This document shows, one piece after another, positions 1 to 10,900 of a stretch of 10,900 nucleotides of DNA (the first letter of the stretch is position 1; every line of letters begins with the position of its first letter). Source of the DNA: a virus (Duplodnaviria; Heunggongvirae; Uroviricota; Caudoviricetes); IMG/VR virus record IMGVR_UViG_2579778968_000008; one strand, 5' to 3'. The translations under genes and the position numbers were made by a program. The notes beneath the pieces are model-generated. The model worked only from the letters and a program-made list of their open reading frames with translations, had not been told where the DNA came from and searched no databases.

Positions 1-1320
1 ATGAGGTTTGGGTACATTGCTTTGGGTACACCCCCTATTCAAAGTTTGGATATTCGCAAAATGCCAAAACTAACAGACATGCAGATCCGCGCATGGATTA
101 AGAGCGGAGAGCGATTCGAGGGGCGGGCAGACGGTAACGGTTTATACCTACGTTACCGTGAAGCCGACAAAACCCCCACATGGAGATTCCGCTATAAACT
201 CGCAGGGAAGTCCCGCGCCATGCTAATTGGTTCGTATAGCGAGCTATCACTATCAAAGGCCAGAGAGACAGCCAAAGAGCTATCGGCTCGCGTTGCGCTG
301 GGCTATGACGTTGCAGGAGAGAAGCAGAAGCGCAAAACCGAAGCACTGGCGAAGATGGAAGCAGAGAAGAACGCTATGCGCGTTTCAGAGCTTGCCGCTG
401 AATACTTTGAGCGTCAGATACTTCCGAGATGGAAACATCCCGATATCCTTCGCCGGAGAATTGATAAGGATATTAACCCCTGCATTGGGCATATGAAGGT
501 AGAGGACGTTAAGCCACGCCACATTGACGACATGTTGAAAGGTATCGTTGACCGAGGAGCACCAACGATAGCAACAGATGTATTACGCTGGACACGCCGT
601 ATCTTTGACTACGGGATAAAACGCCACGCTCTGGAGATAAACCCTTGTTCAGCGTTTGAAGTATCTGATGCTGGTGGTAAAGAGGTTTCCCGCGACCGTT
701 GGCTAACTCGCGATGAGCTTATCAGGCTATTCGAGGCTATGCGCACCGCAAAAGGATTCAGCCGCCAGAACGAACTGACATTTAAGCTATTGCTGGCACT
801 ATGCGTTCGTAAGATGGAGTTATGCGCCGCACGATGGGAAGAGTTTGATTTAGATGGTGCGGTATGGCATTTGCCGGAAGAACGCAGCAAAAACGGAGAC
901 CCTATTGATATACCTCTACCTTCTCCAGCCGTTGAATGGTTGAGAGAACTACACACCTTTTCATGTAATAGCGCATGGGTGCTTCCAGCCAGGAAGATGC
1001 AAAACAGAATGATCCCACATATTCAGGAAAGCACTTTGCCCGTAGCACTGGCTAAGGTTCGCGCCGAAATGCCGGATGTGCCTAATTTCACGATTCACGA
1101 CTTCCGACGCACCGCACGTACTCATTTAGCAGCGTTGGGTGTTGATCCTGTCGTGGCGGAACGATGCCTCAATCATCGCATTAAGGGCGTAGAGGGGATT
1201 TATAACCGCCATCAGTATTTTGATGAGCGTAAAGCAGCACTGGCACAGTGGGCTGATCTGCTGGTGGCACTGGAAAGCGGAAAAGACTACAACGTAACGC
1301 CTCTCAGAAGGGCGAACTAA
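1..1320 (+). CDS. int: P4-family tyrosine integrase (site-specific recombinase)
   Basis: 439-codon ORF. N-terminal segment MPKLTDMQIRAWIK...GNGLYLRYR resembles the arm-binding domain of P4-like integrases; C-terminal HDFRRT (His-x-x-Arg box) and GIYNRHQY (candidate catalytic Tyr). The true start is probably the ATG at 61 (MPKLTD...); the first 20 codons may be in-frame read-in from the flank. Integrases of this family sit next to a tRNA/tmRNA att site, which would lie upstream of the window. Confidence 0.9.
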   Translation: MRFGYIALGTPPIQSLDIRKMPKLTDMQIRAWIKSGERFEGRADGNGLYLRYREADKTPTWRFRYKLAGKSRAMLIGSYSELSLSKARETAKELSARVALGYDVAGEKQKRKTEALAKMEAEKNAMRVSELAAEYFERQILPRWKHPDILRRRIDKDINPCIGHMKVEDVKPRHIDDMLKGIVDRGAPTIATDVLRWTRRIFDYGIKRHALEINPCSAFEVSDAGGKEVSRDRWLTRDELIRLFEAMRTAKGFSRQNELTFKLLLALCVRKMELCAARWEEFDLDGAVWHLPEERSKNGDPIDIPLPSPAVEWLRELHTFSCNSAWVLPARKMQNRMIPHIQESTLPVALAKVRAEMPDVPNFTIHDFRRTARTHLAALGVDPVVAERCLNHRIKGVEGIYNRHQYFDERKAALAQWADLLVALESGKDYNVTPLRRAN

Positions 1321-1414
1321 CTGAATAGATTGAGCCTAGCCCGACGGGGCGAAAAGCGGAAAGCCTTACCGCCTGGCTCAATTCTTTTTAAGGCAAAGCG
1401 TAGAAGGTGACGCA

Positions 1415-2296
1415 ATGAGTAAGTTATTTAAGCTCAAAGAATGGCTGACGTTATCGGAAGCCTCAGAGAGGCTATCAGTATTCTTAGGTGAAAAGGTTTC
1501 TGTTGCTGATTGTTTGCAGCTGGCATTGGATAAGCACATAACCATTTCAGCAATTTTTAACGAGAGCCAGCACGCTATCCATGCGAAGGTAATCACAACG
1601 ACCCAACGTAAGCAGTTTTCTAAATTCATTATCCGGACAACAGAGGATGGGGCCTATATTGGCCTTATAGGGGAAGATCGCTTTGTCTCAAACAGTGAAT
1701 TAGATTTTGAGTATGAAGATATTGAAAGGTACGGTGATGTTTTCACGTTGCGTCATGGGATCTATGACCTGCCTATGCTGGGGGCCGAAGAATTGGATGT
1801 CATGCATCAGCTTGATTTGAACGCTGGAAGAGCGCCTCGGGAATTCTGCAATATGGAGGGGCCATTTTTGATAACTCCATATGGCTTGGTGAATATCTTA
1901 AACCAGTTCAATCCTTGGATGTTAAAGACGAATGATAGCGGCTCACCAGAGTATTACGATAAGGTAAAAAACGAGTTCGTAGATTTGAGCCATGAAGGCT
2001 ACCGCGGGTTTCTTTATCCGGCCGATGCTTTGGGCGATTTTGAGCTTGTATTCAGAAGAGAAAACATCGAAAAGTTTGAGCAAGAAAATTCTGGTGATGG
2101 CCAACAATCGCTAAAACTTGATGAGAGCCTGCATGTAATAGGTGCTCTGCTTAACGCCTTAAAAAAAGCTGAACCAGCATCTAAGCGATGGACGCAAGAG
2201 GCGCTAAAGGCGGAGATGATAGATCACGGGGTTAACCTAAGCCCTCGACATCTCGATAAATATTTCTCGGCAGCGAATAAATCTTTTAAATCATAG
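1415..2296 (+). CDS. hypothetical protein, 293 aa, AT-richer cargo gene between int and alpA
   Basis: Uninterrupted ORF with a Shine-Dalgarno-like AAGGTGA just upstream of the ATG; visibly AT-richer than the backbone genes; no motif I recognise (no Walker A, HExxH or nuclease signature). Confidence 0.6.
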   Translation: MSKLFKLKEWLTLSEASERLSVFLGEKVSVADCLQLALDKHITISAIFNESQHAIHAKVITTTQRKQFSKFIIRTTEDGAYIGLIGEDRFVSNSELDFEYEDIERYGDVFTLRHGIYDLPMLGAEELDVMHQLDLNAGRAPREFCNMEGPFLITPYGLVNILNQFNPWMLKTNDSGSPEYYDKVKNEFVDLSHEGYRGFLYPADALGDFELVFRRENIEKFEQENSGDGQQSLKLDESLHVIGALLNALKKAEPASKRWTQEALKAEMIDHGVNLSPRHLDKYFSAANKSFKS

Positions 2297-2405
2297 AGAT
2301 AATTTCGCACCGAAAACCCATTTTTCGCTGCGATGACTTAATCCCCCTCCTGAAGCATGCTTCTTGTAACGACGCAACAGCGTCTACAAAGGAGTTACGA
2401 GAAGC

Positions 2406-2609
2406 ATGGCTACAGACAACATCCCCAACACAGGTTACATCCGCCGCTTTCGCCTGGCTGAATTGCTGGGCGTTAGTGTATCCACCATCGACCGTAAAGT
2501 AAGAAACGGTTCACTACCACGTCCGGTAAAGCTGGGCGAGAAGATTACCGCCTTTGATGCGGTAGAGATTAACAACTGGCTGGCAGAACGTCGGGGAAAG
2601 GTGGCTTGA
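2406..2609 (+). CDS. alpA: AlpA-family phage transcriptional regulator (helix-turn-helix)
   Basis: 67 aa; RLAELLGVSVSTIDRKVRNGSLPRPVKLGEKITAFDAVEINNWLAER matches the AlpA/Vis fold pattern (HTH followed by the PxPVKLG...W motif); AAAGGAG RBS about 10 nt upstream; its stop overlaps the next start (TGATG). Confidence 0.85.
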   Translation: MATDNIPNTGYIRRFRLAELLGVSVSTIDRKVRNGSLPRPVKLGEKITAFDAVEINNWLAERRGKVA

Positions 2610-3040
2610 TGAAAAAGAAAAACCGCCCATTACAGGCGGCTAACTCAGATATTCGCACGTCTGATATTACGCCGACCACCAGCCCGGTACAAGTACCTAG
2701 GCGTACCCCAAAGAAACACCGCGCCCGCGTCTATATGCTGCGTACTGGTATAGAGGGATGGACAGAAAACGACATTCTGCGATATTGCCGCCTTTCATCT
2801 GGAAGGAACTACGCCAGCGAGTTAGAGCGCAGGCTTGATATTCAGCTTGAGCGTATAGACGAAAAGAACCCCGACGGGATAGGGTCACATTTACGCTATC
2901 GCTTTACCGGGCGCGGTGACGTTCTAAAAGTTATTCGGCTTGTGAACCATAACGCCGACGCTGGCGGCTATCAGGGACTTTCTCAGCAGGAAATTGCCGA
3001 CATTCTGAAACTCTACCCGGACGCGTTTAACGCCGCCTAA
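2609..3040 (+). CDS. hypothetical protein (about 143 aa), translationally coupled to alpA
   Basis: ATG at 2609 overlaps the alpA stop codon; basic N-terminus (RRTPKKHRAR); no recognisable catalytic motif. Confidence 0.55.
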   Translation: MKKKNRPLQAANSDIRTSDITPTTSPVQVPRRTPKKHRARVYMLRTGIEGWTENDILRYCRLSSGRNYASELERRLDIQLERIDEKNPDGIGSHLRYRFTGRGDVLKVIRLVNHNADAGGYQGLSQQEIADILKLYPDAFNAA

Positions 3041-3052
3041 CGGAGACTGAAA

Positions 3053-3886
3053 ATGAACATCGAAAAAAGCAGATTAATTTCTGAGGCCGCCCCTCATCTG
3101 AACGCCTATCAGGGCACAATTAACGGTAATGAATTTGCCGCAATTGTCCCGGTTATTCCTGGTCATATCGGTGGGCGTGAAACCAATATTGTTAGCGCAA
3201 AAGCGTTACACAAAGCGTTGGGCGTGGGAAAAGACTTCTCTACATGGATCACTGATCGCATCTCTGAATATGACTTCACCATTGGGCACGATTACTCAGT
3301 CCATAAAACTATTTCCCCAAATCTGGGGAAAAGCCCGAATGGCGCGGCTTACAGCAAGATTAAGCAGTCTGGCAGACCCGGCAAAGACTATCTGTTAAGT
3401 GTCGGAATGGCGAAAGAACTGGCGATGGTCGAACGCACCAAACAGGGCCGCGCTATCCGCCGTTATTTCATCCAGTGCGAGGAAGAATTACAGCGTAGCG
3501 TGCCTGAAATCGCCGCCCGCTATCGTCGCCAGCTAAAAGCCCGTATCAGTGCCGCAAACAACTTTAAGCCAATGTGCGATGCGCTGAATATGGCCCGTGC
3601 CGAGCTGGGTAAAACGACGCAGCAGCGCCACTACAGCAACGAGAGCAACATGATCGCCCGTATCGTGCTGGGTGGCATGACGGCGAAGCAGTGGGCGCAG
3701 GCAAATGGCATTACTGGCGAACCTCGCGACCATATGAACGCAGCACAGCTTGAACACCTCTCCTATCTGGAAAGCACCAATATCACGCTAATTGATATGG
3801 GCATGGAATATGAGCAGCGCAAAGGAGAACTCACCCGCCTGTCGCAACGCTGGCTCACTAAACGTCTGGAGGTAAACCATGCGTAA
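3053..3886 (+). CDS. phage antirepressor-like protein (AntA/AntB-type N-terminal domain)
   Basis: 277 aa; N-terminal segment SAKALHKALGVGKDFSTWITDRISEYDFTIGHDYSV resembles the AntA/AntB antirepressor domain signature (ARELHEFL...F..WI..RI.EY.F..G.DF); GGAGA RBS upstream. Confidence 0.7.
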   Translation: MNIEKSRLISEAAPHLNAYQGTINGNEFAAIVPVIPGHIGGRETNIVSAKALHKALGVGKDFSTWITDRISEYDFTIGHDYSVHKTISPNLGKSPNGAAYSKIKQSGRPGKDYLLSVGMAKELAMVERTKQGRAIRRYFIQCEEELQRSVPEIAARYRRQLKARISAANNFKPMCDALNMARAELGKTTQQRHYSNESNMIARIVLGGMTAKQWAQANGITGEPRDHMNAAQLEHLSYLESTNITLIDMGMEYEQRKGELTRLSQRWLTKRLEVNHA

Positions 3887-4061
3887 CCATAATCCGATGC
3901 CGGGAAGCCGTTACAAGGATTCGCACGGGGCTGTAGTGACCGTACAGCGCGTCGAGCATAACCGAGTGACCTTTTACCGCGAGGGCTATCAGTCGCCATG
4001 TGTTCAGCCTTTGGAGAGATTCGTTAATGAGTTCGTGGAGGTGCGCCGTGATACTGAATGA
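3879..4061 (+). CDS. small protein, 60 aa, possibly DUF4222-like
   Basis: Start overlaps the antirepressor stop (ATGCGTAA); motif RYKDSHGAVVTVQRVEHNRVTFYREGYQSPCVQPLERF is reminiscent of small DUF4222-type proteins found in enterobacterial prophage islands. Confidence 0.5.
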   Translation: MRNHNPMPGSRYKDSHGAVVTVQRVEHNRVTFYREGYQSPCVQPLERFVNEFVEVRRDTE

Positions 4062-4540
4062 ACCTGCCGCCCAGAAAGAAGCCTTTAATCTGGCTAACCT
4101 GTTAACAAATGTTAACCCTTACAACCTTATAAAACCAAAGGTCGCGAACGGCTGTCTGTTATCAATTGTTATGGTTAATGACTTAGCAAAACTTAGCCTG
4201 AACCTCACAAAACCTGACATCCACGCACGGGGAATGACGACAAATGATGACATTTTAAACCAAGAAATAATCACCTCTAAAAAGCTGATTGTGGGGAATA
4301 AATTCCCCCTGCTGGCTGGTGGTATGAACTGGATTGCTACCGTTGTGAACCGTTCCACATCGACTTTCGCGACAAATACGCGTGCGCTGGAAGATTTATT
4401 AGGGGTCGTTACGCGAGAAGGTGAGTATTCGGAGTCCATAAAAAAGGGCTTGCCGACTATCGCCAACACGGTTTATGGTTATAGCGCACCAGCAAAATCT
4501 GGCGCCGGGCGTGGAAACCCGAACACACTAAGGGCGACAC

Positions 4541-4563
4541 AGACGCCGAAAGCGTCTTTTTTT
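4541..4563 (+). terminator. candidate intrinsic terminator or attenuator hairpin (6-bp stem AGACGC/GCGTCT, loop CGAAA, then a run of 7 T)
   Basis: Perfect inverted repeat immediately followed by TTTTTTT on the + strand; lies inside the 314-codon open frame listed in the ORF track. Confidence 0.4.
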
Positions 4564-4730
4564 GTGTCCGATCACTACGCACATCAAATCAGCGGCCTCG
4601 TCCGTACTGTATCTATGGTGGCGTTAGTGGGGCTACGTTCGCGTAGGCCGGTTTCCTTTGTGTCCGGTATTTCCACCCCTGCTAACGTCACCGCCATTTC
4701 AGAGCGTGGAAACTCAGGCGGTGACTCCTT
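4564..4730 (+). ncRNA. candidate structured leader / C4-CI-like antisense immunity RNA with an anti-Shine-Dalgarno loop
   Basis: Three hairpins in 170 nt: 4631-4649 (stem GGCTACG/CGTAGGCC with a UUCG tetraloop); 4648-4667 (CCGG stem whose loop contains TCCTTTGTGT); 4687-4725 (perfect 9-bp stem GTCACCGCC/GGCGGTGAC). The loop TCCTTTGTGT (4654-4663) is a perfect 10-nt reverse complement of ACACAAAGGA (4733-4742), which overlaps the AAGGAGG Shine-Dalgarno of the downstream Icd-like gene. A second partial copy TTTGTGTCC sits at 4561-4569. Confidence 0.35.
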
Positions 4731-4752
4731 AAACACAAAGGAGGCTGCCATA

Positions 4753-4944
4753 ATGGCTACTACCCCTACCCAAAAACCATCATTTATCTGGTTAATCGCA
4801 GCAGTTCGCCGCGATATGCCGACAATTACCGCCAAAATTCACCATATCGCCGCAGAGACTGAGCAGGAAGCCCGCCGCATTCTGGCGCGGGATCACGTTT
4901 GCTTTTTTGCCGGACGTATTCGCACAGGGGGCGCACATGCTTAA
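4753..4944 (+). CDS. Icd-like small protein (host cell division inhibitor Icd-like family)
   Basis: 63 aa starting at ATG 4753, with a strong AAGGAGG RBS 8 nt upstream; MATTPTQKPSFIWLIAAVRRD...ETEQEARRILARDHVCFFAGRIR fits the pattern I recall for Icd-like proteins (F.W...A..R...TE.EARR.LA.D...FA.R). In frame with, and the C-terminal part of, the 314-codon ORF in the track. Confidence 0.55.
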   Translation: MATTPTQKPSFIWLIAAVRRDMPTITAKIHHIAAETEQEARRILARDHVCFFAGRIRTGGAHA

Positions 4945-5116
4945 TTACTTCCGTGTTGCAGGATGCGCCACCGCCCGGAGCGGCGAATTAGTCGAGTTCG
5001 TTTATATCGTTGACGCCCGCAGCGCGATCAGCGCCAAAGCTGAGGCGCTAAATCAGGCCAGAAATGAACGCCTTTCCCACATCCAGATTACCCGCGTTCG
5101 TGAGGTGGCGGCATGA
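4937..5116 (+). CDS. hypothetical small protein (about 59 aa)
   Basis: ATG at 4937 overlaps the Icd-like stop (ATGCTTAA); its stop overlaps the next start (ATGA at 5113); first member of a coupled gene chain. Confidence 0.45.
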   Translation: MLNYFRVAGCATARSGELVEFVYIVDARSAISAKAEALNQARNERLSHIQITRVREVAA

Positions 5117-5427
5117 GCATGTATGACGATTTAGTGTCCTGCAAATTTGATGGTTGTACACCTGATGATCTGAACGGAATTGAGAGCTGCGCCAGTGATG
5201 CCGTGGATGATTTAATGCTGGGCGTAAGTGCCATTGGTAGCCTCATGTTCTGGGCGGCTGGTAGCGATGGCTACCCGGAGGAAAGCGCTAAGGCTGATAT
5301 GTACAGATTAGGCGCAATGCTGGGACATATCGGAGAAGTTGCGCGGGCGCTGAACGATAGCGCTGCAAACGCCGCATTCTTGCGCTCAATCAGTGAAAAA
5401 GAAGCCAAAGGGAGGGCGGGCAAATGA
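5113..5427 (+). CDS. hypothetical protein, 104 aa
   Basis: ATGA start/stop overlap on both sides; GC-rich backbone composition. Confidence 0.6.
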   Translation: MSMYDDLVSCKFDGCTPDDLNGIESCASDAVDDLMLGVSAIGSLMFWAAGSDGYPEESAKADMYRLGAMLGHIGEVARALNDSAANAAFLRSISEKEAKGRAGK

Positions 5428-5687
5428 ACATAACTACCATCTATCGCCACCCGGCAGAGCTGGAAGCCGAAGCGATGTTATCCCGCGAGCAGGCTTACCC
5501 GGATGATTTTACGCTGGCAGACCGAACGGCAGAACGCATGACCCGCGCCCGCAATGGGCTGGCTCACGTTATGACCGAATTAGCCCCGCACATGGACGCA
5601 GAGCAAACAGCAGCCGTCCAGTGCTGGCTGATGAAGGTTTTGGCTATTGTCGATGCCACCCTGATTGATGCGGAGGGCAGCGCATGA
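5424..5687 (+). CDS. hypothetical protein, 87 aa
   Basis: ATGA overlaps with neighbours on both sides; backbone composition. Confidence 0.6.
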   Translation: MNITTIYRHPAELEAEAMLSREQAYPDDFTLADRTAERMTRARNGLAHVMTELAPHMDAEQTAAVQCWLMKVLAIVDATLIDAEGSA

Positions 5688-6310
5688 GCAACGCACCGAC
5701 CATTAAATCGGGAAGTGCCGACTTATTACACGCCGAAGCCACACCGCACGGCGTCAATATCATGACCCGCAATGATGCCGGGGGATATGAGCAGGTTGCT
5801 CTTATCAGCTACGAGAGCGCCGTGAACGGCCTTGACGCCGGAGAGTACGACGATAAGCCAGATATCGGATACGCCATTCATTTTGCCGTTGCTGATGGCG
5901 GGGCGCGTGGCTGGTTCGACTTCACCGCGCAGCATAACGTCACTATGTGGCGCTGGCTGATTGCTGCGACGTTCATTTCTGAGATGAAGCGCGAAAACGG
6001 CACAACCACGGTAACTGAGTCTGACGGCACTTCATCGCAGGTGGCGATTTACTCCAATGGCACGGCGGGGATTGTGGTTTACCCGTTCGCGGAACGTCTG
6101 GCGATGGCTAACAACATGGAGGGCGCAATGGTTGAGCGCTACGGCATTGAGCAGGGAACAGCGAACGCCATTGTTTTTTATCAGGCCATGATCGACACGG
6201 AGCGCGGCGAGTTGACCCCGTTCGGGCGTGAAACGCTTGCTGAACTTCACAACAGCTTTATAGCTGAACTGGATGAAAACGGCTGGCCTGAAATGCCGCT
6301 GGCGCACTGA
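5684..6310 (+). CDS. hypothetical protein, 208 aa
   Basis: ATGA overlap with the upstream gene; long ORF with backbone composition; no recognised motif. Confidence 0.65.
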   Translation: MSNAPTIKSGSADLLHAEATPHGVNIMTRNDAGGYEQVALISYESAVNGLDAGEYDDKPDIGYAIHFAVADGGARGWFDFTAQHNVTMWRWLIAATFISEMKRENGTTTVTESDGTSSQVAIYSNGTAGIVVYPFAERLAMANNMEGAMVERYGIEQGTANAIVFYQAMIDTERGELTPFGRETLAELHNSFIAELDENGWPEMPLAH

Positions 6311-6319
6311 GGGGGCGAC

Positions 6320-6661
6320 ATGATTACTAAAAATTTCCGACTTAATGCGCTGGCGAATAAGTATGCGTCGGCACTGTATAACCACATTACGGCTATCAAT
6401 GGTGGCAATTACTTCATGGTTGACGCGGCAGGCCAGCAAATCCGTGTGGAAATCGTCAATGGAGTAAAAGGCGTTCGCAGCCTGATCGATAGCTACACAC
6501 TGGCAGCCATGAAAGTGTCCTACCCGCAGTGGGAAACCGTGGGGATCGAGATTCTTGATCGTTGCGTCACTAATGACGGATTGACTGACGTAGGGCGTGA
6601 GATATGGCAAAGCATGGTTAAAGACATGGGCGCGACCGTGGCAGGGGGCAACCATGCGTAA
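6320..6661 (+). CDS. hypothetical protein, 113 aa
   Basis: GAGGGGG RBS 5-6 nt upstream of the ATG; stop overlaps the primase start (ATGCGTAA). Confidence 0.6.
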   Translation: MITKNFRLNALANKYASALYNHITAINGGNYFMVDAAGQQIRVEIVNGVKGVRSLIDSYTLAAMKVSYPQWETVGIEILDRCVTNDGLTDVGREIWQSMVKDMGATVAGGNHA

Positions 6662-9095
6662 TATCGACATTATCCGCGAAGTGACCAGTGCCGCCGCCGG
6701 GCGCTGGCCTTATGTGCTGGCTGGATTGTCTATCGACGTGCCTGATTCATCGCGCCGCCATTCTCCATGCCCTGCATGTGGTGGAAAAGACCGTTTCAGA
6801 TTCGACGACAACGGGCGCGGTAGCTTTATCTGCAATCAGTGTGGCGCTGGTGACGGTTTAGACCTGATTAAGAAGGTGAACAACTGCGACACCACAGAAG
6901 CGGCAAGGCTTGCCGCTGATGTGCTGGGTATTGATTACCGGGCAGCGGAAACCGACCCGGTGGCAGCGAGCCATAGAAGAGAGCAACTGGAAGCTGACCG
7001 CCAGCAGCGTGAGCAGGAGCGCCAGAAACAGGCAGCAGAGGATGCAGAGCAGCGAAGGGCTACGTTTGCCCGTCTGTATGCCGGAATGCGCCAGAGTGCC
7101 ACACAGGGAGAATCTGATTACCTGCAATCAAAAGGGCTGACCGGGTTTAACTATCCGGTTATGCCGGATGGTTCGTTATTGCTGGAGCTGGTGGACGAAT
7201 CCGGCGCAGTGGCAGCAGCGCAAACCATTACACCGCAGGGAGAGAAGCGACTCCTGACAGGTTCAGCAAAGCGCGGGGCATATCACGCCGTTAACGCACC
7301 GGAACAGCCGCAGGCGGTGATTATTGCCGAGGGGCTGGCAACCACTTTATCAGTCCACCTGATGCGCCCTGACGCGCTGACAGTGTGCGCCATTGATGCG
7401 GGCAACCTGCTACCCGTTGCCGAAGTGATGCGCCGGAAACACCCGCAGTCGCAAATTATCATTGCCGCAGATAACGACCACCAACAGGACGAACAGGCGA
7501 ACACGGGCAAAGATGCCGCAGAGAAAGCCGCCTTATCCGTGGCTGGCTGGGTGGCGCTGCCGCCGACAGACTACAAAGCCGACTGGGACGACTACCGCCA
7601 GCAAAACGGGCTGGAAGTCGCTACGGCTGCGTTTAACGATTCGATGTACCAGATTCAGGGGGAAGCCGTGAAACCACAACTACAGGCCATTGCGGGCGGT
7701 AAATCCCGCCGTAAAGCCGAAGTCGGAGATATTGCACAAATGGCAGCCAGCCAGAAAGCGCGGTTGCTTTCATCTCGATGGGATATGTTGGCGGTTAACC
7801 CTGATAGTGGCACTGTTTACTGCTACGAATCTGGCGTATGGGAGAAGCTACCAGACAGTGAATTAGAAAGGGTTATGGTGGCAATTTTCGACGAGCACGA
7901 AGCCCACTACACCGAAAAGGGGATTAAATCGGTTGTCGCAACCATGAAGCTGCAAATACCGGTAATTGGTGAGCGGAGCGGGGATTTGATTGGTTTTGAT
8001 AACGGCGTTTATGACCTCGCTACGCAGACGTTTTCCGCCCATTCGCCGGGTAACTGGCTGATGAACCACAATGGGATCACCTACACCCCGCCAGCGCCGG
8101 GGGAAAATATTACCACCAGCGCCCCCAATTTTACCCGTTGGCTGAATCATGCAACGGCTGGCGACCATCATAAGGCCGAGCGTATCAAAGCAGCCTTGTT
8201 TATGGTGCTGGCGAAGCGTCACGACTGGCAGCTATTCATTGAGATAACTGGCGAGGGCGGCAGTGGAAAATCCGTATTCAGCAGCATAGCAACCACGCTG
8301 GCAGGTGAACACAACACCGCCAGCGGTAGCATGATGACGCTGGACACCGCACGGGGACGGGCGCAGTTCGTAGGAAAAAGCCTGATTATTATGCCTGACC
8401 AGACCCGCTATGTTGGAGAGGGTGCGGGGATTAAAGCCATTACGGGCGGCGATCCGGTAGAGATTGATGGGAAATATGAAAAGCAGTTCACAACCGTGAT
8501 AAATGCCGTTGTTATGGCAACCAATAACGAGCCGATGACATTCACGGAGCGAAACGGGGGCATTGCCCGCCGCCGCGTGATATTCCCGTTTAATAACCCG
8601 GTATCAGACGCAGACAAAGACCCGGATTTAACCGCAAAAATCAGGCGAGAAATCCCGGTGATTATCCGCCACCTGCTAACCACCTTTGCCGACCAGAACA
8701 AAGCAAAGGCACTATTACTAGAGCAGCGCGATTCGCAGGAGGCGCTAGAGGTTAAACGCGGCACGGATCCGGTTGTCGATATGTGTGCGGCGCTTTTTTT
8801 CATGAACGAACCCAAAGGCATGATGATGGGCGGAGGTACATGGGCAGGCCAGCCAGAGCCGAGGACGTATCTTTATCATCTTTATCTGGCGTTTATGGAG
8901 TATCACGGTTTGGGTAAACCGCTTTCCGTCAATAAGTTTTCACGCGCCATAAAATCAGCAGCAAAAGAGTACCGAGCCAGCTACCTGACGAGAAGCATTA
9001 ACGGCAGAGCGCAAACCAACGTTGGCTATAACGAGAAGGCTGATGAGTTCATGCCACGCGCTTACGGTGTGGAGAGCGGGCAGAGTGATGATTGA
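6654..9095 (+). CDS. primase-helicase (P4 alpha-like: zinc-ribbon primase N-terminus, Toprim-like region, P-loop NTPase C-terminus)
   Basis: Cys-rich zinc-binding motif CPACGGKDRFRFDDNGRGSFICNQCG near the N-terminus; acidic Toprim-like segment (IIIAADNDHQQDEQANTGKDAAEKA); Walker A GEGGSGKS followed by hydrophobic-Asp Walker B-like segments. I prefer the ATG at 6654 (MRNIDIIREV) over the track start at 6597, because it overlaps the upstream stop in a coupling arrangement. Confidence 0.9.
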   Translation: MRNIDIIREVTSAAAGRWPYVLAGLSIDVPDSSRRHSPCPACGGKDRFRFDDNGRGSFICNQCGAGDGLDLIKKVNNCDTTEAARLAADVLGIDYRAAETDPVAASHRREQLEADRQQREQERQKQAAEDAEQRRATFARLYAGMRQSATQGESDYLQSKGLTGFNYPVMPDGSLLLELVDESGAVAAAQTITPQGEKRLLTGSAKRGAYHAVNAPEQPQAVIIAEGLATTLSVHLMRPDALTVCAIDAGNLLPVAEVMRRKHPQSQIIIAADNDHQQDEQANTGKDAAEKAALSVAGWVALPPTDYKADWDDYRQQNGLEVATAAFNDSMYQIQGEAVKPQLQAIAGGKSRRKAEVGDIAQMAASQKARLLSSRWDMLAVNPDSGTVYCYESGVWEKLPDSELERVMVAIFDEHEAHYTEKGIKSVVATMKLQIPVIGERSGDLIGFDNGVYDLATQTFSAHSPGNWLMNHNGITYTPPAPGENITTSAPNFTRWLNHATAGDHHKAERIKAALFMVLAKRHDWQLFIEITGEGGSGKSVFSSIATTLAGEHNTASGSMMTLDTARGRAQFVGKSLIIMPDQTRYVGEGAGIKAITGGDPVEIDGKYEKQFTTVINAVVMATNNEPMTFTERNGGIARRRVIFPFNNPVSDADKDPDLTAKIRREIPVIIRHLLTTFADQNKAKALLLEQRDSQEALEVKRGTDPVVDMCAALFFMNEPKGMMMGGGTWAGQPEPRTYLYHLYLAFMEYHGLGKPLSVNKFSRAIKSAAKEYRASYLTRSINGRAQTNVGYNEKADEFMPRAYGVESGQSDD

Positions 9096-9113
9096 AACTT
9101 TTACGGCGGCACT

Positions 9114-9360
9114 TATCCCTACTGCCCTACTAAAAACGAGACGAGGCCAGACGTAGCAAGGCTTTAAACTAGGTAGGGATATATATTTTTATCCCTACTT
9201 ATCCCTACATATCCCTACCAAATAAAACAGGCAGTAAAATGCCGTTGAAGTGATTTAGTAGGGATAAGTAGGGTTATGTAGGGCAACAAAATTGAATGCC
9301 TACCAGTCTGAAAGCCTTGCCATTCGTGGCATGAGCCAGTTAGTAGGGATTGGTAGGGAT
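9114..9360 (+). repeat. iteron array, putative origin of replication (about 11 copies of the 6-8 bp core GTAGGG(AT) / (AT)CCCTAC)
   Basis: CCCTAC-orientation copies at 9118, 9125, 9193, 9203, 9213; GTAGGG-orientation copies at 9173, 9258, 9268, 9278, 9343, 9353. Three clusters have exact 10-bp phasing (TTATCCCTAC TTATCCCTAC ATATCCCTAC; GTAGGGATAA GTAGGGTTAT GTAGGGCAAC). An inverted pair flanks the AT tract ATATATATTTTT (9181-9190). Located directly 3' of the primase gene. Confidence 0.65.
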
Positions 9361-9433
9361 ATTACACCCCCAAAAAGATTCTATGGGGGGGTGAGCTTAA
9401 AACGAAACTTGTCAAAACTTGACACACAGAACG

Positions 9434-9466
9434 ATGCCACCAGCTACTGAGCGGCGGCATTTTTTT
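9434..9466 (+). terminator. candidate rho-independent terminator
   Basis: Imperfect GC-rich stem (ATGCC.CC ... GG.GGCAT) followed by a run of 7 T at 9460-9466; separates the primase/origin region from the downstream two-gene operon. Confidence 0.4.
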
Positions 9467-9485
9467 GTGCTATTTGTTTCATATT

Positions 9486-9560
9486 TTGCAATTACGGTGA
9501 TAAATATTGCTATTTGTGAAACTATAATAACTGTTGTTTTATACAGTTCTAAGGGGCGTT
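9486..9560 (+). promoter_or_regulatory. AT-rich putative promoter region for the downstream operon
   Basis: Perfect TATAAT hexamer at 9524-9529 in a very AT-rich stretch; TTGCAA at 9486-9491 is a possible but mis-spaced -35; AAGGGG RBS at 9551-9556 before the ATG at 9561. Confidence 0.3.
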
Positions 9561-9734
9561 ATGGCTATTTCAGTAAAGCCGGTATTGATAAGTGAGAAGC
9601 AAATGGAAGCGATAAAGAAAATTCAGGAGGAGCAGCGTAAAAAATCAGAGGTAGGAGTTGCGCCAACGATCCACGAAATTGCTCGGGGATTAATGGATAA
9701 GGCGCTGGCCTCACTGGCAAGCGAGGGCGCGTAA
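9561..9734 (+). CDS. small protein (57 aa), possible ribbon-helix-helix DNA-binding protein
   Basis: ATG at 9561 with AAGGGG RBS (the track's longer 9534 start would need TTG). N-terminus VKPVLISEKQMEAIKKI has the beta-strand-then-helix pattern of RHH (CopG/Arc-like) proteins; stop overlaps the start of the next gene (TAATG). Confidence 0.5.
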   Translation: MAISVKPVLISEKQMEAIKKIQEEQRKKSEVGVAPTIHEIARGLMDKALASLASEGA

Positions 9735-10405
9735 TGGGCGCCATTCACCAGATATATGAGCATGAAATGTTCTATAACTGGATAGGTGATGGTAAACGAT
9801 GTGTAGCATTCCACGAAGCGGGACATGCAGTAGCTGCATGGCTTATTCGCTTAGATATACAGGTTATCGCCGTTATGGATGAATACGGTTACGTTGCTGG
9901 CGAACATGTACATGAGGCCAAGTGTTTGGGTGTTGTTAAACACAGCATAATTCACAGCCACGATCTAGGGCGTTTGCGGGATAGTAAATCTGGTGTAGTT
10001 GGGCAGAATGGTAAAGTTATCCCTTTCATACGTTACTATGCGGATGGTATAAAGCGCGATGCAAAAAAGGCCGCTTTTGTATCCCTCGCCGGACCAGTAA
10101 GCGAAGCCCTTTACGAAAACAACGATATTTTCAACAAAAAGTATTCGCTACCTCATCGCTATGACATGGCTAACGTAAATGACATGCTCGATTTAATCTG
10201 CGCTACAGATAAGCAAATTAACAGGGAGTTAATGCTTTCTAAACTCGTTGAAAAGACCAAAGCCCTCATGGCTCAATACTGGTATGAAGTAGAAAAAATA
10301 GCGCATTTGCTTGAACGGGATAGCATTGTGAATGGTCGAAATGTTAGCTCGTTAATTGGCATCAACGTCATAGACCGGGCAACGCCATTTTTGCTGGTGG
10401 AATAA
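9734..10405 (+). CDS. standalone HExxH zinc metallopeptidase (FtsH-like HEAGHA motif, no ATPase domain)
   Basis: 223 aa; motif VAFHEAGHAVAAW at residues 24-36 closely resembles the FtsH/M41 active-site context (AYHEAGHA); no Walker A/B motifs; AT-richer than the backbone; translationally coupled to the small upstream gene. Confidence 0.65.
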   Translation: MGAIHQIYEHEMFYNWIGDGKRCVAFHEAGHAVAAWLIRLDIQVIAVMDEYGYVAGEHVHEAKCLGVVKHSIIHSHDLGRLRDSKSGVVGQNGKVIPFIRYYADGIKRDAKKAAFVSLAGPVSEALYENNDIFNKKYSLPHRYDMANVNDMLDLICATDKQINRELMLSKLVEKTKALMAQYWYEVEKIAHLLERDSIVNGRNVSSLIGINVIDRATPFLLVE

Positions 10406-10618
10406 CTCCCGACCAAACTCATTCGATGATTCATTTCTCCACGGGTAAGCTATGCCGGTAGACCTAACTCCGCAGTATTACCGGAATCAGCCAGGCTACA
10501 GGCACACAGGAGGCCACGCAACACAATCCGCGCCGGGATGGGAGTTATATAATACCCCTGATGATTTTGACCAACGCCCACCATTCGACGATGAAACGCC
10601 ATTCTGGGGGAGATAAAC

Positions 10619-10900
10619 ATGGTAAACGACAGTAAAGCCGAGGATCTGGAAGCAAAAGGGCTGTACCGACGCGCCGCAGCGCGATGGATGGAAGTCATGC
10701 TGTTATGCACCGAGGACGATGATCGGGAATGGATAAAGCGCCGCCGTGAAACGTGTCTGGAGAACGTGAAGCGCCCGCCCGTGAAGGTTGAGGACTTTGG
10801 CGACCTACATAAAGCTGTTACCGAAACGCAACACCGCATGGGGATAGCGCAACCGAACGGTAACGCCTTCCGGTTAAATGGCGGCAAGAGGCAAAGGTAG
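10619..10900 (+). CDS. PerC-like small transcriptional regulator (93 aa)
   Basis: LEAKGLYRRAAARWMEVML resembles the conserved core I recall for PerC-family regulators; GGGGGAG RBS about 8 nt upstream of the ATG; TATAAT hexamer at 10548-10553; stop codon at the window edge. Confidence 0.5.
   Translation: MVNDSKAEDLEAKGLYRRAAARWMEVMLLCTEDDDREWIKRRRETCLENVKRPPVKVEDFGDLHKAVTETQHRMGIAQPNGNAFRLNGGKRQR

Follow-up and report, generated by a model that had tools for sequence, protein, structure and literature searches.

We analysed a stretch of 10,900 nucleotides (the window) from the Caudoviricetes record IMGVR_UViG_2579778968_000008. The host element is a PICI-type satellite located between yicC and yicG in E. 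coli. According to the zone scheme of PMC10111431, it belongs to the Gram-negative PICIs: int, alpA and pri are co-directional, a Bro-N/AntA zone is present, and no phage structural or lysis genes were found in the element. The C4/isrK immunity RNAs were detected in it as well. In the annotation of NZ_CP059917 the integrase comes immediately past yicC, and its RefSeq start corresponds to position 61 of the window. Between this tyrosine integrase and a 67-aa Phage_AlpA protein lies a single gene, which we call X. The features of the region are collected in Table 1.

Table 1. Features of the int-alpA region, in window coordinates
Feature	Position	Strand	Evidence and remarks
Tyrosine integrase of the island	1..1320	+	Pfam: Arm-DNA-bind_3 4e-19, Phage_integrase 7e-17, Phage_int_M 1e-16
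int-alpA RNA motif, Rfam RF02996	1329..1394	+	cmscan 69.5 bits (gathering score 35.8), E 4e-14, full-length model match
Shine-Dalgarno-like GAAGGTGA of X	1403..1410	+	read from sequence; backbone-supplied
Slot gene X, 293 aa	1415..2296	+	ATG-initiated ORF; family; AF2 model pLDDT 90.1
X, N-terminal MerR/Xis/AlpA-type winged helix-turn-helix, aa 1-48	1415..1558	+	nearly invariant in X family
X, central beta-rich domain, aa 52-214	1568..2056	+	conserved GIYDLPMxGAExLDV and YPADGL blocks
X, C-terminal three-helix domain, aa 235-292	2117..2290	+	AF2 helices 235-250, 261-270, 277-292
X-linked paired sites, putative tandem operator	2303..2336		TTTCGCACCGAAA 2303-2315, TTTCGCTGCGA 2323-2333, then conserved TGAC
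alpA leader hairpin	2356..2408	+	15-nt arms 2356-2370 and 2394-2408; fold -33.2 kcal/mol, z -6.5
alpA, 67 aa, proposed target of the X cassette	2406..2609	+	Pfam Phage_AlpA 1.9e-8

An earlier, sequence-only reading had described X as an orphan ORF between int and alpA, AT-richer than the backbone and devoid of any recognised motif. The ORF is confirmed, with neighbours identified by Pfam, and so is its composition: its GC content is 0.432, as compared to 0.506 for int, 0.525 for alpA and 0.509 for the whole window. The start codon of X can be considered as fixed, since the N-terminus MSKLFKLKEW is kept throughout the family. RefSeq labels the product "hypothetical protein" (WP_019841533.1), and no above-threshold match to X was obtained in Pfam, PADLOC, PHROGs or NCBIfam, nor for 82 aligned family members in Pfam. 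The PDB searched by sequence, with the single protein and with the profile, gave no match either, and a literature search found no description of the family. X is thus an orphan as far as library annotation is concerned, but not as regards kinship: its homologues form 96 clusters at 90%, and a profile search at E<=1e-3 retrieved 3,024 50%-cluster representatives spread over the Proteobacteria, none of which carries an annotation. This means that X is a real gene in a large unnamed family; this domain family, with its roughly 3,000 cluster representatives, is missing from the copies of Pfam, NCBIfam, PHROGs and PADLOC that we searched.

Remote homology search, which the same reading had suggested as a check, succeeded for one part of the protein. 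In the AF2 model (pLDDT 90) the first 50 amino acids superpose on Xis/AlpA/MerR winged helices, the nearest fold likeness being to excisionases (Pukovnik Xis, RdfS, Tn916 Xis, GIsul2 Xis). X has no sequence match to Pfam HTH_17, Phage_AlpA or MerR, and neither X nor the 82 family members match PF05930 or PF12728. Foldseek of the model against the PDB returned nothing at E<0.01, the sole matches being to winged helices, together with weak SH3-like ones. The central domain is without a solved relative and is a candidate sensor or oligomerisation domain. A linker of low model confidence (aa ~226-234) leads to the C-terminal domain, which is the variable portion of the family and is possibly a second HTH; Pfam HTH_62 is found there below threshold in 4 of the 82 members. 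No effector or enzymatic domain (nuclease, TIR, SIR2, protease, membrane pore) could be detected in X with Pfam, NCBIfam or the AF2 model.

WYL-type defence regulators are built of a wHTH, a beta-rich domain and a C-terminal domain, and one can notice that X, with a wHTH, a beta-rich domain and a C-terminal domain in about 290 aa, has a layout resembling theirs. X could then be a BrxR/CapW-like transcription factor controlling neighbouring defence cargo and not alpA, a reading to which the restriction-modification and OLD genes found upstream of X in at least nine loci would lend some weight. Neither a WYL domain nor a WCX C-terminal domain is found in X by sequence or by structure, and we consider this reading to be highly improbable.

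We compared the int-alpA interval across related islands, and the variability which had been supposed for this slot is borne out. E. coli islands whose int genes are 82-92% identical at the nucleotide level, and whose alpA-antA regions are 87-92% identical, carry mutually unrelated single slot genes of 216-321 aa, all of them AT-rich (GC 0.36-0.42). In the prototype EcCICFT073 the slot has no annotated gene, which means that the basic PICI cycle can run without one. The homology of the window with two of the islands that carry other slot genes (L084 and L087) extends to position 1418, and hence the different genes begin at the same ATG position. The X cassette runs from the ATG at 1415 to 65-125 bp beyond the stop codon; these boundaries enclose the paired sites, so that the sites are swapped together with X. 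In a sample of 33 islands anchored on alpA, the slot always contained exactly one co-oriented gene (33/33), of 158-326 aa, which belonged to one of two wHTH families in 22 islands, and no recognisable defence system was found in the slot. When six alternative slot proteins were compared to PADLOC, that of L084 alone was matched, weakly (PDC-S31, E 0.002). Single-sequence hhalign detected no remote homology between X and the alternative E. coli slot proteins, and profile-profile comparison gave an N-terminal match of sub-significant score. YfjH, from the intA-alpA interval of CP4-57 in K-12, was rejected as a homologue of X (hhalign probability 0.3%, opposite strand). Like cargo, slot genes are AT-rich and can be exchanged, an observation which counts against reading X as a regulator.

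Integrase alleles which are 97% identical carry X alleles which are just 60% identical. Fast point evolution of X was rejected as the reason: dS is saturated between the window and L002, another X carrier, while the flanking genes are 87-97% identical, and this indicates allelic replacement by recombination. The same figures bear on the idea that X is an accessory recombination factor, directional or architectural, acting with Int and AlpA in excision and integration. The excisionase-like fold of its N-terminal domain would suit such a role, as would its place wedged between int and alpA, often with a very tight int-X spacing. The discordance between Int and X alleles speaks against it, as does the pairing of int and alpA genes about 90% identical with unrelated slot proteins; moreover EcCICFT073 excises without a slot gene, and the paired sites, at about 2.3 kb from the yicC-side junction, are too far away to be integrase arm sites. 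We therefore judge this role to be quite improbable.

The neighbourhood of X is kept over large distances. An AlpA-like gene lies immediately downstream of X in 51 of 69 loci from alpha-, beta-, gamma- and deltaproteobacteria and an HTH_17 excisionase-type gene in 5 more, which brings the AlpA/Xis type to 56/69. An integrase is found directly upstream in 46 of 70 loci, and the spacing between int and X is very tight in many taxa (the gap is 5 bp in Thalassotalea). The recognisable defence genes adjoining X (Type ISP, MmeI, OLD, HsdM and others) are all upstream of it, and wherever the integrase was found they lie between int and X (L022, L026, L038, L046). X thus has int on one side and the excision/activation module on the other, the accessory genes being found towards int, as is the case for the repressors of the Stl/Rpr class; in SaPIs, the accessory genes are located between int and stl (PMC6092414).

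From the position and composition of X, the sequence-only reading had proposed a single-protein defence or abortive-infection factor. On this view, X would be an accessory anti-phage or helper-interference cargo, non-enzymatic and binding phage DNA or protein, with the paired sites serving autoregulation or self-immunity. The slot varies among near-identical backbones with AT-rich occupants throughout, its gene is dispensable in EcCICFT073, and X adjoins restriction-modification, OLD or HEPN genes in other taxa, all of which agrees with a cargo. So does a passage of PMC11364771 which reports the 5' ends of PICIs as locations of immune genes. Defence by a repressor of a satellite has been reported before, for SaPI2 Stl2 (PMC11846896), and in this respect a defence role is compatible with the regulatory one proposed below. 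Against it, X has no match at E<=1 in PADLOC-DB v2, the defence-system scan which had been suggested for it, and it has no effector domain. Among 50,697 phage genomes the family has no member, and among 72,556 plasmids it has a single match, while defence genes usually occur in many contexts. The position of X right before alpA is fixed, with the recognisable defence genes upstream of it, and in the alpA-anchored sample the slot never held a recognisable defence system. Taken as a whole the defence-cargo interpretation is partly supported; its central claim is not, as X is tied to alpA and has a cognate pair of palindromes. Such a role for X is unlikely in our view, if far from negligible, and what we see of X fits an exchangeable regulator better than a weapon against phages.

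The paired sites are found directly past the stop codon of X and are 20-21 bp apart (20 bp for the pair in the window); in the window they are unique (0.01 expected by chance). The enteric version is nearly invariant across genera in which the X proteins are 42-60% identical. We searched 54 loci for a pair of 10-mers matching at 9 or more of their 10 positions within 70 nt of the X stop codon: such a pair is present behind X in 41 loci, as compared to 3.3% of shuffles and to 2/54 and 3/54 in control regions, and the most frequent spacing is 21 bp. In 26/54 loci there are two distinct perfect palindromes whose centres lie 19-23 bp from each other, as against 5.9% of shuffles and none of the 54 controls. 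The element begins about 0-12 nt from the stop codon, and the sequences of the pairs are lineage-specific. A 2x2 comparison separates X from its downstream neighbour: the window shares AlpA allele A with L084, L086 and L087, L002 and L085 have allele B, and the paired sites are confined to the X carriers (the window and L002), one for each allele. Hence, the paired sites are linked to X, not to the AlpA allele, and auto-regulatory sites of AlpA are ruled out as their identity. Integron attC-like cassette sites were rejected too, the integrase being P4-type with an arm-binding domain and many of the pairs being direct repeats. Additional copies of the sites elsewhere in the islands are no commoner than chance and inconsistent in position, and a second operator was discarded on these grounds. 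The N-terminal wHTH hardly varies across the family whereas the site sequence does, so that site specificity must come from another part of X, and the regulator reading thereby needs one more assumption. Around the paired sites of the window we detected no sigma-70-like promoter, and in other loci promoter positions are only weakly clustered relative to the sites, which also counts against that reading.

As RNA, the two copies can form a hairpin, of -11.4 kcal/mol in the window (z -4.2) and of -19.1 kcal/mol in L002 (z -6.4), and the paired palindromes could act at this level, by stabilising the 3' end, by insulation or by an attenuation coupled to the termination of X translation. X would in that case not bind them, and its function would have nothing to do with alpA. 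Such a role would fit the start of the element at offsets of 0-12 nt, which a ribosome standing at the stop codon would cover, and ordinary hairpins, in some cases with T-runs, come after other slot genes. Against it, each copy is palindromic by itself in 26/54 loci, a property for which a hairpin arm has no need, and the centre-to-centre spacing is fixed at 21 bp. The second copy has no U-tract after it, and the direct-repeat match between the copies is better than the inverted one in 16 loci. In the enteric units, the central base of each is paired between the arms in just 3 of 10 sequences. The RNA-level alternative appears improbable.

X and the paired sites lie between two RNA structures. 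The int-alpA RNA motif upstream of X has a multi-stem structure with a U-run at its end (fold -30.3 kcal/mol), and islands with different slot genes keep the backbone as far as 1418. Downstream, the 3' arm of the alpA leader hairpin spans the SD-ATG stretch and the ATG itself (2406). The GTAAC/GTTAC core of this leader is invariant in related islands, with one compensatory pair, and stems covering the start codon with co-varying arms exist in alpha-, beta- and gamma-proteobacterial loci.

We propose, tentatively and at somewhat less than an even chance, that X and the paired sites form a repressor/sensor-plus-operator cassette gating alpA, by analogy with Stl of the SaPIs. X would be a sequence-specific DNA-binding protein which travels with its own cis element as one cassette, this element consisting of two short palindromes which are separated by about two helical turns and lie shortly before the alpA leader. 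The protein would be made from the int-side transcript by means of translation signals supplied by the backbone, and would bind both sites, probably in the form of two dimers attached to the same face of the DNA. Binding would block or tune transcription into alpA, the activator/excisionase gene, and the island would stay quiescent; the central beta-rich domain may be the receiver of an inducing signal, for example a helper-phage protein. X would then be a functional Gram-negative analogue of the SaPI/PICI master repressor Stl/Rpr, and a swap of the cassette would change regulatory specificity. We infer three of these steps, namely that X binds the paired sites, that its binding represses alpA instead of activating it, and that its central domain senses a phage or host signal.

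In EcCICFT073 the PICI cycle is activated by AlpA, and in Gram-negative PICIs the induction of alpA depends on the helper phage, while the presence of a global repressor has been described as unclear (PMC6092414); the literature that we searched gave no later answer. EcCICFT073 is phage-inducible although its slot is empty, and this shows that an X-type regulator is not universal. A broader claim would extend the proposal to many Gram-negative PICI-type satellites and to related genomic islands, whose missing repressor/sensor layer would be X and its winged-helix counterparts in the slot. They would be exchangeable regulator-operator cassettes inserted between the int-alpA RNA motif and the alpA leader, each holding alpA off until its variable central domain senses a specific phage or host signal; we find the claim doubtful at this breadth. 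If it were true, a cassette swap would re-tune which helper induces the island, and X could also give immunity against phages carrying its ligand, as SaPI2 Stl2 does. The X family and its DNA element are a testable candidate control layer for a subset of islands, and the integrase-proximal slot, at least in this lineage, would be a site of allelic regulators and not of arbitrary cargo. If X turned out to act in defence instead, this would be new as well: a non-enzymatic defence protein that comes with a DNA element of its own.

Finally, we must compare this locus with the systems that are already known. RF02996 is a known element of the same int-alpA interval and lies here directly upstream of X; it is a backbone element common to islands with other slot genes, and is part of neither the X cassette nor the paired sites. 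With AlpA/Xis/MerR-type winged-helix proteins (Pukovnik Xis 4j2n, GIsul2 excisionase 8c3t, BldC 6amk) X shares its N-terminal fold, but it has 293 aa and two further domains, as against about 60-80 aa in the Phage_AlpA/HTH_17 excisionase family, to which it does not belong; the island moreover already has its separate 67-aa AlpA.

A passage of PMC11364771, citing Fillol-Salom et al. 2022, places the immune systems of PICIs at the 5' or 3' end of the island. The slot of X is in the same place as the 5'-end hotspot of that passage, beside int, with AT-rich content varying among related islands. It differs from the hotspot as there described in that X matches no known defence model, in that the slot holds one gene of restricted size and type (in the alpA-anchored sample), and in that distant taxa have defence genes upstream of X, not replacing it. 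BrxR/CapW resemble X in size, three-part layout, proximity to defence genes and palindromic DNA sites, but X lacks a WYL domain and its sites face alpA, not defence genes.

SaPI Stl and PICI Rpr have no sequence or fold relationship with X. The candidate sites lie 3' of the X gene and not in a divergent shared spacer, and the proposed target is the activator gene alpA, not a whole operon. X and alpA are co-directional, unlike the divergently transcribed stl/str, and divergent transcription, which characterises the Stl/Rpr class, is thus absent here; this counts against the regulator reading. The HTH DNA-binding domain of that class is present in X at the level of the fold. Stl/Rpr and X both lie between int and the excision/activation genes, with accessory genes between int and the regulator, and in both an N-terminal HTH is followed by a divergent remainder. 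In both cases, related islands have unrelated alleles of the regulator at one and the same place, and the candidate operator DNA separates the regulator from the genes that it would control.

The 293-aa gene which occupies the slot between int and alpA in a Pfam scan of the window (called X hereafter, like its product) is AT-richer than the backbone: its GC content is 0.432, where the whole window has 0.509, int 0.506 and alpA 0.525. As the sequence-only reading had also claimed, X bears no recognisable motif: Pfam, PADLOC, PHROGs, NCBIfam and PDB sequences gave no above-threshold match. Its label of "orphan" must be abandoned, since an exhaustive profile search yields 3,024 family representatives at 50% identity for E<=1e-3 (953 for E<=1e-30). 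A word-indexed search gives 96 clusters (E<=1e-3), all annotated as hypothetical and none with a Pfam domain. The Enterobacterales homologues are 262-298 aa long and 38-91% identical to X; distant relatives of ~319 aa are found in Colwellia, Thalassotalea, Pseudoalteromonas and Sulfuricella.

Features of the window around X and in the rest of the island
Feature	Position	Strand	Description
Tyrosine integrase gene int	1-1320		domains Arm-DNA-bind_3, Phage_int_M, Phage_integrase
int-alpA RNA motif, Rfam RF02996	1329-1394		69.5 bits; directly past int, ends in U-run
SD-like sequence of X	1403-1410		GAAGGTGA, sequence read
X	1415-2296	+	293-aa ORF, ATG start
X-linked site, first copy	2303-2315		TTTCGCACCGAAA
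X-linked site, second copy	2323-2333		TTTCGCTGCGA
alpA	2406-2609		67-aa Phage_AlpA protein
isrK RNA	4486-4562		71 bits
C4 antisense RNA	4611-4698		81 bits
66-aa ORF	9534-9734		in second AT-rich patch
223-aa protein	9734-10405		HEAGH (HExxH) motif; adjoins 66-aa ORF

In the alignment of the family the N-terminus is near-invariant (MSKLFKLKEWLTLEE...ADxLxLALDGHLxxS), the centre holds a GIYDLPMxGAExLDV block and a YPADGL block, and the C-terminus is more variable. None of the 82 aligned members matches Pfam and the X profile matches no PDB sequence; HTH_62 appears below threshold in 4 of the 82, in the C-terminal three-helix region. The AlphaFold2 model built from this 82-sequence alignment (pLDDT 90.1) has, after the N-terminal winged helix (aa 1-48), a beta-rich domain at residues 52-214 with weak SH3-like structural matches at most, a linker of low confidence at ~226-234 and three helices at 235-292. 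Membership of the AlpA/HTH_17 family was ruled out by sequence, a WYL regulator by the lack of a WYL domain in sequence or structure, and YfjH by the lack of homology.

Our tentative reading, to which we give somewhat less than an even chance, is that X is a DNA-binding regulator travelling with its operator and placed to gate alpA. The sequence-only reading had proposed a single-protein defence factor. A defence-system HMM scan with PADLOC gave no above-threshold match to X, which matches no defence family tested, and that X is defence cargo seems rather unlikely. The two readings are compatible, because SaPI2 Stl2 is repressor and immunity factor at once (PMC11846896).

E. coli strain 64.1 carries a ~12.5-kb island, identical to the window, inserted at yicC/yicG. 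It starts with int, X, alpA, a 144-aa protein, AntA, DUF4222, an Icd-like gene and small ORFs, followed by a P4-family primase, two ORFs, PerC and two more genes. This order and the C4 and isrK RNAs match the published layout of Gram-negative phage-inducible chromosomal islands (PICIs), with integration, Bro-N/immunity-RNA, replication and late zones (PMC10111431). The two RNAs, which form a P4/P1-type immunity-RNA module, lie inside the region annotated as the Icd-like protein gene. Within the AntA-domain protein (window 3053-3886), the C-terminal half (aa 165-267) gives a hit to a PADLOC candidate model, PDC-S22, at E 6e-12. A second AT-rich patch 3' of the primase (window 9200-10405, GC 0.40-0.45) occupies the pri-adjacent accessory region, a reported site of immune genes such as Tai (PMC11364771); its 223-aa protein has sub-threshold Peptidase_M41/FtsH matches only, and no match in PADLOC and PHROG searches.

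Among 5,426 complete E. coli genomes, 13 have the X allele of the window and 946 have backbones related to its island. A second allele shows up as ~21 DNA matches, partial and ~73% identical; one of them, L002 (NZ_CP062855), was inspected. Between the window and L002 the identity is 96.9% for Int, 92% for AntA, 87% for the 144-aa protein and 76% for AlpA, and falls to 60% for the X protein, with saturated dS. Because X is saturated while Int, AntA and the 144-aa protein are well conserved, rapid point evolution of X is contradicted, and the comparison indicates old alleles exchanged by recombination. In this one strain a reverse-transcriptase family gene (L002 1866-2825) lies between slmA and pyrE, ~3 kb upstream of the island at the yicC site, a possible retron beside the satellite insertion site.

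The related islands match the window at int (82-92% nt) and alpA-antA (87-92% nt) and have a single co-oriented slot gene of 216, 239, 293 (DUF6387), 307, 316 or 321 aa, all alternative genes being AT-rich (GC 0.36-0.42). By BLASTP and HMM the other slot proteins have no full-length similarity to X or to each other; short terminal stretches are common to those of the E. coli islands L084, L086 and L087. Near-identical backbones thus carry mutually dissimilar single genes, and the variability supposed for this interval is borne out. Homology to the window ends at the slot-gene ATG in L084 and L087 (position 1418) or just inside the int 3' end (1301 in L085, 1308 in L086), and restarts 65-125 bp past the X stop codon. 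In the experimentally inducible Gram-negative prototype EcCICFT073 the int-alpA interval is a 365-bp gap without annotated gene; therefore the slot gene is dispensable for the basic PICI cycle.

Seen from the alpA side, all 33 evaluable IMG/VR islands (some duplicates, so not all independent) have exactly one co-oriented slot gene of ~158-326 aa (longest-ORF calls reach 368 aa). The L084/L086/L087 superfamily supplies 19 of these genes, the L085 type 5, X and a 233-aa type 3 each, and a 213-218-aa type 2, which leaves 1 other; no slot is empty and none holds a classical defence system. These other genes look like analogues of X. The L086 family (P0240-P0294) displays module shuffling: many ~318-aa proteins have in common with the L086-type protein only the C-terminal ~75 aa (70-80% identity) or ~38% of its length, L084 and L086 having a common C-terminus, and L086 and L087 a common N-terminus. 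A similar motif stands at or near the C-terminus of X, L084, L086 and L087 (AANKSFKS, AANGKG, AANGKVDS, KANNKGEE).

X was not found in 50,697 phage genomes; it is present in one of 72,556 plasmids, a 1.9-Mb replicon, and in 7 IMG/VR loci, five of them on 14-21-kb contigs, 1.1-1.4 kb from the contig end. Among 80 loci, taken from one genome per species and searched with HMMs iterated locally, 69 were evaluable for the gene that follows X; in 51 of these it is a small AlpA-like HTH gene of the same strand, directly downstream and usually after 0-150 bp; with 5 loci missed by the AlpA model, where an HTH_17 excisionase-type ORF follows (L052 only at E 6e-4), the total is 56/69. A gene between X and alpA is rare, mostly where X is truncated. 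In 46/70 loci a same-strand integrase precedes X by at most 1.5 kb, and annotated Thalassotalea and Yersinia neighbourhoods have the Int-X-AlpA order too. Where something other than an integrase directly precedes X, that ORF is often a defence gene, recognisable or likely, as in nine non-enteric islands (~0.1-4 kb upstream of the X homologue): Type ISP R-M (L022, L026), MmeI-type R-M (L046), OLD nuclease (L041), HSDR_N + AAA + CSD (L038), DUF499 + HEPN (L079), SNF2 helicase (L054), HsdM (L074) and N6/N4 methylase (L050). In L022, L026, L038 and L046 the integrase is further upstream on the same strand, hence the order there is int, cargo, X, alpA, which marks the interval between integrase and X as a real cargo hotspot; in the other five, the upstream flank as fetched yielded no integrase. 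That X is a BrxR-like regulator of such cargo appears very improbable.

Between int and X the spacer corresponds to a known Rfam entry, the int-alpA RNA motif; the slot-gene RBS and ATG lie within ~20 nt of its end. As the motif ends in a U-run just 5' of them, X must be expressed by read-through, or else RF02996 is a leader for any slot gene. On the other side of X, the alpA leader forms a strong hairpin (window 2346-2420, arms 2356-2370 / 2394-2408, -33.2 kcal/mol, z -6.5) without Rfam match, whose 3' arm spans SD to ATG and whose loop has a CAACAAC/CAACAGC-like motif and SD. Start-codon-covering stems recur in alpha-, beta- and gamma-proteobacterial loci (L012, L016, L018, L022, L038, L046, L050, L052, L071, L040, L066), with co-varying arms (CATGTCGC/GCGACATG, GCATGTT/AACATGC, CATGTCGTACC/GGTACGACATG); stems of at least 8 bp occur in 14/46 loci vs 5% of shuffles. 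Possibly the leader hairpin is an element, so far undescribed, that controls the translation of alpA.

Directly past the X stop codon stand two copies of a ~10-13-bp motif, a pattern unique in the window (0.01 expected by chance). The ~36-bp paired element is near-invariant in E. coli, Xenorhabdus, Photorhabdus, Yersinia, Erwinia and Pectobacterium, while X proteins there share 42-60% identity and the flanks of the element diverge wholly; elsewhere lineage-specific pairs hold the same position (CCGAATTCGG, CCGCATGCGG, CGCAATTGCG and GGCAGTTGCC, each twice, among others). A 10-mer pair (at least 9/10 match) occurs within 70 nt of the stop in 41 of 54 loci (3.3% of shuffles; 2/54 and 3/54 in control regions), and two separate perfect palindromes with centres 19-23 bp apart in 26 of 54 (5.9% of shuffles; 0/54 in controls). 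The first copy usually begins 0-12 nt past the stop, the copy spacing has its mode at 21 bp (26 loci), and the distance between palindrome centres is exactly 21.0 bp in most cases. An action at the RNA level is energetically possible, the predicted hairpin of the paired copies reaching -11.4 kcal/mol in the window and -19.1 in L002. However, both copies are palindromic in themselves, their spacing is constant at two helical turns, direct repeats give a better match than inverted ones in 16 loci, and in the enteric units the central base is not conserved as a pairing position between the arms. On these grounds we favour candidate protein-binding DNA over a plain RNA hairpin, and an RNA role looks improbable.

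In sequence comparison the paired element goes with X and not with AlpA. L084, L086 and L087, with other slot genes, lack the TTCG-N3-CGAA pair, their AlpA being 91-94% identical to that of the window (the HTH stretch is identical in L084); the L002 AlpA allele is common to L085, and both the pair and X are present in L002 and missing in L085. The break-points of the cassette put the sites within the segment exchanged together with X. No consistent second copy was found elsewhere in the islands. Past the other slot genes the DNA has mostly ordinary hairpins, some with T-runs, and in a few cases ~21-bp-spaced repeats. Repeats spaced by ~21-22 bp lie in the first ~60 nt past some L086-superfamily stops (L125, L135, L105, L087/L103), namely GAAATCCGGA/GAAATCCCGA, TAGTAAA...TAGTAAA and CGGAATT/AATTCCG. 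There are hints that the logic of a regulator plus its site may reach beyond the X family.

As a regulator, X would bind the paired operator 3' of its own gene and so gate alpA, which in EcCICFT073 encodes the activator and by its helper-dependent expression sets the PICI cycle going (PMC6092414). We infer the binding to the sites, the sign of the regulation and any sensing function; a promoter near the sites could not be placed. The winged helix barely varies between site types, so that the specificity, if X reads the sites, probably lies in the variable C-terminal domain. A recombination accessory factor is another role we considered for X, and a quite improbable one.

The functional claims on X are all computational. 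They describe a putative DNA-binding regulator of mobile elements whose fold and cis-element architecture are new and which is exchanged like a cassette. The family is large and undescribed and, with its statistically solid cis element, gives a testable handle on an open question of Gram-negative satellite biology. By analogy, X appears most like a satellite regulator of the Stl/Rpr type, the master repressors of SaPIs and PICIs. SaPIs have the order int, accessory genes, Stl, operator, excision/replication genes (PMC6092414), to which the order int, accessory genes, regulator, candidate operator, excision/activation genes corresponds here, and the regulator is likewise diverse in alleles. Unlike Stl, X is co-directional with alpA, and so without the divergent-promoter feature of the Stl/Rpr class, and has its candidate sites 3' of its own gene.

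Follow-up and report, generated by a model that had tools for sequence, protein, structure and literature searches.

The 10,900-nt window analysed here, that is, the whole stretch of DNA, very probably represents a satellite-type island (~13 kb), and the locus under study its regulatory core, which combines a “Bro zone” with an RNA immunity switch of the P4 type. Its closest relative is the satellite phage P4, not P1, and the locus, an ordinary addition to a known kind, follows a layout already published for Gram-negative PICIs, a Bro zone with immunity RNAs. The result mainly corrects the reading of the region, which is the on/off switch of a satellite island rather than a rearranged P1 operon, and current understanding of such elements is not overturned by it.

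The structured region comprises two RNA genes and their targets

The four components listed by the original prediction, namely an AntA protein, an overlapping small gene, a structured region and an Icd-like gene, all lie where it placed them, with scores far beyond chance (Table 1). What had been described there as a structured leader does have structure; however, it consists of two curated RNA families, IsrK and then C4, together with their target sites in native order, and positions 4062-4752 also fall inside a conserved ORF in the frame of icd. Nor is the order permuted, as had been proposed: the succession from RNA to icd is the one native to P1 and P4.

Table 1. Features of the regulatory core and of the adjoining genes, in coordinates of the window
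Feature	Position	Strand	Description
alpA	2406..2609	+	AlpA/Vis-family regulator-excisionase; Pfam Phage_AlpA, E 1.9e-8; first gene of the upstream operon running into the AntA/RNA region
PM1773-family protein, 143 aa	2609..3040	+	RefSeq name; conserved alpA partner, function unassigned
AntA-domain protein, 277 aa	3053..3886	+	Pfam AntA PF08346, E 1.7e-21, aa 47-129; PHROG “anti-repressor Ant” families
DUF4222 gene, 60 aa	3879..4061	+	Pfam DUF4222, E 1.4e-22; 5' overlap with the AntA gene, 3' overlap with the start of the eta-like ORF
Eta-like ORF	4027..4944	+	In frame with the Icd-like gene; spans promoter, IsrK, C4 and a2/b2; other starts GTG 4000 and GTG 4048 (RefSeq)
RNA-unit promoter (putative)	4450..4479	+	-35 TTGCCG 4450-4455; 18-nt spacer; -10 TATGGT 4474-4479; start near 4486
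IsrK-like RNA	4486..4562	+	Rfam isrK, 71.2 bits (gathering score 50), E 5e-14; counterpart of seqA in P4 and of the a1/b1 region in P1
a1 site	4511..4517	+	7-nt complement of C4 a'
b1 site	about 4523..4533	+	Imperfect match, with 5 nt in a row or, if a 2-nt bulge is allowed, 9
IsrK intrinsic terminator	4541..4562	+	Terminator prediction
C4 antisense RNA	4611..4698	+	Rfam C4 (RF01695), 81.1 bits (gathering score 45), E 4e-15; equivalent to P4 CI RNA
C4 pairing segments	b' loop 4654-4663; a' 4670-4676	+	Within the C4 RNA
a2 site	4706..4712	+	GTGGAAA; exact complement to C4
b2 site	4733..4742	+	ACACAAAGGA; exact complement to C4; shares positions with the Icd-like gene's Shine-Dalgarno, AAGGAGG (4738-4744)
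Icd-like/Kil-position ORF, 63 aa	4753..4944	+	NCBIfam phage_ICD_like NF033153, E 1.4e-20; first gene to be translated past the RNA switch
Downstream operon	4937..9095	+	ORFs 4937-5116, 5113-5427, 5424-5687, 5684-6310 and 6320-6661, then the primase; overlapping stop/start codons
P4-family primase-helicase	6654..9095	+	Zn_Ribbon_Prim, Toprim_3, D5_N, DUF5906 and Pox_D5 domains; RefSeq “P4 family” name

The same Rfam C4 model also matches P4 CI (74.9 bits) and P1 c4 (68.8 bits), and the isrK model matches P4 seqA; the c4-a1b1 model scores the IsrK region at 38.9 bits, under its gathering score of 46.7. The MFE fold of C4 (-38.9 kcal/mol) takes the three-helix shape of its family. The two RNAs are found together 5' of an icd homolog in 16 of the 18 related island loci, with C4 present in 17 of them, and matches of the isrK/C4 type are also seen in P4, P1 and D6. 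A strict sigma-70 consensus scan of positions 2200-5200 detected no promoter ahead of IsrK; the one listed in Table 1 was placed instead by alignment with P1 and P4. Its hexamers fall in the same alignment columns as those of the annotated P1 promoter P1c4/P51b and as promoter-like TTGCCT/TATAGT hexamers 5' of the isrK-like element of P4, and the -35 element is kept in most of the related loci that were aligned.

The pairing sites vary from element to element in a concerted manner. While the match of a' with a1/a2 is 7 nt long in 17 of 17 elements, these same 17 carry 16 distinct b' loops, each of which fits its own b2, such that the mean b'-b2 complementarity is 8.5 nt within an element versus 2.5 nt between different elements. 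The distance from b2 to the ATG of the Icd-like gene is 10 nt, and the spacing is equal in P1 and P4 (11 in all three as the tool counts it); the script that located these sites also recovers the annotated a2 and b2 of P1. Control of alpA by C4 was considered in view of an 8-nt b2-like match, ACAAAGGA (2386-2393), 12 nt 5' of the alpA ATG, and rejected. In other loci, L015 with its identical b' loop included, the match does not covary, and it is treated as a chance, Shine-Dalgarno-driven occurrence.

The protein encoded just after the switch finds its closest match in the P4 ORF that follows CI, in the Kil position (41% identity), and is 30% identical to P1 Icd (E 6e-8). The gene overlapping its stop codon encodes a 59-aa ORF, after which comes the primase operon, which is presumably the regulated cargo of the RNA switch. 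The link to P1 immI made by the original prediction stands for the front half of that locus, which is homologous: promoter position, a1/b1, C4, an Icd-family ORF and, over the ribosome-binding site of icd, a2/b2 are shared with P1/P7 immI, at near-identical spacing. It does not extend to the back half, where P1/P7 have ant coupled 3' of icd and the island has no ant gene and a replication operon in that place.

A conserved long ORF overlies the RNA genes

As in P4, the RNAs and their targets are embedded in a long ORF, which we term eta-like, that starts in the end of the preceding gene and has a short ORF in the kil position nested within it in the same frame; P1 and D6, unlike the island, have no such ORF. 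RefSeq annotates it as an “Icd-like” protein of 298 aa, and Pfam Phage_ASH matches it (E 3.3e-23) over nt 4477-4776, as it does the P4 ORF. The matched stretch is exactly that of the isrK-C4 nucleotides, which is what would be expected if the ORF were an annotation artefact of a conserved RNA and the region a purely non-coding leader. Such a reading could also appeal to the old “cI protein” CDS of P4, later replaced by the CI RNA, to the N-terminal part of the ORF, which is mosaic and poorly kept between loci, and to the four related island loci that, like P1 and D6, are without it. We nevertheless consider it unlikely. Across positions 4062-4752 the other two frames have 15 and 16 stops and the eta-like frame 0, and none of 2000 shuffles of this segment was stop-free. 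The frame is open in 15 of the 19 island loci (the window included) and in P4, with a stop-free length of 450-970 nt that takes in an AT-rich segment, against 4-16 stops in the other frames, and shuffled sequences hardly ever lack stops; where both RNAs could be located, it runs uninterrupted over C4 and isrK in 14 of 17 island loci. Further, its first start regularly overlaps the end of whichever gene precedes it. For P4, translation of eta and a need for it in read-through have been reported, as relayed by PMC10111431 from Forti 1999. The notion that the long RefSeq CDS is an overcall was rejected on the P4 eta literature and the ORF-conservation tests together.

The island and its relationship to known elements

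In E. coli the island lies between yicC and yicG (layout of strain E7, NZ_CP104523) and encodes int, alpA, a primase and PerC, with virion genes absent. It has the layout of Gram-negative PICIs, an about 10-17 kb class without virion or lysis genes, with int and alpA at one end, followed by the Bro zone and a primase replication zone, and the synteny of this backbone is common to 18 loci from other Enterobacterales. The element appears to be of the helper-dependent type, in line with the helper phage invoked by the original prediction. In related loci alpA is kept upstream, in a position that matches P4 orf88/vis, and the adjacent PM1773 protein was found by tblastn in 16 of the 18; it gave no Pfam, PADLOC or PHROG match. 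Located 3' of the primase are genes for an M41-like peptidase, PerC and a pRiA4b ORF-3 protein, and recognisable late or packaging-redirection genes are absent. Searches for Derepression (PF25738), Psu and Sid returned zero matches in the window ORFs scanned, and such genes are likewise absent from the RefSeq annotation of the island; the epsilon protein of P4 itself gives 4e-50. Flanking direct (att) repeats of at least 14 nt were sought around the island and none was found. Among the neighbouring ORFs of unassigned function, PADLOC returned nothing except a partial PDC-S22 match in the C-terminal half of the AntA protein.

[quoted passage not shown] The P4 locus runs from PLE through seqA, the CI RNA, seqC and the nested eta/kil to epsilon and the alpha primase, and has vis/orf88 upstream of it; the island matches its Rfam families and their succession (isrK for seqA, C4 for CI), with identical a'/b' target logic, an AlpA/Vis homolog upstream and a P4-family primase downstream. 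Against this, the specificity of b' differs, as do those genes that separate icd from the primase, and the island has three added genes (PM1773, AntA and DUF4222) between alpA and the eta-like ORF. P4 also has epsilon (Derepression family), sid, delta and psu, and since these hallmarks are absent from the island, details of P4 biology may not transfer to it.

The resemblance extends to E. coli PICIs such as EcCICFT073 and EcCIMP1 (PMC6092414, PMC11773190), which share int, alpA and a dynamic Bro-network zone with C4 and isrK. A four-zone layout of Gram-negative PICIs, including a Bro zone with C4/isrK RNAs, has been described together with a summary of the eta/kil mechanism (PMC10111431). Further points of likeness are the Bro-network proteins (AntA, Bro-N, Rha, Phage_ASH), the primase replication zone, a PerC-family gene and a size of ~13 kb without virion genes; by comparison, the yicC/yicG insertion site and the cargo are the island's own. 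Another parallel is the isrK-orf45-anrP locus of Gifsy-1 in Salmonella (PMC4825925), where IsrK with its own terminator precedes a processed ~80-nt RNA in the C4 position. There, IsrK pairs with the downstream region and, acting in trans, promotes translation of the ORF that follows (PMC4825925). The regulated genes differ: in Gifsy-1 the target is the antirepressor AnrP, leading to an antiterminator, and in the island it would be the Icd-like ORF and the primase operon.

The AntA gene occupies a variable slot

The AntA-type gene and its small partner do adjoin the RNA-icd unit, and the two overlap translationally, by 8 nt (ATGCGTAA), as the original prediction had it. In the 18 related loci this slot is filled by an AntA homolog in 9, Bro-N alone in 5 and a Rha-like gene in 1, and it is empty in 3; a DUF4222 homolog sits downstream, beside the primase, in four loci (L018-L021). 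The AntA gene is exchangeable “Bro network” cargo in this slot. At the level of E. coli genomes, the AntA-DUF4222 cassette (at least 80% coverage) is present in 615 and the isrK-C4-icd version of the window in just 126, which suggests that cassette and RNA specificity combine independently, as far as counts by genome, not locus by locus, can indicate.

These observations bear on the original proposal of a single derepression module, a permuted P1 immI, made up of C4, the Icd-like gene and the AntA protein, the last of which would inactivate the repressor of a helper phage. The immI-homologous RNA and icd parts are indeed there, an antirepressor-family gene fills the slot in 15 of the 18 related islands, true phages (D6, mEp460 and Stx phages) have C4 units 5' of Ant or Rha genes, and in P4 the helper derepressor epsilon shares the operon. 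We still judge that proposal to have a low probability. Both the promoter belonging to the RNA unit and every C4 target lie 3' of the AntA gene, no C4-complementary site was found at the AntA and DUF4222 starts, and the variable, sometimes empty slot and the disparity in genome counts fit poorly with a single module. The label of AntA/AntB-like antirepressor given to the protein by the original prediction agrees with the family names of its Pfam AntA and PHROG Ant matches; distant homology to P1 Ant1, for which a single-pair BLASTP gave 22% identity at E 0.002, was rejected on an hhalign probability of 0.9%. The island protein has an AntA domain only and P1 Ant1 an ANT (KilAC) domain only; the ANT/KilAC domain is carried by both P1 Ant1/2, and for these the AntA-domain protein next to the RNA unit is not a supported homolog. 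Moreover, the one AntA-domain protein for which the analysis located experimental data, AriS of Listeria, is not an antirepressor (PMC9043618).

It is somewhat more plausible, if still tentative, that the AntA protein is not a protein-binding antirepressor but a sequence-specific DNA-binding regulator that tunes helper or island genes, with the alternation of AntA, Bro-N and Rha reflecting different DNA targets or helpers. The AntA domain of AriS reduces phage gene transcription, and AriS-like proteins alternate the same three N-terminal domains (PMC9043618); Bro-network proteins are characterised as interacting with DNA, and the Vibrio PLE protein CapR is a repressor (PMC10111431). The AF2 model of the AntA protein has as its top PDB match the DNA-binding protein DdrC (E 4e-5), and matches winged-helix/APSES-type domains weakly. 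Set against these are the low confidence of the model (pLDDT 61, pTM 0.38), TM-scores of just 0.31-0.35, and the C-terminal half of the protein, for which no Pfam family was found and whose sole match is the PADLOC candidate-defence profile PDC-S22; a PDB sequence search with the protein gave no match. In broader terms, the protein is most likely a DNA-interacting regulator of helper or island, and possibly a helper derepressor. The AntA/Bro-N/Rha slot offers a defined site at which to seek helper-specific effectors.

A model for silencing and activation

The arrangement suggests the following scheme. The promoter inside the eta-like ORF, positioned by alignment, would drive IsrK, C4 and the genes beyond, and many transcripts would end at the predicted IsrK terminator. 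From those that read through, C4 would be excised, by analogy with the RNase P processing seen in P1 and P4. Its a' and b' segments could then base-pair at two places, at a2/b2, where the duplex would mask the ribosome-binding site of the Icd-like gene, and at a1/b1 of IsrK; the computed complementarity, geometry and covariation are consistent with both. By homology to P4, P1 and Gifsy-1, the ensuing block of translation and polar termination may silence the primase operon, and the integrated island would stay quiet. Once the alpA operon is switched on, as by a helper phage in PICIs, ribosomes would pass through alpA, PM1773, AntA, DUF4222 and the eta-like ORF into the RNA region. Their transit there would prevent folding, pairing and termination, as envisaged for anti-termination by P4 eta, and turn on the replication genes. 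Such passage is supported by the close spacing of the genes, the AntA/DUF4222/eta overlaps and the conservation of the ORF, whereas the 12-nt gap between PM1773 and AntA, where an overlap is lacking, counts against an unbroken relay of ribosomes from alpA. The AntA protein would be made solely from the activated upstream transcript, outside the control of C4.

Three annotation labels found in this region, “Icd-like protein”, “ash family protein” and “transcriptional repressor”, all denote one overlapping RNA-and-ORF device. For the PICI field the analysis supplies a mapped switch (promoter, terminator, RNA and targets) with a specificity that differs in each species' island. As these parts can be mutated, they provide a way to study the silencing of islands and the means by which activation overcomes the block imposed by the RNA.

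The hypervariability of b' and its targets raises the question of helper recognition at the RNA level. One could imagine that the C4 b' loop and its targets act as a barcode matching island to helper, such that an IsrK-like RNA of the helper with matching a1/b1 titrates C4 and switches on island replication. This would amount to RNA-level sensing of the helper beside, or in place of, AlpA. We hold it to be very improbable. A phage with a b' matching that of the window was sought among phages and viral contigs and none was found, a result that lends the barcode no support, and a scan of viral contigs for the a/b specificity of the window (GTGGAAA, 3-30 nt, ACACAAAGG) produced mostly chance matches in contigs unrelated to the island and just one island-like contig (L056). 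Units of the isrK-C4 type are nevertheless carried by lambdoid phages, namely mEp460, Stx2 phages and ST64B, and the a' of mEp460 is identical to that of the window while its b' differs.

A predicted antisense switch upstream of the Icd-like gene

The four components that the original prediction placed at 3053-4944 (an AntA-type gene, a small coupled gene, a structured leader and an Icd-like gene) are all real, as borne out by matches to Pfam AntA, DUF4222, NCBIfam phage_ICD_like and the Rfam isrK and C4 models (see the table).

Features of the window discussed in the text
Feature	Position	Match or remark
int-alpA RNA	1329-1394	Rfam RF02996, 69.5 bits, E 3.6e-13; directly 3' of integrase stop codon
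293-aa ORF	1415-2296	between int-alpA RNA and alpA
8-nt b'-complement match	2386-2393	alpA Shine-Dalgarno, 12 nt before ATG
PM1773-family gene (143 aa)	2609-3040	directly after alpA, stop/start overlapping
277-aa ORF	3053-3886	Pfam AntA, aa 47-129, E 1.7e-21
60-aa ORF	3879-4061	Pfam DUF4222, E 1.4e-22; overlaps AntA stop at ATGCGTAA
Repeat	4099-4171	16-nt motif CTGTTAACAAATGTTA, recurring 57 nt on as CTGTTATCAATTGTTA
Candidate promoter	4450-4479	TTGCCG-18 nt-TATGGT
c4-a1b1 match	4473-4525	Rfam, below threshold
IsrK RNA	4486-4562	Rfam isrK, 71.2 bits (gathering 50)
a1	4511-4517	GTGGAAA
Intrinsic terminator	4541-4562	closes IsrK
C4 antisense RNA	4611-4698	Rfam C4, 81.1 bits (gathering 45)
b' loop	4654-4663	TCCTTTGTGT
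a'	4670-4676	TTTCCAC, single-stranded
a2	4706-4712	GTGGAAA
b2	4733-4742	ACACAAAGGA
63-aa ORF (+)	4753-4944	NCBIfam phage_ICD_like, E 1.4e-20
Small ORF	9534/9561-9734	precedes and overlaps 223-aa gene
223-aa ORF	9734-10405	FHEAGHAV zinc-protease motif

The RNAs and the Icd-like gene together are predicted to form a complete antisense switch in its native order. The a' segment of C4 is the exact complement of a1, which the second hairpin of IsrK carries in its loop, and of the second copy of the same heptamer, a2. Likewise, the b' loop is complementary to b2, which overlaps the Shine-Dalgarno AAGGAGG and is separated by 10 nt from the ATG at 4753; the b1 site of this element is imperfect. The b2-to-ATG spacing is equal in the window, P1 and P4 (11 for all three by the tool's count), and the script used for complementarity also recovered the annotated a2 and b2 sites of P1. 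The candidate promoter upstream of IsrK aligns column for column with the annotated P1c4 -35/-10 and with promoter-like P4 hexamers in the same place, and its -35 is kept in most of the related loci aligned; a strict consensus scan does not pick it up. We infer that this is the promoter of the RNA unit. The fully annotated P1 genome shows the order P1c4 promoter, a1, b1, c4, a2, b2, icd. The original notion of a permuted P1 immI module holds only in part: the immI-like RNA and icd parts stand, but their order is the one annotated in P1, and icd is followed by a primase operon instead of a coupled ant gene.

Using the Icd-like protein as probe, we gathered 18 loci from different Enterobacterales species; isrK and C4 both lie directly upstream of the icd homolog in 16, and C4 only in one more. 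Covariation was assessed in a set of 17 elements comprising the window, 13 islands, P1, D6 and P4. Among these, 16 different b' loops occur, each matching its own b2, with a mean exact complement of 8.5 nt within an element versus 2.5 nt between elements. The a' segment falls into about eight sequence classes and pairs over exactly 7 nt with both a1 and a2 in all 17. A functional antisense RNA with element-specific "immunity types" would be expected to covary three ways like this. One further 8-nt match to the complement of b', ACAAAGGA, coincides with the alpA Shine-Dalgarno; covariation is absent from the other loci, so the match is probably due to chance, and C4 control of alpA through it was rejected.

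The same isrK-C4 pair is seen in lambdoid phages, namely mEp460 (L003 2897-3085), Stx2 phages and ST64B; there it is enclosed by a long ORF that lies between the cII-like and replication genes and is annotated as an antirepressor or Rha-family regulator. The a' of the mEp460 C4 is identical to that of the window, and its b' is different.

Relationship to P4, P1 and PICIs

The closest relative is P4, not P1. The P4 CI RNA is matched by the Rfam C4 model (74.9 bits) and its seqA region by the isrK model (60.8 bits), and, just after the RNA, the obsolete P4 "cI protein" CDS includes an Icd-like segment (E 7.8e-21), to which the window protein is 41% identical; its identity to P1 Icd is 30%. An AlpA/Vis homolog is found upstream, as in P4, and likewise a tightly packed operon downstream, ending in a primase-helicase (Zn-ribbon, Toprim, D5_N and DUF5906 domains); unlike P4, the window has neither epsilon nor the sid, delta and psu genes.

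The arrangement matches the four-zone organisation published for Gram-negative phage-inducible chromosomal islands (PICIs), in which the "Bro zone" combines domain-swapping Bro-network proteins (among them ANT, AntA, Bro-N and Phage_ASH, as well as Phage_pRha) with immunity RNAs that the Rfam models C4 and isrK can pick up (PMC10111431). Similarly, a catalogue of Enterobacter satellites records AntA, BRO or Rha genes alongside Icd in such islands (PMC13612085). The layout is already known, and the window element is a previously uncharacterised example of this P4/PICI arrangement.

A variable slot upstream of the switch

Both the promoter of the RNA unit and the C4 targets lie downstream of the AntA gene, and no C4-complementary site was found at the start of AntA or at that of the DUF4222 gene. 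The backbone of alpA, PM1773, slot, isrK, C4, icd and, further on, primase is kept in the 18 related loci, and only the slot content varies. Half of the loci (9/18) have an AntA homolog there, one of them together with a Bro-N protein; five have only a 195-aa Bro-N protein (Pfam-checked in L006, E 3.9e-16), one (L008) a Rha-like protein (E 8e-6, below the Pfam cut-off), and three no such gene. Different cassettes share a 15-residue N-terminus (M.IEKSR..SEAAP) and a C-terminal overlap with the next gene, which indicates cassette exchange at fixed junctions. Moreover, the AntA-DUF4222 cassette is present at a coverage of at least 80% in 615 E. coli genomes and the window's isrK-C4-icd version in only 126; these genome-level counts suggest that cassette and RNA specificity combine independently. 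In four islands (L018-L021), a DUF4222 homolog is placed downstream of icd, just before the primase (8330-8482 in L019, 8596-8727 in L020), with no copy upstream of the switch, implying that this gene moves between two operons.

Treating the AntA protein as the counterpart of P1 Ant was not supported: its Pfam domains differ from those of Ant1 and hhalign gave 0.9%, so homology was rejected. "Antirepressor" is here an annotation label. The three N-terminal domains AntA, Bro-N and pRha likewise alternate in Listeria AriS, where the AntA domain modulates phage gene expression and the protein is an SOS inhibitor, not an antirepressor (PMC9043618). AlphaFold, run on a shallow alignment, gave a low-confidence model (pLDDT 61). 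The PDB entry it matches best is DdrC, a DNA-binding protein (E 4e-5, TM 0.31-0.35), which is at most a hint of DNA binding. No Pfam family covers the C-terminal half (aa 165-267); it matches PDC-S22, a candidate-defence profile of PADLOC (E 6e-12), as well as a hypothetical protein that the P22-like phage SPN9CC encodes between its lysis and terminase genes. Edwardsiella phage EPP-1 has a homolog over the full length (66% identity).

A long open frame across the RNAs

As summarised from Forti 1999 in PMC10111431, P4 eta is a long ORF containing CI and seqA, with a constitutive promoter inside and Kil as a short in-frame form; it is translated only from the upstream late promoter, coupled to the alpA homolog, and its translation prevents termination. 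The window fits this description: from 3970 onwards the icd frame is open, and over 4062-4752 it has no stop, where the two alternative frames have 15 and 16; among 2000 shuffles, not one was stop-free. Candidate starts (GTG 4000, ATG 4027 with the Shine-Dalgarno GGAGAG, and GTG 4048) all lie within the 3' end of the DUF4222 gene, and across the loci compared the end of whichever gene is upstream contains the first start codon. Both RNAs are spanned without a stop by this frame in P4 and in 14 of the 17 island loci with RNAs located; overall, it is open in 15 of 19 island loci, and P1, D6 and the four remaining island loci have it closed. Translated conceptually, exactly the IsrK-C4-a2/b2 nucleotides match Pfam Phage_ASH, both in the window (nt 4477-4776, aa 144-243 of the RefSeq CDS) and in P4 (L022, 8584-8168). 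Towards its N-terminus the ORF is a mosaic that differs from locus to locus, suggesting that an open frame may matter more there than the protein sequence. The 298-aa RefSeq CDS was at first read as an overcall, a reading dropped given the P4 eta summaries and the frame conservation.

This ORF goes under two RefSeq names, "Icd-like" or "ash family protein" depending on the genome, and PHROG families matching its Icd-like part are labelled "transcriptional repressor", a label possibly inherited from the obsolete P4 CDS. The three names denote one RNA-plus-ORF device. The repeat in the table, with overlapping inverted-repeat arms, lies at an AT-rich segment (4100-4300, 38.5% GC) of the ORF, upstream of the promoter for the RNAs, and may serve as a site for protein binding. 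Its translated block, LL.NV.P.NLIKP..ANG.LLSIVMV, is also present in loci L010 and L014, partly in L015, and absent from most other loci.

Proposed mechanism

Taking the parts, order, spacing, complementarity, covariation and terminator found here, along with the conserved open frame, gene overlaps and downstream primase operon, a mechanism may be proposed by analogy with P4, P1 and Gifsy-1, the P4 details coming from secondary summaries. The internal promoter would make IsrK, with C4 arising by read-through and processing. Pairing of C4 with a2/b2 and a1/b1 would block the Icd-like ribosome-binding site and cause premature termination, and this block would keep the replication operon silent while the island is integrated. 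Upon activation of the alpA operon, ribosomes would traverse the close-set genes alpA, PM1773, AntA and DUF4222 into the eta-like ORF, and translation across the RNA region would override the C4 block; in addition, IsrK might work in trans as a C4 decoy, like Gifsy-1 IsrK (PMC4825925). The AntA-domain protein would be made only in the activated state, as an exchangeable effector, for which the helper repressor, helper DNA and island DNA are candidate targets.

The island and its genomic setting

In E. coli E7 and three further poultry isolates, the chromosome contains a segment 100% identical to the window. In E7, the island is a ~13-kb insertion flanked by yicC and yicG, with the order int, 293-aa ORF, alpA, PM1773-family gene, AntA-family gene, DUF4222, long RefSeq "Icd-like" CDS, five small ORFs, P4-family primase and a small number of cargo genes including PerC; virion and lysis genes are absent from among its genes. 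Such a gene content is the signature of a Gram-negative PICI or P4-related satellite (PMC6092414, PMC11773190, PMC10111431).

Of the 18 related loci, 11 have the int-alpA RNA motif after int. The 293-aa ORF has no match in Pfam, NCBIfam, PHROG or PADLOC; with a homolog (62% identity) in only one of the 18, L006, it looks like variable cargo of the integration zone. The PM1773-family protein has no known domain and is kept, in the same overlap with alpA, in 16 of the 18, more often than the AntA gene. Finally, the 223-aa protein has a weak, sub-threshold Peptidase_M41 match, no PADLOC match, and weak homologs in two other loci (28% and 27% identity); by its motif, it could be a regulatory or defence protease.

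Follow-up and report, generated by a model that had tools for sequence, protein, structure and literature searches.

The window, the whole 10,900-nt stretch of DNA analysed here, very probably carries an immunity module from a P4-like satellite or an island of PICI type, homologous to seqA-cI-seqC of P4 and to a1b1-c4-a2b2 of P1 and P7. The module is an ordinary member of a well-known system, and its kind is already known. Our analysis established family membership, structure, complementarity, antisense-target co-variation and gene context. The window is a yicC-adjacent E. coli island with a P4-type integrase, AlpA, AntA, the RNAs, an Icd/Kil-like gene, small ORFs and a P4-family primase. By homology with the related systems, the C4 RNA most likely blocks the ribosome site of the Icd/Kil-like gene, which would keep the replication genes of the island silent. 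A first-pass annotation had proposed a C4/CI-type antisense immunity RNA in this leader, on the logic of P1 immI and of the P4 CI RNA. The RNA assignment is supported by Rfam matches, by the co-variation of loop and ribosome-site target and by the likeness to P4, but the P1 order c4-icd-ant is not found here, since the AntA/AntB gene (3053-3886) lies upstream.

The search with the Rfam C4 model that had been suggested at that stage was strongly positive. RF01695 (C4 antisense RNA), whose gathering score is 45, matched at 4611-4698 with 81.1 bits and over its full length (1-87). Folded alone, this RNA has the model structure as its minimum free energy (MFE) structure (-38.9 kcal/mol, z -4.75). 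All sequence features named in the first-pass annotation, among them the loop-closing hairpin, the UUCG hairpin and the 9-bp stem, were located at the positions it gave. Across 28 distinct homologues all 728 of 728 stem cells are paired (100%), with compensatory changes at 12 pairs, although the search pattern itself imposed helix 3, which is therefore uninformative. The CC of the GCCA at 4693-4696 is invariant in the same homologues. RNase P is reported to cleave CI and C4 precursors (PMC5499578), P4 CI has been reported as a processed RNA (PMC5499578, PMC10111431), and in P1 C4 represses icd and ant (PMC8198154). The mature C4 RNA would probably extend from about 4617 to 4696.

Upstream of C4, RF01394 (IsrK) matched at 4486-4562 with 71.2 bits (cut-off 50). 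IsrK and C4 are structural homologues of P4 seqA and CI (PMC3632133; PMC4825925). The previously described terminator-like hairpin is indeed present at 4541-4557, followed by a T-run, but it is actually the 3' end of an IsrK/seqA-type RNA that carries a1 and b1. The single-sequence fold of IsrK alone was not significant (z -0.97). The c4-a1b1 model (RF03163) scored 38.9 bits at 4473-4525 (E 2.7e-8), under its gathering cut-off of 46.7, while relatives having the same C4 passed it (54.9 and 56.3 bits); the seqA-type contribution may therefore be weaker here than in P4. A putative promoter precedes IsrK, with transcription probably starting near G4486. Its TTGC.. and TAnnnT hexamers occupy the same alignment columns in related leaders, and the IsrK model begins at 4486, 7 nt past the -10 element. 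A consensus promoter scan upstream of IsrK flagged no promoter (8/12 matches, sub-threshold).

Table 1. Features of the module and its surroundings, in window coordinates
Feature	Position	Strand	Basis or remark
AntA/AntB antirepressor gene	3053-3886		Domain search; upstream of IsrK promoter
eta-like ORF, 298 aa as annotated	4048-4944	+	PGAP CDS WP_001565827.1; GTG at 4048 behind GGAGG
Putative constitutive promoter (P4 PLE counterpart)	4450-4479	+	-35 TTGCCG 4450-4455, 18-nt spacer, -10 TATGGT 4474-4479
IsrK / P4 seqA-type leader RNA	4486-4562	+	RF01394; hairpin 1, hairpin 2, b1, terminator
IsrK a1, GUGGAAA	4511-4517	+	Displayed in hairpin 2 loop
IsrK intrinsic terminator	stem 4541-4557 + U-run	+	Terminator scan
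Variable spacer, IsrK terminator to C4	4563-4610	+	Column entropy >1 bit, highest in leader alignment
C4 / P4 CI antisense RNA	4611-4698	+	RF01695, fold, homologue alignment
C4 acceptor-like stem, 16 bp	4617-4632 with 4677-4692	+	3' GCCA (4693-4696) after stem
UUCG hairpin	4633-4646	+	Part of C4 fold
GCCGG hairpin	4647-4668	+	Stem GCCGG/CCGGU, 4647-4651 with 4664-4668
b'	4652-4663	+	12-nt loop of GCCGG hairpin
a', UUUCCAC	4670-4676	+	Single-stranded in C4 fold
Alternative hairpin	4687-4725	+	C4 3' strand GUCACCGCC (4687-4695) with GGCGGUGAC (4717-4725)
b2 target	4733-4744	+	Overlaps SD 4738-4744; 10 nt exact and 2 G.U pairs with b'; co-varies with b' across loop types
Icd/Kil-like gene, 63 aa	4753-4944	+	First gene past C4; NF033153
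Downstream operon	4937-9095	+	PGAP; co-oriented, intervening ORFs all overlap or abut
Five small ORFs	4937-5116, 5113-5427, 5424-5687, 5684-6310, 6320-6661	+	PGAP
P4-family primase	6654-9095	+	PGAP

In C4 the loop sequence TCCTTTGTGT (4654-4663) matches ACACAAAGGA (4733-4742) as an exact reverse complement, just as the first-pass annotation had it. The latter sequence overlaps AAGGAGG, the ribosome site of the 63-aa Icd-like gene. This pairing extends to 12 bp including 2 G.U pairs (4652-4663 with 4733-4744, -15.0 kcal/mol) and spans the entire AAGGAGG (4738-4744), with the ATG at 4753, 8 nt further downstream. The b2 target also takes part in a local hairpin, CUCCUU/AAGGAG (4726-4743), as its 3' half. 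The antisense-target pairings are two, not one: a' is complementary to GUGGAAA both downstream, at a2 (4706-4712), and inside IsrK, at a1. This second pairing had been overlooked, as had an imperfect upstream b1 site, ACACA[CU]AAGG, at 4523-4533. In the window a1 is perfect, and the b1 pairing is broken by a 2-nt bulge (-9.0 kcal/mol, compared with -15.0 for b2).

For the promoter, processing, translational block, termination and eta bypass, we infer the following scheme by homology. Transcription from the constitutive promoter would start at about 4486, and some transcripts would end at the IsrK terminator (4541-4562), giving a 77-nt IsrK/seqA-like RNA. Read-through RNA would include C4/CI, and RNase P would probably cut it at the tRNA-like acceptor stem with its 3' GCCA, as in the related phages, to leave a stable RNA of about 80 nt. 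Through b' and a', this RNA would bind b2 and a2 on new transcripts and mask the Icd/Kil Shine-Dalgarno sequence. The untranslated RNA would then be terminated, a step that is Rho-dependent in P1 and P4, so that the small ORFs and the primase stay off and the island remains quiescent, with immunity against superinfecting elements of its own type. The a1/b1 sites in IsrK may offer C4 a second binding site, either as an alternative fold in cis or as a decoy in trans, as shown for Gifsy-1 IsrK. Transcripts from further upstream would be translated as the eta-like ORF, which, as in P4, should override immunity.

Folding of the leader, also suggested by the first-pass annotation, gave a divided result. 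C4 alone folds as the model, but the full-leader MFE favours another structure, in which a1/b1 are paired in cis with a'/b' (-104.7 kcal/mol; the combination of IsrK hairpins and C4 cloverleaf reaches -100.2). With the cloverleaf disfavoured in the full-leader MFE, C4 must rely on folding during transcription or on processing. The two folds parallel structures A and B of the isrK-orf45 (STnc1160)-anrP locus of Salmonella Gifsy-1 (PMC4825925), the cis-paired one being like structure A. At that locus alternative cis-paired and open conformers are likewise proposed, and an IsrK with its own terminator also precedes a C4-like processed RNA. One could thus suppose that Gifsy-1 logic is the main mode of the module, with the read-through transcript folding into an inactive form through pairing of a1b1 with a'b' in cis; the IsrK-like elements of two P4-like prophages that were required in S. 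Typhi TraDIS (PMC3632133) would fit. We consider this unlikely. Such folding is compatible with the C4 model and not exclusive of it, b1 is imperfect in the window, and P4 genetics, as PMC10111431 and PMC4825925 summarise them, make CI the repressor. In Gifsy-1 the short IsrK activates the long transcript's translation in trans, and the output is the antirepressor AnrP, with AntQ-mediated growth arrest, whereas here a kil/icd and primase operon follows, and no anrP-like gene was found downstream of the module in the window.

Also present in the full-leader MFE is the alternative hairpin, which cannot form together with the C4 acceptor stem. Its 9-bp stem is perfect in the window, and in 11 sequence types 7-9 of the 9 pairs persist with compensatory changes. 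It is topped by an inner GAG/CUC stem (4702-4704 with 4713-4715), whose loop displays a2. Co-variation here is three-way, involving the 5' and the 3' strand of C4 and the downstream 9-mer. It is conceivable, if rather doubtful, that this stem is a conserved switch and not a bystander, and that together with the cis pairing of a1b1 with a'b' it gives the read-through RNA a second conformer. If so, each transcript would become either a source of repressor (the cloverleaf, cut by RNase P) or a non-processable messenger displaying a2, and eta translation would tip the choice between these two fates. Taken with the swapping of cassettes among islands at a shared integration site, the module would then be a bistable RNA switch that is self-contained and exchangeable.

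Under the C4 antisense model, our preferred reading, the module resembles the immunity region of satellite phage P4, which comprises PLE, seqA, cI (CI RNA, seqB), seqC, the nested kil and eta genes and the operon of the alpha primase. The P4 CI RNA matches RF01695 at 74.9 bits and the P4 seqA region matches RF01394; P4 and the P1-like phages D6 and RCS47, with which the P1-type comparison was made, match both Rfam models in the order found in the window. P4 shares with the window antisense-target pairings in two blocks on either side of the RNA, and a Kil/Icd homologue (41% identity) as the first downstream gene, with its ribosome site covered by the target. In both, the RNAs lie within a long eta-like ORF that matches Phage_ASH, has kil nested in frame and starts upstream of the promoter, which is putative in the window. 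Both also have a P4-type integrase, an AlpA-family regulator and a co-oriented operon whose last gene is a P4-family primase. The window differs in its interrupted b1; in unrelated small ORFs between kil and the primase, with epsilon, orf151 and orf106 of P4 absent by annotation; and in an eta-like ORF with another, longer N-terminal part and with coupling to a DUF4222 gene that follows AntA. Neither the window nor the adjoining island has an annotated sid, delta or psu. A search for att-like direct repeats (12-nt seed) found none.

The gene order downstream and the position of the antirepressor separate the window from the immI region of P1 and P7 (a1 b1, c4, a2 b2, icd, ant1/2). There are clear similarities: C4 is of the same family, b2 lies over the icd ribosome site, the target gene is Icd-like, and D6 and RCS47 have 68-70% nucleotide identity to the window over IsrK and C4. 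These homologies, and the presence of an AntA/AntB gene in the island, would favour a P1-type circuit, in which C4 controls an antirepressor (c4-icd-ant) and so decides prophage induction via Ant. The antirepressor-like gene that the first-pass annotation had placed in the cluster does exist, but it lies upstream of the IsrK promoter and not downstream of icd. Pfam and NCBIfam searches and the annotation showed no antirepressor domain in the ORFs between icd and the primase, and the five small ORFs had no match in either database. The synteny of the downstream operon and the AntA-upstream gene order are both kept in E. coli and Klebsiella islands, and no phage structural genes or C1-type repressor were found in the window. 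A P1 immI-type circuit is thus already contradicted by gene order, and we regard it as very improbable. The output here is a replication operon with a P4-family primase, probably under C4 control, and the module therefore resembles P4 immunity and not P1 immI. Two further differences are the stop codons in the eta frame of P1-type loci and the state of the element, which is an integrated island and not a plasmid prophage.

A further close system is that of the GN-PICI "Bro zone" RNAs (Mageeney et al, 2023, PMC10111431). GN-PICI Bro zones carry C4 and isrK matches, and eta, kil and immunity are described in the same work. Its four-zone layout fits the window: int and AlpA; Bro-network genes (AntA, Ash) with C4/isrK matches; a primase (with SSB in relatives); and a late zone. 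With no substantive difference between them, the window looks like one more instance of these immunity RNAs.

The Icd/Kil-like product matches NF033153 (phage_ICD_like, NCBIfam) at 73.1 bits, against a threshold of 25, and is 41% identical to P4 Kil (the 65-aa Kil portion of the "cI" ORF) and 35% identical to Icd of phage D6. Its dN/dS of 0.10, measured against the related locus L128, indicates purifying selection. The annotated 298-aa CDS begins within the end of the DUF4222 gene, and its frame stays open across IsrK, C4, a2/b2 and kil/icd. Pfam Phage_ASH matches its residues 144-243 (nt 4477-4776) at 82.6 bits, and the same family covers residues 23-147 of P4 Eta. PMC10111431 describes P4 eta as a real overlapping gene whose translation overrides immunity. 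The ORF at 4048-4944 is best read as the overprinted counterpart of P4 eta, under weak protein-level constraint, where translation would matter and not the Ash sequence. We dropped the idea that the CDS and its Phage_ASH match are a pure artefact of translated RNAs, given the P4 eta precedent (PMC10111431) and an eta frame that is open in 28 of 30 satellite-type loci.

The open frame could also be taken to mean that the region is just protein-coding, encoding an Ash-domain protein fused to Icd, with incidental RNA motifs; PGAP calls a single CDS, the Phage_ASH score is high, and >1,000 similar proteins have been called in databases. This reading is highly improbable. Over 4486-4752 the entropy by codon position is 0.58, 0.65 and 0.63, without third-position excess or codon periodicity, and dN/dS is 0.56-0.60, compared with 0.10 for kil. 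The stems show compensatory double changes, P1-type loci retain the RNAs yet have stops in the eta frame (closed in 48 of 49), and P4 CI, as noted above, is reported as a processed RNA. RefSeq shows no RNA genes here, both being covered by the single 298-aa "Icd-like" CDS, and annotation alone thus hides the site that encodes the immunity and specificity of the island. Since the Phage_ASH match spans the IsrK and C4 genes, Ash hits are useful markers of such RNA modules but poor evidence of protein function. Our finding leaves the understanding of the system unchanged and is of value mainly for annotation.

Finally, antisense and target change together. P1-like phages, P4-like satellites and PICIs supply about 20 specificity types, and across these a'/a1/a2 and b'/b1/b2 shift in concert. 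The 22 core types include 13 b' and 4 a' variants, and the match to a2/b2 is present in almost every type shown; a few core types have no b2, b1 or a1. Mean duplex energy was -22.6 kcal/mol for cognate pairs, compared with -14.5 +/- 3.0 for non-cognate pairs. Although the CCUU with AAGG portion is expected of any anti-SD-like loop, a chance match of a hairpin loop to a purine-rich ribosome site is already refuted, its probability being negligible: the 10-mer occurs 2 times in the window against 0.01 expected (200 shuffles), the energy of the loop plus a' against the 66 nt downstream (-23.1 kcal/mol) was reached by 0 of 1000 shuffled targets (mean -11.9, sd 2.7), and loop and target co-vary at non-SD positions in the 13 loop types.

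The "second partial copy" reported earlier, TTTGTGTCC at 4561-4569, is a real 9-nt direct repeat of 4657-4665, but a coincidental one. It has the same sense as the loop and therefore cannot serve as a target. In 57 of 77 distinct related leaders the IsrK terminator leads into a T-run and then GTGTC, irrespective of loop sequence, and one relative that shares the loop of the window has no 9-nt repeat. On these grounds of orientation and conservation independent of loop type, we ruled out 4561-4569 as an extra C4-related site.

The specificity determinants of the window (b' CCUUUGUGU, a' UUUCCAC) differ from those of P4 (CCUGUGAA and UUCUCAC), and the locus adds a specificity type. Cross-pairing of the window C4 with the P4 target is predicted to be weak (-11.3 kcal/mol, compared with -23.1 for the cognate pair), and the two should therefore be heteroimmune. 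Among the loci examined, we found no phage matching the window in both a' and b'; the lambdoid phage mEp460 shares its a' but not its b'. The island at locus L126 has the same backbone as the window (92-95% amino acid identity on both flanks) and a different cassette, in which a', b' and all four targets are altered together; here a cassette has clearly been exchanged between islands that are otherwise nearly identical. Together with the added specificity type, this exchange is of modest interest for satellite-satellite and satellite-helper incompatibility.

A scan of the window with Rfam models gave three matches above the curated cut-offs, namely isrK, the C4 antisense RNA and int-alpA (see the table). 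The first-pass annotation had read this region as a C4/CI-type antisense immunity RNA upstream of an Icd-like gene. The C4-family search that it called for returned RF01695 (81.1 bits against a cut-off of 45), its claimed sequence features were confirmed, and its reading is supported, with some corrections. The minimum free energy structure of the matched C4 interval, folded as a single sequence, is identical to the structure of the C4 model (−38.9 kcal/mol, z −4.75). In a permissive scan, the c4-a1b1 motif was found at 4473–4525 with 38.9 bits, under its gathering score of 46.7. Applied to the P4 genome, the same models place C4 at 8420–8507, which is the CI RNA, and isrK at 8615–8692, in the seqA region; the literature equates IsrK with seqA and C4 with CI (PMC3632133; PMC4825925). 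The same isrK/C4 pair, in the same order, is present in the P1-like phages D6 and RCS47 and in the lambdoid phages mEp460, ST64B, and phiP27. The locus combines C4-family and isrK-family RNAs with a P4-type immunity architecture; loci of this kind are known and have been catalogued before (Rfam; PMC3632133; PMC10111431), and this one is an ordinary example that has a specificity class of its own.

As previously claimed, TCCTTTGTGT (4654–4663) is the exact reverse complement of ACACAAAGGA (4733–4742), and the window has two occurrences of the 10-mer where 0.01 would be expected. TCCTTTGTGT sits within the 12-nt loop (segment b′) of a GCCGG/CCGGU hairpin and, counting two G·U pairs, the duplex reaches 12 bp (4652–4663 with 4733–4744, site b2; −15.0 kcal/mol), wholly including the AAGGAGG (4738–4744) located 8 nt upstream of ATG 4753. 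A second pairing had been overlooked: UUUCCAC (4670–4676, segment a′), single-stranded with a hairpin on one side and the outer stem on the other, is complementary to GUGGAAA at 4706–4712 (a2) and at 4511–4517 (a1, inside IsrK). Together, the loop and this segment pair with the 66 nt downstream at −23.1 kcal/mol, and none of 1,000 shuffled targets was as strong. The remaining site, b1 (4523–4533, ACACA[CU]AAGG), has a 2-nt bulge relative to the loop and pairs at −9.0 kcal/mol, versus −15.0 for b2. Judging from translated sequence, the bulged b1 is common to the related E. coli and Klebsiella islands L128 and L129, and the interruption is therefore a stable variant. A viral contig with the same loop as the window has a perfect b1.

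Relatives were collected with a degenerate C4-core pattern, which yielded 120 viral contigs; the C4 sequences in them fall into 22 core types, and 28 are distinct. Across these 28, the C4 structure was paired in 100% of 728 cells, with compensatory changes in 12 pairs, versus 29–52% paired and at most one compensatory pair in slid controls. We found 13 variants of b′ and four of a′; a2 and b2 are altered to match in almost every type shown, the last bases of b2 are invariably the AGG(A) of the ribosome-binding site, and b2, b1, or a1 is absent in a few types. For 19 representatives, cognate duplexes averaged −22.6 kcal/mol versus −14.5 ± 3.0 for non-cognate ones, and the C4 of the window reached only −11.3 kcal/mol on the P4 target.

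Four E. coli genomes carry, adjoining yicC, a chromosomal island identical to the window, and parts of the 1-kb region were found in 123 of 5,426 complete genomes. E. coli and Klebsiella islands at this site repeat the gene order, which fits the four-zone layout of Gram-negative PICIs, in whose "Bro zone" C4 and isrK matches had been noted before (PMC10111431).

Features of the window, with Rfam scores where applicable
Feature	Coordinates	Details
P4-type integrase	61–1320	
int-alpA RNA (RF02996)	1329–1394 (+)	69.5 bits, cut-off 35.8; directly after integrase stop codon; also in L128, L129
Hypothetical gene	1415–2296	
AlpA	2406–2609	
Hypothetical gene	2609–3040	
AntA/AntB	3053–3886	
DUF4222	3879–4061	
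Module: eta-like ORF with IsrK, C4, Icd/Kil-like gene	4048–4944	
isrK (RF01394)	4486–4562	71.2 bits, cut-off 50
C4 antisense RNA (RF01695)	4611–4698	81.1 bits, cut-off 45
Icd/Kil-like target gene	4753–4944	63 aa
Five small ORFs	4937–6661	
P4-family primase	6654–9095	
Two hypothetical genes	9561–10405	
PerC	10619–10900	

We compared window segment 4486–4752 with 6439–6680 of the island relative L126 and with 6376–6640 of L128 and L129. In L126 the island backbone is the same, with 92–95% amino acid identity in the parts of the long ORF flanking the cassette, and the cassette differs (a′ ACGCCAA, b′ UCUCUGAUU), each of its four targets being altered to match; the IsrK–C4–target cassette is thus swapped as one unit among islands that share the yicC site and are otherwise nearly identical. 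Conversely, L128 and L129 carry the identical cassette, with an identical C4, in islands whose upstream ORF part has diverged. The segment at ~4486–4752 therefore acts as an exchangeable specificity module, and its exchange between near-identical islands is of some residual interest.

The terminator-like hairpin reported at 4541–4557, with its U-run, is real and, more exactly, forms the terminator of IsrK. What was proposed to be a second partial copy of the loop sequence after it, TTTGTGTCC (4561–4569), is a coincidence: its polarity is wrong for a target, 57 of 77 distinct leaders, which include at least nine loop types, have a T-run and then GTGTC behind the terminator, and one relative with the loop of the window lacks this copy. 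The perfect 9-bp stem, formed by GUCACCGCC (4687–4695) and GGCGGUGAC (4717–4725), is present and joins the 3′ strand of the C4 acceptor stem to a downstream 9-mer. Compensatory changes accompany this helix in 11 sequence types, which keep 7–9 of its nine pairs; it presents a2 in an apical loop, and it and the C4 cloverleaf exclude each other. The predicted minimum for the full leader (4486–4760, −104.7 kcal/mol) contains the 9-bp helix and long-range cis pairing of a1/b1 with a′/b′, and a conformer with the IsrK hairpins and the C4 cloverleaf is predicted at −100.2 kcal/mol. These two conformers mirror structure A (inactive) and structure B (active) of Gifsy-1 isrK-orf45, for which the evidence is experimental (PMC4825925), and the covarying alternative helix is likewise a point of some interest.

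The target gene scores 73 bits against the NCBIfam model phage_ICD_like and shares 41% identity with the 65-aa Kil portion of the P4 "cI" ORF; its dN/dS is 0.10 in a diverged comparison. PGAP annotates a single 298-aa "Icd-like" CDS (4048–4944) crossing both RNAs. Its GTG start is preceded by GGAGG and overlaps the end of the DUF4222 gene, an arrangement kept in relatives. Pfam Phage_ASH (PF10554) matches aa 144–243 (nt 4477–4776) and therefore covers IsrK plus C4. That RefSeq shows nothing but the long CDS over the two RNAs, with a Phage_ASH match spanning them, is a further point of some interest. The same match occurs on the P4 eta ORF (aa 23–147; L004 8330–8704) and on the Rha-type antirepressor ORF of mEp460 (L131 1385–1675). 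The frame, fixed relative to C4, is open from upstream of IsrK to past b2 in 28 of 30 satellite-type loci and closed in 48 of 49 P1-type loci. The P4 eta gene begins upstream of the constitutive promoter and shares its frame with kil, which it overlaps; when it is translated from an upstream promoter, termination specific to immunity is prevented (Forti et al, 1999, via PMC10111431). We had initially viewed the long CDS and its Phage_ASH match as an artefact, and dropped this view given the conserved open frame, the P4 eta match, and the reported role of P4 eta. Protein-level constraint on the long ORF is weak, with dN/dS of 0.56–0.60 in the N-terminal part and 0.57 in the RNA-overlapping part, and no excess of third-position variation was seen over 4486–4752 (entropy 0.58, 0.65, and 0.63 by codon position). 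Given this lack of periodicity and a dN/dS of ~0.6 in the window and its relatives, the "Ash domain" looks like a by-product, at the protein level, of two RNA genes in an overprinted frame; we conclude that the frame stays open so as to be translated and that the "Ash" sequence itself is set by the RNAs.

In mEp460 (L131 1397–1585), ST64B (L132 1397–1585), and phiP27 (L133 1364–1552), the IsrK and C4 pair also lies within a long ORF, and in mEp460 the Ash region of that ORF is followed by a Phage_pRha domain. The a′ of the window also occurs in mEp460 and ST64B, with a different b′. A 116-aa antisense ORF (4119–4469, minus strand), unannotated in RefSeq, lies over the N-terminal part of the eta-like ORF.

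Beyond the family membership, structure, four target sites, co-variation, gene order, and conserved overlapping frame observed here, P4, P1, and Gifsy-1 suggest how the module may work. Transcription would start at a constitutive promoter at ~4450–4479, with partial termination producing IsrK. C4, probably matured by RNase P at its acceptor-like stem with 3′ GCCA (PMC5499578), would bind a2/b2 and block kil/icd translation, and the resulting termination would keep the primase operon silent; a1/b1 may serve as a second site or decoy. Translation of eta from upstream transcripts would override immunity. The output of the module is presumably a replication operon, as in P4. The antirepressor-like gene said to lie in the same cluster is present (AntA/AntB) but sits upstream, so the P1 order c4-icd-ant does not apply.

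The locus differs from P4 in its specificity determinants, in its interrupted b1, and in the genes between kil and primase; sid, delta, and psu, present in P4, have no annotated counterpart in either the window or the adjoining island. No tRNA gene is annotated at the island junction, and att-like direct repeats were not found at a 12-nt seed. The island (L001 4762–17100) lies between yicC and yicG. Relatives have an SSB gene after the primase, which the window lacks, and the distal part of the island carries PerC-family and pRiA4b ORF-3 family genes.

Follow-up and report, generated by a model that had tools for sequence, protein, structure and literature searches.

A phased, mirror-symmetric iteron array 3′ of a P4 alpha-like primase gene as the probable replication origin of a phage-satellite island in Escherichia coli

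A P4-family primase gene in the DNA analysed here (a stretch of 10,900 nt, hereafter the window) is followed directly by a dense cluster of short repeats in both orientations, at a position where RefSeq annotates nothing, which raises the question of what the cluster does and which protein reads it. We consider it probable (roughly 0.85), on comparative evidence drawn from DNA and protein sequence, that replication of a 12.9-kb phage-satellite island, inserted between yicC and yicG of E. coli and similar in kind to EcCIMP1 and EcCICFT073, starts from positions 9115–9360 as its origin. An earlier note on this DNA had already proposed an iteron origin served by the adjacent primase-helicase, and those parts of that proposal that can be checked computationally (the repeats, the homology to P4 alpha, the site layout and the co-variation of repeat and initiator) all find support below.

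The sequence of the window recurs without change in E. coli strain 64.1, where it belongs to the island between yicC and yicG. Island genes up to PerC are co-directional and run in the order integrase (61–1320), AlpA-type regulator (2406–2609), AntA antirepressor, DUF4222 protein, Ash/Icd-like protein, several small ORFs, P4-family primase, repeat array, two small genes and PerC (10619–10900), with integrase, AlpA and PerC all in the direction of the primase. This gene order matches that of EcCIMP1, a phage-inducible chromosomal island (PICI) that is excised and transferred with helper phage Kapi1 (PMC11773190), and islands at the yicC site have already been listed as PICIs (PMC6092414 supplement). 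As in other PICIs, integrase, AlpA and pri-rep genes are co-directional, the element falls in the ~10–15 kb range and phage structural and lysis genes are absent. No Pfam match to Psu or Ogr/Delta was obtained among 20 ORFs scanned (window plus the rest of the island), and no homologues of P4 psu and delta, which together with sid are the capsid-size and helper-control genes of P4-like satellites, were found in the island. Because of the EcCIMP1 backbone, the listing of yicC-site islands as PICIs and the lack of detected Psu/Delta homologues, the element is classified from its gene content as a PICI-type rather than a P4-type satellite. None of the att sites that have been published for islands at yicC turned up as a flanking repeat (ATCGAGTAAG is present once); the only repeat found to flank the island is the 10-bp GTGTACACAA (L001 positions 5281 and 17821; ends inspected over 5100–5400 and 17300–18250). 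A 223-aa protein encoded after the array (9734–10405) is named “peptidase M41 family protein” in some RefSeq records on the basis of weak matches; our own searches gave only weak, sub-threshold matches to the peptidase M41 motif.

Repeat counts set the array sharply apart from its surroundings. Eight exact copies of the 8-mer ATCCCTAC are present in the 10.9-kb window, all of them inside 9115–9360, and a search allowing at most one mismatch returned 17 matches in the window against 5.7 expected, a total reached in 0 of 200 shuffles. Similarly, the 6-mer core CCCTAC is found 13 times in the window (3.1 expected), and 11 of these copies lie within 9117–9358. In a 29-kb segment of the source chromosome that surrounds the island, 8 of 8 exact 8-mers are in the array (246 bp), where 0.32 would be expected. 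In total, the array holds 12 sites for the word GTAGGG(AT), comprising 11 exact CCCTAC cores and one degenerate copy. These sites, the flanking elements and the adjacent gene are as follows:

6654–9095, + strand: primase-helicase, P4 alpha homologue, 813 aa (Pfam, P4 alpha and PDB matches; RefSeq)
8763–9041, + strand: predicted winged-helix origin-binding domain (aa 704–796 of 813; match to PDB 1KA8)
9115–9130, + strand: left outer iteron pair, ATCCCTAC and TGCCCTAC, starts 9115 and 9123, 8 bp apart
9173–9180, − strand: single inverted iteron, GTAGGGAT on the + strand, from the repeat search
9179–9192, unstranded: 14-bp A/T-only tract ATATATATTTTTAT, candidate first strand-opening site
9191–9218, + strand: three iterons ATCCCTAC at exact 10-bp spacing, starts 9191, 9201 and 9211
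9219–9257, unstranded: central spacer, 33% G+C, with a small GGCA/TGCC hairpin, centre of symmetry
9258–9285, − strand: three opposite iterons, GTAGGGAT, GTAGGGTT and GTAGGGCA, at 10-bp spacing, starts 9258, 9268 and 9278
9296–9303, + strand: degenerate iteron ATGCCTAC, mirror partner of the copy at 9173
9308–9333, unstranded: non-iteron motif CTGAAAGCC..GCCATT..TGGCATG, common to the window, the EcCICFT073 origin and CCCTAC-type relatives
9343–9360, − strand: right outer iteron pair, GTAGGGAT twice, 10 bp apart, starts 9343 and 9353
9365–9393, + strand: C5/G7 hairpin (RNA fold −13.4 kcal/mol), right edge of the origin module

This map agrees with the earlier description in each respect: about eleven copies in both orientations had been counted, three clusters were said to be spaced by exactly 10 bp (9191/9201/9211, 9258/9268/9278 and 9343/9353; the leftmost pair is 8 bp apart), an AT-only tract was placed between an inverted pair (9179–9192, between 9173(−) and 9191(+)), and the array was put immediately 3′ of the primase gene, whose stop codon at 9093–9095 precedes the first repeat by 20 bp. 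The inverted site at 9173 is conserved in all relatives that have this layout, and the site equivalent to the degenerate 9296 copy has a full core in L002, L010 and L061. Small ORFs in the array region (e.g., 9292–9450) were considered as genes and rejected, since RefSeq annotates nothing there and conservation is concentrated at the repeat cores with no reading-frame pattern.

The gene that ends beside the array encodes a multidomain replication protein. RefSeq places its start at ATG 6654 (813 aa), and the open frame extends upstream to GTG 6597 (832 aa). Pfam matches (Zn_Ribbon_Prim, Toprim_3, D5_N, DUF5906 and Pox_D5, the last indicating a Pox_D5-type C-terminus) give the domain order zinc ribbon, Toprim primase, D5_N, SF3-type helicase and C-terminal winged helix. 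Full-length comparison aligns 98% of the protein with P4 alpha at 38.5% identity, and no phage record provides a better full-length relative; the helicase part matches PDB 7OLA, a helicase-primase structure of the SaPI Rep family, and aa 723–815 (numbered in the 832-aa frame) match the origin-binding domain of P4 alpha (PDB 1KA8, E = 3.7e-8). The proposal that an initiator of the P4 alpha kind lies next to the repeats is therefore well founded, both in its full-length homology and in its C-terminus, and we infer that the winged-helix domain encoded at 8763–9041 is the reader of the repeats. No Rep_3-type domain was detected in the ORFs scanned (window plus the rest of the island), the array-adjacent gene being the 813-aa primase-helicase itself. 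Residues 1–351 (zinc ribbon and Toprim, 6597–7707) form a separate recombination module: other E. coli islands carry it, at 88–97% identity, fused with no fewer than three unrelated halves for helicase and origin-binding functions.

Within the array, a candidate for the first strand opening is the tract at 9179–9192. No longer run of pure A/T exists in the window, and only one 20-mer of the window is less stable than the 20-mer in which the tract sits (−18.9 kcal/mol, against a mean of −27.2 with sd 2.7). Equivalents of the tract in CCCTAC-type relatives remain A/T-only while their sequence has changed, and GTTCAC-type relatives have their A/T-rich stretch in a different interval, the one from the first pair to the single inverted copy. 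As the tract is short (14 bp) and the A/T-rich stretch of GTTCAC-type relatives is located differently, 9179–9192 is put forward only as a candidate melting site. A feature that the earlier note does not mention is the near mirror symmetry of the array about 9238, with arms 9156–9223 and 9253–9320 that are 75% complementary, and the sequence of the central spacer (9219–9257) is unconserved among relatives. The non-iteron motif at 9308–9333 has a partial inverted copy, GCAAGGCTTT, at 9156–9165, and the two could be a second protein-binding site. C-run/G-run hairpins like the one at 9365–9393 also close the arrays of relatives, and the module common to related islands ends at ~9400, beyond which the DNA belongs to a different mosaic module. 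That neighbouring module is separate from the array; it includes a direct repeat, AAACTTGTCA/AAACTTGACA, at 9405–9424 and, after this repeat, a hairpin that resembles a terminator and has a T7 run (~9433–9466), and it is common to islands with other replication modules and to ~555 E. coli genomes.

Such symmetry, together with a very stable predicted single-stranded fold of 9150–9325 (−40.1 kcal/mol, z = −8.6), might be taken to indicate that the array is a hairpin or cruciform signal, or that it is a host-factor site (DnaA, IHF) or a packaging or recombination site, given that TTATCCCTA matches the DnaA box TTATCCACA at 7 of 9 positions. The symmetry, however, arises mostly from the inverted iterons themselves, around a central spacer that is not conserved. 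A scan of 9096–9400 for DnaA boxes, IHF and Fis-like sites and GATC gave no match, and no DnaA box of the form TTWTNCACA was found anywhere in the window; moreover, the site of a host protein would not be expected to switch its word between islands within one species, as this one does. A lambda-type cosN was likewise not found in the island, and an Rfam search returned matches at chance level only. We therefore give this group of explanations the least weight of those considered and return to the reading of the array as an origin.

To describe how the repeats vary with their initiator, the C-terminal half of the primase was used in a scan with one genome per species, which recovered 68 loci, and ~20 related loci (Enterobacterales, Aeromonas and Tolumonas) were examined site by site. 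Where the arrays are clear, the layout is kept and the word changes at all sites together, as listed here by word:

CCCTAC: Kluyvera, Atlantibacter, Buttiauxella, Shimwellia and Aeromonas allosaccharophila
CTCTAC/TCTAC: Rosenbergiella, Tolumonas and Aeromonas molluscorum
ATCTAC: Yersinia pekkanenii
TGTTCACC (the P4 word): Tatumella, Erwinia, Rahnella and Serratia
GTTCAT: Providencia
GTTCAG: other Yersinia

The P4 word is used by the E. coli island EcCIRM13514 as well as by the Tatumella locus L013, and in loci of Xenorhabdus and Proteus the layout is retained although the cores are degenerate. No array follows the gene in two of the loci with inspected downstream DNA (L015 and L063); these two loci and the degenerate Xenorhabdus cores weigh against the origin reading. 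In CCCTAC-type arrays, core columns are 81–90% identical versus 53–59% for columns elsewhere (Fisher P-values from 5e-4 to 1.5e-8), a difference by which, on alignment evidence, the array cores are judged to be under selection. A contig labelled Chryseobacterium sp. 18061 (L011) carries an enterobacterial-type primase (84% identity) with a CCCTAC array, and its label probably reflects assembly contamination or mislabelling. A literature search for the 8-mer words matched only unrelated primer sequences.

The part of the protein with which the word changes can be narrowed by comparing domains. Primases of E. coli that have the same N-terminal 351 aa (88–97% identity) and another C-terminal half are accompanied by the iterons TGAACCAAC, GAGACAACA or CCTGTACC/CCTATACC, and a grouping of the last 135 residues of the proteins yields two clades, one with xxCTAC words and one with GTTCAx words. 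The helicase of the Tatumella primase is 82% identical to that of the window and its winged helix 35%, and its word is GTTCAC; an Aeromonas primase (L050) with a helicase at 58% and a winged helix at 62% identity has kept CCCTAC. As far as these alignments go, it is the winged-helix domain that the repeat word tracks, and neither the helicase nor the primase domain. A residue code within the winged helix that would tell CCCTAC from TCTAC readers was sought and rejected, because a single column separates the two groups and its residues are chemically inconsistent. The earlier note had suggested comparing iteron cores with primases across related islands and had suggested a distinct initiator specificity for this core; the comparison does reveal co-variation of word and initiator, but it maps to the C-terminal winged-helix domain and not to the primase as a whole. 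A near-identical primase lacking the repeats, which the note had named as evidence against its reading, was not what the genomes contained: the 3′ end of this primase occurs in ~77 of 5,426 complete E. coli genomes searched, and in 76 of those 77 the array adjoins it. The sole non-contiguous case is E. coli ET650, where the match breaks off at ~9173 and continues at another location. This pattern points to an insertion within the proposed origin, and the array looks interrupted rather than absent.

This co-variation also bears on whether the repeats might instead be operators for an island regulator (e.g., AlpA or a partner of the AntA-type antirepressor) that governs either transcription running on out of the primase operon or initiation of the operon downstream, with no part in replication. 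Their location between two co-oriented gene blocks, with no terminator found after the primase gene, would suit such a function. Against this, changes of the word go with the C-terminal domain of the primase, whereas the regulatory genes upstream are unchanged or almost unchanged; the HTH protein WP_019841534.1, for instance, is identical in L001 and L005 despite their different iterons. A simple promoter and terminator scan of 8900–9900 found nothing, including no promoter-like site, and the downstream module recombines independently of the array. An operator function is thus very improbable, if slightly less so than a host-factor or hairpin site. For an origin, the co-variation strongly supports the predicted specificity of the adjacent initiator for the array word.

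The only indirect support for autonomous replication comes from a K. pneumoniae record. The circular “plasmid” NZ_CP033626.1 (22.9 kb) has the same island backbone, with integrase and a tape-measure gene; owing to a 4,347-bp terminal duplication at 100% identity it is over-assembled, with a true circle of ~18.2 kb. Its replication-related annotations are limited to a primase of this type (C-terminal half 85% identical) and an SSB, and its array keeps the layout seen in the window, the word being [CG]TCTAC. The record is consistent with an episomal, self-replicating form of the island backbone.

The most direct functional reference for the array is the origin of EcCICFT073. In PICIs of Gram-negative bacteria, the origin is located directly 3′ of the initiator gene and consists of two iteron sets around an A/T-rich region; for EcCICFT073, a pri-ori segment kept a plasmid at the restrictive temperature, and deletion of rep or ori abolished or reduced maintenance (PMC6092414). 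Both properties recur in the window, where the stop codon at 9093–9095 is followed by the first iteron at 9115 and where opposed sets, 9173(−) and 9191–9218(+), flank the 14-bp tract, with a further opposed pair, 9191–9218(+) and 9258–9285(−), around the central spacer of 33% G+C. Site offsets, counted from the stop codon, compare as follows:

Window: 22+ 30+ 78− 98+ 108+ 118+ 163− 173− 183− 203+ 248− 258−
EcCICFT073 (word TCTAC): 17+ 26+ 73− 94+ 105+ 114+ 146− 157− 178+ 225− 234−
EcCIRM13514 (word GTTCAC): 15+ 25+ 68− 88+ 100+ 108+ 143− 152− 163− 184+ 228−
P4 ori: 23+ 33+ 76− 98+ 109+ 119+

Thus EcCICFT073 and the window each have, directly 3′ of pri-rep, 11–12 sites with matching order, orientation and spacing (two forward, one reverse, T/A tract, three forward, spacer, two or three reverse, one forward, two reverse, then a C/G hairpin), and both contain the non-iteron motif CTGAAAGCC..GCCATT..TGG; the left outer pair is present at the same two sites in EcCICFT073, EcCIRM13514 and P4 ori. 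Because site order, orientation and spacing are shared along with this motif, the array matches an experimentally tested origin site by site, with a different word (CCCTAC in the window, TCTACC in EcCICFT073). The helicase and winged-helix parts of the two initiators are 55% identical, the winged helix alone 46%. They differ in the N-terminal primase part, which is of another type in EcCICFT073 (584 aa versus 813 aa), and EcCICFT073 has another island backbone and insertion site, capsid genes and a lambda-type cos site.

Comparison with P4 (GenBank X51522, reverse complement = L076; PDB 1KA8) raises the only serious alternative. P4 alpha has the same domain order over its full length and the same type of origin-binding domain, and the crr locus annotated in GenBank lies 46 bp 3′ of alpha and spans 300 bp, within which the 8-bp type-1 repeat occurs ten times, some copies forward and others inverted; a distance of 4.5 kb separates it from P4 ori. 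The crr locus is required in cis for P4 replication, but synthesis starts elsewhere. The location of an array 3′ of an alpha-like gene is accordingly no proof that synthesis begins there, and the array of the window might be a crr-like cis-acting helper or copy-number control region at which the initiator binds, with synthesis elsewhere, or at which initiator molecules are titrated or paired. Additional iteron clusters of plasmids act in this manner, as does P4 crr, which occupies exactly the same position relative to its initiator gene, and in the related EcCIMP1 a distance of 8.4 kb separates two inverted arrays of iterons. However, the left half of the array has the layout of P4 ori and not that of crr alone. 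In EcCICFT073, an array of the same layout, as the sole array on a plasmid, supports Pri-Rep-dependent maintenance (PMC6092414). Furthermore, since the exact 8-mer occurs nowhere else in the 29 kb around the island, there is no second array that could act as the origin. A helper or copy-control function is hence unlikely, though it deserves more weight than the operator and host-factor explanations, and we retain the array as the probable origin. In EcCIMP1 (E. coli MP1, L077), the two inverted arrays have six TGAACCAAC iterons each (2736–2856 and 11276–11396, ~8.4 kb apart), one being 3′ of a DUF927-type primase and the other near perC, an arrangement that recalls P4 ori and crr.

The layouts of the two P4 loci can themselves be placed on the single array of the window. 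P4 ori (two forward, one reverse, three forward; L076 2212–2315) corresponds to the left half of the array, and each 120-bp unit of P4 crr (L076 7035–7334) resembles the right half and ends with a similar motif, AAAACTTTT. P4 departs from the window in having two separate repeat loci, both needed in cis, where the island has one symmetric 246-bp array, in its terminator between alpha and crr (none was found between the primase gene and the array) and in its type I word, TGTTCACC, which is distinct from the ATCCCTAC core here, as the earlier note had stated. Its parallel with alpha and crr is likewise borne out, but the closest known relative, by virtue of the same site layout, is the EcCICFT073 origin. 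It is possible, though on balance doubtful, that the single mirror array is the undivided form of the split P4 origin and that swaps of a winged helix of ~100 residues retarget a fixed 12-site layout. If this were so, the series of retargeted winged helices (CCCTAC, TCTAC, TGTTCACC and others) would make co-resident satellites mutually compatible, orthogonal replicons.

Taken together, these comparisons suggest how replication of the island might proceed. After induction, the island would produce its alpha-like protein, whose C-terminal winged helix would bind the 12 GTAGGG(AT) sites in their mirror-image sets. Crowding of protein on both sides would open the DNA, most likely at the A/T tract 9179–9192 or, alternatively, in the A/T-rich central spacer, whereupon the SF3-type helicase part would load itself as hexamers facing outward. 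The N-terminal Toprim primase would then make primers, and host DNA polymerase III would copy the island in both directions without DnaA, DnaB or DnaG. P4 itself replicates with host DNA polymerase III and without DnaA, DnaB or DnaG. The melting site, the geometry of helicase loading and the start site in this scheme are inferred by homology with P4 alpha, the EcCICFT073 Pri-Rep and the SaPI Reps.

What the locus adds is modest: an unannotated island origin with a word, GTAGGG(AT), unlike those of its characterised relatives; a comparative series in which one fixed layout appears to be retargeted by winged-helix swaps; and the apparent resemblance of P4 ori and crr to two halves of a single symmetric array. 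In practical terms, it provides a precise annotation of the proposed origin for a satellite island present in ~77 of 5,426 complete E. coli genomes, and the comparative set (one 12-site layout with at least six words, linked to the winged helix) offers material on how initiators read DNA. It may also help to explain how several satellites share a cell without competing for one initiator, and it supplies candidate orthogonal, DnaA-independent replicons.

Among more distant systems, the SaPI Reps have a C-terminal winged helix, load themselves, and act at iterons directly after rep with an A/T-rich centre (PMC9371898). The window resembles the SaPI origins in the placement of iterons right after rep, in the A/T-rich region between opposed sets and in the SF3-type helicase initiator, and differs from them in that SaPI iterons are 5–6 nt long in another layout, the protein similarity is limited to the helicase core and the hosts are Gram-positive. 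Iteron plasmids of the pPS10, R6K, F and RK2 type likewise have direct repeats phased by the helical turn and an A/T-rich opening region, and their repeats, bound by the replicon’s own initiator, define replicon specificity. Their initiators, however, are small dimeric Rep proteins of the WH1-WH2 type, which bring in DnaA, DnaB and DnaG of the host, whereas the putative initiator of the window carries its own helicase and primase and its array has no DnaA box. By analogy, the core origins of SV40 and papillomaviruses also place short words in mirror-image sets beside an A/T tract, and their initiators, large T antigen and E1, are SF3 helicases with an origin-binding domain that assemble as two hexamers; these proteins have unrelated origin-binding domains, eukaryotic hosts and no primase domain. 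The kind of origin proposed here is thus already known from PICIs, from P4 ori and crr and from the SaPIs, and the array leaves current understanding unchanged while extending the results obtained with EcCICFT073, P4 and the SaPIs.
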